A DNA stretch of 64,000 nucleotides from a virus: positions 22,020 through 86,019 of IMG/VR virus record IMGVR_UViG_3300033388_007160. One strand, given 5' to 3'. A model generated the notes under the pieces. It made no database searches and was not told where the DNA came from. It saw nothing but the letters and a program-made list of their open reading frames with translations. Below are positions 1 through 64,000 of the stretch, piece by piece. The number at the start of each line of letters is the position of its first letter. Position 1 is the first letter of the stretch. Position numbers and translations under genes: made by a program.

Positions 1-489
1 CTTGATTATCATAGGACGCGACTCCAACTGGCCGAGAAACTGTATAAGCTGGGCATGATTTCTGAGGGCCAACTGGCCGCCATACGGCAGCAAGCAGCAC
101 GGCAAGCCTTGGCGCTGGCCCGCGAGTGGGGTTTGAACACGAAAGAAGGCATGGAAGCCTACATGCGTTATCTGGACATCATCAACAACCAGACAGCCGA
201 CAAGACTGAGGCACTAATTAGGAAGGTTATTGGAGCACCACAAGAGGCTTTAGAACAGATACTCTCACCGGCCACGTTGCAACGTTATTTCGGCCAGCTT
301 GAAGGGACCATCATGCCACTCACTCAAGCCATGTCGGCGGATATAGTCTCATTCAACAAAGGCGAACTGACCATCCGGATACGGCTTGATGGCCTGCCTG
401 AAAACATTGACAACCAGATTAAGCAGGCCATACATGAGGGTATAGATGCTATGGCCCGAACCATTGCAGGAGCACTGAACGGGCGATGA
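1..489 (+). CDS. C-terminal part of probable tail tape-measure protein (5' truncated)
   Basis: Frame open from base 1; helical Ala/Gln/Leu-rich sequence; directly upstream of tail genes. Confidence 0.55.
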   Translation, partial: LDYHRTRLQLAEKLYKLGMISEGQLAAIRQQAARQALALAREWGLNTKEGMEAYMRYLDIINNQTADKTEALIRKVIGAPQEALEQILSPATLQRYFGQLEGTIMPLTQAMSADIVSFNKGELTIRIRLDGLPENIDNQIKQAIHEGIDAMARTIAGALNGR

Positions 490-2687
490 GCAACGGCACA
501 CAATTGCTCACCGTAAAAGTCCGCAAGCCGACGAAGCTGCTCAGTCGGCCTTGGGAGACTAAGCTTGACTTGATTGGCCGGAATACTCGTGACCTCAACA
601 GTCACGGTGTCTATATCCAAAAACACGCGAAGGTTCTGATGTTGCCGCCGATTGTCAGGCCTGAAAACTACCCTTGGGCGAGAGCCGATTACACTCTTCA
701 CCCTTCTTCAGATGACTTCTTTGATGGCCGTAACTGGGGCGGGGCTGAAGGATATTACGTGGGCCACGTGGGCAATGCCAGCGAAGCCTGGGCTGCCTGG
801 CTGAGTCCTTCGCATACCATTGAAGCCGACCGGGGCTTGCAGGTTACGCTAATCTGGTCGCCGCCTGCTGGCGATGAAGTTGTGCCCCGCATTGAAATCT
901 TCCCCCGCATAGACTACAACCGTAGCACGACAATCAACGGCGTGACTTATTACTTTGCTCCACTTGCATTTGCCATCAATTCGCAGATGGTCTTCGAGGT
1001 TTATGAGTATGAATATGACAGCTATGAACAGTTCGAGAACAATCCTGCTCAGATACTTGTGCGGCGTTATCAGCATCCCATTCTGGCCCAGCGGGGCACT
1101 CAGATTATGGGCGTCTTCCGCATCATTCCCATTGAGGCAGACGGCTTCGTCGTGGAGTCGCCCATCCTCAAGGATGGTGGCTTTGTTTACATCAGCCGGA
1201 TACAGCGTGAGAATTTGAAGCTCTTCCCAGCAGGCGGTTGCGGCATAAGGTCTCTGGCCGGAGGATTTGCAGTTTTTAGCTTTGTTCCTTTGGAATTCCC
1301 AAGCGAAGGCTATGTAATTGGCCCCAAGCAAAGCAAACGACAGGAAGACGATAAATGGGTTTCGGTTAGTTTCCATGCTTACACGCCTACCGGCACGGCA
1401 GTGGCCGGGACCATTGTTGACCCCGAAACTGGCGATGTTATCACCACAGGCGAAACATTTCAGGAATACGCCTACAAGGTTACACTTTACTCAACCGACG
1501 GCATCCATACTCCGGTGGTTAATTATGTTAAGTGCGATGTGGAAGGCGAGACTGAGACCAGCTCAGAAGAAGAGATAGACATCTCCAATGAGGTCCGGAT
1601 TCAAGAGCAGGTTTCGGGCAACCTGATGGGCCATCGGGCTACGATTAGCCTGCACAATCCCAACGGTGAATATACGGAACTGGCCCTAAGGCCCATGAAT
1701 GAGATTGACGTGGACATCAAAGGCCAAGACCGGGCCATCTTCTATACCCTCAATCCCAAGATAGAACTCTGGAAGGTGCCGGAGAAGGAAGCACCCTGGA
1801 TTGAATGGGAATGCGGCGACATGTGGGTGCGCCTTGAGCATTATGTGCTGACAGATGAGGATGTTTATGACGGCCTCGACCTCAAGACTGCCGTGTCAAA
1901 CTTCCTGCAACGGCTTGGCATACCGTCGGATAAGATAGATATTGACGATGAAGCCTCGTCTATCATGCTGCCGAAGTCGCGCAGCTCACAAGACCCCCTC
2001 TTCCGGCCACGCCTTGGGGCAACGGCTGCTGAATTCCTGAGGGACTTGCATCACAAGTTCTGTTCCGACTGGATTATGCGTTTCCGAGGCGATGGCACGT
2101 TTGAATTGAAGCCTGCTGACTCCAGCACCATTGCCCGAACCTACTACCTAAGTCATGAAACCGCTGAGCAGCTATATCAGCAGGCCTTAGAAGATTATCA
2201 AGCGGGGCTGGGCGAAGAGCCTGACCCCGAAGATTATAGCTACTTTGTCTCCAATCTCACTGTAGAACTTTTGCACGACAAGTTTTACAACGAGATTTGG
2301 GTGATTGGCGAAGATTCAGCCACAGGCCGTCCTCTTGTCGCATTTTGGATGGACTACCGCAGTCAAACTGACCGCGATTATCTGTATTTCGTCGGCGAAA
2401 GACGAGTTGCTATCTTCATCACGCGCATTAACAATCAAGACATGCTCAATTTTGTATGCCAGCAAGCAGTCAACCGCTACGGCAAGGTAAGGCGACGGAT
2501 TTCGTTTAGGACGAAGTTTGACCCGGCCCTCTGGCCGGGAGACTTTATCCAGATTTACGGCTACGCCAATATATTCCGCGTAGAGAACATTGACACGAGA
2601 ATTGAACCCGGCACCGTGACGATGCGGGGAGGCGAACCGACCGATATAGTTGAGTGCCAGATTACAGCCATCGAATGGCCTACATAG
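486..2687 (+). CDS. Tail/baseplate hub-like structural protein
   Basis: 733 aa, acidic and beta-rich; ATGA overlap with previous gene; C-terminal DPALWPGDFI...FRVENI resembles tail hub ends. Confidence 0.55.
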   Translation: MSNGTQLLTVKVRKPTKLLSRPWETKLDLIGRNTRDLNSHGVYIQKHAKVLMLPPIVRPENYPWARADYTLHPSSDDFFDGRNWGGAEGYYVGHVGNASEAWAAWLSPSHTIEADRGLQVTLIWSPPAGDEVVPRIEIFPRIDYNRSTTINGVTYYFAPLAFAINSQMVFEVYEYEYDSYEQFENNPAQILVRRYQHPILAQRGTQIMGVFRIIPIEADGFVVESPILKDGGFVYISRIQRENLKLFPAGGCGIRSLAGGFAVFSFVPLEFPSEGYVIGPKQSKRQEDDKWVSVSFHAYTPTGTAVAGTIVDPETGDVITTGETFQEYAYKVTLYSTDGIHTPVVNYVKCDVEGETETSSEEEIDISNEVRIQEQVSGNLMGHRATISLHNPNGEYTELALRPMNEIDVDIKGQDRAIFYTLNPKIELWKVPEKEAPWIEWECGDMWVRLEHYVLTDEDVYDGLDLKTAVSNFLQRLGIPSDKIDIDDEASSIMLPKSRSSQDPLFRPRLGATAAEFLRDLHHKFCSDWIMRFRGDGTFELKPADSSTIARTYYLSHETAEQLYQQALEDYQAGLGEEPDPEDYSYFVSNLTVELLHDKFYNEIWVIGEDSATGRPLVAFWMDYRSQTDRDYLYFVGERRVAIFITRINNQDMLNFVCQQAVNRYGKVRRRISFRTKFDPALWPGDFIQIYGYANIFRVENIDTRIEPGTVTMRGGEPTDIVECQITAIEWPT

Positions 2688-2703
2688 GGGGCTTGACAGG
2701 CAT

Positions 2704-4110
2704 ATGCTGAGCGGTGATGCTTTACACAGGCTGCGAGAGGCAATCGAAAGAAAAATAGCACGCCAGGCTACTGGCGTGGAAGTTGTCCTTGACTACGGGG
2801 CCTCGCTTGAGAACCTGATAAAGACGTTGCAGCAGGCCGGAGAAACGATTGAAGGTGAAACTGTCTCACGCGGGGCCACGTGGTCTTATCTATTGCCCAG
2901 CAGCCAGTTTGGTTATGATGAGAGAACAATCGGATTGTGGCATTTCGAAGAAGGCAGCGGGGGCCAGGCCGCTGATGCGTCGCCTAACGGCAACACTCTC
3001 ACCTTGGTTGATACGACTTGGACAAGCGGCAAGTGGGGCAGTGGCCTGTCTTTTAACGGGTCTTCTAGCTATTGCTATGGCAGCCTCACTTACACTGAAC
3101 GCCTTGGGCACTACCTCTACGTCGCTGGATGGTTCAACCCATCGGGGAATGGGCCGCTGATTTACTGGCCTTCTGTTATCCTGCTTGCCATTGATAGCGG
3201 CAGACTGGTAGTTACCATTGATTCGGTTGACTATGTCGGGCCATCCGTCCAGACAGGCGAGTGGCAGCTCCTGCATTGTCAATTCTTTGACGGACGGGTT
3301 TATCTGGGCGTCAATGATGTTATCACCTGGCACGATCACAGCAGCGAGGAGCTTAGTCCCCTGTATTCAACTTTCTATGTGGGCCGAGATGATACGAGCT
3401 ATTACAACGGTCTCGCCGATGAGATACTTGTAGCTGCCGATGTGTTTGTGCAAGAAGACTTTCAGTATCCACGTGACTGGGCTTATACATCATCTATTGG
3501 CCACTGGCGCTTCAATGAAGGCGCAGGCAATATGGCCTTCAACCTGCTGATGTCTTACAGACCTCTGACGCTCGTCAATCATACTTGGACTGATGGCTGG
3601 CTGGGGTCGGCTGTGGCATTCAATGCGGATGGTTATGCATATTATGCACAAGATGCAACAAATCTCAGCCGTTTTGGGCTTGAAATGTGCGTCCAGTTTG
3701 ACGATGTGTCTGCTTCACAGGTTCTTGCTTATCAGGAGGGGGCTTTGCGGGTAACCTGGTCGCCGGGCCAGCTTGAGGTTTACATCGCAAGCCTTACACC
3801 AGCAACTTTCACCTTTGAACTGCCGACTATCAGTAGCAGCAACTGGTATATCATTTCGGTGCAATATGACAATAATGCAGTGACGGCCTGGCTGAATGGG
3901 CTTAAGGTAGGCGAAGCTTCGGCCAGTGGCACGGTTGATTTGGCTTCGGCCAATTTCTTGCTGGGCGGCGACGGCACAAACGGTTTGATAGGCAAGCTTG
4001 ACTACGCTATGATAAATCGTGGGCCGGTCAGGCCCTTCTATCGTGTGCTTCCACGCTGGCTTATCGGCCAGCATGGGTTTGAAAGGGCCGATGACTGGAT
4101 ATTACTTTAG
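2704..4110 (+). CDS. Virion protein with two LamG/concanavalin-A-like domains
   Basis: Two repeats GLWHFEEGSG / GHWRFNEGAG with GKWGSGLSFNG / GWLGSAVAFN and YNGLADE / GKLD. Confidence 0.8.
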   Translation: MLSGDALHRLREAIERKIARQATGVEVVLDYGASLENLIKTLQQAGETIEGETVSRGATWSYLLPSSQFGYDERTIGLWHFEEGSGGQAADASPNGNTLTLVDTTWTSGKWGSGLSFNGSSSYCYGSLTYTERLGHYLYVAGWFNPSGNGPLIYWPSVILLAIDSGRLVVTIDSVDYVGPSVQTGEWQLLHCQFFDGRVYLGVNDVITWHDHSSEELSPLYSTFYVGRDDTSYYNGLADEILVAADVFVQEDFQYPRDWAYTSSIGHWRFNEGAGNMAFNLLMSYRPLTLVNHTWTDGWLGSAVAFNADGYAYYAQDATNLSRFGLEMCVQFDDVSASQVLAYQEGALRVTWSPGQLEVYIASLTPATFTFELPTISSSNWYIISVQYDNNAVTAWLNGLKVGEASASGTVDLASANFLLGGDGTNGLIGKLDYAMINRGPVRPFYRVLPRWLIGQHGFERADDWILL

Positions 4111-4116
4111 TGGAGG

Positions 4117-4662
4117 ATGATAACCATGGTGCTGATGGCCTATGCAGTTGACCCTGTAACCCTGAGGAATTACGTGCGGCTTACCAACCGGCGCAAGATG
4201 CCCGAAGAGGAACTGCCTGAAGTTGAGTTGCCCGACAACGTTAAGATTGGCCCCACGGATAACTTGGGTAACATCCGGCAGAAGGCCATGCGGGCCTTGA
4301 TAACCTTCCTCTCGTCTGAACCCAAACCGATAGAAGAAGGCAGGTATGTCTGGATTGAAACAGCTCTACTGCCTATCATCGCCATTGACCCTACTAACTA
4401 CCAGATGGCTCTGCGGCATTTTGCTGACCAAGTGCAAAAGCTAAATATCTCAGCAGTGCGGGGTTACTGGTTCAAACCCAGCGAGTGGCAAGGGACTCGT
4501 CATTGGATACCGCCTTACTGGTTTACAGATTGGTCGGCCACGCTGATTCATGGATGCTTCGAGGAAGGGTATCACGAGTGGGAAGTACGGTCTCTTAAAG
4601 GCCAAAAGCGAAAAGAAACGAATTCAACCGAGGAGTGTAGCAAATATCACAAATGCACATGA
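4117..4662 (+). CDS. Hypothetical protein in tail module
   Basis: 181-aa ORF with GGAGG RBS, in operon. Confidence 0.6.
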   Translation: MITMVLMAYAVDPVTLRNYVRLTNRRKMPEEELPEVELPDNVKIGPTDNLGNIRQKAMRALITFLSSEPKPIEEGRYVWIETALLPIIAIDPTNYQMALRHFADQVQKLNISAVRGYWFKPSEWQGTRHWIPPYWFTDWSATLIHGCFEEGYHEWEVRSLKGQKRKETNSTEECSKYHKCT

Positions 4663-5948
4663 AAACACCGATTAAAAAGCTGCTTGTGGCCCTTCGTTAC
4701 TTACAGACCATATTCTCGCGCCGCGATGTGCTTTTCTCCATAGCCATGCTTGCCGCGCTGTATGGCGCCTGGCCCGCTCTCGAGGAAGCATTCACACAGC
4801 CGGACTTTTCCCGGAACTGGCAGCAGGATTGCGACCTGGTCCTCATTCACAAAGGCCTGGTGGAACATCCGCGTTTCAGGGATACGCTGCAGTGGTGGAC
4901 AGGGACATGGGTGGGGCAGGTGCCGTTCTGGAGGCCACTTACATCACTGCTGTTCTGGCTGGAATGGAAGTTGTTTGGGTGGGAGTTTCAAGATGCATGG
5001 ATGCTGGTGCACGGATTGCTGCATCTAGCTACTTGTGCAGCGCTGTTTGTTTTCGCCGACACATTTACGGGGAGTGCAACTATAGCCGCACTATCGGTAG
5101 CCTTCTTCTCGTTGCCGGGTCCGCTGCTTCCGTACGGCTTGCGGCTCTGGCATTCACGGGCATTCTGGGCGCTGTGGAGCTGGAAGGACCAGCCAGATTT
5201 GTTGCTGGGCTTGCTGACCATCGGCTCGTGTGCGCTCGCCCTCAGACGCCGAACGGTTTCCGCGCTGGCGCTGGCTACTAGTGCCGCAATGACCAAGGAA
5301 ACGGGCTTCGTCACGCTGCCGCTCGCGGGGGCCTTCCTTCAGCTTGCAGGGCGTGCCATCGGCCCTGCTCTCGGCGCGTTTGCCACTGTGATTTTGCTGG
5401 CGATAGCAAAGCTGAAGGCTACTGGCTTGGGATTCATCCTCGGAGCAAACATCCACTGGCCGGCTCGCTTGCTGTTGACAATCGGTGGTCTACCCTTGGC
5501 CAAGTTGGTGGGAGCGACATCTGGATATTGCGTGCTTGGGCTGACTGCGGCTGTAGCGCTTGTCTGGGCACGACCTTTGCGCTGGCTCGCTGCTTTCTGC
5601 GGAACAGCAATTGCCTGCGCCGTTCAGGCAGTCACACTTGCCAACACAGACGAGTCGCCGCCGTGGATTGTGGCCATCGTTGGTTTGTTCGACTGGAATC
5701 TTATATGCACCACTCTACCGGTAGCCGTATGGGTCGTCGTGGCCGCCTTCGGGGCTAGCAAGCAGGCTTTGTTGTCGGCTTTGGCCTATGCGGCGCTTGC
5801 GGCCCCTCCGGCGCTGGCACCCCAAGCTCTATCCCATGCTTATTACACAGCGTGGTGTTTTAGTGCAATAGCTATCGCGACTGCTTGGTGGTGTACATGT
5901 CAAAGGTTAAGACTAACGTCTGGCTGCCGCAGCAGACTTACAACGTGA
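4653..5948 (+). CDS. Polytopic membrane protein, GT-C-like glycosyltransferase
   Basis: Many hydrophobic segments; FWRPLTSLLFWLEWKLFG...HGLLH and AMTKE motifs typical of TMTC/GtrII-like GT-C proteins. Confidence 0.6.
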   Translation: MHMKTPIKKLLVALRYLQTIFSRRDVLFSIAMLAALYGAWPALEEAFTQPDFSRNWQQDCDLVLIHKGLVEHPRFRDTLQWWTGTWVGQVPFWRPLTSLLFWLEWKLFGWEFQDAWMLVHGLLHLATCAALFVFADTFTGSATIAALSVAFFSLPGPLLPYGLRLWHSRAFWALWSWKDQPDLLLGLLTIGSCALALRRRTVSALALATSAAMTKETGFVTLPLAGAFLQLAGRAIGPALGAFATVILLAIAKLKATGLGFILGANIHWPARLLLTIGGLPLAKLVGATSGYCVLGLTAAVALVWARPLRWLAAFCGTAIACAVQAVTLANTDESPPWIVAIVGLFDWNLICTTLPVAVWVVVAAFGASKQALLSALAYAALAAPPALAPQALSHAYYTAWCFSAIAIATAWWCTCQRLRLTSGCRSRLTT

Positions 5949-8900
5949 CGCTGCGGCTTCTCAATCAAAACCTCACGATCAATACGCTTTCTTCGCCCAC
6001 TAAGCGCATCTATATTAATGCGCTCGGCAGTGCCGAGATTGCATTTGACGAAGACCTGCGCACTGTGTTGGGGCCCGCGCCCGACGATCCGCCGAGCGAC
6101 CCTCCCGTACCAGGCTACGTGTGGGTCGGCGTTTACTGGGTATTTAAGCTCACGATCACCGCCCCTGGAGAAACACCTTCAGCCCCTAATACGGCAACGG
6201 TAGACTTGTTCATCTGGACAGGAACAGGCACGTGGGTCATGGCACCGCAAGAACTGCCGGACGGATGGGTGAGTCAGACGGGTAGCATGGACATCAACGT
6301 GCGCATTGAGGTCACTGGCGTGTACATGAAGGCCGAAACTAACGAGGAAGCCATCTATAGCAACGGAGGCATAATGGCTTTTGTGGAAAGAAGTTATACC
6401 GAGAGCTGGTTCGCGGATGAGAATGCAAGCGTCACCGTCACTGCGGTCGGCCCTAGCGGTGAGCAACTTTCCGTCTCAGGTCCACTAGCTGACGCCGGAC
6501 AGGAAGTTGAATTTGCTGCTGGCTGGAAACTCAACTTCGGGTGGACTATCCACCGTTACGACTATGAAGATGTTGTGTACGCGGCTGTTAGCGACATCGC
6601 CATATGCGAGATACCATTGGACCTCGGCAGGTTAGACCTTTACCGTCCAGGTAGCAACGTGCCTGACAGCACGCAACCCGAGTGGGGCCGCACGAAGACC
6701 CAAGACGACTGCTGTCGCGTCGGCCAAGCCGAAGGAGGAGCAGCTACTTGGCGTGAAGGGGAAGGCTGCGGCGGCGATATATCGTGGCGCGGCGCCGTCG
6801 GCATGCCCGTTCATGTCCACTTCAAACCGCGCACACATAAGCACGCTGATGACGTTGACTACCCCGACATCCTGGTCACGGGCACGCCCATTAATTGGCA
6901 ATATGATGAAGAGTCAGGCACCTACGTATCCGTTCCTGTCCAGTGGACAGGTGAACTCGAAGTCGTCCAGCAGGAGAAGAGCTGGGAATTTGACTGGGAG
7001 TGGAGAACGCTTTCGTCGTTGAAGCAATTCGTCAATGTGGTGCGCGATTGGCAAAAAGACCACGGAGAAGATGTTGGCAGCGACGATGATCCCAATCTTA
7101 ATGCGCAGGCCTGCCCGTTGCTTACCCATCCCCGTTCGGTAAGCAATCTGGAAGGCGACCCCACTGAAGAGTGGGGCACAGGTGTGACCGTATCTCATGA
7201 AGGTGAGAAAGCTGTATTCAAGCCGCCTGATGTATCTCGTCCGGGCAACTGGACGGGTTCCGGTGGGCTTACGCCCGATGCCAGTGTGGGAGATAATAAC
7301 GACATCTGGCATGTTGCTGCTGGTTCTACGGCCCCCACGGCCACTATGGTTATCCGCGAACGAAAGACTTCCCGCTTGGCTCGTGTTGTGGCACAAGACC
7401 CTGACCTGCCAAGTGAAATGAAACATCGCAACTTAATCATCTTGAATCGGGCAAATGTTGATACTTGGACGGAAGGCGGCAGCGATTATCTTGATCCTGA
7501 GGATGAGCGGTATCCCGAACATATCTGGCACTGGATGAATTACAGTTACGCCAAACTACGGATTAAGGCCCCAATGAGTGGCACAATTCGCATGACGGTT
7601 GACTATAAGTATCCAATGATTTTTGACCCCGGCTATCCGACACTGGAACCCGGTGAACTGACCGTAGACTGGATTGAAAAGACGGTCGTATATGAAGGGC
7701 ACGTCGAGAAAACTCCGGAAGGGGCTGACTACTCTGAAGTTGTCTTTGACTTGGCCTGCCCCAAGGAAGGCGAAATTGCCCCTCGGCTCTACCTCGTAAC
7801 ACGAGTTACCTTGCAATTGCCGCCACACACAGAAGACCTCACTTGGGAAATTGACGATCTCTATCTGCTGCCTTCGTATGTAGACGGCTCTTGGGGCGTA
7901 TCAATGCCGCCATGGTTTCAACTTCGGGTTTATGACCCGTGGGACTTCCTGTCGGATTATACGATGTTTGCGGGCTTGGTCGGCGGAGTGAAATGCTTGG
8001 ATATTCCTTATGGTTGGGAAGAACTTGAGCGGTATGAAAGGAGCTTGAAAGGCCGCCGTAAATGGCGTTCGCGGAATGAAGAAGTTTACTTCATGGACCA
8101 TTCTCGGCCACTCAGCGAATTGGCAAGCGACTTGTCATGGCAGGAAGGTTGGCAGGCGACGTATCATGAGCCGGAAGAAAGCACTGTCAACAAAGATGAA
8201 GATGGCAATAAACTGTTCCCCCAGTTCTACTGGTGGGACTTGCTACGTTCGCATGAATATACGGCCAACCCAGGTGATACTATCGAGCTGAAGCTATGTC
8301 CCATTGTGCGTTATTGGGAAGTGGTGGCAGGCATCAAACATGTAATCTACTACGAGAAATTCTTCCAAGGTCGTATTCACGGCATTGTAGTTAAGACTGA
8401 CCGGTCGGGACGCATCCGGAAAGACCTTGAAGTGGAAGGCTACCGGCGGCCTTCTGAGGGAGGCGAATGGGCGAAAGTTGATGAAACACCTGTAGATGGT
8501 CATGGGCGCTATCGTTTGGGGCCCTACCTTGAGAAAGGATATGACTATAAAGTCAGCGTCAACAGCAATTACATCACTGGCGTCGCCAACGCCAGATATT
8601 CGTGGATATCGGGAACTGGCATCGTCGGACCTGTGGGCGGTGCCATCTCGGCCACTGGCCCCCTCACCGAAATGGTGCATATCGCCTATACGGATAACGA
8701 CAACTATGCCGTGAAGCATCTGTTCACTTCACCAGGCGACCAGTGGTTTATTGGCCACATTCCTCAAGTGCCCTACGAACAGCCGAATACCGTGGTAGAC
8801 GCCCCGGCCCAAGGCCTAGCACTGTATCATGACATGTCCCGAAGGCTTCACTTGTTCACCGTAGAAGATGGCACTATAATCCATTATGAATCACAGGACT

Positions 8901-9217
8901 GGGGCAAAACTTGGGTATCGCAGACCATGGTGACTACAATCAAAGGCCAAGCGGTTGCTGCAACTCTGTTAGCAGGCATCACTACATTCTTGTTTGTCGT
9001 AGACGAAGACAACAAATTGGTATGTTATCGCAGTTGTGACCATTTCAAGACACATTGTGAGGGGCCATGGACGGTAACAACGGGCGTAGATGCTGTTCAA
9101 CCAGCCTGCTACAATGCTCTTGTTAGGTTGTATGTCTATTGCTTTAAGGACGGCACACTCTACTGCTATCGGAGTGATGACGCTGGCAAGACTTGGGTTG
9201 AGGTGGGCAGCGCATGA
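5897..9217 (+). CDS. Large virion/tail protein with C-terminal Asp-box (BNR) repeats
   Basis: ~1106 aa; SQDWGKTW, SCDHFKTH and SDDAGKTW Asp-boxes. Confidence 0.65.
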   Translation: MSKVKTNVWLPQQTYNVTLRLLNQNLTINTLSSPTKRIYINALGSAEIAFDEDLRTVLGPAPDDPPSDPPVPGYVWVGVYWVFKLTITAPGETPSAPNTATVDLFIWTGTGTWVMAPQELPDGWVSQTGSMDINVRIEVTGVYMKAETNEEAIYSNGGIMAFVERSYTESWFADENASVTVTAVGPSGEQLSVSGPLADAGQEVEFAAGWKLNFGWTIHRYDYEDVVYAAVSDIAICEIPLDLGRLDLYRPGSNVPDSTQPEWGRTKTQDDCCRVGQAEGGAATWREGEGCGGDISWRGAVGMPVHVHFKPRTHKHADDVDYPDILVTGTPINWQYDEESGTYVSVPVQWTGELEVVQQEKSWEFDWEWRTLSSLKQFVNVVRDWQKDHGEDVGSDDDPNLNAQACPLLTHPRSVSNLEGDPTEEWGTGVTVSHEGEKAVFKPPDVSRPGNWTGSGGLTPDASVGDNNDIWHVAAGSTAPTATMVIRERKTSRLARVVAQDPDLPSEMKHRNLIILNRANVDTWTEGGSDYLDPEDERYPEHIWHWMNYSYAKLRIKAPMSGTIRMTVDYKYPMIFDPGYPTLEPGELTVDWIEKTVVYEGHVEKTPEGADYSEVVFDLACPKEGEIAPRLYLVTRVTLQLPPHTEDLTWEIDDLYLLPSYVDGSWGVSMPPWFQLRVYDPWDFLSDYTMFAGLVGGVKCLDIPYGWEELERYERSLKGRRKWRSRNEEVYFMDHSRPLSELASDLSWQEGWQATYHEPEESTVNKDEDGNKLFPQFYWWDLLRSHEYTANPGDTIELKLCPIVRYWEVVAGIKHVIYYEKFFQGRIHGIVVKTDRSGRIRKDLEVEGYRRPSEGGEWAKVDETPVDGHGRYRLGPYLEKGYDYKVSVNSNYITGVANARYSWISGTGIVGPVGGAISATGPLTEMVHIAYTDNDNYAVKHLFTSPGDQWFIGHIPQVPYEQPNTVVDAPAQGLALYHDMSRRLHLFTVEDGTIIHYESQDWGKTWVSQTMVTTIKGQAVAATLLAGITTFLFVVDEDNKLVCYRSCDHFKTHCEGPWTVTTGVDAVQPACYNALVRLYVYCFKDGTLYCYRSDDAGKTWVEVGSA

Positions 9218-9981
9218 GCCTCACATATCATCAGCAGGTTGATAGGCCTTACACCTTCGGCGAGACAAGCAAACAGGTCACCAAATCTCGCCTCAATCAC
9301 AATTTTGACATCTTGGCAAACAACGACCAGAACATTGAAGACCGCTTTGAGAATACGTTTGATAGCCTATTTGGTGGCGGCGTCATCACAGGCATGGAGG
9401 CCACCATAGGGACGGGCCTGAGCATACAGGTCTCCGAGGGTAAGGCACTGATTGGCTGTGAGATTAGCTGGCCCGGCGGCACTGTAGCAGTTCTCGCTAA
9501 TGCCAATCCTGGCTATATCTTCTTTTGCCATGATGGCACCTGGCACGTAGATACCGATAATACGCCTCCCGACGATAAAAGCAGCTTCCTCTATGCGACA
9601 TACGTAAGCGACGCTTCTTCTGTCACAAGTGTAACAGTTGTGGGCAAGCTGGTGCTGCCCAAGCTTATTGAGGTCAGTGATACGCATGAGGATTTGGTTG
9701 TGGCCGGGGATTATCTTGACGTGCATATTGACCACAGTTCCCAAGCCAGCTTCGTAATACCGGGCTTCATCCAGCTCAAAGTTGAGCCTTCGGATGCCTT
9801 CTACGTGGAGCACCTTTACAAGGGCGGCATCACCGACGACAGCGACACAGAAGAAGACGTGCCATATGAGGATACTCCGACGGGATTTTGGGTAAGAATA
9901 TACAGAAGGGAAGGTTACTATTATGAGGACAACCCGACGGTTACCTTGACATGGAAGAGATGGGGCTTCGCTTATGGCTAA
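9214..9981 (+). CDS. Tail fibre/virion structural protein
   Basis: GGGVITGM...GLSIQVSEGKALI resembles tail-fibre N-termini; ATGA overlap. Confidence 0.5.
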   Translation: MSLTYHQQVDRPYTFGETSKQVTKSRLNHNFDILANNDQNIEDRFENTFDSLFGGGVITGMEATIGTGLSIQVSEGKALIGCEISWPGGTVAVLANANPGYIFFCHDGTWHVDTDNTPPDDKSSFLYATYVSDASSVTSVTVVGKLVLPKLIEVSDTHEDLVVAGDYLDVHIDHSSQASFVIPGFIQLKVEPSDAFYVEHLYKGGITDDSDTEEDVPYEDTPTGFWVRIYRREGYYYEDNPTVTLTWKRWGFAYG

Positions 9982-9995
9982 AGGGCGTGGTGTGA

Positions 9996-11018
9996 TTGCT
10001 CTTTCCGTTTTCAAGGGGCCCAAAAGGCAGCCATCTTGATGTAAAGACGCGCACCGAACACATTGTTGAGGTTACGAATACCGGTCAGGAACCTCAGCAG
10101 ATAGGCTCCATCACCATTGCCCCCGGCGAGACCGTGCAGCTTCCCTATGAGATAGCGAAGGCCCTCATCGGCAAGCCGAATTTCCGTGTTAGCTGGAATG
10201 TAGGCAGTGATGTGCGTGTGTTGCATGTTATCCGCTATCCGGGCCTCGGCGACCGGATTTTTGCTATGGCTGCCTGTTATGCCTTCCATCGGAACTTCCC
10301 CGAAGCCAAAATCTATTTTGAGACTTTCCCCAATGATAGAGTCTGGATTAACTGGGTGCCTTTCGTGGAATTCGGCAACCCGCCGGTGCCGCCAAGCAAA
10401 GCAGTCAATCTGGACAATGCCCCTACCGGCGGCGAAGATAGGTGCCGCCTTTACGGACGGCTGCTTGGCGTGGATGTATATGACATCCGCTTTCCTATCA
10501 GTGTGCCTAAGATCAGCATTGTGCCAGATAAACCTTATATCCTGTTTGCACCCTGCAATTCGGGGCGGGCCATGACGAGGTCACTGGCCCCTAAAGTCGT
10601 TCAGCATGTCCTGCAGTGTGATTTTGGCTACGACTTGGTACTTGTAGACCGGCAGCCTATTTATATGGACGGGCCAAGAGCTATCAATCTCACCGGCAAG
10701 ACAAGCCTGGCAGAACTGTGGTCACTTGCCCGATATGCAGAAGCTGTAATCTCGGTTGATACGGGTGTGGCCTGGATGGGAGCCTGCTTGGGCAAACCGA
10801 CACTGGTCTTCTTCAGCTACATAAATCCTGCTGAACGTGTGCAAACATGCCATACGGTTTGGGCGGTTGAACCTTCGGCTCCTTGTTGTCCCTGCGGCGA
10901 TAGGTTGCCGCCTATGCCCTGTGGAGTCAAAGCAGGCGATATTCCCATATGCATGAGGACATATACTCCTTGGGTGGTTGAAGCCAAGATACGAGAGTTT
11001 TTGTATGCGGCGCTATGA
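9996..11018 (+). CDS. GT9 family glycosyltransferase (heptosyltransferase-like)
   Basis: GLGD motif; INLTGKTSLAEL...VISVDTGVAWMGACLGKPTLVFF. Confidence 0.85.
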   Translation: MLFPFSRGPKGSHLDVKTRTEHIVEVTNTGQEPQQIGSITIAPGETVQLPYEIAKALIGKPNFRVSWNVGSDVRVLHVIRYPGLGDRIFAMAACYAFHRNFPEAKIYFETFPNDRVWINWVPFVEFGNPPVPPSKAVNLDNAPTGGEDRCRLYGRLLGVDVYDIRFPISVPKISIVPDKPYILFAPCNSGRAMTRSLAPKVVQHVLQCDFGYDLVLVDRQPIYMDGPRAINLTGKTSLAELWSLARYAEAVISVDTGVAWMGACLGKPTLVFFSYINPAERVQTCHTVWAVEPSAPCCPCGDRLPPMPCGVKAGDIPICMRTYTPWVVEAKIREFLYAAL

Positions 11019-12040
11019 GAAGGAAGATTCTGTTTCTGTTTCCGTCGAGTTCAATGGGTGGGGAACAACGATGGCTCGCCACACTGGCCCCGCGCTTGGA
11101 TAGGCTTGGCTTTGAGGTTCGAATCATATTCAATCGGGGTCATCGGAGCGACTTTTTCTACCACCTGCTTGAGAAGTATGCCATACCCGAAGCCTGCTAC
11201 TGGGCACCAGACTGGCGGCATTTTCATGAGCGCTACCCCGAAGTGATAGCAGAAGCCCTTGCTGCATACCGGCCCGATGTGCTGATAGTTGACCGTGCTG
11301 AAGCCCTGCATGATGTTTTCAAACAGCCCCAGCTTGACTACAAGCCGAAGGTCGTCTTTGTATGCCACACTATGGAAATGGCGATGATAAATCAAATCCG
11401 GCAGATTGATGAGCTTATTGACGAAGTGGTGGCCGTCTCCAATCGCATTGCAGAACTGATTGACTGGCGGCCTGTGCATGTAATCTGGAATGGCGTGGAG
11501 AAGCCGCAGGCCATACCGGGCTTTGATGTGCGTAAGCTACTGGGCATACCTGAGAGAGCTGAAGTTGTAGGTTTTATGGGCCGGGTAGATGCCAACAAAA
11601 GGCCAAGCTGGGTTATCGAGGCAGCCAAACGCTGTGGTTACTGGTCTTTGATTATTGGCCGAGGGGCCATCGTTCCCAAGCTGAAGGAAATGGCAGCCAC
11701 CACAACCAAGTTTATCCCCACTGAAGTCTGGTTCCCCGGCAACTGGTATCAGGCCATGACCCGTTTTGTGCTGGCTTCCATGCATGAAGGCTTTGGCCTA
11801 GTGCCCATAGAAGCGCTTCTATATGATGTGCCGGTGTATGTAACTCGTGTTGGCGACCTGCCTAATATCTTCGGAGACACTATCCGTTATTTCGATTCGC
11901 TTCAGGAGCTAATCGGTCTTCTGAGGCAATCGCCCTACGACATACGGCCTGCGAGGGCCATCATTGAAGAGAAATTATCGCCAGAGAGGATGGCAAAAGC
12001 CTATGCCAGACTATTCGAAGGTCAGGCTTCTTATCCATGA
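11015..12040 (+). CDS. GT4 family glycosyltransferase
   Basis: GGEQRW, WNGV, GRVDANK and EGFGLVPIEAL motifs. Confidence 0.9.
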   Translation: MRRKILFLFPSSSMGGEQRWLATLAPRLDRLGFEVRIIFNRGHRSDFFYHLLEKYAIPEACYWAPDWRHFHERYPEVIAEALAAYRPDVLIVDRAEALHDVFKQPQLDYKPKVVFVCHTMEMAMINQIRQIDELIDEVVAVSNRIAELIDWRPVHVIWNGVEKPQAIPGFDVRKLLGIPERAEVVGFMGRVDANKRPSWVIEAAKRCGYWSLIIGRGAIVPKLKEMAATTTKFIPTEVWFPGNWYQAMTRFVLASMHEGFGLVPIEALLYDVPVYVTRVGDLPNIFGDTIRYFDSLQELIGLLRQSPYDIRPARAIIEEKLSPERMAKAYARLFEGQASYP

Positions 12041-12974
12041 TATAACACACACGGCCAACTTTGGAGACTGGATGGTGGGCCAGTTTTTGCGCTTCTGGCT
12101 GGCCGAAAACTGCCCTAGCATACAGACACGATACCTAACAAGCGTGCCAAATACCCGTGGTGTATGGCTGAATGATAGGTTCTTTGAGGACTGGGACTGG
12201 CCGACGCACATACTGATTTTCGGCGGCTCGGTATGGTATGACGACCGCCGTTGGGTGTATGAACATGACTGGCTTGAGCGTCTACAGGACAATCAAAGGC
12301 TTTGCATCTGGGGCGGCATCCAAGTGCCCTTCACTCATCAAGAGAAGGTTAGGCCAGTTCTGGCGCGGGCTGATTTGGTCTTGACGCGTTTTGAAAGCGA
12401 AATACCCGTCCTCAAGGAACATTGCAGTGATGCCCACATAATGGTGGGCAGTGACCTTTGCTTCCTGCAAACGATAAAATGGAAGCCCAAGACGGGGCCT
12501 GCGGTGATTGCAGGCCACCTCATCAAAGAATTTGAACCATATCAATCGCTGTGGGTAGAGACATTGCGTTCTGCTTTGGGCTGCCAAGTCAGGATTGCGG
12601 GTGTTTGTTGTTTGGACGGCACACCGGCAACCAATCCCTGGGTTGTGCCCTTCCCAATGTTCTGGAATTGGCTGTTTGATTGCTGTCTGGCCGCTTGCAC
12701 AGCCCTTCATGCAGGCATCCTCGCAGCAGCCATGTGCACGCCGCTTGTCTTAATTGACTTGCAGGGAAGGCCGATGAGCAAGTATCGCTTCATGGGCTTG
12801 GAATTCGAGTCGGTGACGGGTTTCTATCCTACTGTCAGGCCTTCTGAACCGACGCCCGAAGTTGTTCAGGCAGCATATGAATTGCCATTCGCCCTGCGTG
12901 AAGAATATGCTAAACTTAAAGCAGAACAGGCCCGAAGGGGACTGGGGGAGCTGAGGGCATGGCTGACGAGCTAA
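12003..12974 (+). CDS. Polysaccharide pyruvyl transferase family protein
   Basis: NFGD, GGS, TRFES, SDL and LHAGILAAAMCTP motifs. Confidence 0.75.
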   Translation: MPDYSKVRLLIHDITHTANFGDWMVGQFLRFWLAENCPSIQTRYLTSVPNTRGVWLNDRFFEDWDWPTHILIFGGSVWYDDRRWVYEHDWLERLQDNQRLCIWGGIQVPFTHQEKVRPVLARADLVLTRFESEIPVLKEHCSDAHIMVGSDLCFLQTIKWKPKTGPAVIAGHLIKEFEPYQSLWVETLRSALGCQVRIAGVCCLDGTPATNPWVVPFPMFWNWLFDCCLAACTALHAGILAAAMCTPLVLIDLQGRPMSKYRFMGLEFESVTGFYPTVRPSEPTPEVVQAAYELPFALREEYAKLKAEQARRGLGELRAWLTS

Positions 12975-14548
12975 TTGACGTGGGCAGCAAGTTAACCGAA
13001 GAAGAGCTTGAATTATTCGCCAAATTGCTCGACTTTTACCAGAATTATGAACTTTACCAGCGATTGCCTTTAGCCACCAAGGCTGTCGTCTGGCAAATGG
13101 TGTATCAGTTATGCAGGAAGTCGGCAGCCTGGGTGGCTGCTTTCTTTGGGATTAAATACAACACGGCAAGGGCTTTGCTACGCAATCGGGGCCTGAAGGC
13201 TTCAGGCATTCGGGCCAGGCCGCCGTGGGACTATTACTATGACAGGGCAGCAGCGCTGGTGATGGAAGGCAAAGTTAAGCCGGTCTTGCAGGAACTCCGC
13301 GAGGAAATGCTGGGCGGTCCCTATGACCCCAAAGAAGGTGCCATTGAAGCCCTGCGTGAAGCAAGATTGAAACAGCAGGCAGCCCAGGCTCAAGCAAAAC
13401 AGCCGACCGAACAGCTTCCGAACGAAGAGAATGAAGATGAAGGCAAAGAAGATATCCTGCCCAATGAGGATGTAGCTAAGCTTGATTATTATCGGGCACG
13501 ATGTGCGAAGCTTGAACGACGGCTTGAGCGCCTGCAACAGCAATACATCCGCTTACAGATGACCTGGGAACGATTCTCAGAGTATGTGCTGGAGAAACTG
13601 GCCCCCTATCCGAAGCAAGATTACCCGGATGTTCCTCCGGCCAGAAGCACCAAAGACCCACATATAGCCATGATGGATTTGTCGGATATACACGTAGGTG
13701 AGCTGGTTCGGGCCGAAGAAACAATGGGCCTAGCCGCTTACGATTGGGAAACATTCCTGCGTCGTAAGAAGGCCTACATGGAAGGCCTCGTGCGAGTTGT
13801 TGAAGACGTGCGTGAAGACCATCCCATACATATAGGCATAATTCACGCTCTTGGCGACTGGGCCACCGGCGAACGCAACTTCCCTTTGCAACTCGCCCAG
13901 CTTGACAAATTCTTGAACGAGCAGATTATCGAAGGTTCCGCTGAGTTGGCCGAGATGATACAGTTCATGGCAACCCTGTTCCCCAAGCTATATATTTACG
14001 CCGTCCCCGGCAATCATTCTGCAGGCAAAGACCTCACGATGACCCTTGACCTGCTGGTTTATCATACCATAGCAACGCTGCTGCGAGACCAGGATAACAT
14101 CAAGTTTGTCATCAGCAAGTCGCCGTATCTCGGCTATGAGCTTTCGCCTCAGTATGTGCCGATTGAATACAAGCACGATAACTGGTGCTGGCGTTATCTG
14201 ATAACACACGGGCATATGGTTAGAAGGCATTATGGCATACCGTATTATGGCCTCGACCGGCTGGTCGCCAAGATAACAAAGACCACGGGCGTGGTCTGGG
14301 ATGCCGTCTTCGCAGCCCATCATCATGAAGAGGCCCGCACACGTCACTGGTGGGTTAATGGCTCTTGGGTAGGGGGCAGCAAACTGAGCGTGGAGAAGAT
14401 GCAGGCTGCCGAACCTGCCTGTCAGTGGTTCAGGCTATGGCATCCCCACTGGGGCATAAGCTGGCAGCTTGAAATCTATTTGGAGAATCCACAGCAGAAG
14501 CTCATGCCGGATGAAGATGGCATCTTTGGGCCAGCGTTTAAGCAGTGA
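12959..14548 (+). CDS. Calcineurin-like metallophosphoesterase with N-terminal HTH/coiled coil
   Basis: SDIHVG, GD, GNH, HGH and AHHH motifs. Confidence 0.85.
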   Translation: MADELIDVGSKLTEEELELFAKLLDFYQNYELYQRLPLATKAVVWQMVYQLCRKSAAWVAAFFGIKYNTARALLRNRGLKASGIRARPPWDYYYDRAAALVMEGKVKPVLQELREEMLGGPYDPKEGAIEALREARLKQQAAQAQAKQPTEQLPNEENEDEGKEDILPNEDVAKLDYYRARCAKLERRLERLQQQYIRLQMTWERFSEYVLEKLAPYPKQDYPDVPPARSTKDPHIAMMDLSDIHVGELVRAEETMGLAAYDWETFLRRKKAYMEGLVRVVEDVREDHPIHIGIIHALGDWATGERNFPLQLAQLDKFLNEQIIEGSAELAEMIQFMATLFPKLYIYAVPGNHSAGKDLTMTLDLLVYHTIATLLRDQDNIKFVISKSPYLGYELSPQYVPIEYKHDNWCWRYLITHGHMVRRHYGIPYYGLDRLVAKITKTTGVVWDAVFAAHHHEEARTRHWWVNGSWVGGSKLSVEKMQAAEPACQWFRLWHPHWGISWQLEIYLENPQQKLMPDEDGIFGPAFKQ

Positions 14549-14551
14549 AAC

Positions 14552-15529
14552 ATGGCGGATCAGAAAATCGGTAAACAGAGGCTCATCCTTGGAGATTGCC
14601 GCGAGGTGCTTCGCGAATTACACCTCGAAGGTGTGTCTCTTGTCCTTACCGATCCACCGTATGGTCACAAACTGACCGAATGGGATAACTGGCCTGACAA
14701 GCAGGTCTGGCGGTTGTGCTACGAGGCGATGCTTCCTGGGGCTGCTCTGCTGAGTTTTATGGCTAACCGGGGCAATAAGCTTGCTCGCCTAGTAGCAGAG
14801 CTCGAAGAAGCAGGATTTGAGACCGATTGGCCTTGGCTATATTGGGCACAAGGCAATGGTCTACCCAAAGCGAAAGGCGAGAGACCTAAGGGGAAACTAG
14901 CGCTGAAGCCAGCGGTGCAACCGATCGTGCATGTGCGAAAGCCGGGCGATCCTATCCCATACGATATTGGCTCGGCGACCATTCCCTTTCGTGATGAGCA
15001 GGACGCAAGCACAGCAAGAAGAAACAGAACTCAATGGTGGGAAAGTCTGTCAGCAGCACAAGCAGCAGCTAATCGTAGTCTCTGGGATGGTCCTCAACAG
15101 AAGCGACTGCTGAGTGGGCGGTATCCTGCTGAGCTTGTCTGCATTGGTGTCCCTGGCGAATGGGCCAAGTACTTCGACATCACCAACTGGGCGCTTGCGT
15201 ACTTTCCAGATGAACGCCAAGGTTCGCTGTGCTGGCTGCAGCATAGCGGAGCACCAGATGGGCGCAATAGACACCCGACACGCAAACCAGTACGGCTATT
15301 AGCATGGCTAATTAAGTTGTTTAGTGCTCAGTTCGTACTAGACCCATTTGCAGGCAGTGGAAGCATCGCAGTCGCTTGTGAGCTACTGGGAATACCTGGT
15401 GTGCATATTGAAGTACAGCGTGAGTATTTCCGTATTATGTGCGGGCGTGTAAAATGGGCAGTCGAACAAAAGAGAAACTGCGACAAACAGCAAGACAAAG
15501 AACAACTACGCCTTTGGCAACTCTCCTAA
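14552..15529 (+). CDS. N4/N6 DNA methyltransferase, beta class
   Basis: TDPPY, HPTRKP and LDPFAGSG motifs. Confidence 0.9.
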   Translation: MADQKIGKQRLILGDCREVLRELHLEGVSLVLTDPPYGHKLTEWDNWPDKQVWRLCYEAMLPGAALLSFMANRGNKLARLVAELEEAGFETDWPWLYWAQGNGLPKAKGERPKGKLALKPAVQPIVHVRKPGDPIPYDIGSATIPFRDEQDASTARRNRTQWWESLSAAQAAANRSLWDGPQQKRLLSGRYPAELVCIGVPGEWAKYFDITNWALAYFPDERQGSLCWLQHSGAPDGRNRHPTRKPVRLLAWLIKLFSAQFVLDPFAGSGSIAVACELLGIPGVHIEVQREYFRIMCGRVKWAVEQKRNCDKQQDKEQLRLWQLS

Positions 15530-15580
15530 AAAGAAGGAAGAAAATAATTCCCACGATTCCGAAATAGAAGAAAAGAAAAA

Positions 15581-15817
15581 ATGGCACTAAAGCAGCGGCA
15601 AAACCAAGTTTGTGCCTTAGACTTCGCGGATATACTTGGTTCGATAGGCTATCTCGTGCTGTATGCGTCGGGAGACGATGGTGACAGGTTGTTTGTGTTT
15701 CAGCGGCCCAACCGGCCTCAAGATGAGCTTGCGCCGCTTTGTATTCTTGAGATTGATGAAGAGGGGAACATCAGTGCCGATGACATTGAAGCTTCGCTCA
15801 ACTGGAAGCTGCGATAA
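15581..15817 (+). CDS. Hypothetical protein
   Basis: 78-aa ORF followed by a GC-rich hairpin. Confidence 0.55.
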   Translation: MALKQRQNQVCALDFADILGSIGYLVLYASGDDGDRLFVFQRPNRPQDELAPLCILEIDEEGNISADDIEASLNWKLR

Positions 15818-15914
15818 AAATTACAGGGGCCTCGGTGTGAGGCCCCTCGTGGCACAGACAAGGAGTGGCGGTAAGCAGCACAAAGCCGCTAGCCAAGCGA
15901 ACCCCCACTCTCAC

Positions 15915-15943
15915 TTGACATTATACCACACTAGGCATATAAT
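15915..15943 (+). promoter_or_regulatory. Consensus sigma70-type promoter of the replication operon
   Basis: TTGACA-N17-TATAAT, about 60 bp upstream of the 16002 ATG. Confidence 0.85.
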
Positions 15944-16001
15944 TCAAACGCAAAATTTAAGTAGGGGAGAGTGGCACAAGACAAGGGGTGGACGGTAAGC
16001 G

Positions 16002-19000
16002 ATGAAAACAAAGCTAAGACTAAAAGCAGACAACCGGAAGCTCACCAAACAGATTGTCCGAGGCAAGCCCCTCGACCGCCCCGTAGTAGTCAAGTGCCAT
16101 CATGTAACTATTGAGAGGAATAACGCTGAGTCTCTGGCGAAGAATCTTGAAGGTGTCCACTACCGCAGGCCTTCCCGCAATCGTGAGAATTATCCCATCA
16201 TGGAGTGTCTGCAGAAGTTGGGCCAGGGCCGGATTGTAGGCTTCGGCACCAAGCGCAAGCACCGCAAGCGCAAGACACGGTATGAACTGCTCAGCCAGAA
16301 CAATCCCCACTCGGCTTACAGCAAAATCAAAGCTTATATGCAACAATATCCCGGCCTGCTGAAGGATGACCCCAAGCAATGGGCCGAACAGCTCAAAGGC
16401 ATGGGTTATTGCGGGAAGACTTACCTGCGCGTCATGGCCCAGATGGTCAAAGACCGCATACTCATCTGGACGTATGATAATTACACTGAAGGCTGGCGCG
16501 TTGCCACCAAAGACGACCCCGATTGGGTGCCACGGTTCCCGTTGTATCCCTGGGCATTCGTGTTTGCCTGGCTGGCTGCGGGCCGCAGCATACTTGACCT
16601 CAAGCTCGACTGGATGACCTACGGTTATAGCCCCGCTGAGATAGATGAAGGATTGCGGTTCCTGCGCAAGCATGGTTTAGTGCAGGTTGATGAGAAGGGA
16701 CATCTGCAACCCAATGTTGAACCCACAGGCTATCGGCGGGCCGTCGAATACGAAGACACAGGCGACCCCATCTTTGAGGTCTGCAAAACTGGGCTGTGGG
16801 AACAGCGGAAGAAGTTGCCTCGTATGCCCAAGGTGCAACAATACCTTTACGTGATAGCTTTGGCCTATGCCGTGGCCTTCCCCGAAAGGCTGATAGAATA
16901 CTGCAAGAGTCTGGCCTGGACACGTTTGCGCAACTTAAAACTCGACTTATCACCGTGTGCTTATGGCGATTTGCAGCTCGTCAGAAGAGTGGGCCGCAAT
17001 GAGCGCCGCAAGGGCAAGCACAACCGTTACCCCAATGCTACACTGCAAAATCTGCTGGCCCTTATCAAGCGCTATAAGCTCACCATCGTGGAACCGGAAC
17101 TCCTGGCCGAAGCCCTCGGCATCACCGCCCGCCACGCCCATCGCCTCCTCTGGCGGGCACATGAGCTGGGCCTGTTAACAATTGTGAACATCTATCGCCG
17201 CCCCGGCTCAAGGGCATATCTTTACCGCGTTTCATTTAATTTTGCAGCGCCGGATAAAAACTGTCGCGTAAAGTGCGATTTCGGGACAAGCAATTCCCCC
17301 TCATACTCCCCCTATAAGCTCTTTAGTACTCCTAGTACAAGTACGATTGATTCGAAGGCAAGTAAGGGAGGGCACGGGCCCGGCCAGCAGGCCGTTGGCC
17401 TGCCGGGATTGCTGTTTGGGGAGAAGTATATAGCTTACAAGAGAGGGAAAGGAAAAAAGCTTTGGGGGAGGGTTTTGGGCGTGCTGGGGGTGGAGGGTTT
17501 GGGCCGGGGCCTTGCGTTATTTGCCAAGCATCTGGAAATAGAAAAACTTAAGGCCTGGGGGTGGAGGAGAGGTCACCCATATGAGGTGCTGGTAGGCAGG
17601 TTTGAGAGGTTTGAGGAAGGATGGAAGCAAGCGCTTGTGAAATTTTTCACAGGCAGGGAAGAGGGAGGGGGTGTGGAGGGGTTTGTTGGGCTTGTGCTGG
17701 CGTGGTTGAACGGGGAGTGGCGGGTGGTATGTGGCCTGCTGGAGGAGTATGTGGATTGGCTTTATAAGAGGGCCACGCAGTTGGGACATGATGGCAGACG
17801 CAAGCTGGCCTGGTGGACGATGCAGGATTACCGGAAGGCACGGGACTTGCTGGAAGAGGCCCGGCAACGGCCCATAGACTACATCCTTCGCTTCTGGTAT
17901 GGTTATTGCACGGGCTTCCGCTGGGTGGATGACGCCATTGAAAGGTGGGCTTTGAGGTTTACCGGCCAGGCTATGCGGCTATACTTACTGCGGGGTGCTA
18001 AAACTTTCTACATCAGTGACGAGGGACATGTTATGGCGCTTGACGGGCGGAAGGAAGCAAGTGGCAACGGCATCCACATGCACACGGATTACGGCACGCT
18101 CGACCCCAAGCCCAGGCGCAAGACGAAGCCTACCATCCGTGAGCAGGAGGCCATCCCCAACCAGGGGATAGATTTGACTGCTGCCCTGAAGGAGGCATCG
18201 GAGGCCGAAGAAGAGGCTTCTGTTGATGAAGAAGTTAAAGGCCAGGATGAAGTGGTTATCGTTCAGAGGCCAGGGGAAAGCTGGTCACTGCCCCTCGGCC
18301 CCAACCGGCCCAAGCACATAAGAGTCAAGACAGAAGACGGCCAGACCATCATCTGCTACGAGCTTGATGAAGAAGTGGATGTATACAGGATAGCTTCCTA
18401 TCCGGGCACCGGTGGCCTCGATGAAGGCATGTATGTGCCCCAGTGTGCCGAGGAATTCTGGCGCTTGCCGCCTGATGCCCCCATCGCCATACTTGAATCC
18501 CGGCTGCCTACTCATTTGCGCTATCTGGCCCGTTACCGCCAGATTAAGCAGAAATTCCGCGAAGCCAAGCAGATTGAGGATTTGCTGACCCGCAGCATGC
18601 CAAGGAATACAACCTACGGCCTCGGCCTGATAGGTATCGTCACTGACTGGTATCTGTGGTATATCAAGAAGCAACGTGTGCGACACTGGACGCCGGAATG
18701 GTATCTTGCTTACGGGGAAGTTTTGCTGAAAGCCTGTCACTACTATGCGGCCCCCGGCGAACCTGCAGGCCTTAAGATTGGGGCTGCTGAAACCTGGCAG
18801 AAGGCTTTACAGGGCCAGGCGGTATCGCCCGTCGAGCTGGCCGATGCCTATGACCGCCTGACAATGGTCACGCCCATTGAGTCCAGTGTTGCTCGCCATA
18901 TGAACCAGCCTTGGCGGGGCATGTGGGATTGGTTCTGGAATTGGGTGTTGAAGGGTATGCCCGAAGATGAGAAGTATAAGGCGTTGCACAACGTGATTGT

Positions 19001-19145
19001 GGCCTGCCAGAGAGGTCATGAGAAATATGATGTTGAAACCTATTGCGATGACCTGACCGGCCTTGCCGTAATAGAAGCTTTCGACGACTTTGATGCTGAC
19101 GCGATACGGGAAGCCCTGCGACGTTACGGCGACCCCCGAAGCTAA
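16002..19145 (+). CDS. Large basic protein, putative replication initiator
   Basis: 1047 aa; winged-HTH-like LAEALGITARHAHRLLWRAHELGLL; first gene before primase-helicase. Confidence 0.45.
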   Translation: MKTKLRLKADNRKLTKQIVRGKPLDRPVVVKCHHVTIERNNAESLAKNLEGVHYRRPSRNRENYPIMECLQKLGQGRIVGFGTKRKHRKRKTRYELLSQNNPHSAYSKIKAYMQQYPGLLKDDPKQWAEQLKGMGYCGKTYLRVMAQMVKDRILIWTYDNYTEGWRVATKDDPDWVPRFPLYPWAFVFAWLAAGRSILDLKLDWMTYGYSPAEIDEGLRFLRKHGLVQVDEKGHLQPNVEPTGYRRAVEYEDTGDPIFEVCKTGLWEQRKKLPRMPKVQQYLYVIALAYAVAFPERLIEYCKSLAWTRLRNLKLDLSPCAYGDLQLVRRVGRNERRKGKHNRYPNATLQNLLALIKRYKLTIVEPELLAEALGITARHAHRLLWRAHELGLLTIVNIYRRPGSRAYLYRVSFNFAAPDKNCRVKCDFGTSNSPSYSPYKLFSTPSTSTIDSKASKGGHGPGQQAVGLPGLLFGEKYIAYKRGKGKKLWGRVLGVLGVEGLGRGLALFAKHLEIEKLKAWGWRRGHPYEVLVGRFERFEEGWKQALVKFFTGREEGGGVEGFVGLVLAWLNGEWRVVCGLLEEYVDWLYKRATQLGHDGRRKLAWWTMQDYRKARDLLEEARQRPIDYILRFWYGYCTGFRWVDDAIERWALRFTGQAMRLYLLRGAKTFYISDEGHVMALDGRKEASGNGIHMHTDYGTLDPKPRRKTKPTIREQEAIPNQGIDLTAALKEASEAEEEASVDEEVKGQDEVVIVQRPGESWSLPLGPNRPKHIRVKTEDGQTIICYELDEEVDVYRIASYPGTGGLDEGMYVPQCAEEFWRLPPDAPIAILESRLPTHLRYLARYRQIKQKFREAKQIEDLLTRSMPRNTTYGLGLIGIVTDWYLWYIKKQRVRHWTPEWYLAYGEVLLKACHYYAAPGEPAGLKIGAAETWQKALQGQAVSPVELADAYDRLTMVTPIESSVARHMNQPWRGMWDWFWNWVLKGMPEDEKYKALHNVIVACQRGHEKYDVETYCDDLTGLAVIEAFDDFDADAIREALRRYGDPRS

Positions 19146-19180
19146 GCGATGCCCAAAAGCTTTTGAGGTGAAGCCCAGCA

Positions 19181-21361
19181 ATGGCTGCTACTGATAGTGT
19201 CTTTGAGCAGATAAAAGCCCGCATAAACCTCATTGAAGTCATCGGCCAAGAAGTTGAACTCAAGCGCGTCGGCAAATACTGGATGGGCCTTTGCCCCTTT
19301 CATTACGAAACAGAACCCAGCTTTGCCGTAACAGAGAACTTCTATTATTGCTTCGGCGCCACCTGTAACGCAAAGGGAGACATATTCACGTGGCTGATGG
19401 TTCGCAGGGGCCTCAGCTTTTCTGAGGCAGTCCGGGAAGCAGCCCGCCTCGCTGGTATCCCATTAGACGATAACTGGCAGGAACGCCTCAAAAAAGCCCA
19501 GGAACATCAGGCCAAACTGGAAGCCTACGTCAAGCAAAGCCAGGAATACCTCTGGTCAAAAAAGGGCCAAACGGCCCTGGATTACCTTCGCAATGAACGC
19601 AGGCTTACAGACGAGACAATCAAGCAGTTTGGCCTCGGCTATGATAGCAAACGCGACGCCATAGTCATCCCGCTGATGGACATGTCTGGCAGGCTGGTTG
19701 CCTATGCTCTCCGCCTTCTAAATAGCACCAAACGCTATCAAGTCTTCAATCAACCCTTCTTCCAGCGTCGTCGTTATTTGTTCAATGAGCAAGTTTTGTG
19801 GCAGCACAAAGACCAGCCTCTCTACCTCTGCGAAGGTTATTTTGATTGCATGAGTATCGTGCAGGCGGGCTATCCGAGGGTTGTGGCTCTTTGTGGCGGC
19901 CAGCTCAATGATTATCAGCTCAAGAAGCTCACCCAAGCTGCCCGCCAAATCATCCTAGTGCCCGACAACAAATCAGCAACGGACTGGAAACTGGCTCGCC
20001 GCAATATAGACCTCATTCGCCGTTTTGATGCCGAAGTAAAGGTGCTTGTTGCTGTGCCGGAAGGCGATGCCAATGATACCGACCCCGACAGGCTCAAGGA
20101 AATCCTTGCATCGCCCAATGAACCCGAAGTTGCCATGCTGGACTTCATCGTTTCCGGCACCCAGGCCGAACAATACGAAAAGGCCCGGCAACTTCTCCAG
20201 ACGATACACAATCCCCTGCTTCGTGATGATATTATCCAAGAATTAGCCAAGCGTTGGGGTAAAAGCACGCACCTGGTTAAGCAGGCTTTGAGTGGCCGGG
20301 CTGTCTCGGTGAATGTAGTTAAAAGCGAACATACAGTCACCATCCTTCGGCACATGGCTGCCGAGATAGCCCAAGAACACGAAATCAACCTCCGCTGGCC
20401 GGGTTTTGAACCAGAAGTCCTTCAACGTATCCACGCCGGTCATCTTATAGGCATAGCAGCCCGCACTAATGTGGGTAAGACACTGTATGCCCTCAACCTG
20501 GCACCTTGGTCACGTGGCCTTTACAGCCAGGTTTTCTTCACCCTTGAACAGCCCTACAGTGAAATCGCCTACCGCATGGCACGAATCACTCTGGGACATG
20601 TCATACCGCATATGTATCCCTATCTGGATGCGGCCATCCGGAAGGCCGAGGATGAGTTCAAGGACTTCAACATTTTGAACGAAGAAGTTTTTGGTCGTAA
20701 CCTTCAGCCTCTCATCACAACGTTGTATTCGGATTTCTATGTAGTGGAAGGCGTTTTTGACGTGGAAGGCCTGAAGGGGGCCATCGCTAAGCTTGCCGAA
20801 GAAGTCAGGCTGCCCGTCCGCATAGTCTGGATAGACTACCTCGGCCTGATGCGGGCCAAAGGTGACACCGAATACGTCCAGCTCAGCAACCTCATCCGCG
20901 ACCTCGCACGCCTGGCAAAGGAGCTTAACCTTTTAATAATATTCCTGCACCAGCTTAGCCGCCGGGGTGGCACTGGCAAGGAGCACGTGGAAATTGACAT
21001 GCTTCGCGGTAGCGGCCAGATTGAAGAAGCCGTTGACCTTCTGCTGGGCCTTTACCGACCCCAGCTTAACGATGAATACCAGCAGAACAATCAGGTCTGC
21101 ACCGAGGAGCCTTTCTACGTGGACGTTATCAAGAACCGCCACGGCCCCAAGCAACGGCTTAAGCTCACCTTCTACAAGCGCAGCCTGCTAATCACGTCGG
21201 TTCATCCCTTGCATGGCCCCGAGGTTTTGCGCAGCGAGATAATGGATATACTGGAAACGAAAGGAGCTGATAGCCATGACGCAGGAGCAATTGAGCGAGG
21301 CGGCGGAGAATGTGGAGGCCATCCGGCAGGAACTGGACAATCTGGCGAAGAGGTATTTTGA
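19181..21361 (+). CDS. DnaG-type primase fused to DnaB-like helicase
   Basis: CPFH zinc finger; EGYFD TOPRIM; ARTNVGKT, IDYLGL, HQLSR, LRGSGQIEE and KNRHG motifs. Confidence 0.95.
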   Translation: MAATDSVFEQIKARINLIEVIGQEVELKRVGKYWMGLCPFHYETEPSFAVTENFYYCFGATCNAKGDIFTWLMVRRGLSFSEAVREAARLAGIPLDDNWQERLKKAQEHQAKLEAYVKQSQEYLWSKKGQTALDYLRNERRLTDETIKQFGLGYDSKRDAIVIPLMDMSGRLVAYALRLLNSTKRYQVFNQPFFQRRRYLFNEQVLWQHKDQPLYLCEGYFDCMSIVQAGYPRVVALCGGQLNDYQLKKLTQAARQIILVPDNKSATDWKLARRNIDLIRRFDAEVKVLVAVPEGDANDTDPDRLKEILASPNEPEVAMLDFIVSGTQAEQYEKARQLLQTIHNPLLRDDIIQELAKRWGKSTHLVKQALSGRAVSVNVVKSEHTVTILRHMAAEIAQEHEINLRWPGFEPEVLQRIHAGHLIGIAARTNVGKTLYALNLAPWSRGLYSQVFFTLEQPYSEIAYRMARITLGHVIPHMYPYLDAAIRKAEDEFKDFNILNEEVFGRNLQPLITTLYSDFYVVEGVFDVEGLKGAIAKLAEEVRLPVRIVWIDYLGLMRAKGDTEYVQLSNLIRDLARLAKELNLLIIFLHQLSRRGGTGKEHVEIDMLRGSGQIEEAVDLLLGLYRPQLNDEYQQNNQVCTEEPFYVDVIKNRHGPKQRLKLTFYKRSLLITSVHPLHGPEVLRSEIMDILETKGADSHDAGAIERGGGECGGHPAGTGQSGEEVF

Positions 21362-21680
21362 CCTGACTGACCTAATCAGCCAGCTTGAGGAAGAGCGAAG
21401 CAGGGTGGCCCAGGAAATTCTTAACATCTGGCAGAAGACACAGCTCAAGCCGTCGCGCTGGGCTACCGTGGTTGCCGGTCGGACTTCTTACGACCAAGAC
21501 AGGCTTATTGCCTATTTGAAGGCTCGTGGCCTCAGACAGGCCATCAAGACTCAAGAAGTCCTCGACCGCAAGGCATTGAAACAACTGATGGACAGCGGCC
21601 AGCTTAGTGAACAGGAACTTGAGCAGTTCAAGACCACTGGCCGCCCATATGTGCAACTCGTTAAGCCCAAGGAGGAATAG
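21276..21680 (+). CDS. Coiled-coil phage protein (Gam/Gp157-like)
   Basis: AAAGGAG RBS; N-terminal coiled coil; IKTQEVLDRKAL. Confidence 0.5.
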   Translation: MTQEQLSEAAENVEAIRQELDNLAKRYFDLTDLISQLEEERSRVAQEILNIWQKTQLKPSRWATVVAGRTSYDQDRLIAYLKARGLRQAIKTQEVLDRKALKQLMDSGQLSEQELEQFKTTGRPYVQLVKPKEE

Positions 21681-21683
21681 TTT

Positions 21684-22559
21684 ATGCGAACTAAGCGGTT
21701 GGAATGGGACCATTATCCTTCGCTTGATGAATTGCGGGAAGCCCTTAAGGATGTGCCAGCATGGCCGGGCTCAGAGAAGTCGCTAGCTGATTACTGGCCC
21801 TATATCATCCCCCTTTCACGTCGCCGTAAGGTTGGCCGTGACCAGTGGGAAGTGGTCTGGAATCCCTACCTAACCGTAGATGGCCGCATTCGCATTTTTG
21901 TAGATGCCCATCTGGAGGCCGATGCCCACTATCACGAAGAGATAGTCGAAATCCGGCGCGAAGACCGCTTCCTCATTGTGCGCTTGCGGATAACAAGTGA
22001 CCTGTTTGGCACACGTGAAGATGTGGGCACGGCGGACTTTTCACTTGCCGAAGCTCCTCCCGACCAGAGGGAACGCCAAGTTGATGCCACTAACCCATTC
22101 GAAAATGCTGTCACTTCTGCCCGTGGCCGTGTGATAGCAGCCTTTGGCGTTGGTATCATTCCCGGCATGGGCCTTGCCACAGCAGAAGAGGTTGTGGACG
22201 CTGATAACCGTTACCAGCAGCGCAGTGGTGATAACCGCAAACCTGCCCCGCAACCCAGCCAGGCGCCACGTGAAGAACCGTCGCAACCTTCCCCTCGTGC
22301 CATGCGGCCCCATGAACTGGAAGGCAGGCTCGGCTTTGGCATTCAGACACTCAACGGCGGCAAGCTGCCCGAAGACTGGAAGCGCTACATCGGCCCCGCA
22401 ACAAAGGCATTCATCGAAGAGACTGGCCATCCTAATGCCGATATAAGCAACTGGTCTACAATTGACATAAGCAAGTTCGTTGTCTGGTGCAGGCAGAAGC
22501 ACGAACAAGACCCCGAATTCCTGAGCAAGCTGGAGGTTGGCGATGCCGGAACAAGTTGA
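21684..22559 (+). CDS. Putative single-strand annealing protein (Rad52/Sak-like)
   Basis: YLTVDGRI and NPFENAVTSARGRVIAAFGVG; located before RecA. Confidence 0.55.
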   Translation: MRTKRLEWDHYPSLDELREALKDVPAWPGSEKSLADYWPYIIPLSRRRKVGRDQWEVVWNPYLTVDGRIRIFVDAHLEADAHYHEEIVEIRREDRFLIVRLRITSDLFGTREDVGTADFSLAEAPPDQRERQVDATNPFENAVTSARGRVIAAFGVGIIPGMGLATAEEVVDADNRYQQRSGDNRKPAPQPSQAPREEPSQPSPRAMRPHELEGRLGFGIQTLNGGKLPEDWKRYIGPATKAFIEETGHPNADISNWSTIDISKFVVWCRQKHEQDPEFLSKLEVGDAGTS

Positions 22560-23571
22560 TTTGGATGCCATACTGCAACGTATCAATACAGATTTGCAGC
22601 GAAAATATGGCAAGCCACTGCTCCGTAGGGCTTCAGAACATAGCGATATTCACCGCATACCAACAGGTATAATCGGCCTCGACAAAGCCCTGCGGGGCGG
22701 CATACCCGTTGGCATACCGGTTATCGTTCAGGGTCGTGAAAGCACCGGCAAAAGCAGCCTGTGTTACCACATTGCGGGCCAGGCTCATGAACATCTCAAC
22801 AAGCCGGTGCTTCTGGTCTATGCCGAAGGCCCCTTTGACTCTCAGTATGAATGGGCAAGGGATTGTGGCCTGCCGGTAGATGATACACTTGTCTTGGACC
22901 GAAGCCTTGCCCTTGAAGATGCCTTGCAGATAGTCCGTGAGCAACTGCAAACGGGTCTTTATAGCTGCATCATCGTGGACAGCCTTGCCAGTCTCCGGCC
23001 CAGCCCAGAAGTTCAGAAGAAGCTTGAAGAAGCCCAGTCGCACGGCGTGAAGGCCGTCATCATGAATCGTTTCTTCAACAGCCTCACTTCATTCATGCCC
23101 GACGAACCACCGTTGCTGCTTTTCACACAGCACCTTTACGACAATCCAGGTTTTGGTGGCCCGCAGATGACTGGTGGCCGGGGACAGCAATACATCGCAG
23201 GCCTCATCATTCGCCTGTCCCGTCTCGAAACACTTACAGTCACCATCGAGCACGGCGGCGTTGAGCATAAGAAGGCTTACGCCATTGCCATCCAGTGGGA
23301 GATAATCAAGAGCAAGGTGGCCCCTGCTATCGGCGAACGTGGCCGGTTTGACCTCTACCTCGAAAGCCACGTCTTCCCACGGGGCACGTTCAGCGAACAT
23401 GTAGAAGCCCTCCGGCGGGCCATCCTTTGCGGCTTGGTAACGCGCCGTGGTTCCTGGTATGAATACAAAGGCGAAAAGTATCAGGGTGAAGCAGCCATCC
23501 TGCGCGTCCTCGATGTGCAAGAAGCTTTCGATGCTTATTACGAAGCCCTTGGTAAGGTTATATCTGGTTAG
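22543..23571 (+). CDS. recA: RecA-family recombinase
   Basis: IPTG..GLD..L.GG.P; GRESTGKS Walker A; IVDSLA; KSKVAP; GSWYEY..EKYQGE. Confidence 0.9.
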   Translation: MPEQVDLDAILQRINTDLQRKYGKPLLRRASEHSDIHRIPTGIIGLDKALRGGIPVGIPVIVQGRESTGKSSLCYHIAGQAHEHLNKPVLLVYAEGPFDSQYEWARDCGLPVDDTLVLDRSLALEDALQIVREQLQTGLYSCIIVDSLASLRPSPEVQKKLEEAQSHGVKAVIMNRFFNSLTSFMPDEPPLLLFTQHLYDNPGFGGPQMTGGRGQQYIAGLIIRLSRLETLTVTIEHGGVEHKKAYAIAIQWEIIKSKVAPAIGERGRFDLYLESHVFPRGTFSEHVEALRRAILCGLVTRRGSWYEYKGEKYQGEAAILRVLDVQEAFDAYYEALGKVISG

Positions 23572-23584
23572 GGAGCTGAGGGAT

Positions 23585-23932
23585 ATGCCCACCGGCCAGG
23601 ATTTTGAAAAAGCGATTGCTGAAGCACTTGGCGCTGCCCGCACTGCCCGCAGCGGTGGTGCCAATATCAAAGGTGATATAGTTTGGGGGCCGTTCCTTAT
23701 CGAGGCAAAAGCCACAACCAAAGATTCAATTACCGTGAAGCGCAAATGGCTTGAGAAGATTGAAGCTGAAGCCCTTCGCCAAGGCCGTTACCCGGTCTTG
23801 GTGATAGGCTTCAAGCCCATGCGCCAAGCATTTGCCGTAATACCATTGCCATTGTTTGAGGTGCTGGCGAGGGAGGCGATGGAGAATGCGGCCAAGTCCA
23901 ACAGTGACAGCAGCTCTACTGGCAGCCCATGA
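23585..23932 (+). CDS. Hjc-like PD-(D/E)XK Holliday junction resolvase
   Basis: GQDFE...SGG...GD...IEAK. Confidence 0.8.
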   Translation: MPTGQDFEKAIAEALGAARTARSGGANIKGDIVWGPFLIEAKATTKDSITVKRKWLEKIEAEALRQGRYPVLVIGFKPMRQAFAVIPLPLFEVLAREAMENAAKSNSDSSSTGSP

Positions 23933-24092
23933 TTATCATCGTGGGCAAATCTCATTGGACGAACTGGACAGGCTGATAAGTGAGCTTGATTATGCCGAGG
24001 CTCAGCACGTCAGAGAACTTCTTGCCACATTGCACCGTGACCCGGAGCTGAGGAGGTATTTTTTAGGATGCATGAAACTCCAAAGGACATAG
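23886..24092 (+). CDS. Hypothetical protein
   Basis: Small ORF overlapping both neighbours. Confidence 0.45.
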   Translation: MRPSPTVTAALLAAHDYHRGQISLDELDRLISELDYAEAQHVRELLATLHRDPELRRYFLGCMKLQRT

Positions 24093-24835
24093 TGCATTTT
24101 CTTAAGACGCTAACGCCCCGTGAACCCATCAAATGGCCTGAGGAAGATACCCTCTGGAATGCTTCTACGCTTCACTGGTGCCAGAGGTTACAGATACTGC
24201 GGGCTAAGGGTGTCCAGCTTCGCCTTGACCCGAATCTTCAACGCAAATTCTCCCTACGCAAGGCCATACACGAGGCCGTCCAGGAATGGATAACACAAAA
24301 CATCACACCAGTGGCCGTAGAGAAGTTTTTCATAGACCGCGAGAACCGTATCAGTGGCCGATGCGATGTGCTATTGCCGATGACCAACCCGCCTTATGTC
24401 ATTGAAATCAAAACCTTCCGTTCCCGCCATGTGATTAATGGCTATCTGAGCGGCAAATATCAGCCATACTGGCTTCGCCAGATGGGTTTCTATTACCAGC
24501 AGGCCGCCAAGGAATACGGTGCCCAACTCCGGCCCGTTACACTGCTCATTGATGTTGAAGAAGGCACACCCGAAGTTTTGCCGCATGACCCCAACGAGCT
24601 GCCGGACTATAAACCTTTGTGCGATGAACTCAACGCTTGCTGGGATGCCGATATGCTGCCGCCCATGAAGGAAGATTGTGGCGATTGCCCGCTCAAATCC
24701 GTCTGCACCGAACCCATCTACTCCATCAGCGAATTTTATGACTACATCAACCGTTTGAGGATTGAAAACCCCGACCAGTGGGAAATGCTAATCGTGAAGG
24801 AGGAAGAGCAGGTATGTCTCGACGAAGAGTCGTAG
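24068..24835 (+). CDS. Cas4-like PD-(D/E)XK exonuclease
   Basis: SGRCD, IEIKT, QMGFY; N-terminal Cys plus C-terminal CGDCPLKSVC. Confidence 0.8.
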   Translation: MHETPKDIVHFLKTLTPREPIKWPEEDTLWNASTLHWCQRLQILRAKGVQLRLDPNLQRKFSLRKAIHEAVQEWITQNITPVAVEKFFIDRENRISGRCDVLLPMTNPPYVIEIKTFRSRHVINGYLSGKYQPYWLRQMGFYYQQAAKEYGAQLRPVTLLIDVEEGTPEVLPHDPNELPDYKPLCDELNACWDADMLPPMKEDCGDCPLKSVCTEPIYSISEFYDYINRLRIENPDQWEMLIVKEEEQVCLDEES

Positions 24836-25362
24836 AACTTGAAGGTTTCAAGTCTTTTGTGACGCAAGCCGCAGAAATGTATGGCGGGATGAAGGAGCTT
24901 GGCGAGAAGGTGGGCTTGCATTTCACGGGCATATATCGCCGGTTTCGGGCCTTGCCTTGGATTAGATGGGGCAAGGAGGGCGAATTCCTGAAGCGTCTGG
25001 CTGAAGTCTTGGTGACGCCTTTTGAACGAGTCCTTTGGCTTGCCGGTTATAATCCCTTTGTCAAGCGAGAGTATGGCCTGACGCCCAAGGCATTGGATGC
25101 CCTCTGGGAACTCAATCTCAAGATTGCTGAGGCGGTCAAACAGGGCCGTTTCCGGGCCGAGGACATCACCAAACTGGCCGCCCTGGCCCTAAAAGACATC
25201 GAAGAGGAGGCTCAGTCCAATGCAACCCGAGGAGAAGCGGGAACGGACACTGGGAATAGACCCTGGCACGAAAAACTTCGCGGCGATACTGCTGGAAGTG
25301 GGACTGAGCAGCGGGAAGAGTGCAGTGCACAAGAAATTGGTGCTGAAAAGGAAACGTGGTGA
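24814..25362 (+). CDS. Putative HTH DNA-binding protein
   Basis: GMKELGEKVGL...RLAEVL...LWLAGY resembles XRE family; 3' end overlaps next gene. Confidence 0.45.
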   Translation: MSRRRVVELEGFKSFVTQAAEMYGGMKELGEKVGLHFTGIYRRFRALPWIRWGKEGEFLKRLAEVLVTPFERVLWLAGYNPFVKREYGLTPKALDALWELNLKIAEAVKQGRFRAEDITKLAALALKDIEEEAQSNATRGEAGTDTGNRPWHEKLRGDTAGSGTEQREECSAQEIGAEKETW

Positions 25363-25867
25363 GGACATACTTACATTTGCCCGACGGGTTGGCAGTGAAA
25401 TCATAGAGAAGTTCCTTGGGGAGGGCCATGCAGTTGAGCCCGTATCTTTTGTCGTGTTTGAGCGGCAGTTTGACCGTTCACCGGATAAACCTCTCGAAAG
25501 ATTGTTGCACATAGTTGAGTTTGTCCTTTACGATTATACCTACCGAACCTGCAATGAGTGGTTTGGATACCCAGCTATCTCTTTGGGACTGGAATACTCA
25601 CCCACGCAGATGAAAAAGTATGTAACTGGCAAGGGCAATGCCGATGAAGCCGAATATTGGCGCAAGATAGAGCGGAAATGTGCTACAGGCCAGTTGCCCT
25701 TCGGCGATATAGACAACCAGCATTTGATAGAGGCGGGTATTTATGCTTTGATGGGACTCGACTGGTATCATGTCTACTACCGTGGTGATGAGGCATGGAA
25801 GTGTCACGGCAATCGGGAAGGGGCCAAGAAGCCGAAGATACTCTGGAATTTCGACGTAGACTTCTGA
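25220..25867 (+). CDS. RuvC-like Holliday junction resolvase
   Basis: LGIDPG, VFE and PTQMKKYVTGKGNA motifs. Confidence 0.8.
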   Translation: MQPEEKRERTLGIDPGTKNFAAILLEVGLSSGKSAVHKKLVLKRKRGEDILTFARRVGSEIIEKFLGEGHAVEPVSFVVFERQFDRSPDKPLERLLHIVEFVLYDYTYRTCNEWFGYPAISLGLEYSPTQMKKYVTGKGNADEAEYWRKIERKCATGQLPFGDIDNQHLIEAGIYALMGLDWYHVYYRGDEAWKCHGNREGAKKPKILWNFDVDF

Positions 25868-26094
25868 GGAAGCTTTGGGCCGTGGGCACGGAAATCTGGG
25901 GCAAAGAAGTGGCCAACTATATCTTCCACGCTTACATTGCGATGAACTACGGCAAAACGAGCCTGAAAGAGCTATCAATAGAAGAACTACAAGGAATGCT
26001 CGACTGGTTAAAGGAGGAGATTTATGGACAGCGAGAAGATACGGCAGAAGGCCGTCGAGATGCTGGCCCAGCTCCTCAAACGGCCAGCATTTGA
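25795..26094 (+). CDS. Hypothetical protein
   Basis: GAGG RBS; in operon. Confidence 0.55.
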   Translation: MEVSRQSGRGQEAEDTLEFRRRLLRKLWAVGTEIWGKEVANYIFHAYIAMNYGKTSLKELSIEELQGMLDWLKEEIYGQREDTAEGRRDAGPAPQTASI

Positions 26095-26695
26095 GATAGA
26101 TAGCCTGCAGCCATCTGAACTGCTTGAAATCTACAAAGAAGCAGCATTTACCGCCTATCACGGCCAGCTTGTAGCTATGCTGATTGGTGCCCTGCTGCGT
26201 CACAAATTTGGCATTGGCACAACCCGTATCTTCCGTCTACGCAGCCAGGATAAAAACATGCAAATCCTCTGGTCTATTGGCATGTTCCGGCCCCTTACAA
26301 CCGGCACGAAGTATCTGGGCTGGCTGCTGGATAATGATGCTTTCAACTTTGCTATGGCCCCAGAATGTGTTGTGCGGCTTTTCCGCCTTTACAACCGCGA
26401 TGAGACACGTGGCCTGATGGAGGGTATCAACCCCAAGCAGCTTGCCAACCTGATGACTCGCCATAACATTGACCCCAAGGGTTTTGTCCGGTTCACTCGC
26501 CTTCTACTGGATATGATGCGCCAGTTGCAACCCTGGCCCCAGTATGATACTCTCATCGCCGAGGTATTGAAGATAGCCCTTGGCGAGAAGACCAAAGAAA
26601 GGGCCAGGACGATATACGAAATCCTGACGGGTGATACCGATGCCCAAGAAGAAGACACTCAAGGAGAAGCTGAAGAACCTTCTGGAGAACCGTAG
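26024..26695 (+). CDS. Hypothetical protein
   Basis: AAGGAGG RBS; 223 aa. Confidence 0.65.
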   Translation: MDSEKIRQKAVEMLAQLLKRPAFEIDSLQPSELLEIYKEAAFTAYHGQLVAMLIGALLRHKFGIGTTRIFRLRSQDKNMQILWSIGMFRPLTTGTKYLGWLLDNDAFNFAMAPECVVRLFRLYNRDETRGLMEGINPKQLANLMTRHNIDPKGFVRFTRLLLDMMRQLQPWPQYDTLIAEVLKIALGEKTKERARTIYEILTGDTDAQEEDTQGEAEEPSGEP

Positions 26696-27065
26696 CGTGG
26701 CCTGTGTGGAGGAAAATGGCCGGTTATACTTCCGCGTGGAGTCCGAGGATGGCGACTTCGTGGTGTTTGTCGAGCAGGACGAATACACCGCTGAGCAATG
26801 GGTAATCCGTGTCTTCCCTCTTTTCAGCGTCAAGCTGGATACCTGGGACGAGGCCGAGTTTTTGCATGACATGCTTCAGTGGACTTCTGTCCTCTTGCTA
26901 TCGCCGATCATCCATCCAATTGAAGGCGGCATGGCGATAGGCTTTCAGCGGGTCTTGGGTGATACAGACCTCTGGGCGCAGGTTGAAGGTTTCATCATTG
27001 ACGTAGCCGTGGCCCGAAGTAAACTTATGAAGCACGCTATCGAGTGGGATTTTAGCGTGCGATGA
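26640..27065 (+). CDS. Hypothetical protein
   Basis: In-operon ORF. Confidence 0.6.
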   Translation: MPKKKTLKEKLKNLLENRSVACVEENGRLYFRVESEDGDFVVFVEQDEYTAEQWVIRVFPLFSVKLDTWDEAEFLHDMLQWTSVLLLSPIIHPIEGGMAIGFQRVLGDTDLWAQVEGFIIDVAVARSKLMKHAIEWDFSVR

Positions 27066-27068
27066 AAG

Positions 27069-27374
27069 ATGCTATTGCCAATCATGGATGAATGGGAAGA
27101 CTTAACGCCGGAGGAACGCCGCCACATAGGCTGGCAACGCTTCATGAAATGCCCCGACGATGTTTATCTCTGCCCCCGATGTATGCCGCCTGGTGCAGTT
27201 TATCCTGACGACTTTGATTCATACGACGAATGGCTGCCTGACCCGCATTGCAAATTTTGCTTCGGCTTTGGCGTGGTCAGCGACATCACCGAAATCATTC
27301 GCGAGGCTGGGGAAGAAGAGGAAGCCCCTGCCCAGCAACCCGAAGATAACGATGAGGCCGAAGGTTTAGCTTGA
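27069..27374 (+). CDS. Hypothetical zinc-finger protein
   Basis: CPRC...CKFC. Confidence 0.55.
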   Translation: MLLPIMDEWEDLTPEERRHIGWQRFMKCPDDVYLCPRCMPPGAVYPDDFDSYDEWLPDPHCKFCFGFGVVSDITEIIREAGEEEEAPAQQPEDNDEAEGLA

Positions 27375-27392
27375 CGCGCAAGTGGGTATAGT
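27364..27392 (+). promoter_or_regulatory. Repeated phage promoter motif
   Basis: GTTTAG-N14-GGGTATAGT. Confidence 0.6.
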
Positions 27393-27433
27393 GTCTTATG
27401 AGAAAGCCCAAAACAGAAAGGAGTGGCGGCACG

Positions 27434-27811
27434 GTGCCCGATGTAATCGTCAATGATATCAACATCACGGCGATAGCCTATTCCGATAGGCTTGACCGGA
27501 GGCTCAAGGAAAAGTGCTTGAAGCGCCTTTTCGAGGCCTTTAAGGGCAACGAAGACATCGAGTGGTATCGTGAGTTGTATGACTATGCCCGCAGGACCGG
27601 TTTGGATGTCACGCTTTCGGCCCTTCACAAGTCACTGGAGGCCGCATTTGAGGCTGATGCCCAGAAGACAACAGACATCCTCCACGAGCTAAACATCTGG
27701 CCTGCCCACGCACAGGGGATTTGCGAAGCCTGTGGTGGCCCAGTTGTTGACGAGGGGAACATGTGGATTTGCTGGTGGTGTTCTTGGGCCGAAGCCAAGT
27801 ATCCTGAATAG
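27434..27811 (+). CDS. Hypothetical protein with C-terminal zinc ribbon
   Basis: AAAGGAG RBS with GTG start; CEAC...CWWC. Confidence 0.6.
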   Translation: MPDVIVNDINITAIAYSDRLDRRLKEKCLKRLFEAFKGNEDIEWYRELYDYARRTGLDVTLSALHKSLEAAFEADAQKTTDILHELNIWPAHAQGICEACGGPVVDEGNMWICWWCSWAEAKYPE

Positions 27812-27835
27812 CGCGGGGAAAGGAGCTTCTATCAT

Positions 27836-28093
27836 ATGTATCTACCTGAGGAACCCAAAGTCAGTGCTGCGCCGGTGATTTTTATCGCCCTGTCGCTTCT
27901 TGTTTTCTTGATTGGCACGGCGATATGCTTCTACTATTCCACTTCTGGCTTGCCGGTCAGGCTAATTGTTGCCGTCTTGGGAGGCTTGGCTGCTGACGTA
28001 ATATTCGGGGCGGCAGTCGCAGTATTCTTGCTGGCAGTTGGCTTGGTAGCCTATGTTCTAACTTACATCAGCGAAAGGATGAACCGGAAGTGA
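27836..28093 (+). CDS. Small membrane protein
   Basis: AAGGAG RBS; 2-3 hydrophobic segments. Confidence 0.6.
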   Translation: MYLPEEPKVSAAPVIFIALSLLVFLIGTAICFYYSTSGLPVRLIVAVLGGLAADVIFGAAVAVFLLAVGLVAYVLTYISERMNRK

Positions 28094-28686
28094 TACTTGA
28101 TGATGCTTGGGGTATTGACGAAGCGGGCCGGGCAGCTATTGCTGGGCCACTTGTAATAGCGGCTTATCACCCATGCGAACATATCGGAGGCGTAAAAGAC
28201 AGTAAGAAACTTACTGAAAAGCAGCGCGAGGCCTTATATCCGCGATTGCTTGAATCGGGTGTAGCTAAAATCAAAGTCATTCCGGTCCGAAAGATTGACA
28301 AATACGGCATAGTCACGGCTGAAATGTGGGAAATTGGTTTTATGTTGGATGAGCAAATATACCACGAGGTGGTGGTAGATGGGCCACGTTACAAAGTCTG
28401 GGACGAGATAGAGCAAAATGTTATGGGCGTCCAGTTCCTCGGCGACGACCTACGCTTTGAAGTTGATGCCGATGACAAGTATTATTCCGTGGCCGCCGCC
28501 AGTATCATCGCCAAAGTCTTCCGTGACCACCTGATGAAGCTCTGGCATGAAATCTATCCTGAATACAATTGGGCCAGCAACAAAGGCTACCCGACGCCCG
28601 AACATTGCTGTGCTGTGCGTGAACATGGCCTTACGCCACTGCACCGGAAGACATTTGTTGAGCGGATTGTTTCAGGAAGGGGGTGA
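28090..28686 (+). CDS. rnhB: Ribonuclease HII
   Basis: GIDEAGR, DSKKL, VDG, SVAAASIIAKV and NKGYPT motifs. Confidence 0.95.
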   Translation: MILDDAWGIDEAGRAAIAGPLVIAAYHPCEHIGGVKDSKKLTEKQREALYPRLLESGVAKIKVIPVRKIDKYGIVTAEMWEIGFMLDEQIYHEVVVDGPRYKVWDEIEQNVMGVQFLGDDLRFEVDADDKYYSVAAASIIAKVFRDHLMKLWHEIYPEYNWASNKGYPTPEHCCAVREHGLTPLHRKTFVERIVSGRG

Positions 28687-28993
28687 CTATTGATGGCAAG
28701 TTCGTCTTCAGTGCCAACAACGTTCATTGTTTGCTTCTTGGTGGCTATTGTTACAACTATCCTAATAGGACTTGGATGTGCCAAGCAGGTGCCTTGCGAG
28801 GTCAAAGCAGGCCAGGCGGGTTGTTTCCGGCACAGTCAAGCTGGAGCCGCCGGTAATAGTTGAAACGGACGAAGTTTTCTATGAATATCCCGACAGAGAA
28901 TATTAACCGAGTAATTATCTACGTCGGGCCTAGCAAACCCGAATGTAGCCCAGACGAGTCTCAGCTTAAAGGGGAAAACACCACAAAGGGGGC

Positions 28994-29326
28994 GTGCCGA
29001 GAATGAATTGTCTATCCAGTAAATTGAAGCAAGTATTGGATGCTATGCAGCAGATGGAACAGGATTTTGGGCATATAGAGACCGGTATAAACAGTCTCCG
29101 CGAGAGCACGACATTTATCAAGCGTCGATTAAATGAATTGGTTTGGGCTCTGTGGGAAGGGACAGCAGAAGCGCGGTTCATGGATGATTTGATAGATGCT
29201 CTGCATGTCTGTGCTAGCGTAAGCAAAACAATCGAATCTCTGGCCAAGTCAATTAGAGGTTCCAGCGACAAAAGTTTAGAAATCATTGAAGAAGTGTGTG
29301 AAATCCTGAAGGAGAATGCCAGATGA
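28994..29326 (+). CDS. Coiled-coil hypothetical protein
   Basis: AAAGGGGG RBS; heptad pattern. Confidence 0.5.
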   Translation: MPRMNCLSSKLKQVLDAMQQMEQDFGHIETGINSLRESTTFIKRRLNELVWALWEGTAEARFMDDLIDALHVCASVSKTIESLAKSIRGSSDKSLEIIEEVCEILKENAR

Positions 29327-29859
29327 TTCGTGTCACCGAGAACCTTTACTGGGGTGCCATAGCGCCGCGCGAGGAAGGGTTGGCCATCGAGCCCAAGCAA
29401 CTGGACCTGCTTATTTACTGCGGCGACTGTGAGGAATTTGCCCAATACGCTTCCGAGGAGCTTCGGGATGAGATAGACCGTTGGAATGTGCCGGTGATAT
29501 GCCTTGGCTGGCATGATAATCCCGGAATGCCACCAACACGCAAGTCGATAACTTTCCTCGTTGATACCGTGAACATGATGCTACGTGCTGGCCGGTCGGT
29601 ATGTATCGCCTGTGCCTTGGGCATTAACCGTTCTTTCTTTGCTTTGATGTGCTGTCTGGCCCGCACTGAACCTGAGTTTGAGGCCAGAATATCTGCCCTG
29701 AGCCGTTTGCGAGGTATTAATTACGAAGATTGGTTTCACCGCTATGCCATCTGGCGCACAGTTTGGGAGACGAGCAAAGACAAAGCGAGAGATATCTCTG
29801 ATGTGAAAAAGGGCCGGATGCAGGCCCCTCAAAGCTCACAAAAGGAGAGATTAAAATGA
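29323..29859 (+). CDS. Dual-specificity/Tyr phosphatase family protein
   Basis: CX5R motif CALGINRS; N-terminal VTENLYWG. Confidence 0.75.
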   Translation: MIRVTENLYWGAIAPREEGLAIEPKQLDLLIYCGDCEEFAQYASEELRDEIDRWNVPVICLGWHDNPGMPPTRKSITFLVDTVNMMLRAGRSVCIACALGINRSFFALMCCLARTEPEFEARISALSRLRGINYEDWFHRYAIWRTVWETSKDKARDISDVKKGRMQAPQSSQKERLK

Positions 29860-30083
29860 AACCAACACAGAAGCCCTATGAATTCCTCGCCGAGAAGCTT
29901 CAATGGTATAAGATGAAGGCCAAAGAGTTGAGAATGGCCGTCTCTAGGCTAAAGGAAGGGGTAGAGAATCCACTGCTGTTAGCAGGCCTGGAAGTGCTGG
30001 ATAAACTCGCCCGTGATGTGCTCTCTTGGTGCGAATACCGTGACTATCCACCATCCCTTAGGAGTGCGAATATTGCTCGATAA
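29856..30083 (+). CDS. Hypothetical protein (3' end possibly frameshifted)
   Basis: AAGGAG RBS; protein-like sequence continues in another frame to ~30165. Confidence 0.5.
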   Translation: MKPTQKPYEFLAEKLQWYKMKAKELRMAVSRLKEGVENPLLLAGLEVLDKLARDVLSWCEYRDYPPSLRSANIAR

Positions 30084-30189
30084 TGCAGGATACGGTTGGG
30101 ACCCGCCCTATTATGATACCTACGACGAGGCCCGTGATGACGGTAGTTGGAGTGAGACCGTTTAAGCTATTTGAGGACGCTGTTAAGAT

Positions 30190-30729
30190 ATGGGCCGAGC
30201 AATCGCGAGAATGTTAATGAGGGAGGCGACGAGTATGTCCTCACTTGTTGCAGATTGGTGGTGTGTTTGCCTAAAGGAACAATATGGTAGTGTGTCGTTC
30301 AGACCAGAGGGTGACGAAGTGCTTTTAAACCTGTGTCCTTCCACACCCGATTGGCATGACATCGTGCTAAGCATAAGCAGAAAAGACTGGATGCTAGAGT
30401 TGACACATAAGGTAGAAGCCGACTCGCCAAGTATTCTGCCTTGGGAAGTTCGGATTGATGCTGGGGCCAACGTTCGAGTCTGTGCCTATCGGCCTATTAC
30501 CGGTTTGTGCTGTGGTTTGGCAGTACGACAAGTCAGCGAGGAGTTGTGTACTGCTGCTATTGGTGTTTCTCCTCCACTACAGGCGATTGTTGTTGCGGTA
30601 CATCGCCAAGACGGCCTTATCTTGCTTGAGCATCCGATTAATATTGATGATGTATTCGTTCTTGCGAGTTACTTAGACGAAATAGCAAAGCGCTATCGAG
30701 CATACGGATTTACAATTGAGAAAAGCTAA
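30190..30729 (+). CDS. Hypothetical protein
   Basis: 179-aa ORF. Confidence 0.5.
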   Translation: MGRAIARMLMREATSMSSLVADWWCVCLKEQYGSVSFRPEGDEVLLNLCPSTPDWHDIVLSISRKDWMLELTHKVEADSPSILPWEVRIDAGANVRVCAYRPITGLCCGLAVRQVSEELCTAAIGVSPPLQAIVVAVHRQDGLILLEHPINIDDVFVLASYLDEIAKRYRAYGFTIEKS

Positions 30730-30749
30730 GTGGTCAACGGTGAGGTGCG

Positions 30750-31913
30750 ATGCCGAAGGCGACGATAACGGTTATGCGCGTGGGGCACAGGGATAGCGAC
30801 GCGGGCAAGCGGGCGCCAAGCGAGCTGCTGATAGTGACGCCCCAGGGGATAGGGGATGCGCTGATAGCGGCGACTGTGGGGTATCACTGCGAGGCTGCGG
30901 GCATAGCGACGGCGATACGGCGGGAGATACGGGGCGAAGCGGCGGTGCGCGGATGGAGCGTATCGGATTTTGATGTTAGTGAGCTGGAGTTGTTACCGTT
31001 GCTATCGGGGAGCGGGCGTGGTGAGGTGTTTCGGTTGGCGGGGCGCAGGAGCTTTGCGTGGCATGATGCGAGCGGCGGGGCGATGCTGGATAGGCTGCTC
31101 GCGGAGATTGGGTTGGAGCGGCAGGCGGCGCCTGCAACGGCGATGATAGGGGCGGATATCGAGCGGATGGAGATTGGCGGAGGCCACGGGATAATAGCGC
31201 CGTGGAAGCACAGCGCGCCAGAATACAGTATGAGCAAGGAGCAAGTAGCGGCTGCGGCTGCGGAGATGCGGGCGGCAGGCTTGATACCGGTGGTAGTGCA
31301 CAGCGAGCGCGTAGACTTGGGTGGAGTAGATGCGGTGAATTGGACGGGGCAAACGCGGACGGTGCGAGAACTGCTACCGTTGCTCGCTGCGGCGCGGGTT
31401 GTTGTGACGGCGGATAATGGCATTTTGCACGCGGCGCAGGCGATGCAGGTGCCGACGGTTGCTGTGGCGAGCAGGCGCACGATAGCGCCGGAGGCGTTTA
31501 GGGATTACGCGCCGATACTGTGGTGCATGGCGCGGGGCGAAACGCGAGCGGTGCGCGAGCGCACGATAATGCTCGCAGTGCGAGCGATGCTGAAGGCAAG
31601 CGAGGCGAGGTGGTGTATAGCGGGGCCGGAGCGCTATCTGTGTGGTGTGGAGCAGGCGGGGCGGCGGGTAGCGCGGGCGGCAGGGGTGTTTTACGCGAGG
31701 ATGGACGCGGACGCGATTGCAGAAGCGGATGCGGTGATCGTCGAATATCATCCGTATTATCACGATGATTGGGCGGCTGTGTTTGAGGAGCTGCGTGCTC
31801 GCGGTTGGCAGGGGGAGATAATTTGGAGCGTGCACAAGGCGGCGGACTTGACGCGCGAGGGGCGGCAGGCGGAGATAGCGGAATTGGAGGTTGTTGGCGA
31901 GCATGGCGGATAA
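30750..31913 (+). CDS. Second GT9 heptosyltransferase-like protein with C-terminal extension
   Basis: GIGDAL; VNWTGQT..RELLPLLAAARVVVTADNGILHAAQAMQVPTVAV. Confidence 0.8.
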   Translation: MPKATITVMRVGHRDSDAGKRAPSELLIVTPQGIGDALIAATVGYHCEAAGIATAIRREIRGEAAVRGWSVSDFDVSELELLPLLSGSGRGEVFRLAGRRSFAWHDASGGAMLDRLLAEIGLERQAAPATAMIGADIERMEIGGGHGIIAPWKHSAPEYSMSKEQVAAAAAEMRAAGLIPVVVHSERVDLGGVDAVNWTGQTRTVRELLPLLAAARVVVTADNGILHAAQAMQVPTVAVASRRTIAPEAFRDYAPILWCMARGETRAVRERTIMLAVRAMLKASEARWCIAGPERYLCGVEQAGRRVARAAGVFYARMDADAIAEADAVIVEYHPYYHDDWAAVFEELRARGWQGEIIWSVHKAADLTREGRQAEIAELEVVGEHGG

Positions 31914-32418
31914 GGAACGCGCGCTGGTATTGATGGAGCATTGCGATGATGCGGGCGGAACGCAGGCGCTGCTCACGGGGGTTGACTACTTTTTGCGAGG
32001 GCGATGGAGCGAGCAGGAGCTGCAGCGGGCTTTGCAGCAGGCGGATATATTCGTGTATGCGGATGATGTGGACGAACCCGACCAATCGGCTGCGGCGGCG
32101 GATGTGTTGGGGTTCGGGCGCCCCGTGGTAGTATCGGGCTGCAGGAAACATGCGGATGTGTTGCCGTGGTGCGTGCAAGCGAAGGGGGCGCAGGAGATAG
32201 CTGAGCGAGTATTGTGGCTGCTGAGCAATGCTGCTGCATACCAGCGGGCGGGGCTACGGGCGCTGCAGGGAGCGAGCTTTCGGCGGCAACGGGTGCTCGC
32301 GCGGCAGTATCGGGCGGCGGTTGTCCATGTTTTGGCGAGGCGATACTTGCGGGATTATCGTGGCGCAGGGGGGAATACTGGCCCTAAGCGAGCGGTCGAA
32401 CATGAACGCGATGGATGA
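31903..32418 (+). CDS. GT-B (GT4-like) C-terminal domain protein
   Basis: LQQADIFVY...SAAAADVLGFGRPVVVS. Confidence 0.6.
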   Translation: MADKERALVLMEHCDDAGGTQALLTGVDYFLRGRWSEQELQRALQQADIFVYADDVDEPDQSAAAADVLGFGRPVVVSGCRKHADVLPWCVQAKGAQEIAERVLWLLSNAAAYQRAGLRALQGASFRRQRVLARQYRAAVVHVLARRYLRDYRGAGGNTGPKRAVEHERDG

Positions 32419-32573
32419 AGCCAGCTACGAAAGTGGAGAGAATGTGGCCGAAGGCTTGCACTGGTACGTGCATGGTTATGGGCAGAGGCGATGTTGTTGC
32501 CGATAGCGCCGCGAGGCCACAACATGGTTTGGGAGACGAACAGAGATTGAATAAAATAGGAGGGGAAACGAAA

Positions 32574-33320
32574 ATGCAGCAGCCATTTGTACCGGAGATA
32601 GGGCAATTGCTCTTCGCGGGCAATAGAATCGGTCCATGCGAAGTCCCAGATTTTGTCAAGTCGGGGCTATACCAGATCTCGTCGGCTTTAATAGCTCGCT
32701 TCAGTGAGAATCCTCAAGATGAAATGCCAGCTTATGGTTGGCCGTTTATGAACAACACCTTCATGATGCGCAATTATTGCTGGTGCGAGCGGGGCGACTG
32801 CCCTTGGTGTTCAGGTGGCAAGTGCACATGTCCACCATCGGCATTCATTGTCGAAAAAAACGGAGTCCGCAAAACGGCTGAAGAGGTTGAGAAAGAAATC
32901 CTAGCTCAAATCGGCGAGGAACCCCCTCTGTTCTTGGAGAAGAATCCTGAGACGCCAGAACCGGGTATGCGTGTTTTCGAAGTTGCGCCGAATCCTGAGT
33001 ATGATAGGTGGCGGCGGGAATACGAACGTCTTATAGAAGGTTGGCAAGTAGTTGAGCATCACCCTGTTTGTCCGTCTTGCAGGCCGCCGCGCTGGTGGGC
33101 TGATGTTGGGGCGGTTGGCTGCGCTGCCCCAAACTTCTGGTATAAACCTACAGATCTGAAGATATGGTGGTATAAATACATCGGACGAAGCATGAGCAGC
33201 AATCGTGGGATAACAAGCGACGAATGGCAACAAGTCGTGTTGCATGTTTTGCGTTCGCTGGAAGACGACCCTGTTGACCAATTGGAGCCGCTATTGCGCA
33301 AGCTGTACGAAGCCGATTGA
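32574..33320 (+). CDS. Cys-rich hypothetical protein
   Basis: AGGAGG RBS; several CxxC motifs; PNFWYKP...WYKYIGRSM. Confidence 0.6.
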   Translation: MQQPFVPEIGQLLFAGNRIGPCEVPDFVKSGLYQISSALIARFSENPQDEMPAYGWPFMNNTFMMRNYCWCERGDCPWCSGGKCTCPPSAFIVEKNGVRKTAEEVEKEILAQIGEEPPLFLEKNPETPEPGMRVFEVAPNPEYDRWRREYERLIEGWQVVEHHPVCPSCRPPRWWADVGAVGCAAPNFWYKPTDLKIWWYKYIGRSMSSNRGITSDEWQQVVLHVLRSLEDDPVDQLEPLLRKLYEAD

Positions 33321-33327
33321 TAATATC

Positions 33328-33798
33328 ATGCAATCAGTGGGGGTAGGGTTTTTATGCTTTCGTCCACTTCGCTGGCGAGCACCGTCAAAAAACTTGCTCA
33401 TAAAGCTATTCGATGAGTGGACTTTAGTCTGGGCAACAGAAGACAATCAAGTAGAGGTGCATTTGCCCTTTATTGACGTGCACCGCGATGAGTTGACATT
33501 GTATGTTCGGCAAGCGGCCAATGGCGAATACATAGTCACCGACGGCGGCTTGATTGTTAGCAACTTGGAATTCGACGGCCTGCAAGTGGCCGAGGGCACC
33601 AGACTTCATCGTGTCGTCATATCTCTGCTTGAAGGCACGTCCTTGAACCTTAAAGGTGGCGAGATATATGGCTCTGGGCCGCTGCACAAGCTGCCGAGCA
33701 TAATCTGGGAACTTGTTCGTGTCTTCATGTATGTCCAAGGTGCACGGGCTATGTATGAAATCGTGCGGAGAAAAGGAGGAGACAAGCATGGCAACTGA
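33328..33798 (+). CDS. DUF1828-like protein
   Basis: LPFIDVHRDELTLYV...IVTDGG; start uncertain. Confidence 0.6.
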   Translation: MQSVGVGFLCFRPLRWRAPSKNLLIKLFDEWTLVWATEDNQVEVHLPFIDVHRDELTLYVRQAANGEYIVTDGGLIVSNLEFDGLQVAEGTRLHRVVISLLEGTSLNLKGGEIYGSGPLHKLPSIIWELVRVFMYVQGARAMYEIVRRKGGDKHGN

Positions 33799-34231
33799 AG
33801 ATATGAAGGCCTTCTACAGAAACAATCCATTCTGCTGGACAACCTTCGAGGATGTGGAGGACGAATACTGGCGTTTGTTTGAGTCTCACGACCGCGATGA
33901 AGACAGGCTTGTCCGTGTGGCCGAGATTTTGCGGAAGGCGCTAATCACGGCTGCTAAGCGTCTGTGGGGGCCGACGTTTTCTGGCTATGTGATACTCATT
34001 CGAGGCCGCAGGGCAATATATATCCTGCAATACAACGCTGGGTCTCCTACGGGCTGGGAAGTACTCGGCCATGTCCGAAGGCCTTTTGATTTCCCGGATA
34101 ATCTGAAATACTGGTGGCAGACGGATTGGCAATACGGTTGGTGGGACGAGAAGAACCCGTGGGCCGGGCCAGATTATGGGCCTGTGGGTGTTGATATTGT
34201 TGAGGTACAAAAGCGCTTGCGTGATGCCTGA
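33788..34231 (+). CDS. Hypothetical protein
   Basis: AAGGAGG RBS. Confidence 0.6.
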   Translation: MATEDMKAFYRNNPFCWTTFEDVEDEYWRLFESHDRDEDRLVRVAEILRKALITAAKRLWGPTFSGYVILIRGRRAIYILQYNAGSPTGWEVLGHVRRPFDFPDNLKYWWQTDWQYGWWDEKNPWAGPDYGPVGVDIVEVQKRLRDA

Positions 34232-34367
34232 GGCTGTCTAGAAGTGGTGGTATCACAAGGGCAATGTCAGTGAGGACAGGGACAATACACAGTTGCCGAT
34301 TTGAGGGGACTTAACTGGCAGTCTGTCTATTGACAGGCAATGCCAAACGTGATAATATATTACCGCC

Positions 34368-34955
34368 ATGAAGCTAAGTGATTGGGCCAAGCAGCAAGGC
34401 ATCAGTTATCGCACGGCATGGAGATGGTTTAGGCAAGGACGCTTGCCGTGTAGGGCTGAGCAGATGCCTTCGGGGACCATATTGGTCTATCCCGATGAGG
34501 AAACACAAACAGATGAAGCTGTAGTGATTTATGCTCGTGTTTCGTCCAGCAACCAGCGTGGAGACTTGCAGCGGCAGGTTGAACGGCTTGTGACTTACGC
34601 CAATGCTCGCGGCTGGAGAATTGCGGATATTGTCACAGAGATAGGTTCGGGCCTCAACGGTCGCCGGAAGAAGCTGTTGAAGCTGTTGGCCGACCCCAAT
34701 GTTCGCCATATCCTCGTAGAACACCGAGACCGCTTGGCCCGTTTCGGTGTTGAGTTTATAGAGGCAGCGTTGTCTGCCAGTGGCCGCAAGCTTACGGTGG
34801 TAGATGAAACAGAATTCAAAGACGACTTATGGCAGGACTTTGTGGATTTGGTTACCAGCATGGCGGTCCGCATATATGGCCGTCGAGGCGCACGAAACCG
34901 TGCGCAACGTGCTTTAGAGGCCCTGAGGCACGGCGATGACAATCTTAAGGAGTAG
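34368..34955 (+). CDS. tnpA: IS607 serine-recombinase transposase
   Basis: MKLSDWAKQQGISYRTAWRW HTH; YARVSS; EIGSGLN; EHRDRLARFG. Confidence 0.95.
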   Translation: MKLSDWAKQQGISYRTAWRWFRQGRLPCRAEQMPSGTILVYPDEETQTDEAVVIYARVSSSNQRGDLQRQVERLVTYANARGWRIADIVTEIGSGLNGRRKKLLKLLADPNVRHILVEHRDRLARFGVEFIEAALSASGRKLTVVDETEFKDDLWQDFVDLVTSMAVRIYGRRGARNRAQRALEALRHGDDNLKE

Positions 34956-36030
34956 CAAGCTTAGCTTCAAAGAAGCAACGGAAGCCAAGCTGGCTATCCT
35001 GCAGAAGATAGCTGAAGATTACCGTCGTGCCGTTAACTGGTTCATAGACTGGTATTGGCAACACGGCCTCCGCCGCTTTCCTGAAACCGAAGTAGTCAAT
35101 GCCTGTCCTGTGGATTGGTTCACTCATCGCATGAAGAAGGTGGCTGCACAGCAGGCCCTTGGTATAGTCCGCGTTGCCTGCAAGCGAGGCCGGAAAACAA
35201 AGCCTGAATATAAGCAGCTTAAGATACAAGCTCAATGCACCATTGCGCGGTTGCGGCAACCCAAAGAGGCCGAGAGCTTTGATTACTGGCTTGAGCTGCG
35301 GTGCATAGGCAACAAATTACGCTTGGACTTGCCCCTGAAAGCCAACAAACATTTCAACCGCTTCGTAGCTGAAGGCTGGAAACAGCATAGTGGACTGCTT
35401 ATTGATGTAAAGCGACGCACTGTGACGGTAGTATTCGAGAAGGATGAGAAACCTGCAGATGATACGTCACACCCCGTTGCTGTAGACATCGGGGCAAGTT
35501 CATGTCTATTTGCCTGTGCCGACTTTGCCCACGCTGGCTGTCTTGGTCTGCAGATTGGCGACCTTCTACAAAAGGTTGCGCGGAAACAACATGGCTCCAA
35601 GCGCCAGAAGAAAGCTCGACGCCGGTTGAGGCATTACATTGATGAACAAGTCAAGAACCTGCTCAAAGCTTTTCAACCTAGCTGCGTCGTGGCCGAAAGA
35701 TTGCATAACGTGCTGCAGCGAACCAAACAAGACCGTAAGCTAAATAAAGCAGTTCGCTGCCTCCTCGGTGGTTGGTGCTACCGTTACGCGCTGGAGCGGT
35801 TGCGCATGACATGCGAAGTCAACCGTGTTGGCTTCCATGTCGTGCCGCCGCAGTATACCAGCCAGCGGTGCCCAGCCTGCGGCCACATCGAGGAGTCGAA
35901 CCGCCGAGGCAGGATGTTTCGCTGTCGGCAATGTGGGTATATTGACCATGCCGACTTAGTGGCCGCCAGAAACATCCTGTGGCGGTTCACTGAGGAGATT
36001 ACCGTCCCTCAGGCGGCGGAAGCCGGTTGA
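34936..36030 (+). CDS. tnpB: TnpB RNA-guided endonuclease
   Basis: RuvC D (AVDIG), E (VAERL) and D (HADLVAARNI); CPAC/CRQC zinc finger. Confidence 0.9.
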   Translation: MTILRSSKLSFKEATEAKLAILQKIAEDYRRAVNWFIDWYWQHGLRRFPETEVVNACPVDWFTHRMKKVAAQQALGIVRVACKRGRKTKPEYKQLKIQAQCTIARLRQPKEAESFDYWLELRCIGNKLRLDLPLKANKHFNRFVAEGWKQHSGLLIDVKRRTVTVVFEKDEKPADDTSHPVAVDIGASSCLFACADFAHAGCLGLQIGDLLQKVARKQHGSKRQKKARRRLRHYIDEQVKNLLKAFQPSCVVAERLHNVLQRTKQDRKLNKAVRCLLGGWCYRYALERLRMTCEVNRVGFHVVPPQYTSQRCPACGHIEESNRRGRMFRCRQCGYIDHADLVAARNILWRFTEEITVPQAAEAG

Positions 36031-36094
36031 CAATGTTTGACCACGTAACCGGCAACGGTCAGATGAGCTTGCCATACGAAAGGAGGCTAATGAA

Positions 36095-36457
36095 ATGCAA
36101 GACTATGTATTTGTGGAATGGCATGGTAGGTTGAGGGCGTTGCTCAGAGTCTTGGCTTCAGTAGAACAAGACTTGAAGGATGTGGTGCGTCAAGCGGTAA
36201 GCTATGGCGTCGCCCCAGCCCATCAAATCCGCCGTATTGACCGTGCATTCTGGGAGATTACTGATGCTGTGTTTGAGGTCCTGGAAAACATCGCAGACCG
36301 GATTGATGGCCTCGATTTGGAGACGACCATGCAGGCCCTTGAGGCCGAGATTAAAGCCAAAGGCGTAAGCCCGAAACAAATACAGCAGGCCGCGGAAGAA
36401 GTTCGGCGCGAGGCTTACGAAGAGAAGTACGGGGAGGGGGAGGCCGGACGTGAATGA
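36095..36457 (+). CDS. Hypothetical protein
   Basis: AAAGGAGG RBS. Confidence 0.65.
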   Translation: MQDYVFVEWHGRLRALLRVLASVEQDLKDVVRQAVSYGVAPAHQIRRIDRAFWEITDAVFEVLENIADRIDGLDLETTMQALEAEIKAKGVSPKQIQQAAEEVRREAYEEKYGEGEAGRE

Positions 36458-37109
36458 AGTCTGGTTTGTTGACCGTGACGGCACGATAATGAAGGATGTC
36501 GGGTATTGCAATGACCCTCTCAAGGTTGAGTTAATCTCATATAGAGCGGAAGGCATAATAGAAGCTTTAGAGAAGGGTATCAAAATTGCCATAGTGAGTA
36601 ACCAGAGTGGCGTGGCCCGTCGAAAGATAACACCTAAACAACTGGCATCAGTTACTCACGAGGTTGCAATGCAAATTGCGAAGTCTTGCTCCTTGTTATT
36701 GCTTCCGGATTACACTCCGCCGTTGTGGGCGACGTGGACGTGCGAACAAGCTGCTCGATGGCCCTACCCGCTCTTGCTGCCGGTCAAATTGACGCTTTCT
36801 CAAACACGCAAGGCTGAATTATTATTTGTCTACTGCCCCCATCATCCCGACCAAATGTGCGCCTGCCGCAAGCCCCAGATAGGCATGGCTATAATGGCCC
36901 TATGCTATTGGCACGGCGAAAACTGGCATGAAACGATGCAGGAACTCTCAATGGGCCGTGTGCCGGAGTGGTTGAGGGACATGAGGGCCCAAGTTTTCGG
37001 GGACAAGGAGAGCGATAGAGAGTTTGCTGAGGCCCTGCCATTTGAGACTGGATTCTGGCCGCCCGAACGATTTTACGAAGTTGCTTGTTTCGCTAGCTGT
37101 GCTGATTAG
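36450..37109 (+). CDS. gmhB: GmhB/HisB-like HAD phosphatase (heptose-1,7-bisphosphate phosphatase-like)
   Basis: DRDGTI, SNQSGVAR, CPHHP...CACRKP and GDKESD motifs. Confidence 0.8.
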   Translation: MNEVWFVDRDGTIMKDVGYCNDPLKVELISYRAEGIIEALEKGIKIAIVSNQSGVARRKITPKQLASVTHEVAMQIAKSCSLLLLPDYTPPLWATWTCEQAARWPYPLLLPVKLTLSQTRKAELLFVYCPHHPDQMCACRKPQIGMAIMALCYWHGENWHETMQELSMGRVPEWLRDMRAQVFGDKESDREFAEALPFETGFWPPERFYEVACFASCAD

Positions 37110-37163
37110 TTGAATTAATAAGTGCGATGATTGTTAGAAATTTGGCTAGAAACTTGTCATCAA

Positions 37164-37179
37164 CGTTTCACGTGAAACA
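37164..37179. promoter_or_regulatory. parS-like palindrome
   Basis: CGTTTCACGTGAAACA, 15/16 match to the chromosomal parS consensus TGTTTCACGTGAAACA. Confidence 0.6.
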
Positions 37180-37317
37180 AATTTGGGATGCCGTATCTTA
37201 GATACATAGCGACTCGTGTGGGATTCGTTCTTCGTGGGCGTAAGTATGGAAGATAGACGAAGAAGCATTTGCTGTGACATTAGAGAGAGTATCGAAGGAG
37301 GTTAACCGTTTATTTCC

Positions 37318-38622
37318 ATGAAACGTCGCACAATCGGGAATCATACATTCATATGCGCTGATGCCTGCGAGGCCCTTCGCACGTTGTCCGCTAACAGCGT
37401 CCATTGCATAGTAACATCGCCCCCATACCTGTGGGCAAGGCGCTATTCGGGCCAGCAGGCTCAAATTTGGGGCGGTGACCCTAAGTGTAAGCACGAGTGG
37501 GAGGACGGCAGTTGGCGTCGTAGAAGCAGTGACTCTGGTGACCTCATCGGAAACAAGCAACGAATCCTGGTTCCTTGGGCCGGCGATGTACCGATCCAGT
37601 ATCGCGTGTGCCGCAAGTGCGGTGCCTGGCATGGCGAACTAGGGCTTGAACCGGACCCCAAGCTTTATGTGGAGCATATCGTTGAGGTAATGCGAGAATG
37701 TAAGCGTGTGCTGCGGGATAACGGGATTTTGTGGTTGAATTTGGGTGATACATATGCAAATGCCGGAGGTAAAGGCTTGAAACGCACAGACCTGATAGGC
37801 ATGCCTTGGCGGGTTGCATTTGCGTTACAGGAAGACGGATGGTACTTACGGCAGTGTGTCATCTGGGCGAAAGGACATTCGTGTCAGCGGCAGCTCGAAG
37901 ACATCGTGGCCGAAGCGGCCAAGGCTGCAGGCATAGAGGAAGAGAAAATTCTGGTTCTGCTTGAGAATCTTCAACCTTATGTGGGCAATGCCATGCCTGA
38001 AAGTGTCAAGTCACGGCCTACTACAACGCACGAGTACATTTTTATGCTTACGAAGAGGCCTAGTGGTGATTACTATTATGACTACTGGGCCAGCAAGGAG
38101 AAAGGCCGCCGGAGTTTGCGAAGCGTGTGGGCTATACCACCGAGGCCGTTCAGCGGCACCCATTTCGCAGTCATGCCCATCGAGCTGGCCGAATTGTGCA
38201 TTAGGCTCAGCACCAGCGAACATGGTTGCTGTGCGAAATGTGGTACACCTTACCAGCGCATCGTCGAGGCCATCGGGCCAGATGAAGAATGGAAACGGGC
38301 TTGTGGAGCGGACAAGTGTGGTGAATATAAAGGCAAGGCCCAAAAAGACTATGCTGCTGCCGGAGCTGAAGACGCCAGTGAAGTGAAGGCAAGGATTTTG
38401 CGAGGTATGCAAAAACGAGTTACTGTCGGTTGGGAGAAAACCTGCAATTGCGATACGGATGAAGTTATGCCTTGTGTTGTCCTCGACCCATTCGGCGGAA
38501 GCGGGACAACATCTGTAGCTGCCATGCGGCTTGGGCGAGCCAGCATTTACATTGATGTAAGCGAAGAATACTGGCAAATGGCTATAGAGCGGCTGCAATG
38601 GGAGCAGCCGAGGTTGCTATGA
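37318..38622 (+). CDS. N4-cytosine/N6 DNA methyltransferase, beta class
   Basis: TSPPY, LNLGD, HFAVMP and LDPFGGSGT motifs. Confidence 0.92.
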   Translation: MKRRTIGNHTFICADACEALRTLSANSVHCIVTSPPYLWARRYSGQQAQIWGGDPKCKHEWEDGSWRRRSSDSGDLIGNKQRILVPWAGDVPIQYRVCRKCGAWHGELGLEPDPKLYVEHIVEVMRECKRVLRDNGILWLNLGDTYANAGGKGLKRTDLIGMPWRVAFALQEDGWYLRQCVIWAKGHSCQRQLEDIVAEAAKAAGIEEEKILVLLENLQPYVGNAMPESVKSRPTTTHEYIFMLTKRPSGDYYYDYWASKEKGRRSLRSVWAIPPRPFSGTHFAVMPIELAELCIRLSTSEHGCCAKCGTPYQRIVEAIGPDEEWKRACGADKCGEYKGKAQKDYAAAGAEDASEVKARILRGMQKRVTVGWEKTCNCDTDEVMPCVVLDPFGGSGTTSVAAMRLGRASIYIDVSEEYWQMAIERLQWEQPRLL

Positions 38623-38915
38623 AATGCGCCGTTTTAGGTTGTGAAGAAGAAGCCGGAATCTGGCTTGTTACATCTAACGAGCAGGTAACCCGGCTGTGCC
38701 GGAAGCATTTCGAGGAATACTGGCAGGCCGGAGGGGAGTTGCATGGTGTAGAATACAAAGTCCGGCAGGGTGGCCGGAGCGAATCTATGGGCTGGTCACA
38801 TCGCACAGGCACCATCCAAAGCAAATTTGTCAACGAACAACGCCGGTGGTTGCAATGGCTCGAAGAAAACCAGCCTACGAGGTCATCAAAGAATTCGGGG
38901 AAGCCTGGCTTGTGA
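38619..38915 (+). CDS. Hypothetical protein
   Basis: ATGA overlap; CAVLGC...CRKH. Confidence 0.5.
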   Translation: MKCAVLGCEEEAGIWLVTSNEQVTRLCRKHFEEYWQAGGELHGVEYKVRQGGRSESMGWSHRTGTIQSKFVNEQRRWLQWLEENQPTRSSKNSGKPGL

Positions 38916-39088
38916 GAAGATTGGGGGCTGATGGACGGCCCTCAAAGCAGCGGCCATTCTGGGCATGTGGCCGCTGCTTTGATTTGTATCAGGGAGGAGG
39001 CATTATCCTCGATGCCGGATATTGCTCAAACTGCGGCTTCCGACCGGCTCCGGACACTGAAGCAGAGGATACTGAACTGGGCGAATGA
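38855..39088 (+). CDS. Small zinc-ribbon protein
   Basis: CGRC...CSNC. Confidence 0.45.
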   Translation: MARRKPAYEVIKEFGEAWLVRRLGADGRPSKQRPFWACGRCFDLYQGGGIILDAGYCSNCGFRPAPDTEAEDTELGE

Positions 39089-39569
39089 AATTGTTGACCC
39101 CCAGCTTAAAGATTTCGTATTCCATTGTCTGCGCCATGCCCCTCCGGCCTTCTGGGAAATGCCCGCTTCCGCTACCGGCAGGCACCATCCGTCCGACGAA
39201 AGAGGCCCCGGTGGCCTGCTGATACACATCCTTCGCCTTCTCAGTGTGACAGATGACGCCATGCAATGGCTGAAGGCTGCCGGATATTCCGAACGCAAAT
39301 GGCGGGATTGGTGGATAGCAACCTCGATTCTTCACGACTTGCTCAGGGCCACGGAAAGATACAAGAAGCGCCACGGCCCGGAAATGGCAAAACGCATAGA
39401 AGCACGCCTCGACAGCCGTTACAGGCAACTTGCCGATGCCATCCGTAGGCATGAAGGTCCCTGGTCTGATGGCGGCCCCTCTACACGCAACTGGTTTGGC
39501 CTTCTCTTCCATATGGCAGACTTCTGGTTAACGCGAGAAAAGGTAAAGACCGACATCGAGGAAAAATAA
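39012..39569 (+). CDS. HD-domain phosphohydrolase
   Basis: PAS..GRHH, GGLLIH, LHD, HEGPW and HMAD motifs. Confidence 0.85.
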   Translation: MPDIAQTAASDRLRTLKQRILNWANEIVDPQLKDFVFHCLRHAPPAFWEMPASATGRHHPSDERGPGGLLIHILRLLSVTDDAMQWLKAAGYSERKWRDWWIATSILHDLLRATERYKKRHGPEMAKRIEARLDSRYRQLADAIRRHEGPWSDGGPSTRNWFGLLFHMADFWLTREKVKTDIEEK

Positions 39570-39594
39570 AAGCCCCACCCTTCGGGTGGGGCTT
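39562..39594 (-). terminator. Intrinsic terminator, minus strand
   Basis: 10-bp stem AGCCCCACCC/GGGTGGGGCT followed by a U-rich tract on the minus strand. Confidence 0.8.
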
Positions 39595-39987
39595 GAGCTT
39601 GAGAGGATGCCGCCTCGGTGCCTGTCCTCCGCGTTAGCCAGGCCTCGCTCGGGCTTTGACCGACGCCATCCTCCAGACGAGGTTGGGATGGGCTGCGATA
39701 ACGCAGCCCCGGTGGACTCGCTAACGCGAGTGACCACCGAAATATTCCAGCGGGCAGGCCTATGACGCGAGACGGGAAGGGGGCAGGCATAAAGCCTGTG
39801 CGAGGGGACACACGCGGGCGGCGGTGCCTGCTGCCACTAGTATATTGACTGGCTAGCGATCGGGCGCTTGGCCACGCGTCTCACGGATTGGCCGAGCATC
39901 GCCCAAGAAGCTATTGAAGCTGGGCTTTAACTCCCTTTGCATTTGTCGCCAAAGGCCTGCCCGCCTTTACTCGCTGTCAGAGTTCGC
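39595..39987. ncRNA. ~400-nt highly structured non-coding element of unknown class
   Basis: No credible ORF; many hairpins; 12-bp long-range helix 39750-61/39953-64; bounded by a minus-strand promoter and terminator. Confidence 0.65.
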
Positions 39988-39993
39988 ACGAAC

Positions 39994-40022
39994 AGTATAC
40001 CCACAATGCTACTCATTCAAAC
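39994..40022 (-). promoter_or_regulatory. Repeated phage promoter motif
   Basis: GTTTGA-N14-GGGTATACT. Confidence 0.65.
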
Positions 40023-41555
40023 CTGTCGCATTGATACTTGCTGGCCCAAGGCTGTATACGTGCGCCATCTTTCTTCGCTGTGCTTTTCAAGGACGCCATC
40101 GTCCTCGTCCCAGAAATCTATAACTTGGGCAAAGGGCTTGCCGGGGGCTATGCGAAGGCTTCGGCCAAGGCGTTGCTGTTGACGGCCATGAGCCTTGCCC
40201 CCAGCGGCCATAATCAGCACGTCAATCGTCGGCACGTTGAACCCCAAGTCCACCACTGGCGTGCCAATCAGGATTTTGTTGGTGGCAATGAATTCGTCTT
40301 TGATTTCTTGGGCCTTCTGGGCGGACATGCCGCCGTGCAAGAAGAGACAATTTTCACGTCCCAGATATTCATCCATCAGCAGGTTGGCATGTTCTTCCCA
40401 ATTGACGATGATAAGCACCTTCCGGCCTTTGCTTTGGTGGTAGAGGGCTTCGGTTGCAATGTGGAGGTTTCTTTCTGTGTTGTAGGCGATGCCATACCGA
40501 TACTTCTCAGCCCAAGAACCTGCTACGGGCAGGCACCGGACTGGTATGAATTCCACACGGGCTTCGGATAAATAACCTTCGTCCTGGAGTTCACGTGTGG
40601 GCTTTCGGGCCAGGATAGGGCCGGTTACAGCATGTAGCTTCATCGTTTCCCCATAGCCTTCTTCGCGGCTGGCCGTGGCCGTTTGGCCGAATCGATAGTA
40701 AGCGTCTACAGTCATCAGGTAATCAAACCACGTATCGGCAGCGGATTTGTGATGTTCGTCCACGATAATCAAGTCCACTTCGCGGGCCAGTTTGCCTCCA
40801 CGTGCAGGGTCTCTGGCCCATCCTTCGTCAAAGATGGCAAGTGTTACCCAGTCTGGCTCGAATTTGCCTTTCGCGATAATGCCCAGTGGCACGTCGGGGC
40901 AGTATTCGGGCCAGCGGGATTTGAATTCATTGAAAATCGGTGTTGTGGGAACGATTATCAGGGTTCGCAGCCCCAAACGAGCAATAATCTCGATGGCAAT
41001 TTCCGTCTTGCCGCCGCCTGTTGCCACTTCAATAATGCCCCGCTCAGCTTCAATGGCAGCCTGCACGATTTCTTCTTGGTAATCGCGTAGCCTGATAGTC
41101 GTCCGCCAGGGGCGAGCTTCGCCAGGTTTGCGTCTTTCATCTACGATTTCAGCGCCTTGGGTAAGATGGGAGATATAAAAGAGCAGCCCTGTGGGCACAG
41201 CCTTCCGCCGCCGGTCGAGAAAATGTATCCGGTGATCCCACTGGCAACGCCAGCAGTCTGGAAACAGGCTGGCCGCTTCTTCATGGCTGAATTTCTTGCG
41301 TCGTTTGACTTTCTGAATGAGCCTCTGGCATTGCCGTCGCAACCACCGAACGCTATCATAGCGGGCTTCAAGGCCGGGCCGTCCGGCCAGTCGGGCTTCT
41401 TCATCCATTAGTTCTTGCAAATGCTTCTCAAGGTGCCGTGCCAGAATCCACTTCGCATTAGGAATTTCAAAAGACAGACATTCATCAATGGCTCTGAGTT
41501 CTTCGTCAGTGGCTTCCTCAATTTGCGTCCAAGTGTTGGATATCCTCAGCCTCAA
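40017..41555 (-). CDS. Superfamily 2 DNA helicase (UvsW/XPB-like)
   Basis: LRDYQ, ATGGGKT, DEHH, TAT and QRLGRSLR motifs. Confidence 0.92.
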   Translation of the reverse strand: MRLRISNTWTQIEEATDEELRAIDECLSFEIPNAKWILARHLEKHLQELMDEEARLAGRPGLEARYDSVRWLRRQCQRLIQKVKRRKKFSHEEAASLFPDCWRCQWDHRIHFLDRRRKAVPTGLLFYISHLTQGAEIVDERRKPGEARPWRTTIRLRDYQEEIVQAAIEAERGIIEVATGGGKTEIAIEIIARLGLRTLIIVPTTPIFNEFKSRWPEYCPDVPLGIIAKGKFEPDWVTLAIFDEGWARDPARGGKLAREVDLIIVDEHHKSAADTWFDYLMTVDAYYRFGQTATASREEGYGETMKLHAVTGPILARKPTRELQDEGYLSEARVEFIPVRCLPVAGSWAEKYRYGIAYNTERNLHIATEALYHQSKGRKVLIIVNWEEHANLLMDEYLGRENCLFLHGGMSAQKAQEIKDEFIATNKILIGTPVVDLGFNVPTIDVLIMAAGGKAHGRQQQRLGRSLRIAPGKPFAQVIDFWDEDDGVLEKHSEERWRTYTALGQQVSMRQV

Positions 41556-41991
41556 GCTCTTTCACCTCCTCGATGGCTTGAGTGGCTGCTGCGAGTAACC
41601 TCGATAGGTCGTAGCACAGATTGGGGTCTGTCACGAAGCGAATTATTGTGTTATTAAGCTTGGCAAAAACTTCGTCTCTCTCATCGGGCAATGTATCAAG
41701 CGTAATGTGATAATAGACGATTACTGGTGCGAGCATATATTGGCTCAGGCCAAGTCTTTGGGGTAGCGATTCGGTTATTTCATTCGATGGGGCGAAGGAA
41801 AATATCTCGCGCCAAAGGCCTTCTTCTATGATGAAGTCCTCGCACAGTCGCTGGATAGCCTCCCATGCCTGAGGGGAGATTGTTGGTGGTTCGCCACGTC
41901 TGGCCGTGTATAATACTCCTGCAAACCCAGCTATTGCATTTGTAAAGGCATCTTTCAGGCACTGGGTGATTGTTTTTGACATTTCTGCCAC
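41518..41991 (-). CDS. Hypothetical protein
   Basis: GAGGAGG RBS; in operon. Confidence 0.55.
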   Translation of the reverse strand: MAEMSKTITQCLKDAFTNAIAGFAGVLYTARRGEPPTISPQAWEAIQRLCEDFIIEEGLWREIFSFAPSNEITESLPQRLGLSQYMLAPVIVYYHITLDTLPDERDEVFAKLNNTIIRFVTDPNLCYDLSRLLAAATQAIEEVKELEAEDIQHLDAN

Positions 41992-42647
41992 CTCCTCGCA
42001 ATGGCCTCAGCTATATCCGAGGCATGTAGGCCTTTGAATGGTCCGATGAAGTCTATCTGGCAGCCAATCAGTTCACAGAAGGCCTTCTCAGGCAATGGTT
42101 TGCCCCGCCAGTCACCACCCTTAATCCAGACATCGGGCAGTACCTTCATCAACGCTCCCGTGGCATCAGGCGTATCAAAAACAATCACTCGGTCAACGTA
42201 TCTTATGCTTTCAAGGATTTCTGCCCGTAGGGAAGCAGGCAGAACGGAATACCACTTCAACTCTCCTGCCCGCTTGTCCCCATTGGTACCCACAACCAGT
42301 TCCCATTCTGGCCGTGGATATTTCCGGCGCACAGCTTCAAGCAACCGCACATGGTTCGGGGTCAAAAGCGCGAAGACGCCAGTAACCAACACACATTTGG
42401 TTGGCGGTCCTTCATGCTGCCGCTTCTCACGAGCAATTCTGACCCGATTTCGCCAGTATTCCTCAAACCCGATTTCCTCGACTTCTAGGACGCGCTTGAC
42501 ACCTGGCAAATGCTCAAGGGCAGCTTGCCAGACTTCTGCTGGCGGTTTGGTGGTCCGCCAGTAATAGTTTGCCACGCTAAATTTGCCTGCTCCTTGGTGG
42601 CCGACTCTGGCTTTTATGCGGTAGTAGCGATATGCAGCATTACGCAT
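41955..42647 (-). CDS. HldC/RfaE-II-like sugar-phosphate nucleotidyltransferase with N-terminal extra domain
   Basis: TGVFALLTPNH, LVVGTNGD, RAEILESIRYVDRVIVFD and PDVWIKGGDW motifs. Confidence 0.8.
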   Translation of the reverse strand: MRNAAYRYYRIKARVGHQGAGKFSVANYYWRTTKPPAEVWQAALEHLPGVKRVLEVEEIGFEEYWRNRVRIAREKRQHEGPPTKCVLVTGVFALLTPNHVRLLEAVRRKYPRPEWELVVGTNGDKRAGELKWYSVLPASLRAEILESIRYVDRVIVFDTPDATGALMKVLPDVWIKGGDWRGKPLPEKAFCELIGCQIDFIGPFKGLHASDIAEAIARRWQKCQKQSPSA

Positions 42648-43077
42648 CCAACCACCCCCTGCGTTGAGCAAGAGCCCTTTCGAGGCGGTCGCGGGTTTGT
42701 GGGCTGTCTACAGGATTTCGCCAAATCCAATGCCTGAAGTCATTGATTGTATCAAACAATTCGACTCCGGCTTGGGGGAGTTCGCGCACCGCATATTCAT
42801 ACCACCTTTGCCGCGCTACAGCAGTGGGCAAGGCGTTGATATAAATCGTCAGCATAACACTTAGCGGCCTCAGTATAACTTCACAACCCCTAGCGGCTTG
42901 CTGGAAAACTGTCCGAAGGTGGCTTTTAACTGCCATTTCTGCAAGGTCTTCAGCCTCGGTATCCCAAAGCAGTGGTATACCGTCTACTTTCGCATTATCG
43001 GTAATTTCCTGCAGCCAATCGCCGCACCATCCGAGAATGGAATCATTATATTCTGGGAAACATACCTTCTTCGCCAT
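42640..43077 (-). CDS. Hypothetical protein
   Basis: AAGGAGGT RBS. Confidence 0.65.
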   Translation of the reverse strand: MAKKVCFPEYNDSILGWCGDWLQEITDNAKVDGIPLLWDTEAEDLAEMAVKSHLRTVFQQAARGCEVILRPLSVMLTIYINALPTAVARQRWYEYAVRELPQAGVELFDTINDFRHWIWRNPVDSPQTRDRLERALAQRRGWLDA

Positions 43078-43111
43078 CGTCGTGACCTCCTTCCGAGATT
43101 AGTGTAACCTG

Positions 43112-43348
43112 CTAATGCCCCAGCCAAACATAAAGCAACAGCCGGACAAACGGCGCAGCCGCCGAAGCTATTGCCACGAAGACATACCAGCGAAAGGCGT
43201 TGATAAGGTCCTGTTCGTAGACTCGCCGGATGTAAACCGGGGCCACGCTAAGCCCAATGCGAGCGTACCAAACTTTTCGGGCCTGTTGAGCGGCCCATCC
43301 GGCAAGCAAGAAGCAGCCAAAAGCAGCCAGCAACTGGGCGATTCCCAT
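43112..43348 (-). CDS. Small two-TM membrane protein
   Basis: GGAGGAG RBS; two hydrophobic helices. Confidence 0.6.
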   Translation of the reverse strand: MGIAQLLAAFGCFLLAGWAAQQARKVWYARIGLSVAPVYIRRVYEQDLINAFRWYVFVAIASAAAPFVRLLLYVWLGH

Positions 43349-43351
43349 CTG

Positions 43352-43684
43352 CTACTCCTCCCTTCGGGCTTTATTTATTGAAGGCCACCAGGGAAGCTGA
43401 GGATGGCGGCCTTCGGCCTTCGCCGAGATGAATTCCTCGGCTATCCACTGCCAGTCCACGCGGCCAAAGGCTGCGTCAACTAATCTCTCAACATACCCAC
43501 CGACAGAATTGACGCCGTCAAGGAATTCATCGGCGGCAAAAGCATTGAGTTCATCAATCAGCCAATCCACTTTTTGCTCATACGACAGGTTCTCGGCCTG
43601 CATGACCACATCCACCAGTTCTTCTACCTCGTCCTGCCGGTCAACCAAGAATTCAAACATCACAATGGTCTCTTCATTCAACAT
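43352..43684 (-). CDS. Acidic hypothetical protein
   Basis: AAAGGAG RBS; LVDAAFGRVDWQWIAE. Confidence 0.6.
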   Translation of the reverse strand: MLNEETIVMFEFLVDRQDEVEELVDVVMQAENLSYEQKVDWLIDELNAFAADEFLDGVNSVGGYVERLVDAAFGRVDWQWIAEEFISAKAEGRHPQLPWWPSINKARREE

Positions 43685-45155
43685 TTTCATCACTCCTTTC
43701 GAGCACGGGCTGTAGCTTTTCTTTGAGTTCATCGGTTAGCGGGAGGGTGAAAGTCACCGTCCGGCGATGGTGTTTTAAGTAGCATTGGGTTGCGAAGCCA
43801 TACCGGTGACTGAAACCCCAGTCGGCACAATAGATCTTGACCTCCTTACCGATTGAGGTTTCTTTTGTACAGGCCGCAATCACCATTAAGGTTTCGGTTA
43901 CAGTCTCTGTCAAGGGCATATCGCCAAGGTATCGTCGCAATGTGATTTGGGCGAAAGGGCCAAGAAGAACTCGGATGGCCTCTTCCTTCCACCTATACGG
44001 CGAGTGTGACAGTTCTCCATTTTCAACGGTCATGGGCATCAGCAAGATTTCATGAACAGAACCATCGGGCGATTCTTCCTCAGGCACGATATACAACGGA
44101 TCGAGATGGGCTTCAGCGCTGAGCTTCACCAAGAAGCCGCCAGCGTGCGAGTCTGCCATGGATTCCGCTGCTGCAAGCAGCCTTTCTCGGTTAACAGCAA
44201 ATACACGCGGATAGCCTTCAATGCCGGACAGCTCAACATGGGTCAAGACCGGGCATTCGTAATCGCCGCTAATCAAGCGACAGCCGTATTGCGTATAGTC
44301 ACGGTGGTCGATCTTGTAGGGGTCAAAGACCACGCGGCCAGCAGACTTCTGAGCGTATGGCTTGATGTCCTTGAGGGCTTGAATCAGTTTCTGCCTCCGG
44401 AAAGCGAGAGTAGCGATGTATTCACGGTTCCGGGCCGGTTCAAGGATGTGGTCAAACCTGGGATATTTCCCTGCAGGGGTAGGCGTGATAATCGCTATTT
44501 CACCTGCCCAAGTTGCCACTGCCAAGCACAGAAATTGCGCATCGTTATATTCTTTGATACCGATGAGTTCGTCTTCATAGCGCTTCGCAAATACTGCTTT
44601 GGCTTCCTCGCTGGCCTCAAATTGCCCAATGCGGACGATTATCGGGCTTTCCCTGCGCAGATCGGCGAGCAGCTTGGCGATATGGGCCGGAATCAAGAAC
44701 TCGAAGGGCTTGCAGTCTTCAACCTTCTTGCGCCAGACATGCAACTGGTAAGAGTCCGTAGCAGCCACTCTGACCTCTTGGCCGTCGCAACATATTTGGA
44801 CGCACATCAGCACCGGGCGAGTTGTATCGTCCCCCACTGCTCGCCAAGTAAATGCCCACGCATCCCCATAAACCGGCAACTCGATCAGTTGCTTAGCGAT
44901 GGACATATCAAGTATCTGTTTCCTCAGATTCCGGGCCAGTTCGGGTTCTTCAGCGTTCCCGACGCGCTTGGCCGTGTTGCGGGCGATTTGATAGCGACCG
45001 TCCATGCTATCGTGCGAGTAGCACACCGCGATAGCCATGCCGGGGCGCTTGAAGAAAGTCCAGACCAGATACTGCTTCTCCCCAGCTTCCGGCAACGGTA
45101 TGGCGTTGAAGTCCTTGGCCTTGAGCGCCTTAGCAAGGTTGATTGCTGTCCTCAT
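43674..45155 (-). CDS. DNA polymerase III beta-clamp homologue with terminal extensions
   Basis: DDTTRPVL.CV, AATDSYQL, GKYPRFDHIL and LLMPM motifs. Confidence 0.8.
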   Translation of the reverse strand: MRTAINLAKALKAKDFNAIPLPEAGEKQYLVWTFFKRPGMAIAVCYSHDSMDGRYQIARNTAKRVGNAEEPELARNLRKQILDMSIAKQLIELPVYGDAWAFTWRAVGDDTTRPVLMCVQICCDGQEVRVAATDSYQLHVWRKKVEDCKPFEFLIPAHIAKLLADLRRESPIIVRIGQFEASEEAKAVFAKRYEDELIGIKEYNDAQFLCLAVATWAGEIAIITPTPAGKYPRFDHILEPARNREYIATLAFRRQKLIQALKDIKPYAQKSAGRVVFDPYKIDHRDYTQYGCRLISGDYECPVLTHVELSGIEGYPRVFAVNRERLLAAAESMADSHAGGFLVKLSAEAHLDPLYIVPEEESPDGSVHEILLMPMTVENGELSHSPYRWKEEAIRVLLGPFAQITLRRYLGDMPLTETVTETLMVIAACTKETSIGKEVKIYCADWGFSHRYGFATQCYLKHHRRTVTFTLPLTDELKEKLQPVLERSDENVE

Positions 45156-45372
45156 CCTGCTTCACCTCCTCGCCGATGATAACGGCGATAGTAAGGTCTT
45201 CGCTGCGTATCCGAGCTGCTTTGCTCACTTGCCTAATGGCCTGGTCGGCGTTAGCGGCCCTAGTAAGCCAAACTTCATCGTCAACATAAAATACTGGGAA
45301 ATCGAAAAACATTTCTCCTACGTCCTTTACCGTGCCACAACTCTCTCGCCGCCTTACGACGTAAATAGCCAT
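45130..45372 (-). CDS. Hypothetical protein
   Basis: AAGGAGG RBS. Confidence 0.6.
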   Translation of the reverse strand: MAIYVVRRRESCGTVKDVGEMFFDFPVFYVDDEVWLTRAANADQAIRQVSKAARIRSEDLTIAVIIGEEVKQDEDSNQPC

Positions 45373-45394
45373 TGCTATCCCTCCTTCTTGAGGT

Positions 45395-45778
45395 TTATCC
45401 CAACACTGAGGGCGGATGTCCCGCCACCCAGTTGGCTGCTATGGTCAATGCCCGCCGTATATCAGAAACACAAAACCTCGCAGACATGTAATGCAAAGGA
45501 GCGTTGATTGACACATGCGGCGAGCGCCATTCTGTTATGGCGGCTACGTGGCATTTGCCGTCCCACAAGTAAACCAGCGCTTCGCGCCCCATGACGCTTC
45601 TGCCCAGTGTAATCCCCAACCCCTGCCGCAGACGCTTGAGCGCTTTCGCCAAGCCTTGCCCTTGCTCCACGATATACCCACTATTGGGGTCCCAAGCAGC
45701 CCATCGAAAGCATTTGCCAATCTCAGACCGAATAACAGGCTTCAGCCACTTGCTGGCCTTAGAACCAGATTCGGCCAT
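45395..45778 (-). CDS. Hypothetical early protein
   Basis: GGGAAGGGGG RBS; own promoter motif. Confidence 0.6.
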   Translation of the reverse strand: MAESGSKASKWLKPVIRSEIGKCFRWAAWDPNSGYIVEQGQGLAKALKRLRQGLGITLGRSVMGREALVYLWDGKCHVAAITEWRSPHVSINAPLHYMSARFCVSDIRRALTIAANWVAGHPPSVLG

Positions 45779-45802
45779 GGGCTATACCCCCTTCCCGTGC
45801 TC

Positions 45803-45831
45803 AGTATACCTTGTAGCGCAAGCCGCTAAAC
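45803..45831 (-). promoter_or_regulatory. Repeated phage promoter motif
   Basis: GTTTAG-N14-AGGTATACT. Confidence 0.65.
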
Positions 45832-46212
45832 TCTGATAAACCGACGGACCGCAACAATCTGCCCCTTCTCGTCGCGAATGGCCGTCGGGCCGGTATCTGG
45901 TGCCACCACAATGATAGCCCGGTCGTAATTTCTTGCCACCGTTTCAGTAACAGCCTGTAGCGCCGGAAGCGATACAATGAAGATGTGCGTCTGGTCCTCG
46001 TCGAGCAGGTCTTCAGGTGGCAACCCTTCCGGCTCGCCAAATATCCTCACGACAATCGGTAAGTCACAGTCATACAGGCGAGCTGTGGAATCAGGCCGGT
46101 CTTCACAAGTAAGCCTTGCCACATATCCGCTCGGCGGGAATCGAGCTACTATCTCGCCCGATTCGTCCGCCAAGCGAATCTCGTGCGGTGTAAGGTTCCA
46201 GACTTTATACAT
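45826..46212 (-). CDS. Conserved phage hypothetical protein
   Basis: NLTPHEI...GLPP...IVS...APDT...RDEKGQI; GGGAGG RBS. Confidence 0.7.
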   Translation of the reverse strand: MYKVWNLTPHEIRLADESGEIVARFPPSGYVARLTCEDRPDSTARLYDCDLPIVVRIFGEPEGLPPEDLLDEDQTHIFIVSLPALQAVTETVARNYDRAIIVVAPDTGPTAIRDEKGQIVAVRRFIRV

Positions 46213-46236
46213 CTTGCAATCGCCTCCCAGCTCTTT

Positions 46237-46265
46237 AGTATACCGCGCTAACGCCTCGCCCAAAC
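46237..46265 (-). promoter_or_regulatory. Repeated phage promoter motif
   Basis: GTTTGG-N14-CGGTATACT. Confidence 0.55.
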
Positions 46266-46274
46266 ATCAAATTC

Positions 46275-46356
46275 TGGTGGACGCGCCCGGGAATCGAACC
46301 CGGGTACCAAGCGCTGCACACCGGCCTTAGCGCTTGGTCGAACCTATTCTGCGCCC
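46275..46356 (-). ncRNA. Mini tmRNA-like RNA, tRNA-like domain only (copy 1)
   Basis: GGGCGC acceptor stem with G3.U70; GGTTCGAC D-region; 9-bp helix; TTCGATT T-loop; ACCA end; no anticodon arm. Confidence 0.75.
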
Positions 46357-46367
46357 ATACTGCATCA

Positions 46368-46955
46368 TTATATCCACTGGTAGGCGTCTTCAATAGCGCC
46401 CACAGCCTCGGCTACCAGCAGCCGATAAGGCCTAGGCAAGTCACTAAACAACTGCAGCCACCTGCCCAGCATGTTCATCTCCCTCAGCCCGGTTGACAGG
46501 TCTAGGGCCTCGGCTATCTCAGTGATGTCAAAACAAGCATCAATCGGTTCGCCGGTCACTTCTGCCCAGACCAGGGCCATGAAGACGGTTGCCGGGCCGC
46601 CGCTGCTACCGTAGTTACAGCTTGCCCATTCCACGCTCCTGACGATGTTGGCGGCCTTGGTCAGTTCCTTCCCACTGGGCCATAACTGTGCCGCTAGCTT
46701 AATCACCTGCAACAGGTCAATATCGCCTTCTTCTGCGTGAAGTGCGAAAGTCTCTGTATCAGTTTCCACGAATTCCACATCATCTTTGTCAATGCCGAAG
46801 CGCTTGAGGGCTTCAGCTATGGCGTATTTAGCACACGGCGCGATAAGCGCCCCAGCCCCCAGCACCCACATTGCAGTAGCCTTCTCCCTCAGTCCCTTAG
46901 GATACTTTTCGAAATTATCCGGCGTTGGCAAGCTCACGGTTACCATCGCTTTCAC
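46368..46955 (-). CDS. Hypothetical protein
   Basis: 195-aa ORF; start uncertain. Confidence 0.6.
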   Translation of the reverse strand: MKAMVTVSLPTPDNFEKYPKGLREKATAMWVLGAGALIAPCAKYAIAEALKRFGIDKDDVEFVETDTETFALHAEEGDIDLLQVIKLAAQLWPSGKELTKAANIVRSVEWASCNYGSSGGPATVFMALVWAEVTGEPIDACFDITEIAEALDLSTGLREMNMLGRWLQLFSDLPRPYRLLVAEAVGAIEDAYQWI

Positions 46956-47030
46956 CTCCGCTCAGTTTTCTCCCCGCCGCATGGCGGTCTATCCTTGCGC
47001 TAAACACCAAACATTAACCGCAACAGGCGA

Positions 47031-47561
47031 TTAATGAGCTGGGCCAAAACCAAGGCCAGCAGAAACATCACTGCTGTTTCCATTGGGCTTCGCCTCCTTC
47101 TTACTTCTGCTTGCTAACGCGCTTGTTAGTTTCCCCAATGCGCATACGAGCCTATAGAATGCCTGCGCATCCCAAGGATTATCGAAAGGCACATAGGGCA
47201 GAATCTCCAACCAAACGCCATCGGGAATCTCTTCATGGCGATAATATTTCTGGCCCCGCTTCCACTCTAACATCCACCCTGGGGAGATCATCCCCACAAG
47301 CCACCTGTTCTGTGACTTGTCGAATACCGGCGGCTCTAAGTCCACATGTTCGCGAAAGACGCGGAATAACCGCGCCAGCGGCATTTCTATCTCTGCGTTG
47401 ACGATGAATTCGCCGGTAGTAACTCGTATAAGCTTACCGCCTACCACTTGTGCCACGTGCCTCGCTGCTTCTTGGGCCGCCGCGCGAAACTCCTTTCGCG
47501 ATAAATCGTGATCAGTCGTCTCGCCATTCGGCTCGATATAGAATTGCATTATGCATCTCAT
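47031..47561 (-). CDS. Hypothetical early protein
   Basis: GGGAAGGGAAG RBS. Confidence 0.6.
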   Translation of the reverse strand: MRCIMQFYIEPNGETTDHDLSRKEFRAAAQEAARHVAQVVGGKLIRVTTGEFIVNAEIEMPLARLFRVFREHVDLEPPVFDKSQNRWLVGMISPGWMLEWKRGQKYYRHEEIPDGVWLEILPYVPFDNPWDAQAFYRLVCALGKLTSALASRSKKEAKPNGNSSDVSAGLGFGPAH

Positions 47562-47652
47562 GTTATATCACTTCCCTTCCCGACGCTTTGGCTCCACCGC
47601 CCAGCGCGATGAAGCCAAGGCGTTGGGCCGGAGGAGCCCGGCCCTAGCGCCA

Positions 47653-47871
47653 CTACACCTCGCTGAACCGCATCTCTACGGTTACAATCTCCATGTCCTT
47701 CGCCCGCTGCTTCAGTTCTTCTTCCACCTGTTCCCACTCGCCTTGCGCCCACACCTGCCCCTGCGGGCCAAGAAGAACCCAGCTAAGCTCTCCGTCTATC
47801 ACCTGCGCCATAACGCAACAGCCCAGTGCAGCGCAGGCCAAGTCGAGCCACTTCTCTTGTTCCCAAGTCAT
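47653..47871 (-). CDS. Hypothetical early protein
   Basis: GGGAAGGGGG RBS. Confidence 0.6.
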   Translation of the reverse strand: MTWEQEKWLDLACAALGCCVMAQVIDGELSWVLLGPQGQVWAQGEWEQVEEELKQRAKDMEIVTVEMRFSEV

Positions 47872-47961
47872 CGCTGGTACCCCCTTCCCGACGCTCTCGC
47901 CCCACCCTCGCGGATGGGGCCAGGGCGTCGGGCCGGGCCGAAGCCCCGACGCCTCAGACTG

Positions 47962-48176
47962 TTAGAGGCTTACAACTTGGTGCTTAGGCTGCCGCTCAGG
48001 CCGAAACAGGTTCAAGCCCAAGCGGTAAGTGACGCCCATCAATCACCAAGTCCACGTTGCCGTGCGTTGTGGCGATAACCGTGCTTTTGCCCGTGCGCGA
48101 TGGCTGGCCCTCCACACTCAGATCAATTCGTGATGACCAGCTTGCCCCCTTCGCGCTTCATGTCCACGTTATACAC
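47962..48176 (-). pseudogene. Small conserved-type protein broken by two +1 insertions (pseudogene or sequencing error)
   Basis: Fragments MYNVDMKREGGKLVIT / IDLSVEGQPSRTGKSTVIATTHGNV / GVTYRLGLNLFR join if one base is removed near 48127 and one near 48036; GGAGGTG RBS. Confidence 0.55.
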
Positions 48177-48227
48177 TTCTCGCACCTCCCTCTTGCTTTT
48201 TATCATCGGGCGCTAACGCGCCCCCTT

Positions 48228-48629
48228 TTACTCCGGCGGCCAAATGTTATTGTCTGCGATATGAACAGCCTCCCACAGGGCCTCGGCTATGTCTGTCGTA
48301 ATCACAGCGGTTGTATCATCGGGCACTATATCGGCGTCGCGAAGTGTTTCATCATGCACGAACCAAGCCCGGCGAGCCCCCGTGTCAGAGATTTCTAGGC
48401 CGCGCGATACGACAGCGATGCCATCAGGCCCGATTACTTCGATGACGGTGAGCGGCGAACCTTCGGCAAGTGACGGCTGCTCCAAGGCGATGATTCGCTG
48501 GATCAACGTCCTCATGCCTTCTTGCCGGTCAGGATAGCACCCCAGCGCGAAGCCATTGTCCCAAATCCATCCTTTGTCGTCCGCGCCATAGAAGTGATAT
48601 TTGGGCGCTTTGATGGCTATAGCTACCAT
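48228..48629 (-). CDS. Hypothetical early protein
   Basis: GGAGGTG RBS. Confidence 0.65.
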   Translation of the reverse strand: MVAIAIKAPKYHFYGADDKGWIWDNGFALGCYPDRQEGMRTLIQRIIALEQPSLAEGSPLTVIEVIGPDGIAVVSRGLEISDTGARRAWFVHDETLRDADIVPDDTTAVITTDIAEALWEAVHIADNNIWPPE

Positions 48630-48734
48630 GTGCCTGCACCTCCCTTGCGTGGGGCGCTAACCGCCCCGCATCCCAAACCTGCCGTTTCTCGCGACAAGTT
48701 TGGGGCGCGGGGCGTCAAGCCCCGCCGGTTGATT

Positions 48735-49019
48735 TTACGATGTTCGCCCTCCCTCTAGCGCTTTGGCTACCGCCCCCAACCACCTCGCCACCGCATCGGG
48801 CCTCTTCCACAAGGCAAACATCGCCCACGCTACCCAATCAGCCACATAAGCCTTGTCCTTGCCGTACGACTCAAGCGCTTTACCCAGTTCGTAGATAGCC
48901 GTTGCGGGATTTTCGGGGCGCAGTACACACGCCGCTGCCGCAATCGCTACACCAATCTCTGTATCTCTGTCTCCATCCAAGCTTTCCGGGCGAAATTCGC
49001 CGAGGAAGCTTCCCAGCAT
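48735..49019 (-). CDS. Hypothetical early protein
   Basis: GGAAGGGGG RBS before the ATG at 49019. Confidence 0.55.
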   Translation of the reverse strand: MLGSFLGEFRPESLDGDRDTEIGVAIAAAACVLRPENPATAIYELGKALESYGKDKAYVADWVAWAMFALWKRPDAVARWLGAVAKALEGGRTS

Positions 49020-49114
49020 TGCGCTACCCCCTTCCGTCTTCGGCGCTCCTGCCCCACCTTGGCGATGGGGCGGGATCGCCGGGCCGCCGCGAAGGCGGCC
49101 TTGGGCGATGAGCA

Positions 49115-49342
49115 TTAGGCTGTGGCAGCCCAAAGGTTCAAGGCGCTCAGTAGCTGCTCAAATACTTTCACCACCTTGCCTCGACCTGCTGGGAGCCGCA
49201 ACACATACTCTTCTTTTTCGGCGTCATAGTCGAGTTCGTAACCTGCTGCTTCTACTGCTCGGTCGAGGATATAGATATACGGCAGAAGAAATTCCTCCCA
49301 GTAGGTCACGTTGCCTTGCTCTACACGTAGACGCGCTTTCAT
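49115..49342 (-). CDS. First gene of the leftward operon, hypothetical
   Basis: GGGAAGGGGG RBS; promoter at 49381-49409. Confidence 0.65.
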   Translation of the reverse strand: MKARLRVEQGNVTYWEEFLLPYIYILDRAVEAAGYELDYDAEKEEYVLRLPAGRGKVVKVFEQLLSALNLWAATA

Positions 49343-49380
49343 GCTCGTTCCCCCTTCCCTGTCTCGCGCTTTCCACTCTC

Positions 49381-49409
49381 ATTATACCCACTCGCGCCGG
49401 GTGCTAAAC
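49381..49409 (-). promoter_or_regulatory. Repeated phage promoter motif, leftward operon
   Basis: GTTTAG-N14-GGGTATAAT. Confidence 0.7.
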
Positions 49410-49417
49410 ATGTTTTG

Positions 49418-49928
49418 TGTAACAACCTTGTTACATCCGGCGCCCGGCGCCAGTAATGCGCCTGCGCTCACCCAAAGCGCCGCTGCGGCGCAGCGCCTTT
49501 AGCGGCTTGTCACAATTGCCAAGCATTCGCAACAGCCAAGACTGTGTTACTGCAAATCGTGGGCAATAACGCAGGCCAAGCAGCTACTGCTGATTTGGGC
49601 CAAGCCCGGCCCAAGGCCTGAAGCTTAGCCTTGGACCTTCAGGCCTGGCCTTCGGCCTAGCCTTTATCGGCCTCCATTATATATATGTGCCAGTCGGGCC
49701 GGATTTAAACCTGCTGGGCCAGAAAATTTTCGGCTTTTCGGGCCGGGGCCTTGGGCCTGGCTTGAGGCGGGCCAGTCGGGCTGAGGCAGCCGGGCCGAGC
49801 CATATTGGGCTTGGCTGGCCAGGCCGAGCCAGCAAAGGCCGGGGCAATCGGGCTTGGGCCGGATCGGGCCGGGGCCTTCGGGCCGGATTAGGCCGAAGGC
49901 CGGGGCCGGATGTAACAACATGTTTACA
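49418..49928. repeat. Inverted repeats/operator-like palindromes enclosing a GGCC-saturated block
   Basis: TTGTTACATCCGGC (49428-41) is the reverse complement of 49905-18; palindrome TGTAACAAccTTGTTACA at 49418-35. Confidence 0.75.
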
Positions 49929-49964
49929 TCAGCATGTTTCGGGCCGGTTTAGGGTAGACTGGTC

Positions 49965-49994
49965 TTGACAGCCATTAGCGTGATATGCTATACT
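49965..49994 (+). promoter_or_regulatory. sigma70-type promoter
   Basis: TTGACA-N18-TATACT with extended TG. Confidence 0.7.
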
Positions 49995-50047
49995 GGGCCT
50001 TGACAATGGGCCTTGAGGCCCCCGAAGCTAAGTCGGAGGTGAGTCTA

Positions 50048-50266
50048 ATGTCTGAGAAACTCTACGAACTGGCCTGCCAACAGGCCGGGCCGGAGTTTGC
50101 GGAGTTAGTGCAGGATATTGCAATTGCAGTCCTTGACGAAATGGCCGCGGACGAACATGACCCAGAATGGCAGAAGGCCTTCAGCATTAACCGGGCCTTG
50201 AACTGGCTGAAGGCCAAGCGGGCCGTTGAGAAACTGGCTGCAGCATGGAAACAGGCTGAATCCTAA
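50048..50266 (+). CDS. Hypothetical protein
   Basis: GGAGGTGAG RBS. Confidence 0.6.
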   Translation: MSEKLYELACQQAGPEFAELVQDIAIAVLDEMAADEHDPEWQKAFSINRALNWLKAKRAVEKLAAAWKQAES

Positions 50267-50281
50267 GGGGAGGTGAGTCCA

Positions 50282-50908
50282 ATGTCAGTAACCTTTGACG
50301 TATGGCCTTGGGCCGACAAGCTAATGCTTCAATTGGGCTTGGCCAGCCAGGCCAAACTGGTCAGGCTGGCCAGGTGGGCCAGCCAGGCCTTGAAAGCCAA
50401 GCCCAAGTATGAGTATCGGGCCTATAAAGCTGATATCAAGGCCGAAGGCCCGGCCTTCAAGCTTGTGTGGATGGAAAAGCCTTCCGGGCCTTGCTGGCTT
50501 ATCTGGGCCAAGCCCAAGCAAGCTTGGGCCTGGCCTATGTGGACTGAAGGCTGCATCATCGAGCGTCAAGGCCGCTTGTGGCTGCAGGCCCGCGGGCTTG
50601 GCATGATTGAGATTGATAGCATAAGCCAAGCTATTCATATCCTTCTGGCCCGGCCCGGCCTTGGGCCTGCTGAGGCCCCGGCCTACAAGGCCGAGCCAGA
50701 TAACGGCAGGCCGGATCGGGCCATTGTCACAACCCTTGAAGGCAGCCAGATAACCTACTACTACAAGCCCGAACCGGGCTACTGGGCCAGGCAGACTTTG
50801 CAAGACAAGGCCCTGGCCCGAGCCTGGCCCAAGGTAGTTTCATCATATCGGGCTTTGATGAGGCTTGCCAGGGAAAAGCAGGCCCAAGTCAAGCGGGCCT
50901 TTGACTAA
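50282..50908 (+). CDS. Hypothetical protein with GGCC-rich coding sequence
   Basis: GGAGGTGAG RBS; followed by a terminator. Confidence 0.6.
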   Translation: MSVTFDVWPWADKLMLQLGLASQAKLVRLARWASQALKAKPKYEYRAYKADIKAEGPAFKLVWMEKPSGPCWLIWAKPKQAWAWPMWTEGCIIERQGRLWLQARGLGMIEIDSISQAIHILLARPGLGPAEAPAYKAEPDNGRPDRAIVTTLEGSQITYYYKPEPGYWARQTLQDKALARAWPKVVSSYRALMRLAREKQAQVKRAFD

Positions 50909-50920
50909 CAAACCCTCTTC

Positions 50921-50960
50921 GGGCCGGGCCAGCAGCATATCGGCCCGGCCCTTCTTTTTT
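50921..50960 (+). terminator. Intrinsic terminator
   Basis: GGGCCGGGCC/GGCCCGGCCC stem plus TTCTTTTTT. Confidence 0.75.
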
Positions 50961-51054
50961 GCCTGCCGGGCTTATCGAGAACCGTGAGCAAATGAGAATG
51001 AATAGCAAAGGAGAGGGAAGGGGAGTTGAGAGAGGTTTGCAGCAGCCAAAGAAC

Positions 51055-51233
51055 CCCCTCCCAACACCCATAAAGTTTGACATATGTCGTCCCCTCCCAA
51101 CACCCGTGAAGCCCGACATATGTCATCCTCCCCCAACATCCACGAAATCCGATATATGTCACCTCCCTCCCCAATGCTCACAAAAGCTTGGGCGTATGTC
51201 GCCTTAGCACTCACGAAGTCTGATATATGTTAT
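51055..51233. repeat. Degenerate ~36-bp tandem repeats, about 5 copies, iteron-like
   Basis: GA(C/T)ATATGTC-like core at 51079, 51115, 51151, 51191 and 51222. Confidence 0.85.
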
Positions 51234-51314
51234 GCCTGTGTTTGCTGGCTGTAGGGGATGGTGGGGAGTTTTGGTTCAACCGGGCTTCGCCGGGGGAGAA
51301 GGGAAGAGGTTGGG

Positions 51315-51365
51315 CCCTAGCTACCTATAGGATAAAACTACGTTTTATCCTATAGGTAGCTAGGG
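51315..51365. repeat. Perfect 24-bp inverted repeat with 3-nt centre
   Basis: CCCTAGCTACCTATAGGATAAAAC-TAC-GTTTTATCCTATAGGTAGCTAGGG. Confidence 0.95.
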
Positions 51366-51510
51366 TTGCCTCGCATGTTACTTTGTTGATAATTGCCGTC
51401 GGCGAATGGTATAAAGCAGGGCGTTTGTGGTAGGATGCGGCAGGATGTGGTAGGTTGTGTGGGTGGGAAGGGGCCGAAGTTGATACTTCCCTATGGGGAG
51501 AAGGTTATAG

Positions 51511-51539
51511 GTTTGAAAGGGCCTGGGCCGGGGCATACT
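51511..51539 (+). promoter_or_regulatory. Repeated phage promoter motif
   Basis: GTTTGA-N14-GGGCATACT. Confidence 0.5.
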
Positions 51540-51566
51540 TAAAACAAAAAAGGAGCGGGATAGGCG

Positions 51567-51872
51567 ATGGCCGGTGAGAAACCCCTGTGGCATATGGAGC
51601 TTATCGTTACGACGAAGGAGGAAGTTAGGCTGGATGGGCGGGCCTGCCCGGCGGCTGGCATCCTCGCTCTGTGGTTTGAACAGGGCAAGGACTGTGTGCT
51701 TTATATCCCCGTGAAGATGCTGGAGGACATGTTCGGGGCCTGCCCGGATGTGCTGGATGTGGCCATCTCCGGCAAGGCTCATCTGGATGGCACATATACC
51801 TTCGTTACGGTGCAGGCGGACGAAGGAGGGGAACTGGCGGTTTACGCTCAGGGCCCGATAGCTCGGTCATAA
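51567..51872 (+). CDS. Hypothetical protein
   Basis: AAGGAG RBS. Confidence 0.6.
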   Translation: MAGEKPLWHMELIVTTKEEVRLDGRACPAAGILALWFEQGKDCVLYIPVKMLEDMFGACPDVLDVAISGKAHLDGTYTFVTVQADEGGELAVYAQGPIARS

Positions 51873-51903
51873 CGATCTGCTTTTTTGAATCTAACTAGAG
51901 GCC

Positions 51904-52470
51904 CTACGAAGGTTTGCCATTCATCACAGTCTTCCTCCATGACCGCCAAGCTTTCTGTTTGGGACCGAAGGCCTTCACCGTATGCCACTGTTTGGTGCGG
52001 CCTGCACGCCAGGCCAGGAAGATGGGCGTGCCGGTTGCGTTAACCGCTTTCTGGATGGCCTTCTCCCAGGCCTGATAGCGATGGTCGTCCTTCAGATGGG
52101 CCAGCACAAGTTCTATGACCGCGAGGAACAAAGGCTGATTAGAGAGAGGCAGCGGCCCGATGTATATGGCACCGCCGTTGCGCAGGCGGCCTTCGGCTAT
52201 CATCCGGCCCAAACGGCGGTTGAATTGGTCTTTGATGGAACATAGGGCCACGCCAACCTGACCGGATGAAGAGTCATATGCTATCGTCATACCGCCATGA
52301 GGCAGAGGCTGCTTCCCATCCTGCAGCAACCTGTAGTGGAATATCTTCGCCTCTTCGTGGTCTTCAGCCCAGTCGTGATACGTTACCACAAGAGGTTCAG
52401 GCTGGCCGGGGTCAAGGACATCTGCTTGATACTTGAACTCTATGCCGGGGTTCCAAGCTCCCCTTCCCAT
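51904..52470 (-). CDS. Conserved phage hypothetical protein
   Basis: GVALCSIKDQFNRRLGRMIAEGRL motif; AAAGGAGG RBS. Confidence 0.7.
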   Translation of the reverse strand: MGRGAWNPGIEFKYQADVLDPGQPEPLVVTYHDWAEDHEEAKIFHYRLLQDGKQPLPHGGMTIAYDSSSGQVGVALCSIKDQFNRRLGRMIAEGRLRNGGAIYIGPLPLSNQPLFLAVIELVLAHLKDDHRYQAWEKAIQKAVNATGTPIFLAWRAGRTKQWHTVKAFGPKQKAWRSWRKTVMNGKPS

Positions 52471-52506
52471 GCTTATCCTCCTTTCGCATGATAGGCTATC
52501 ACAGTT

Positions 52507-52536
52507 AGTATACCATGCAGGATAGGCCGGTTAAAC
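52507..52536 (-). promoter_or_regulatory. Repeated phage promoter motif
   Basis: GTTTAA-N15-TGGTATACT. Confidence 0.6.
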
Positions 52537-52537
52537 A

Positions 52538-52612
52538 TGGTGGCCCCGACGGGATTCGAACCCGTGTTACCGCCTTGAAAGAGCGGCGTCCTAGCCACTA
52601 GACGACAGGGCC
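52538..52612 (-). tRNA. tRNA-Glu (UUC)
   Basis: Full cloverleaf; anticodon loop CTTTCAA; GGTTCGAATCC; encoded CCA. Confidence 0.95.
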
Positions 52613-52621
52613 ACCATCGGC

Positions 52622-54124
52622 TTATTCGAGGACAGGCCCTTCTGGCCCTTCCCAGTTTTCGATCACATCAACCAACTTATCCCAAACGAGGATGACCTTG
52701 AAGATGTTATCATTGAAGCCGCCGATGTCAAGAATGCGTGGATTCTGCGGCAGGTCGCTGGTGCCGTATGGGGCCAAGCAGACATTGACTACCCGAAGCT
52801 CCGGATTAAGGCCCAGAAGCTTTTTGATAGCCTCCCCCGCGTAGCCCCAGCTACCTGGCAACCAGGACTGCTCATCCGTAAGTATCACCACATAGTCAAG
52901 CTGGTTAGCATAGGCTGCTACCTTCTCAATGGCCTCGGCCAAATTGGTGCCACCGCCATCAACGTAAATCTGCTTGAAGATGTCATATGTTCGACTGGAG
53001 CGGCTGACTTTGCATTGTTGGGCCCCAGTGCCATAGCTGATTATCACGCCATTCTGAGCCTTCTTGAACGCTGCAGCAGCAAACAATCGGGCCACATCAA
53101 CCCGGCTGACCATTGACCTTGCACTCAAGAAGCCCAACATGCTGCCGCTCGTATCCACAAGCACACCTACACGGCCCAGTGAAGGCACATTGTCTGTTGC
53201 TATTTCTATGGCTTCAATCAGGGCGTCTTCGGCTTCCTGCTTGGCAGCCAAACTGATGTTCTCGTCTTCCAACTGCTGCACGCTTGCCAAGGCAGCCAGG
53301 AAACGGAACGGCATAATCTTGGGATGTCGGGCTGCTGCCAGAACTTTTTCTCTGTCAATTGGCACATTATGTTTAAGCAAGTTGCGCAGGTTGCGAATAT
53401 AAGCCATGGGCGGCATGATTTCAGCAGCCCTCATCCAAGTCTCATGGTTGCTGCCATAAGCGCTGATAAGAGATTCCCAAGTGGTGGCCTTGCCTTCCGC
53501 GTGGGCCTTAATCTCCTCAGGCGTATCTTCACCAACCTTGCCGGTTACAATCCACCTGAATGCGGCGGCCTGGGCTGCATCCTTGGGCTTCGGGTGAATA
53601 ACGTTCAGCACATCAACAAGGCTCCATTCGCGAGTTTTGCCACGATATTTGATAATCTCATACGGCGTCAAAGCTTGTAGCCTCTTGGCAATTGCTCTTC
53701 GCAGGGCCATAGGGATGGGGCCGCCATATACCTCTTTATATATAGCCAGTACTTCAGCGGGTTCATCGGCCCGTGCCATGATAACCGGCCCCCACTTGGC
53801 AACCCATGGCTTAGGTGCACATTCGTGGACTGGGTGCCCTGCCATCACAGCCAGCAAGAACTGCGGGGCCGTCCTCATGCCAAGTTCATGACGCAGCCAT
53901 GCAGCCAGCTTCAGCACGAATTCGGGGTCTTTGGTCCCAACTTCCAGCGCCAGATTCTTGATGGCCTCAGTGACTTCATGTTTGGTTGCGTAGAAGGTAT
54001 CTTCAAAGAAGTGTGTGGCACACCGCAGTGCCAGCTCCAGCTTGGGTGGATACTTGTAGGCCGGAGCCCCTTCATAGTTGACTGTCTTGCCTGCAGCCCG
54101 CTTAGGCTTGTTGAACTTAGCCAT
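52622..54124 (-). CDS. Ro60/Rsr TROVE-vWA RNA-binding protein
   Basis: NYEGAPAY; FVLKLAAWLRHELGMR; RADE; DVLNVIHPKP; TWES.IS; MAYIRNLRN; PFRF; vWA DTSGSM, GGTN and LTDEQ. Confidence 0.93.
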   Translation of the reverse strand: MAKFNKPKRAAGKTVNYEGAPAYKYPPKLELALRCATHFFEDTFYATKHEVTEAIKNLALEVGTKDPEFVLKLAAWLRHELGMRTAPQFLLAVMAGHPVHECAPKPWVAKWGPVIMARADEPAEVLAIYKEVYGGPIPMALRRAIAKRLQALTPYEIIKYRGKTREWSLVDVLNVIHPKPKDAAQAAAFRWIVTGKVGEDTPEEIKAHAEGKATTWESLISAYGSNHETWMRAAEIMPPMAYIRNLRNLLKHNVPIDREKVLAAARHPKIMPFRFLAALASVQQLEDENISLAAKQEAEDALIEAIEIATDNVPSLGRVGVLVDTSGSMLGFLSARSMVSRVDVARLFAAAAFKKAQNGVIISYGTGAQQCKVSRSSRTYDIFKQIYVDGGGTNLAEAIEKVAAYANQLDYVVILTDEQSWLPGSWGYAGEAIKKLLGLNPELRVVNVCLAPYGTSDLPQNPRILDIGGFNDNIFKVILVWDKLVDVIENWEGPEGPVLE

Positions 54125-54143
54125 CGAAATTCGTCCTCCTTTC

Positions 54144-54182
54144 AAAATAAAAAGCGCCGTCCCGCACGATGCGAGACGACGC
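54144..54182 (-). terminator. Intrinsic terminator/attenuator immediately upstream of the Ro60 RBS
   Basis: GCGUCGUCUCGCA-UCG-UGCGGGACGGCGC, 13 bp with 2 G.U, plus UUUUUAUUUU. Confidence 0.85.
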
Positions 54183-54219
54183 CCCGTCTATGGGCTGAGA
54201 GCCCGGAGGTTGAATGCTA

Positions 54220-54293
54220 TTGGCACGAGAATAACGACAACGGCACGGTTCAGCTCCAAAGGCTGAAGTAACCGTTGTCTCGCATCGTGCCAA
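54220..54293 (-). ncRNA. Y-RNA-like element, proximal
   Basis: Ends pair (GGCACGA/UCGUGCC); internal loop UGCGA; helix GACAACGG/CCGUUGUC; GGUUACUUC motif shared with the distal copy; adjacent to Ro60. Confidence 0.75.
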
Positions 54294-54318
54294 ACTTCTT
54301 TTGAATTTTCAAGGTTGA

Positions 54319-54416
54319 GCGCGTAGAGTATATTGGTTGCGGTACTTTTTCCAGCCGCCTCAATGGCGGAACCGGATTTCGAGTCCGGAAGTAACCGCAA
54401 CCTCGCAGCTACGCGC
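54319..54416 (-). ncRNA. Y-RNA-like element, distal, YrlA-like
   Basis: GCGCGUAG/CUACGCGC; UGCGA; GGUUGCGG/CCGCAACC; T-arm-like CCGGA-CUCGAAA-UCCGG; 5' end 7 nt from a -10 box. Confidence 0.8.
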
Positions 54417-54422
54417 AGGTTT

Positions 54423-54451
54423 AGTATACCACAATGCAGGCAATTCTAAAC
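54423..54451 (-). promoter_or_regulatory. Promoter of the Y RNA-Ro60-tRNA operon
   Basis: GTTTAG-N14-TGGTATACT. Confidence 0.75.
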
Positions 54452-54465
54452 ACTGGTGAAGCAAA

Positions 54466-55086
54466 GTGCTGGCTATAATCAGTTTGGCTCTGTCTTTAGC
54501 CCAAGCGCCCAACTTGGCACTCATCTACCATACCGACAGGCTTTTCAGTTACCGCCTCGTGGCCGACCGGCCCCTGCCCAAAGGCAGCCTGCTTATCCTT
54601 ATTACTAAGAGTCCCCTGCAGGCCACCGGCCCCGCTTTGAGCTGGAAGAAAACGATTTACTTCGGCAGCATTGCTGCTTGGCGAAAGACAGACGAACGAA
54701 TCAGACGTTATTACCAGTCATTCGACGTAACGACGTGCTATCCGGCCAGGCTGGGCAAGATTTTCTGGGTTCTTGCCACACCTTCTGGTTGTTGGTGGGG
54801 CGTTTGCTGGGGGCCATGCAGTCCGATGCGGTATAATAGTTTTGGGCACGCGAGTGGGCTCGGCGGCGGGGAGAGCCGATGTGCGCCCCGCTGCACGCGG
54901 GTTCGAATCCCGCCGTGTCCACCAGCGTTCAAGTTTGTGAACAGGCCCAGCAGGGTAAACTCTCCACGAAATGAAGAGGAAGGTTCAGCGAATCATCAAT
55001 GCCCTCAACCGCTGGTGGGAACTGCGCCGGTTCCCCGAGAGGCTGAAGTATCAACGTTTTCTGGAGCGCAATCTCTTCAATCTTGA
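54466..55086 (+). CDS. Possible secreted protein; true 3' end probably before ~54830
   Basis: Signal-peptide-like N-terminus; C-terminal part overlaps an RNA gene and the next ORF. Confidence 0.3.
   Translation: MLAIISLALSLAQAPNLALIYHTDRLFSYRLVADRPLPKGSLLILITKSPLQATGPALSWKKTIYFGSIAAWRKTDERIRRYYQSFDVTTCYPARLGKIFWVLATPSGCWWGVCWGPCSPMRYNSFGHASGLGGGESRCAPRCTRVRIPPCPPAFKFVNRPSRVNSPRNEEEGSANHQCPQPLVGTAPVPREAEVSTFSGAQSLQS
54844..54924 (+). ncRNA. Mini tmRNA-like RNA, tRNA-like domain only (copy 2)
   Basis: GGGCACG/CGTGTCC acceptor with G3.U70; no D-stem; 8-bp helix; GCGGG-TTCGAAT-CCCGC; ACCA; TATAAT at 54832-37. Confidence 0.8.
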
Positions 55087-55306
55087 TGAAAACGGCGACA
55101 TAAACACGATACTCGGCCACTGGATACATATCCGCCGAAGGTCGGATGGTCGCTTCAATCAGCGTGATATACAGGACGCCTTGCGGAACCTCGACCTGCT
55201 GATTGAAACGGCCAGCTTCATGAAAGAAGTCATTCAAAATCTTGAACAAGAAGCGGAGAGTGAAGGGCATGGAGTCGAGACGGAGCGAACTGTGCGTGAA
55301 CGTTGA
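54971..55306 (+). CDS. Hypothetical protein
   Basis: 111-aa ORF in operon. Confidence 0.5.
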   Translation: MKRKVQRIINALNRWWELRRFPERLKYQRFLERNLFNLDENGDINTILGHWIHIRRRSDGRFNQRDIQDALRNLDLLIETASFMKEVIQNLEQEAESEGHGVETERTVRER

Positions 55307-55541
55307 AGTTGACCCGCTGAGCCATCTTTTTGAGTATCCCGAAGTCGTGGAATATTTCAAGCAGGGCAAACTCAGCATAGCCCCGCAGAAGGCTGCATTA
55401 CAGATAGGAGCTGTTTCGCTTATCTCATATGGCGACGATTCGGCTGATGCGTTGCGACGCTTGGTTTATATGTGCAAGGCTATCAGCGTGGAATACAGTT
55501 TGTTGCGCCGTTTCTTCCTTACAGGAGGAGATAAAGAATGA
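55269..55541 (+). CDS. Hypothetical protein
   Basis: GGAG RBS; ATGA overlap with the kinase gene. Confidence 0.5.
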   Translation: MESRRSELCVNVEVDPLSHLFEYPEVVEYFKQGKLSIAPQKAALQIGAVSLISYGDDSADALRRLVYMCKAISVEYSLLRRFFLTGGDKE

Positions 55542-56434
55542 CAGAAGTGCCCATTCTTGTTGTAGGAGACAGTTTCCTTGACATTTTGCTTGACGTTGGG
55601 GTCACGACTGAGGCTGAAGATGCACCCACCTACAAGGCCAACCGGACGTATGCGGCTTGGGGCGGGGCGGCCAACGTTGCTTGGTGCCTTGAGTGGATGA
55701 ACCTGCCGGTTTCTTCTGCTCTATGCTGGCCTTACCGCGATTCGAGTATAGCCAAGTGGGGCAACGGCCAGATTATGCTACCAGCACAACCTTATCCCTG
55801 TGCCACTACGGCTCCACTGCAGGTTCGCATGAGGTTGCGTGATAACAATGGTCGGCTTTGTCGGATAGATTTTCCGGCCCCAGAAGAACCATACTATTTC
55901 AGCGGATGGAAAGATGATTTGCAGCGAATGCTTAACGACAAGGAGTGGAAAGTGATTGTCATTGCTGACCACGGATATCTGCCTGAGCTTATCAACGAGG
56001 TTGTTGGCCAGATTAGCCTGAATTGCGAGACCATCATCATCTACGATTGCAACTGCCGGGTGCCACCACCCCAAAGGTTGCTGAAGCACGAAAACTGTAT
56101 CATCAAGGCCAATCAGTCTGAGATTGAGCGCTGGCCCTACCTAAAGCATACTGCCTTGACTCTCATTGTGACACGAGAAACTGAGCCGACGCAGCTCTTT
56201 GTGAATGGTTGCCTGTATGGCACTTATGAAGTGCCCGCCCAGATAGCTCCTGCTTCATGGGAATATTCCGGGGCCGGTGATGCTTTTGTTGCCCGCCTTG
56301 CAGCTCAGTGTGCTTGGGTTGCTCCTGGAGACCTTACTCCTCATTTCTTGGAAGAAGCTGTTCGCAATGCCCAACTGTTTGTGCTTGAATACATGAGCCG
56401 CTGGCATGAACGATACAAAGAGGTGAGTGGATGA
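55538..56434 (+). CDS. PfkB-family sugar kinase, HldA/RfaE-I-like
   Basis: ILVVGDSFLD, GGAANVA, KANQSE and SGAGDAFVA motifs. Confidence 0.8.
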   Translation: MTEVPILVVGDSFLDILLDVGVTTEAEDAPTYKANRTYAAWGGAANVAWCLEWMNLPVSSALCWPYRDSSIAKWGNGQIMLPAQPYPCATTAPLQVRMRLRDNNGRLCRIDFPAPEEPYYFSGWKDDLQRMLNDKEWKVIVIADHGYLPELINEVVGQISLNCETIIIYDCNCRVPPPQRLLKHENCIIKANQSEIERWPYLKHTALTLIVTRETEPTQLFVNGCLYGTYEVPAQIAPASWEYSGAGDAFVARLAAQCAWVAPGDLTPHFLEEAVRNAQLFVLEYMSRWHERYKEVSG

Positions 56435-57780
56435 TGAATTATGCCCGCTTATGCGAAAATGCAGATATTTGGGGTTATGATGCGGTATTTTCTGTTGTTG
56501 CTTTCTTGCAGGCCATCAATAGCCCTCGTCTAAGCGACCTGCCGGAATTTGCTCGATGGATTGACGAAGCGGCCAAGCAATACGACATCAATCAGCGCAT
56601 TCTGCTGGCGATTGCTCAGAAAGAGCAAAGTTTCCTGACTCGCCCCAGAGGCGGCAGAGGATGGCGACGCGCGCTACAGTATACGATGGGATATGGAGCA
56701 ACCGACAGAGGTGATATCCCCAAGTATGCTGGTTGCAAGACTCAGGTTTTTGCAGCGGCTGAAGGCTTGAGGAGGTATTGGGACAGTGGCCGTGTGCAGA
56801 GGATGGTCGGCAAGCCGCTGGCTGAAACCCTGCCGTGGACGAAAAACACTCCCACTGGTAAAATCATACCAGAGAATGAAGCTACTGCTGCCCTTTACTT
56901 GTATACACCGCATTTGTCCGGTGCTCGTGATTTTGTTAGAGTATGGCGATGGTTAAAAGGAGTTGAGGCCAGGATGGCTGCTGAAGACAGACTTTATCCA
57001 GAAGGCTATCCCAAGCCATTGCAGAGATGTGGAAGAGTTGACCCCGGCCATGTGAGATACTGGTTTGGTAATCCCTGCCAGACAAACCATTTTGTGAGCC
57101 ACAAGGTTCCGATACTCGGTCGTGTATATGTCCATCGCCGCATTGCCGAGGCATTTGAACAGGTTCTCAAAGAGATTGAAGAAGCGGGGCTGGCCGAACT
57201 AATTGACCTTTCAGATTATGGTGGCACTTACTGCTGTCGGCGCGTGCGGGGAGGCCGCGCATATTCGCCCCATGCGTGGGGTATTGCCATTGATTTGAAT
57301 GTGCATCATCTGCAGGGACCAAACGGCGAGTATCGGGCCGGTCGAACCAACTGGCGCTGCAGGCCAAGCGAGATACCAGACAGCCTGAAACGACTTGCTC
57401 CCTTCTTCCGGCGCTGGGGGTTTTCGTGGGGCGGCGACTGGAAGTCCTTCAAAGACCCAATGCATTTCGAGGCCACGGCCCTCACGGTGAAACTGTTGGA
57501 GGGTGGCGAGTTGCCGCAGAAGTTTATTGAGGTTTGCCGTGCCGGTCAGCAGCCCCAACCTGGCTATGTGCCCGGAGAAGTTAAAGTTGTTTTGTTGCCT
57601 GACAATAAAGTGATCCCGTGCAATGCTTATTTCGATGGCGAGAAGACCAAGTGCAACCTGCGTGAACTGGCCGAAGGTCTGGGGTATGTGGTTGCCGACC
57701 ATATCCCCGACCAGAGGAAGGTATATCTTGTGCCCAGAGAAGCCAAGGCACATCTTATACCCAAGGAGGCTGATGCATGA
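56431..57780 (+). CDS. Endolysin: lysozyme-like N-terminus, M15 peptidase, C-terminal binding domain
   Basis: ILLAIAQKEQS...LYLYTPH; SPHAWGIAID and DPMHFE. Confidence 0.85.
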   Translation: MMNYARLCENADIWGYDAVFSVVAFLQAINSPRLSDLPEFARWIDEAAKQYDINQRILLAIAQKEQSFLTRPRGGRGWRRALQYTMGYGATDRGDIPKYAGCKTQVFAAAEGLRRYWDSGRVQRMVGKPLAETLPWTKNTPTGKIIPENEATAALYLYTPHLSGARDFVRVWRWLKGVEARMAAEDRLYPEGYPKPLQRCGRVDPGHVRYWFGNPCQTNHFVSHKVPILGRVYVHRRIAEAFEQVLKEIEEAGLAELIDLSDYGGTYCCRRVRGGRAYSPHAWGIAIDLNVHHLQGPNGEYRAGRTNWRCRPSEIPDSLKRLAPFFRRWGFSWGGDWKSFKDPMHFEATALTVKLLEGGELPQKFIEVCRAGQQPQPGYVPGEVKVVLLPDNKVIPCNAYFDGEKTKCNLRELAEGLGYVVADHIPDQRKVYLVPREAKAHLIPKEADA

Positions 57781-58025
57781 TGGATATACAGAAGGATTTC
57801 GAGGATGTTCTGCGGATTGCCCAATTGGAACGGGCAGTCCAGCAGGCCATTTCAGTAGTCCAGAGATTGGACTCGTTACGTAAAGACCTGCCCACAATGG
57901 TAGGCCAGCTTCGTGGTGGTGCTGAAGCAGCTCGTGAACTGGGCAAGCCAGAACTGGCCGAAAAGTTTGAGCGCATAGCGGCAGTCGTTGAGGAGAGGGC
58001 CGGTGACTTCCTTGGCACGCGGTGA
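57777..58025 (+). CDS. Hypothetical protein
   Basis: AAGGAGG RBS. Confidence 0.6.
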   Translation: MMDIQKDFEDVLRIAQLERAVQQAISVVQRLDSLRKDLPTMVGQLRGGAEAARELGKPELAEKFERIAAVVEERAGDFLGTR

Positions 58026-58031
58026 GCACAT

Positions 58032-58952
58032 ATGAAGCTTGCCGTATGGCAGATTGATGCAACTCCTCGACCGTCAGCCGTGCTCGAAGATTATGTCAAA
58101 TTCTCTGTCGAGCACGGTGCAGACATAATTGTTTTTCCTGAGCTCTTAGGTTGCTGGCTGAGTGCAACACCGGTAGGGCTGCCCCGATGGCTGCTCAAGC
58201 TGGAAGCTGCACTGGTCAGGGCCTACGCGGAAACCGTAGACAGCCCCATACTGGCCGCATTTGGCATGAGCAAGCTTGGGGCAGCTAAAGCGTCAGACGT
58301 TATACTGGGCAAGTTACTGAGGCTGCTGGGCGTAGCTGATTGGGCCAAGTGTTGGATGGCTCGCACTTGCGAGAGTTTGTTCCTCGAATTCTTTACGCGA
58401 CTTGCACGTGAATACTCCTGCTGGCTGGTGCCGGGTTCTACCATTCGCGTTGTGGGGAAGCAGTTGCGGAACACAACCTACCTGATTTCGCCGTCGGGTG
58501 ATGTGGTGCTTACGGCTGACAAGATTAAGCCCCTTGCTATGGAGCAGGCACTTGGTATCCGACCGGGGCGGTCAAGCGAGGTCTATACCATAAGCGAAGA
58601 GGACCGGACGGTTAGCATAGCTCTGGCCCTCTGCAACGATGTAACGCCCCCAACGCCACTGAAGGTCCCTGCAGGAACCTGGTTATTGGTGCCCTCTGGT
58701 GGTTGGGCCCCGTCACCTAGCTGGAAGTGGACTTGGGATCGGGAGATGGTGCACATTAAGACAGCTCAAAGCCTTGAGTGCCGTATTGCTCGCAGCTACT
58801 TCTGCAGTGGCAGCATGTTCGAGGGGCTTTACGCTGCTGGTCGGGCGTCCGTCGTGGGGCCTTCAGACGTTATAGCACTTGCACCATACGGCCAGGTCGG
58901 TATGCTGTTGTGTACGGATTCGGAGTGCCAGTGGCGTGCATTTGAGGCGTGA
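58032..58952 (+). CDS. Nitrilase/carbon-nitrogen hydrolase family protein
   Basis: GADIIVFPE, RNTTYL, DK and LCND triad motifs. Confidence 0.8.
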   Translation: MKLAVWQIDATPRPSAVLEDYVKFSVEHGADIIVFPELLGCWLSATPVGLPRWLLKLEAALVRAYAETVDSPILAAFGMSKLGAAKASDVILGKLLRLLGVADWAKCWMARTCESLFLEFFTRLAREYSCWLVPGSTIRVVGKQLRNTTYLISPSGDVVLTADKIKPLAMEQALGIRPGRSSEVYTISEEDRTVSIALALCNDVTPPTPLKVPAGTWLLVPSGGWAPSPSWKWTWDREMVHIKTAQSLECRIARSYFCSGSMFEGLYAAGRASVVGPSDVIALAPYGQVGMLLCTDSECQWRAFEA

Positions 58953-58958
58953 GCGGCC

Positions 58959-60104
58959 ATGACCATTCAATGGGGCAAGTCAAGCGGTGCAGACATAAAC
59001 CTGAGCTTTAGCGGCAATTGCGCCCTGGATGGTTGTCGCATAGTGGGCTCGGGGGCCGATGATGACATCGCCCTGGATTGGGCCTGGCCGGCGACAGATG
59101 TCCATACAATGTTGCCGCTGGATGGCACCCTCGAAAACTGGGGCACTGGCGCCGACTGGGTCGTAACAAATGGAGTTGAATGGGTGCAGCCCGGCTGGAT
59201 GGGCCCGCAGGCCGCACGCACTCCCAACTTTGGCGGATGGAAGCAAATGGCACGCGCTGACGATTATTGCACTCCGCTGACAGGGATAACTCGTGAACTG
59301 TGGCTGAGGCGAGAAGAAGACCGGACGAATGACCGCCGCTTCCGGTTCCGTCAACCATTCACGTGGGATGTCTACTCCTATTATCCGACTTACGGCTGGT
59401 TTTGTGAGGCCTTTTTCCCGAATGGGGCCTTCAGGGTTGAACATATAGAGCGGCTGATTGATATCGACTTGCAATGGCACCACTTCTGCCTCGAATGGGA
59501 CGCTGAGGCCGACAGGGCGACACTGTATATAGATGGCATGGTCGCAGGCACTTTGGACAACACGGGGTTAGAACCTGCATCGCACCGCACGGAAATTTGG
59601 ACCAGCAGCGCGGGTGGAGCGCTTCAGTTTGACACCCTTGTTGTTGCAGAAAGGCCGCTACATGGCGGAGAATTCACACCCCACCGCTATGAGGCTGGTT
59701 CCGTTACGCTACAGTATCAGCCGGACGATTTGATGCGGCTGACGTCTATCGATTGGTCGGGGACCTTTGGTCCAAGCTACGGGCACGTCACGAAGGTTGA
59801 GGTATACAGTAGACCGAGTTGGCATGTGGTGGCAAGCGATTCTAATGGAGTACAACCACCGATTACGGGGCTTAATTATGTAATCGGCGGTCCAAATGTT
59901 GTCCGTTTCACACTGGCACCCAAGCAGGATACACTCCAGTCAGAGACACCGTTGCTCGACTGGGTGCTGGTCAGTCTTGAACCACTTACTAGGCCTGCCC
60001 CGCAATCCTTGAACTTTTCGGCTCCCCGAAGTAACATTTCTGTGACGACTGAGAGGCGTGAAATCCGAGTCAAGACCAGCCGGAGAGAGCTGGGCGTTAA
60101 GTGA
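58959..60104 (+). CDS. LamG-like domain virion protein
   Basis: QWHHFCLEW...ATLYIDG. Confidence 0.65.
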   Translation: MTIQWGKSSGADINLSFSGNCALDGCRIVGSGADDDIALDWAWPATDVHTMLPLDGTLENWGTGADWVVTNGVEWVQPGWMGPQAARTPNFGGWKQMARADDYCTPLTGITRELWLRREEDRTNDRRFRFRQPFTWDVYSYYPTYGWFCEAFFPNGAFRVEHIERLIDIDLQWHHFCLEWDAEADRATLYIDGMVAGTLDNTGLEPASHRTEIWTSSAGGALQFDTLVVAERPLHGGEFTPHRYEAGSVTLQYQPDDLMRLTSIDWSGTFGPSYGHVTKVEVYSRPSWHVVASDSNGVQPPITGLNYVIGGPNVVRFTLAPKQDTLQSETPLLDWVLVSLEPLTRPAPQSLNFSAPRSNISVTTERREIRVKTSRRELGVK

Positions 60105-60478
60105 TGGCGCTGACAGAGTATAGCTTCTCAAAGTTGCCGATTGAAGAAACTTACGTCATCCGCAAGGGAGCAACCTTTTATCAGCCGTTCAAGCTTTACT
60201 TGAATGGCGACCCGTGGGACTTGAGCAATGCCACAGTTAAGTTCATCGTCAAGGATGACGGTGGCAATGAAATCGTGTCTCAAGAATTAGCATCCAGCGA
60301 TATGGACTCGGCTGCAACTGGAGAGTTTACCATCCGGTTTGAGACTTCTTCTATCGAGGCCGGGGAATATAATTTTGAGATGTGGCTTGTTATAGCGAGC
60401 GGCGATGATATTTTTCCTGATGGCCTGAGTTTGTGCTTGCTGGCTGGAAGCTTTGTTGTTGAGGCGAGTTTGCTGTAA
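60104..60478 (+). CDS. Small beta-sandwich virion protein (BppU-N-like)
   Basis: IRKGATF...PWDLSNATVKF...GEYNFE. Confidence 0.55.
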   Translation: MALTEYSFSKLPIEETYVIRKGATFYQPFKLYLNGDPWDLSNATVKFIVKDDGGNEIVSQELASSDMDSAATGEFTIRFETSSIEAGEYNFEMWLVIASGDDIFPDGLSLCLLAGSFVVEASLL

Positions 60479-60494
60479 AGGAGGCCTCGATTGG

Positions 60495-61166
60495 ATGCTC
60501 AGCAAGAAGTCCAAACTGCGAGCATTCACGGATTTTTTGTCTTCGGCATTCCATTCCTTGTATTCCGCTTTGGGTTTCTCGGCCAAAGAAGCACAGGATT
60601 GTTTTGAACGCTATCTCAAGGGCCAGAGACAGTATGGCATTGGCAACTGGATAGCAGGAGAAAAGTATCGGGGTTGGGTTGAGGTTGTAGAAGAAGCGGC
60701 AGATGGTGTGAATATCTCGCTTATGGAACAACTGCGTTCCGGCGAGGATGCCAAACTGAAGCTGGCCGGATTATTTGGGCGGGCTTATTTGCTGGGCAGG
60801 GGCAGTGACATTCCTCTGCTGGTCTACATCAGCCATCCCTATTCCGACAATCCGGAGGCCAACATCGAGCAGGTAAAGAAGATAGCCATTGAAGTAATGA
60901 AGCGCGGCCACATTCCCGTGCCGGTTCATTTGATGTTTCATGAATTCGACCGGCGAACCAAAGGACGGCTTGATGAGGAAGTCTTCTTGGAGGCCGACCT
61001 GTGGCTGCTCAATCTCTGTGATGTTGTTTTGATAGCCGGTATCAGCCCCGGGGTTCTCGTGGAATTTGCCCATGCTGTAAGATTGGGCAAGAAGATAATC
61101 AACTCACCGGAGGAGTTGCCCAAACGAAGATGGAAGGGACGCCTGTTAAAGCAATACATCCATTAG
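60495..61166 (+). CDS. Nucleoside deoxyribosyltransferase-like (DUF4406-type) domain protein
   Basis: VYISHPYS...LNLCDVV...SPGVLVEFAHA. Confidence 0.7.
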   Translation: MLSKKSKLRAFTDFLSSAFHSLYSALGFSAKEAQDCFERYLKGQRQYGIGNWIAGEKYRGWVEVVEEAADGVNISLMEQLRSGEDAKLKLAGLFGRAYLLGRGSDIPLLVYISHPYSDNPEANIEQVKKIAIEVMKRGHIPVPVHLMFHEFDRRTKGRLDEEVFLEADLWLLNLCDVVLIAGISPGVLVEFAHAVRLGKKIINSPEELPKRRWKGRLLKQYIH

Positions 61167-61765
61167 ACGAAGAAGAACGCCGCAAGCAACTATTCATCCG
61201 CTGGGCCGCTGAAGGCCGAGAGGCGGGCGAGATAGTTGACTTGGCCCGTGAGATAGGTTGGGATTTGACCGAACGCAGGGTTCGCACCCTGCGCAAGAAG
61301 TATCGCCAAGAGATAATCAAGTATGCCCACGAGAAGACACAGGAATTGATGAGCAAGATTGAGCGGGCGGCCAAACCCCTGCGAGTTCAAAAAGTTGACG
61401 AGATAGCTGCCCGACTTGAAGATGCCCTCGATGAATTGCTTGGTGAAGAATGGTCAACGCCCAAGCAGAGAATGGAGGCCATCCGGATTGCGGCCAAGAT
61501 TGCCGATACTCTCATGAAAGCTTACAGACTTATAGCCGAGGAGACACATGATTTGACAAAGCCTGCTCAATCAATTAACTTCTACGTGCAGATACTACAG
61601 CAGGCACCACCGGAGGTTCGGCAGGAAGTTGTTCAAAAACTTGAAGAACTGCAGAGTCTGCTGCGTGCCACTCAGCAAACAGGAACTGAGGCCATAGATG
61701 CCGAATTCGTCACTGAACCCGAACCTGCCTCTAGAAGAGGTAGCGAAACGGCTATCTCAGATTGA
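61130..61765 (+). CDS. Probable terminase small subunit
   Basis: N-terminal HTH-like segment; helical; directly upstream of TerL. Confidence 0.6.
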   Translation: MEGTPVKAIHPLDEEERRKQLFIRWAAEGREAGEIVDLAREIGWDLTERRVRTLRKKYRQEIIKYAHEKTQELMSKIERAAKPLRVQKVDEIAARLEDALDELLGEEWSTPKQRMEAIRIAAKIADTLMKAYRLIAEETHDLTKPAQSINFYVQILQQAPPEVRQEVVQKLEELQSLLRATQQTGTEAIDAEFVTEPEPASRRGSETAISD

Positions 61766-63227
61766 GGAAGCTCTTCGTTTTGCCAAAATCCAGCAGGCTC
61801 GCGAGGATATAGTTGCTTTTGCAGAGTATGTAATGCGGGATGAGCAGGGCCGCCCTTGGAAAGTCCCCGAACATCAGAAAGAGTGGTTTCAGCTTCTCCT
61901 TAATCCCTCAATAGACAGGCTCCTCATCATAGCTCCCCGTTTGCATGGCAAAACCCAGACAATCGTCTGTTTTTTGCTCTACATGATTGGCAAGAACCCC
62001 AACATTAGCATCAAATACGTGTGCGGGGACGATGAGCTTGCCATTGATATTTTCTTGCAAATCAAACGTAACATCTTGGAGAACCCACACTATCGAGAGG
62101 TGTTCCCACACATAGAACTCGATGAAGAAGCTGAGGAGACCAAGCACAAGCTTACAGTCAAGCGGGATGCTGCCCTCGGTATTAAAGACCCGACGCTGCA
62201 GGCCTTTAGTGTTACGGCGTCGGGAACTGGCCGTCGTGCCCATATCATCATTTTCGACGACATCATAGGCGCTCGCTTTGCCACACAACCCCGCATGATA
62301 CCCAAGATTCAGTATATTGTTGAAAACGACTGGATGAATACGCTTTATGAGAATGGACGGGCCATTATGATAGGCACTTACTGGTCTTGGGACCCGCCAG
62401 ACATTTATGTGGAATACGCCCAGAATGAGCGCTGGTATAAATGGGAGAAACCCGCCATCATCTACGACGAAGATGGCAATCCCCGGCCTCTCTGGCCGGA
62501 ACGCTGGTCGCTTGAAAAGCTTGAACAGAAACGCAAGGAAAGCCCCGTGGCCTTCGCCCAGCAGTTCATGCTGCAGGGTATGCTGCGGAAAACCGATTAC
62601 TTCAGCGAAGAGAACATCGAAAAATGCATACGCACCGACATTGCGCTTGGTGAAGGTTGGGAAGAAGGCTGGCCGGTTTACATCGGCGTGGACCCTGCTG
62701 CTTCGCTTGGCAAGGAAGGCTCATATAGCGTGATATTTGTCATTGCTGTTTCGCCACAGGGTGTAAGGGTGCCTGTTGAAATCATCCGCGACAAGATGGG
62801 GCCGGAAGAACTTGCCCGTCGGATAGTTGCTCTGTGGCGTCGGTATAAACCCCAGCTTGTGCTTGTGGAGAATAACAGTTACCAGGCTGCCCTTGTGGAT
62901 TTGATACGTGTAATAGCACAAAACGAACCGATTACGGTCAAGGGCCAATTCACCGGCAGCCAGAAATGGTCGCCTGATGAAGGCCTGCCTCGCCTTCACG
63001 CTGAAATGGCAAATCGCATGTGGATTATCCCACGCAAACAGTGTTTGCATCATGCCGACGACCCGACTTGCGTAGTATGCCAGTGGCTAAAGGAAATGCG
63101 GGAGTTTCCTTATGGACAAACTTCTGATATTATTATGGCGATGTGGCTTGCAGATACAGCGGCCACCACGTCAATGACATTTGGTGAAGTGCCGATAGTG
63201 GCGGCCAAACGGAGGCGAAGACTCTGA
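61698..63227 (+). CDS. terL: Terminase large subunit
   Basis: APRLHGKT, TGRRAH.IIFDD, GVDPA, VENN.YQ and SDIIMA motifs. Confidence 0.93.
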   Translation: MPNSSLNPNLPLEEVAKRLSQIEEALRFAKIQQAREDIVAFAEYVMRDEQGRPWKVPEHQKEWFQLLLNPSIDRLLIIAPRLHGKTQTIVCFLLYMIGKNPNISIKYVCGDDELAIDIFLQIKRNILENPHYREVFPHIELDEEAEETKHKLTVKRDAALGIKDPTLQAFSVTASGTGRRAHIIIFDDIIGARFATQPRMIPKIQYIVENDWMNTLYENGRAIMIGTYWSWDPPDIYVEYAQNERWYKWEKPAIIYDEDGNPRPLWPERWSLEKLEQKRKESPVAFAQQFMLQGMLRKTDYFSEENIEKCIRTDIALGEGWEEGWPVYIGVDPAASLGKEGSYSVIFVIAVSPQGVRVPVEIIRDKMGPEELARRIVALWRRYKPQLVLVENNSYQAALVDLIRVIAQNEPITVKGQFTGSQKWSPDEGLPRLHAEMANRMWIIPRKQCLHHADDPTCVVCQWLKEMREFPYGQTSDIIMAMWLADTAATTSMTFGEVPIVAAKRRRRL

Positions 63228-64000
63228 TGGAAATCCTTCGCCGCATTGCTCAGCTATTCAAGAAAAAGGAGAAAGAAAAACCTCGGAGTGTTGAGGTCGG
63301 CATCAAGTATCAGCAGACCGAATTGCCGTGGGTTCGTTTCTACAGCCGCCAAGCCATCTGGAAAGACCTCACCGACATGGACAGCGAAGAACCGATAGTG
63401 GCCCGTGCCCTCGATATAATAGCACGGTTTGCTACAATGTTCCCCGAAGGCGATGTGATGGGGTTTGACCTTCGTGGCCCCGACGAAGAGCTTGAAGTGC
63501 TAATGCCCCTGCTCCAGAATACCCAGCTCCAGTGGCAGAGCTTTCAAATAGTCCGTGACATGGTGCTGCATGGCAATACATTCTGTGAGATTATCTTGAA
63601 TGAGGACAATGAAATCGTCCGGCTCAAGCAGTTCCCCTATAGCTACCAGATTCAGGTCAATGTGGATGAATACGGCAACCTGAAGAAAGGCGACCCCAAG
63701 CAGGTTATGCAGTATAACCTCACCGGCGAAGCGGCTTACGAGCAATATAGTGATACCGGTCAACTTTTGGCAGCTTTCTGGCCGTATCAGATTGTTCACT
63801 TTGCTTTTGGCAAGCAGTCGGGCCTGCCCTATGCCGAACCCATACTGGCATGTGCCACAGGCATATGGAAGCGCCTGCGGGCCAAAGAAGACGGCCTCGC
63901 CATCGCCCGTCTGACTCGTGCCTATCCTCAGCGCGTGCATAAAATCCCCGTGCCCATACAGCTCAACTACGATGAAGTCCGCCGGAAGATTGACTCGTAT
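63227..64000 (+). CDS. Portal protein (3' truncated)
   Basis: Open from the ATG overlapping the terL stop; DMDSEEPIVARALD, QIVHF and WKRLRAKEDGLAIARLTRA resemble T4 gp20-like portals. Confidence 0.8.
   Translation, partial: MEILRRIAQLFKKKEKEKPRSVEVGIKYQQTELPWVRFYSRQAIWKDLTDMDSEEPIVARALDIIARFATMFPEGDVMGFDLRGPDEELEVLMPLLQNTQLQWQSFQIVRDMVLHGNTFCEIILNEDNEIVRLKQFPYSYQIQVNVDEYGNLKKGDPKQVMQYNLTGEAAYEQYSDTGQLLAAFWPYQIVHFAFGKQSGLPYAEPILACATGIWKRLRAKEDGLAIARLTRAYPQRVHKIPVPIQLNYDEVRRKIDSY

What the first reader, a model, noticed from the sequence alone, without database searches (positions are those of the whole stretch)
54832..54924. Tag-less mini tmRNA: an 81-nt RNA made only of the tmRNA tRNA-like domain
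Seen: GGGCACG-CGAGTGGGCTCGG-CGGCGGGG-AGAGCCGATGTGCG-CCCCGCTG-CAC-GCGGG-TTCGAAT-CCCGC-CGTGTCC-ACCA. It has a 7-bp acceptor stem with G3.U70, discriminator A, encoded CCA, an unpaired D region, a 3-nt connector and a canonical T arm. An 8-bp helix with a 14-nt loop replaces the anticodon arm. TATAAT sits 7 nt upstream. Established: this is the architecture of the tmRNA TLD (AlaRS identity, SmpB site), but the whole mRNA-like domain is missing. TLD-only forms are known to me mainly from some protist mitochondria. Inference: an SmpB/EF-Tu decoy blocking trans-translation, a tag-free ribosome-rescue RNA, or a Ro60 ligand. It lies about 430 bp from the Y RNAs.
Basis: partly seen in the sequence, partly recalled or inferred. 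Interest (0 to 1): 0.9.

Follow-up and report, generated by a model that had tools for sequence, protein, structure and literature searches.

The report
Two phage tag-less mini-tmRNA genes
This uncultured phage carries two diverged genes for an ~81-base RNA that is only the alanine-accepting, tRNA-like end of the bacterial ribosome-rescue RNA (tmRNA); the type is already known from mycobacteriophage DS6A, where it blocks rescue, and what is unusual here is the second copy and a possible tie to the neighbouring Ro60 RNA-repair genes.

Summary
Window 54844-54924 (+) matches Rfam tmRNA end to end with 303 internal model positions deleted (51.1 bits, cut-off 47). ARAGORN calls neither a tRNA nor a tmRNA there. 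A second, 66%-identical copy lies at 46275-46356 (-). Seven base pairs are changed on both sides between the two copies, and both keep G3.U70, A73 and CCA.

The kind is not new. Mycobacteriophage DS6A's 'TLD only' tmRNA has the same architecture, and such an RNA inhibited tmRNA in E. coli (reported in PMC4131195 and PMC11915505, both citing Mao 2009). This scan has also reported the kind many times on other DNA. A pattern scan here found more than 40 distinct members in viral contigs, with strong covariation.

Three things are particular to this window:
- It holds two copies; 40 other carrier records hold one each.
- Each copy has a TATAAT box just upstream.
- Copy 1 shares its whole acceptor stem and T arm with a conserved 211-235-nt RNA inside bacterial Ro60-YrlA-RtcB operons (Variovorax, Polaromonas and one more genus).

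The family at large is not tied to Ro60 (0 of 41 carrier records).

Most likely function, inferred only: the RNA is alanylated and bound by SmpB, and competes with host tmRNA. No expression data were found.

The parts
54832..54837 (+). TATAAT -10-like box of copy 1, 6 nt before G1
   Evidence: TATAAT as a word is at chance frequency in the window (18 seen, 16.4 expected). Yet it lies 6, 10 and 8 nt upstream of copy 1, copy 2 and the mini of the relative G045. The variant contig L248 has CATAAT here. No -35 box was found by the consensus scan.
54844..54924 (+). Mini-tmRNA copy 1 (81 nt). Acceptor stem 54844-54850 with 54914-54920; D region 54851-54862; P2 helix 54863-54871 with 54886-54894; apical junction remnant 54872-54885; connector 54895-54896; T arm 54897-54913; ACCA 54921-54924
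   Evidence: RF00023 at 51.1 bits, above the gathering score of 47. Fold. Family model alignment. ARAGORN makes no call. 75% GC against 51-57% for the window. Identical in variant contig L248.
46275..46356 (-). Mini-tmRNA copy 2 (82 nt): same architecture, D region with GGUUCGAC, A7.C mismatch at the last acceptor pair and a 6-bp T stem
   Evidence: RF00023 at 34.9 bits, E 7.6e-14. R1 at 57.8 bits; it was not in the model's seed. Fold z -3.18. Nearest relative of copy 1 at 66% identity. It sits in a ~100-nt gap between two co-directional ORFs.
46367..46372 (-). TATAAT -10-like box of copy 2, 10 nt before G1, overlapping the stop codon of the upstream ORF
52622..54145 (-). Neighbour, membership uncertain: Ro60 (TROVE + Ro60 vWA) gene, divergent from copy 1
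   Evidence: Pfam PF05731 at 53.3 bits and PF25045 at 32.6 bits.
54190..54420 (.).
   Evidence: Sequence. No Rfam Y-RNA family match at E<=1. This region differs by an indel of about 105 nt in variant contig L248.
52538..52612 (-). Neighbour: tRNA-Glu(UUC) just downstream of Ro60
   Evidence: ARAGORN and Rfam tRNA at 66.5 bits.

Best explanation
These are two paralogous genes for a TLD-only (CDS-less) tmRNA-type RNA of the kind first seen in mycobacteriophage DS6A.

Shown: each gene encodes an ~81-nt RNA. It has a 7-bp acceptor stem with G3.U70, A73 and CCA, a T arm, a tmRNA-type D region, and helix P2a capped by the stump of the P2a/P2b junction. There is no pseudoknot, resume codon or tag frame. 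The phage encodes no SmpB.

Inferred:
1. Each gene is transcribed from its own -10 box. Copy 2 lies in the leftward replication-gene block. Copy 1 heads the rightward block that runs on to the lysis and terminase genes.
2. The RNA is charged with alanine by the host AlaRS and bound by host SmpB.
3. It therefore competes with host tmRNA for SmpB, EF-Tu and stalled ribosomes.
4. The net effect is that host ssrA tagging is blocked. Stalled ribosomes either stay unrescued by tmRNA or receive only one alanine without a degradation tag.
For: - Identity: RF00023 match at both ends of the model, above the cut-off. The second copy scores E 7.6e-14.
- Relation to DS6A: DS6A's published 'TLD only' gene (L010:28478-28560) has the same length and layout. 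It scores 65.1 bits with R1, a model built without it.
- Family structure: 94% of cells are paired against 66% in shuffles and 45-53% when partners are slid. Twenty of 23 pairs show changes on both sides.
- Selection on structure: seven pairs are changed on both sides between the two window copies.
- Alanine identity: G3.U70 and A73 are present in all five members found without a pattern that forces them. These are the two window copies, DS6A, Alone3 and G045.
- Apical motif: it maps to the 'GAa' internal loop and the base of P2b in the Rfam tmRNA consensus, so the RNA reads as a deletion derivative of tmRNA.
- No phage SmpB.
- Literature: a TLD-only RNA 'strongly inhibits tmRNA, perhaps by titrating SmpB' (PMC4131195). 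[quoted passage not shown] SmpB binds the TLD and enhances alanylation (PMC3022190).
Against: - Nothing here shows expression, charging or SmpB binding of these two RNAs, and the host is unknown.
- According to PMC4131195, inhibition in E. coli did not need chargeability. The strict retention of G3.U70, A73 and CCA is therefore not explained by pure SmpB titration. It points instead to an act on the ribosome (rival 1).
- Copy 1 departs from the family's UCGAC...GGAC junction: it reads UCGGC...GCAC.
- Copy 2 has an A.C mismatch and a 6-bp T stem, so its acceptor/T stack is one layer too long.
- Copy 1's acceptor stem and T arm equal those of a Ro60-operon RNA of Comamonadaceae, not those of that host group's canonical tmRNA.
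- I could not read Mao et al. 2009 itself.
Confidence: 0.5

Rival explanations
1. Productive tag-free rescue. Ala-mini-tmRNA with SmpB and EF-Tu enters stalled ribosomes and accepts the nascent chain. The peptidyl-RNA is then released (drop-off with peptidyl-tRNA hydrolase, or ArfB-type release). The phage thereby recycles ribosomes on broken mRNAs without marking its own proteins for ClpXP or Lon.
For: - The alanine identity set and the CCA end are kept in every unbiased member. Titration alone would not require them (PMC4131195).
- CDS-less tmRNAs of mitochondria co-occur with imported SmpB and are thought to help with incomplete mRNAs (PMC11915505).
- Two copies in blocks of opposite orientation would give supply through the infection cycle.
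Against: - The only experiment on record, as cited, shows inhibition of tmRNA function, not rescue.
- Without an mRNA-like domain there is no stop codon to end the event, and no release route is shown.
- There are no expression data for these RNAs.
Confidence: 0.25
2. Part of the Ro60 RNA-surveillance module. Copy 1 is the phage's minimal form of an Ala-acceptor, TLD-ended RNA that belongs to bacterial Ro60-Y RNA-RtcB repair operons. It works with the adjacent phage Ro60 and Y-like RNAs (bound, gated or repaired by them) rather than, or besides, acting on SmpB.
For: - Copy 1 lies ~700 nt from the Ro60 start, with the Y-like RNAs in between.
- Its last 27 nt match exactly in only 20 bacterial genomes of 185,579 species: 19 Variovorax and 1 Polaromonas.
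- In those genomes the match ends a conserved ~233-nt RNA whose 5' strand is also GGGCACG. That RNA lies between rsr with YrlA (Rfam 69.4 bits) and rtcB.
- The same RNA family occurs next to an Rsr that is 64% identical, in another genome, with a compensatory C6-G67 to U6-A67 change and G3.U70 kept.
- Phage Alone3 has a mini 5.4 kb from its Ro60.
Against: - 0 of 41 mini-carrying records encode TROVE and 1 of 41 encodes RtcB.
- 9 of 10 Ro60 phages have no mini.
- The TerL relative G045 has a mini but no TROVE.
- The conserved ~55-nt core of the bacterial RNA is absent from the window.
- The two Ro60 proteins are only 27% identical, and the downstream ORFs are unrelated.
- Copy 1 is on the strand opposite to Ro60, and copy 2 is 6 kb away.
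- The RNA lacks the long 5'/3' stem with the GNCGAA motif that binds Ro60 (PMC4201824).
- Phage Ro60 genes often simply sit among tRNA genes.
Confidence: 0.15
3. An odd or intron-bearing tRNA (for example a tRNA-Ala variant) rather than a tmRNA relative.
For: The acceptor stem, T arm and CCA are shared with tRNA. Copy 1's D region can form a 4-bp hairpin.
Against: - ARAGORN makes no tRNA call.
- The tmRNA model outscores the clan's tRNA models.
- There is no 7-nt anticodon loop.
- Fourteen apical nucleotides are too few for a loop plus any known intron type.
- There are no spacer nucleotides at positions 8-9.
- The apical motif is conserved as the tmRNA P2a/P2b junction.
Confidence: 0.03
4. 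A non-functional remnant: an attP-type fragment of host ssrA or a decaying tmRNA pseudogene.
For: Phages often integrate into ssrA and carry its 3' end. tmRNA fragments of this origin are known (PMC4131195).
Against: - Both halves of the TLD are present and pair.
- Seven compensatory double changes separate the two copies.
- The family covaries.
- The complete genome has no tyrosine integrase.
- A relative with a TerL only 39% identical keeps a mini, with a TATAAT box, upstream of its terminase gene.
Confidence: 0.02

Closest known systems
'TLD only' (CDS-less) tmRNA of Mycobacterium phage DS6A (tmRNA Website tmID 11587 / Phage__Mycobacterium.9; JN698994 28478-28560)
   Same: - Phage-encoded and 81-83 nt.
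- Acceptor stem with G3.U70 and A73, tmRNA-type D region, P2a helix closed by a short cap, and a T arm.
- No tag frame.
- It scores 43.2 bits with RF00023 and 65.1 bits with R1.
   Different: - DS6A has one copy, ends ACUA rather than ACCA, and infects an actinobacterium.
- Its genome has an RtcB-like ligase but no Ro60.
- This window has two diverged copies, each with a TATAAT box, and copy 1 lies next to Ro60.
- Sequence identity to DS6A is about 63% in the model alignment.
Canonical one-piece tmRNA (Rfam RF00023)
   Same: The tRNA-like domain is shared: acceptor stem, D region, P2a, T arm, CCA, and the purine-rich internal loop after P2a.
   Different: All 303 internal model positions are missing. 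These comprise the pseudoknots, the resume codon, the tag reading frame and its stop codon.
CDS-less organellar tmRNAs (jakobid and oomycete mitochondria, Rfam RF02544; ~65-bp plastid forms of Mallomonadaceae)
   Same: They are reduced to the TLD, have no tag frame, and are presumed to act with SmpB (PMC11915505).
   Different: Those are the organelle's only tmRNA and work with an imported SmpB. Here the RNA is an extra, viral copy that enters a cell which presumably has its own full tmRNA. In clan competition RF00023, not RF02544, was the best match.
YrlA-type bacterial Y RNAs with a tRNA-like module (Rfam RF02553; M. smegmatis YrlA is cut by RNase P and receives CCA)
   Same: Both are tRNA mimics encoded beside Ro60. 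One of them can gain a 7-bp acceptor stem and CCA (PMC4201824).
   Different: YrlA has a Ro60-binding stem with a GNCGAA motif and a permuted tRNA-like module, and has no G3.U70 identity claim. The window RNA has none of the Ro60-binding features and gets no YrlA match.
211-235-nt TLD-ended RNA inside rsr-YrlA-rtcB operons of Variovorax, Polaromonas and one further genome (L237:5638-5870, L245:2073-2304, L266:192-402). I found no description of it in the papers searched
   Same: The acceptor stem (7 of 7, with G3.U70), A73, CCA and the whole T arm are identical to copy 1. It also neighbours Ro60 and Y RNAs.
   Different: It carries a large, conserved central domain (~55-nt invariant core) that the phage lacks. 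It lies on the same strand as rsr and is followed by rtcB. It is not recognised as tmRNA at Rfam's cut-off. Its function is unknown.

Membership tests
tmRNA tRNA-like domain (RF00023) / TLD-only subclass | Covariance-model match to both ends of the tmRNA model at or above Rfam's gathering score | tested here: met
   Copy 1 scores 51.1 bits against a cut-off of 47, matching model positions 1-374. Copy 2 scores 34.9 bits, below the cut-off but with E 7.6e-14. It scores 57.8 bits with the family model R1, which was built without it.
tmRNA tRNA-like domain (RF00023) / TLD-only subclass | Alanine identity: 7-bp acceptor stem with G3.U70, discriminator A73 and a 3' CCA | tested here: met
   Both copies have it, read directly from the sequence. 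Copy 2 has an A7.C mismatch at the seventh pair.
tmRNA tRNA-like domain (RF00023) / TLD-only subclass | T arm with a canonical T loop, and a D region without a regular D stem that carries GG and UCGAC | tested here: inconclusive
   The T arm is canonical in both copies. Copy 2 has GGUUCGAC. Copy 1 has GGGCUCGGC and can form a private 4-bp hairpin.
tmRNA tRNA-like domain (RF00023) / TLD-only subclass | Helix P2a in place of the anticodon arm, supported by covariation | tested here: met
   The helix is 8-9 bp in both copies, with 5 pairs changed on both sides between them. Across the family, 7 of 8 P2 pairs covary.
Full tmRNA (functional trans-translation template) | mRNA-like domain: resume codon, tag reading frame ending in a stop codon, and pseudoknots | tested here: not met
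   Only 14 nt lie between the P2 strands. ARAGORN finds no tag peptide. The RNA is therefore filed under the CDS-less subclass, not as a full tmRNA.
tmRNA tRNA-like domain (RF00023) / TLD-only subclass | Alanylation by AlaRS, binding by SmpB, delivery by EF-Tu | not testable with these tools
   The phage has no SmpB of its own and the host is unknown. A bench test is needed.
Y RNA / Ro60 ligand | Long stem formed by the 5' and 3' ends, with the conserved Ro60-binding motif (GNCGAA in YrlA), encoded within 4 kb of Ro60 on the same strand | tested here: not met
   The ends form only a 7-bp acceptor stem with a free ACCA. There is no Rfam Y-RNA match at E<=1. The gene is on the strand opposite to Ro60. 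Criteria are taken from PMC4201824.
tRNA | Cloverleaf with a 5-bp anticodon stem and a 7-nt anticodon loop | tested here: not met
   ARAGORN makes no call. The tmRNA model wins within the tRNA clan. There is no 7-nt loop.
ssrA-derived attP fragment | Only the 3' part of ssrA, next to an integrase, in a temperate phage | tested here: not met
   A complete TLD with its 5' strand is present. The complete genome has no PF00589 integrase.

The most novel reading that the evidence does not exclude
Copy 1 is the minimal, phage-borne form of a so far undescribed alanine-acceptor, TLD-ended RNA that is a regular member of bacterial Ro60-Y RNA-RtcB RNA-repair operons. On this reading the phage island (Ro60, Y-like RNAs, tRNA-Glu, mini-tmRNA) is one working module. 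It would couple RNA-damage surveillance to ribosome rescue, for example as a counter to host nucleases that cut tRNA or mRNA during infection.
Probability: 0.15. Interest if true: 0.8.

Novelty: new member of a known kind. Interest (0 to 1): 0.45.

Why it matters
Trans-translation is the main ribosome-rescue route of bacteria, and how phages deal with it is barely studied. A single phage TLD-only tmRNA has been published and tested. This window adds a clean, complete-genome example with two diverged paralogues that keep the alanine identity set. That retention argues the RNA must be charged and therefore acts on the ribosome, not merely as an SmpB sponge.

The side finding may matter more. A conserved RNA with the same acceptor stem and T arm sits inside bacterial Ro60-YrlA-RtcB operons. 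If that link is real, it connects the Ro60/Y RNA repair systems, whose effectors are still unknown, with aminoacylatable tmRNA-like RNAs, and it gives a direct handle for experiments. In practice, standard annotation misses these genes: ARAGORN called none of the roughly 40 found, and Streptomyces phage Alone3 has one unannotated.

Tried and rejected
- blastn of 54200-55000 against 50,697 phage records: no match.
- A pattern built on the two copies' shared apical motif plus T loop hit 5 viral contigs. None of the three whose records could be searched holds a tmRNA match, so I took them as chance.
- The search for related loci with the single Ro60 protein and the single TerL protein: no close relatives. 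A TerL alignment then reached relatives of at most 39% identity.
- The look-up of sequencing runs: no RNA holder listed. The best DNA holder is a sediment metagenome holding 0.40 of the words.
- Mao et al. 2009 is not held. Its result is cited only through PMC4131195 and PMC11915505.
- The 206-aa ORF (54466-55086) that runs through copy 1 translates to an implausible protein and has no PHROG match, so I rejected nesting in a gene.
- The 363-nt spacer upstream of copy 1 has no significant fold, z -0.74.
- The Pfam TROVE search of 201 Burkholderiales genomes was too insensitive; it missed Variovorax's own Rsr. I replaced it with a protein search.
- The identity of the mini between this phage and variant contig L248 is not significant on its own. 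Five of 37 80-nt bins also carry no mismatch.
- I did not use complex prediction or structure prediction, because the finding is an RNA.
- I could not infer the host. The canonical Variovorax tmRNA has a different acceptor stem.

Full report
**1. Observation**

- It has a 7-bp acceptor stem, GGGCACG/CGUGUCC, with G3.U70.
- It has a 12-13-nt D region.
- An 8-9-bp helix capped by 14 nt stands where a tRNA has its anticodon arm.
- A two-to-three-nt connector leads to a canonical T arm, then discriminator A and CCA.
- TATAAT ends 6 nt before G1.

Rfam's tmRNA model matches it from model position 1 to 374 with 303 internal positions deleted, at 51.1 bits (gathering score 47) and E 3e-17. ARAGORN calls no tRNA or tmRNA there. 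The minimum-energy fold reproduces the stems. The RNA is 75% G+C in a window of 51-57%.

The window belongs to a complete 86-kb viral genome with terminal repeats. That genome holds exactly one more such gene, at window 46275-46356 (-).

**2. The two copies**

In a model-based alignment they are 66% identical, and each is the other's nearest relative in my sample. Seven base pairs differ on both sides between them: one in the acceptor stem, five in P2 and one in the T stem. G3.U70, A73, CCA and a 10-nt apical motif (GCCGRUGUGC) are kept. This is the signature of selection on structure since an old duplication.

Copy 2 is less regular. Its seventh acceptor pair is an A.C mismatch and its T stem has 6 bp, so the coaxial stack is one layer long.

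TATAAT is no more frequent in the window than chance (18 seen, 16.4 expected). By my arithmetic from those counts, finding it 4-12 nt upstream of both genes on the right strand has a chance of about 1e-6. A distant relative, G045, has it too. A 96%-identical variant contig has CATAAT.

Across the wider family a -10-like word at that place is only modestly enriched: 13 of 44 against a background of 14%. Many members lie inside tRNA arrays. Own promoters therefore look like a trait of this lineage.

**3. What it is**

The literature already holds this kind.
- Hudson, Lau and Williams list 'Mycobacterium phage DS6A (TLD only)'. They state that a similar molecule, chargeable or not, strongly inhibits tmRNA, perhaps by titrating SmpB (PMC4131195).
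- The 2025 database paper repeats that it inhibits the endogenous tmRNA in E. coli. It lists CDS-less tmRNAs of mitochondria and of some plastids (PMC11915505).

I located the DS6A gene at JN698994 28478-28560 (43.2 bits). It has the same length and layout.

Of the 80 loci fetched, 40 distinct sequences of 71-91 nt start with GGG, pair their ends, and are not called by ARAGORN.

I built a covariance model from 13 of them (R1). It finds DS6A at 65.1 bits and copy 2 at 57.8 bits, and neither was in the seed.

On the model alignment of 51 distinct sequences:
- 94% of cells pair, against 66% in shuffles and 45-53% when partners are slid;
- 20 of 23 pairs show changes on both sides.

Two caveats apply. 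The alignment is fitted to the model. The pattern also fixed UCCACCA, the T loop and GYCGA, so those columns say nothing. Five members were found without that pattern: the two copies, DS6A, Alone3 and G045. All five have G3.U70 and A73.

This scan has reported the same kind many times on other DNA.

**4. Anatomy of the cap**

In the family, the nucleotides after P2 read (U/G)AAAGCC, followed by a 2-4-bp hairpin and one or two purines. In the Rfam tmRNA consensus, P2a is followed by a three-nt 'GAa' internal loop and then P2b starting 'cacccc'. The mini-tmRNAs are therefore tmRNAs cut off just above the P2a/P2b junction, not tRNAs that lost an anticodon.

**5. Context and rejected readings**

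- The ORF that runs through copy 1 is not a plausible protein. Copy 1 lies 46 nt before the first gene of the rightward block, which leads to an M15 peptidase and the terminase.
- Copy 2 sits in a gap of the leftward block, which holds a beta-clamp-like gene and a helicase.
- The genome has no SmpB, RtcB or tyrosine integrase, so I reject an attP remnant.
- A normal or intron-bearing tRNA is rejected on ARAGORN, on clan competition in Rfam, and on the size of the cap.

**6. Is Ro60 involved?**

Against:
- None of 41 mini-carrying records (11 of them at least 90% complete) encodes a TROVE protein, and one encodes RtcB.
- Of ten Ro60-encoding phages from different groups, only Streptomyces phage Alone3 has a mini. 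It is an unannotated 80-nt gene in its tRNA array, 5.4 kb from Ro60.
- Phage Ro60 genes commonly sit among tRNA genes.
- A relative with 39% TerL identity has a mini about 4.9 kb upstream of its terminase gene but no TROVE.

For, and unexpected:
- The last 27 nt of copy 1 match exactly in only 21 places among the representative genomes of 185,579 species. One is a contig of a near-identical phage, binned into an Aenigmatarchaeota MAG. The others are 19 Variovorax and 1 Polaromonas.
- In Variovorax the match ends a conserved ~233-nt RNA that also begins GGGCACG. On one strand it lies after Rsr (Ro60) and Y RNAs, one of which reaches Rfam's YrlA cut-off, and before an unknown ORF, RtcB, an MBL-fold protein and RlaP.
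- It is not the canonical tmRNA. That gene lies elsewhere, scores 192 bits and has another acceptor stem.
- A homologous 211-nt RNA follows an Rsr of 64% identity in another genome. It has a compensatory change in acceptor pair 6, keeps G3.U70, A73 and CCA, and shares a ~55-nt invariant core.

That core is absent from the window. The two Ro60 proteins are 27% identical, and the downstream ORFs are unrelated.

I read this as a real lead that copy 1 may be tied to the Ro60 module, at roughly 15%. It is not a demonstration.

**7. Mechanism**

Shown: architecture, covariation, identity elements and absence of a phage SmpB.

Established elsewhere: SmpB binds the TLD, raises alanylation and brings tmRNA to the ribosome (PMC3022190). 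A TLD-only RNA inhibits tmRNA in E. coli.

Inferred: the phage RNAs are charged, bind host SmpB and compete with host tmRNA. All unbiased members keep the alanine set, although titration reportedly does not need charging. This makes me think the RNA goes to the ribosome. Whether the outcome is blockage or tag-free rescue is open; I put these at 0.5 and 0.25.

Having two copies is unusual: each of 40 other carrier records has one. The two lie in oppositely oriented gene blocks, which would allow expression at different times. That is inference.

**8. Limits**

- No RNA data exist for this virus.
- The host is unknown, but bacterial features argue against the archaeal label of the MAG: a beta-clamp-like gene, an M15 peptidase and heptosyltransferases.
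- The mini is identical between this phage and its 96%-identical variant, but several other 80-nt bins are too.

**9. Verdict**

This is a real feature and a new member of a known, little-studied kind. The second copy and the bacterial Ro60-operon RNA keep it moderately interesting.

Noticed in passing
L237:5638-5870 (-), L245:2073-2304 (+), L266:192-402 (-), and L235-L255 generally: A conserved 211-235-nt RNA sits in bacterial rsr (Ro60)-YrlA-rtcB-rlaP operons of Variovorax, Polaromonas and one further genome. It has a 7-bp acceptor stem with G3.U70, A73, CCA and a T arm, plus a ~55-nt invariant core. It is not recognised as tmRNA at Rfam's cut-off, and ARAGORN calls it tmRNA only in Polaromonas, with a non-conserved frame. 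I found no description of it in the papers searched.
   Followed up: partly
L248 (QMZP01000018.1, 'Candidatus Aenigmatarchaeota archaeon B8_G16'): This MAG contig labelled as a DPANN archaeon is a 94-96% identical variant of this phage. It holds Ro60, two tRNA-Glu genes (CUC and UUC) and an identical mini-tmRNA. A TerL 98% identical to the window's is also filed under the same taxon label. The phage's bacterial-type genes suggest mis-binning.
   Followed up: partly
OR725492.1 18155-18234 (L143:1501-1580): Streptomyces phage Alone3 has an unannotated mini-tmRNA (R1 54.9 bits, G3.U70, CCA not encoded). It lies in a gap of its tRNA array between tRNA-Val and tRNA-Ser, 5.4 kb from its Ro-like gene.
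   Followed up: partly
L155:3389-3463 (+): A viral contig with a TerL 39% identical to the window's has one 75-nt mini-tmRNA of the same GGGC...GUCCACCA subgroup. TATAAT lies 8 nt upstream, and the gene is ~4.9 kb before its terminase gene. No TROVE gene is present in the record, which is 79% complete.
   Followed up: partly
window 54430-54843: This is a ~400-nt stretch without a credible ORF between the Y-like RNAs and copy 1. A further TATAAT lies at 54474-54479. The fold is not better than shuffles (z -0.74), and the stretch carries fewer differences from variant contig L248 than the Y-like region does.
   Followed up: partly
window 54223-54366 versus L248:4797-5045: The Y-like RNA region is the one part of the Ro60 locus that does not align between the two phage variants (143 nt against 248 nt). 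The number or form of the Y-like RNAs therefore differs between near-identical phages.
   Followed up: no
window 46275-46356 (-): Copy 2 has an A7.C mismatch and a 6-bp T stem, so its acceptor/T stack is 13 layers instead of 12. Whether RNase P, the CCA-adding enzyme, AlaRS or EF-Tu would accept this is unknown.
   Followed up: no
L133, L136, L137, L141 (Gordonia phages Rabbitrun and VanLee, Streptomyces phage Alone3, Rhizobium phage TM30): Ro60 genes of unrelated phages lie inside or beside tRNA gene arrays, as in this window (tRNA-Glu 10 nt after Ro60). This looks like a general habit of phage Ro60 genes.
   Followed up: no
L083:1-531 and 1431-6581: One viral contig picked up by the pattern scan carries a ROOL RNA (327 bits), a full-length tmRNA and about 25 tRNA genes in a row.
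   Followed up: no
L131:4524-7487 (genome 4524-7487, before the window): A single 987-aa ORF combines a prohead protease domain (Peptidase_S77) with a T4 Gp23-type major capsid domain. The preceding 1048-aa ORF holds an ATP-dependent DNA ligase domain within the head gene block.
   Followed up: no
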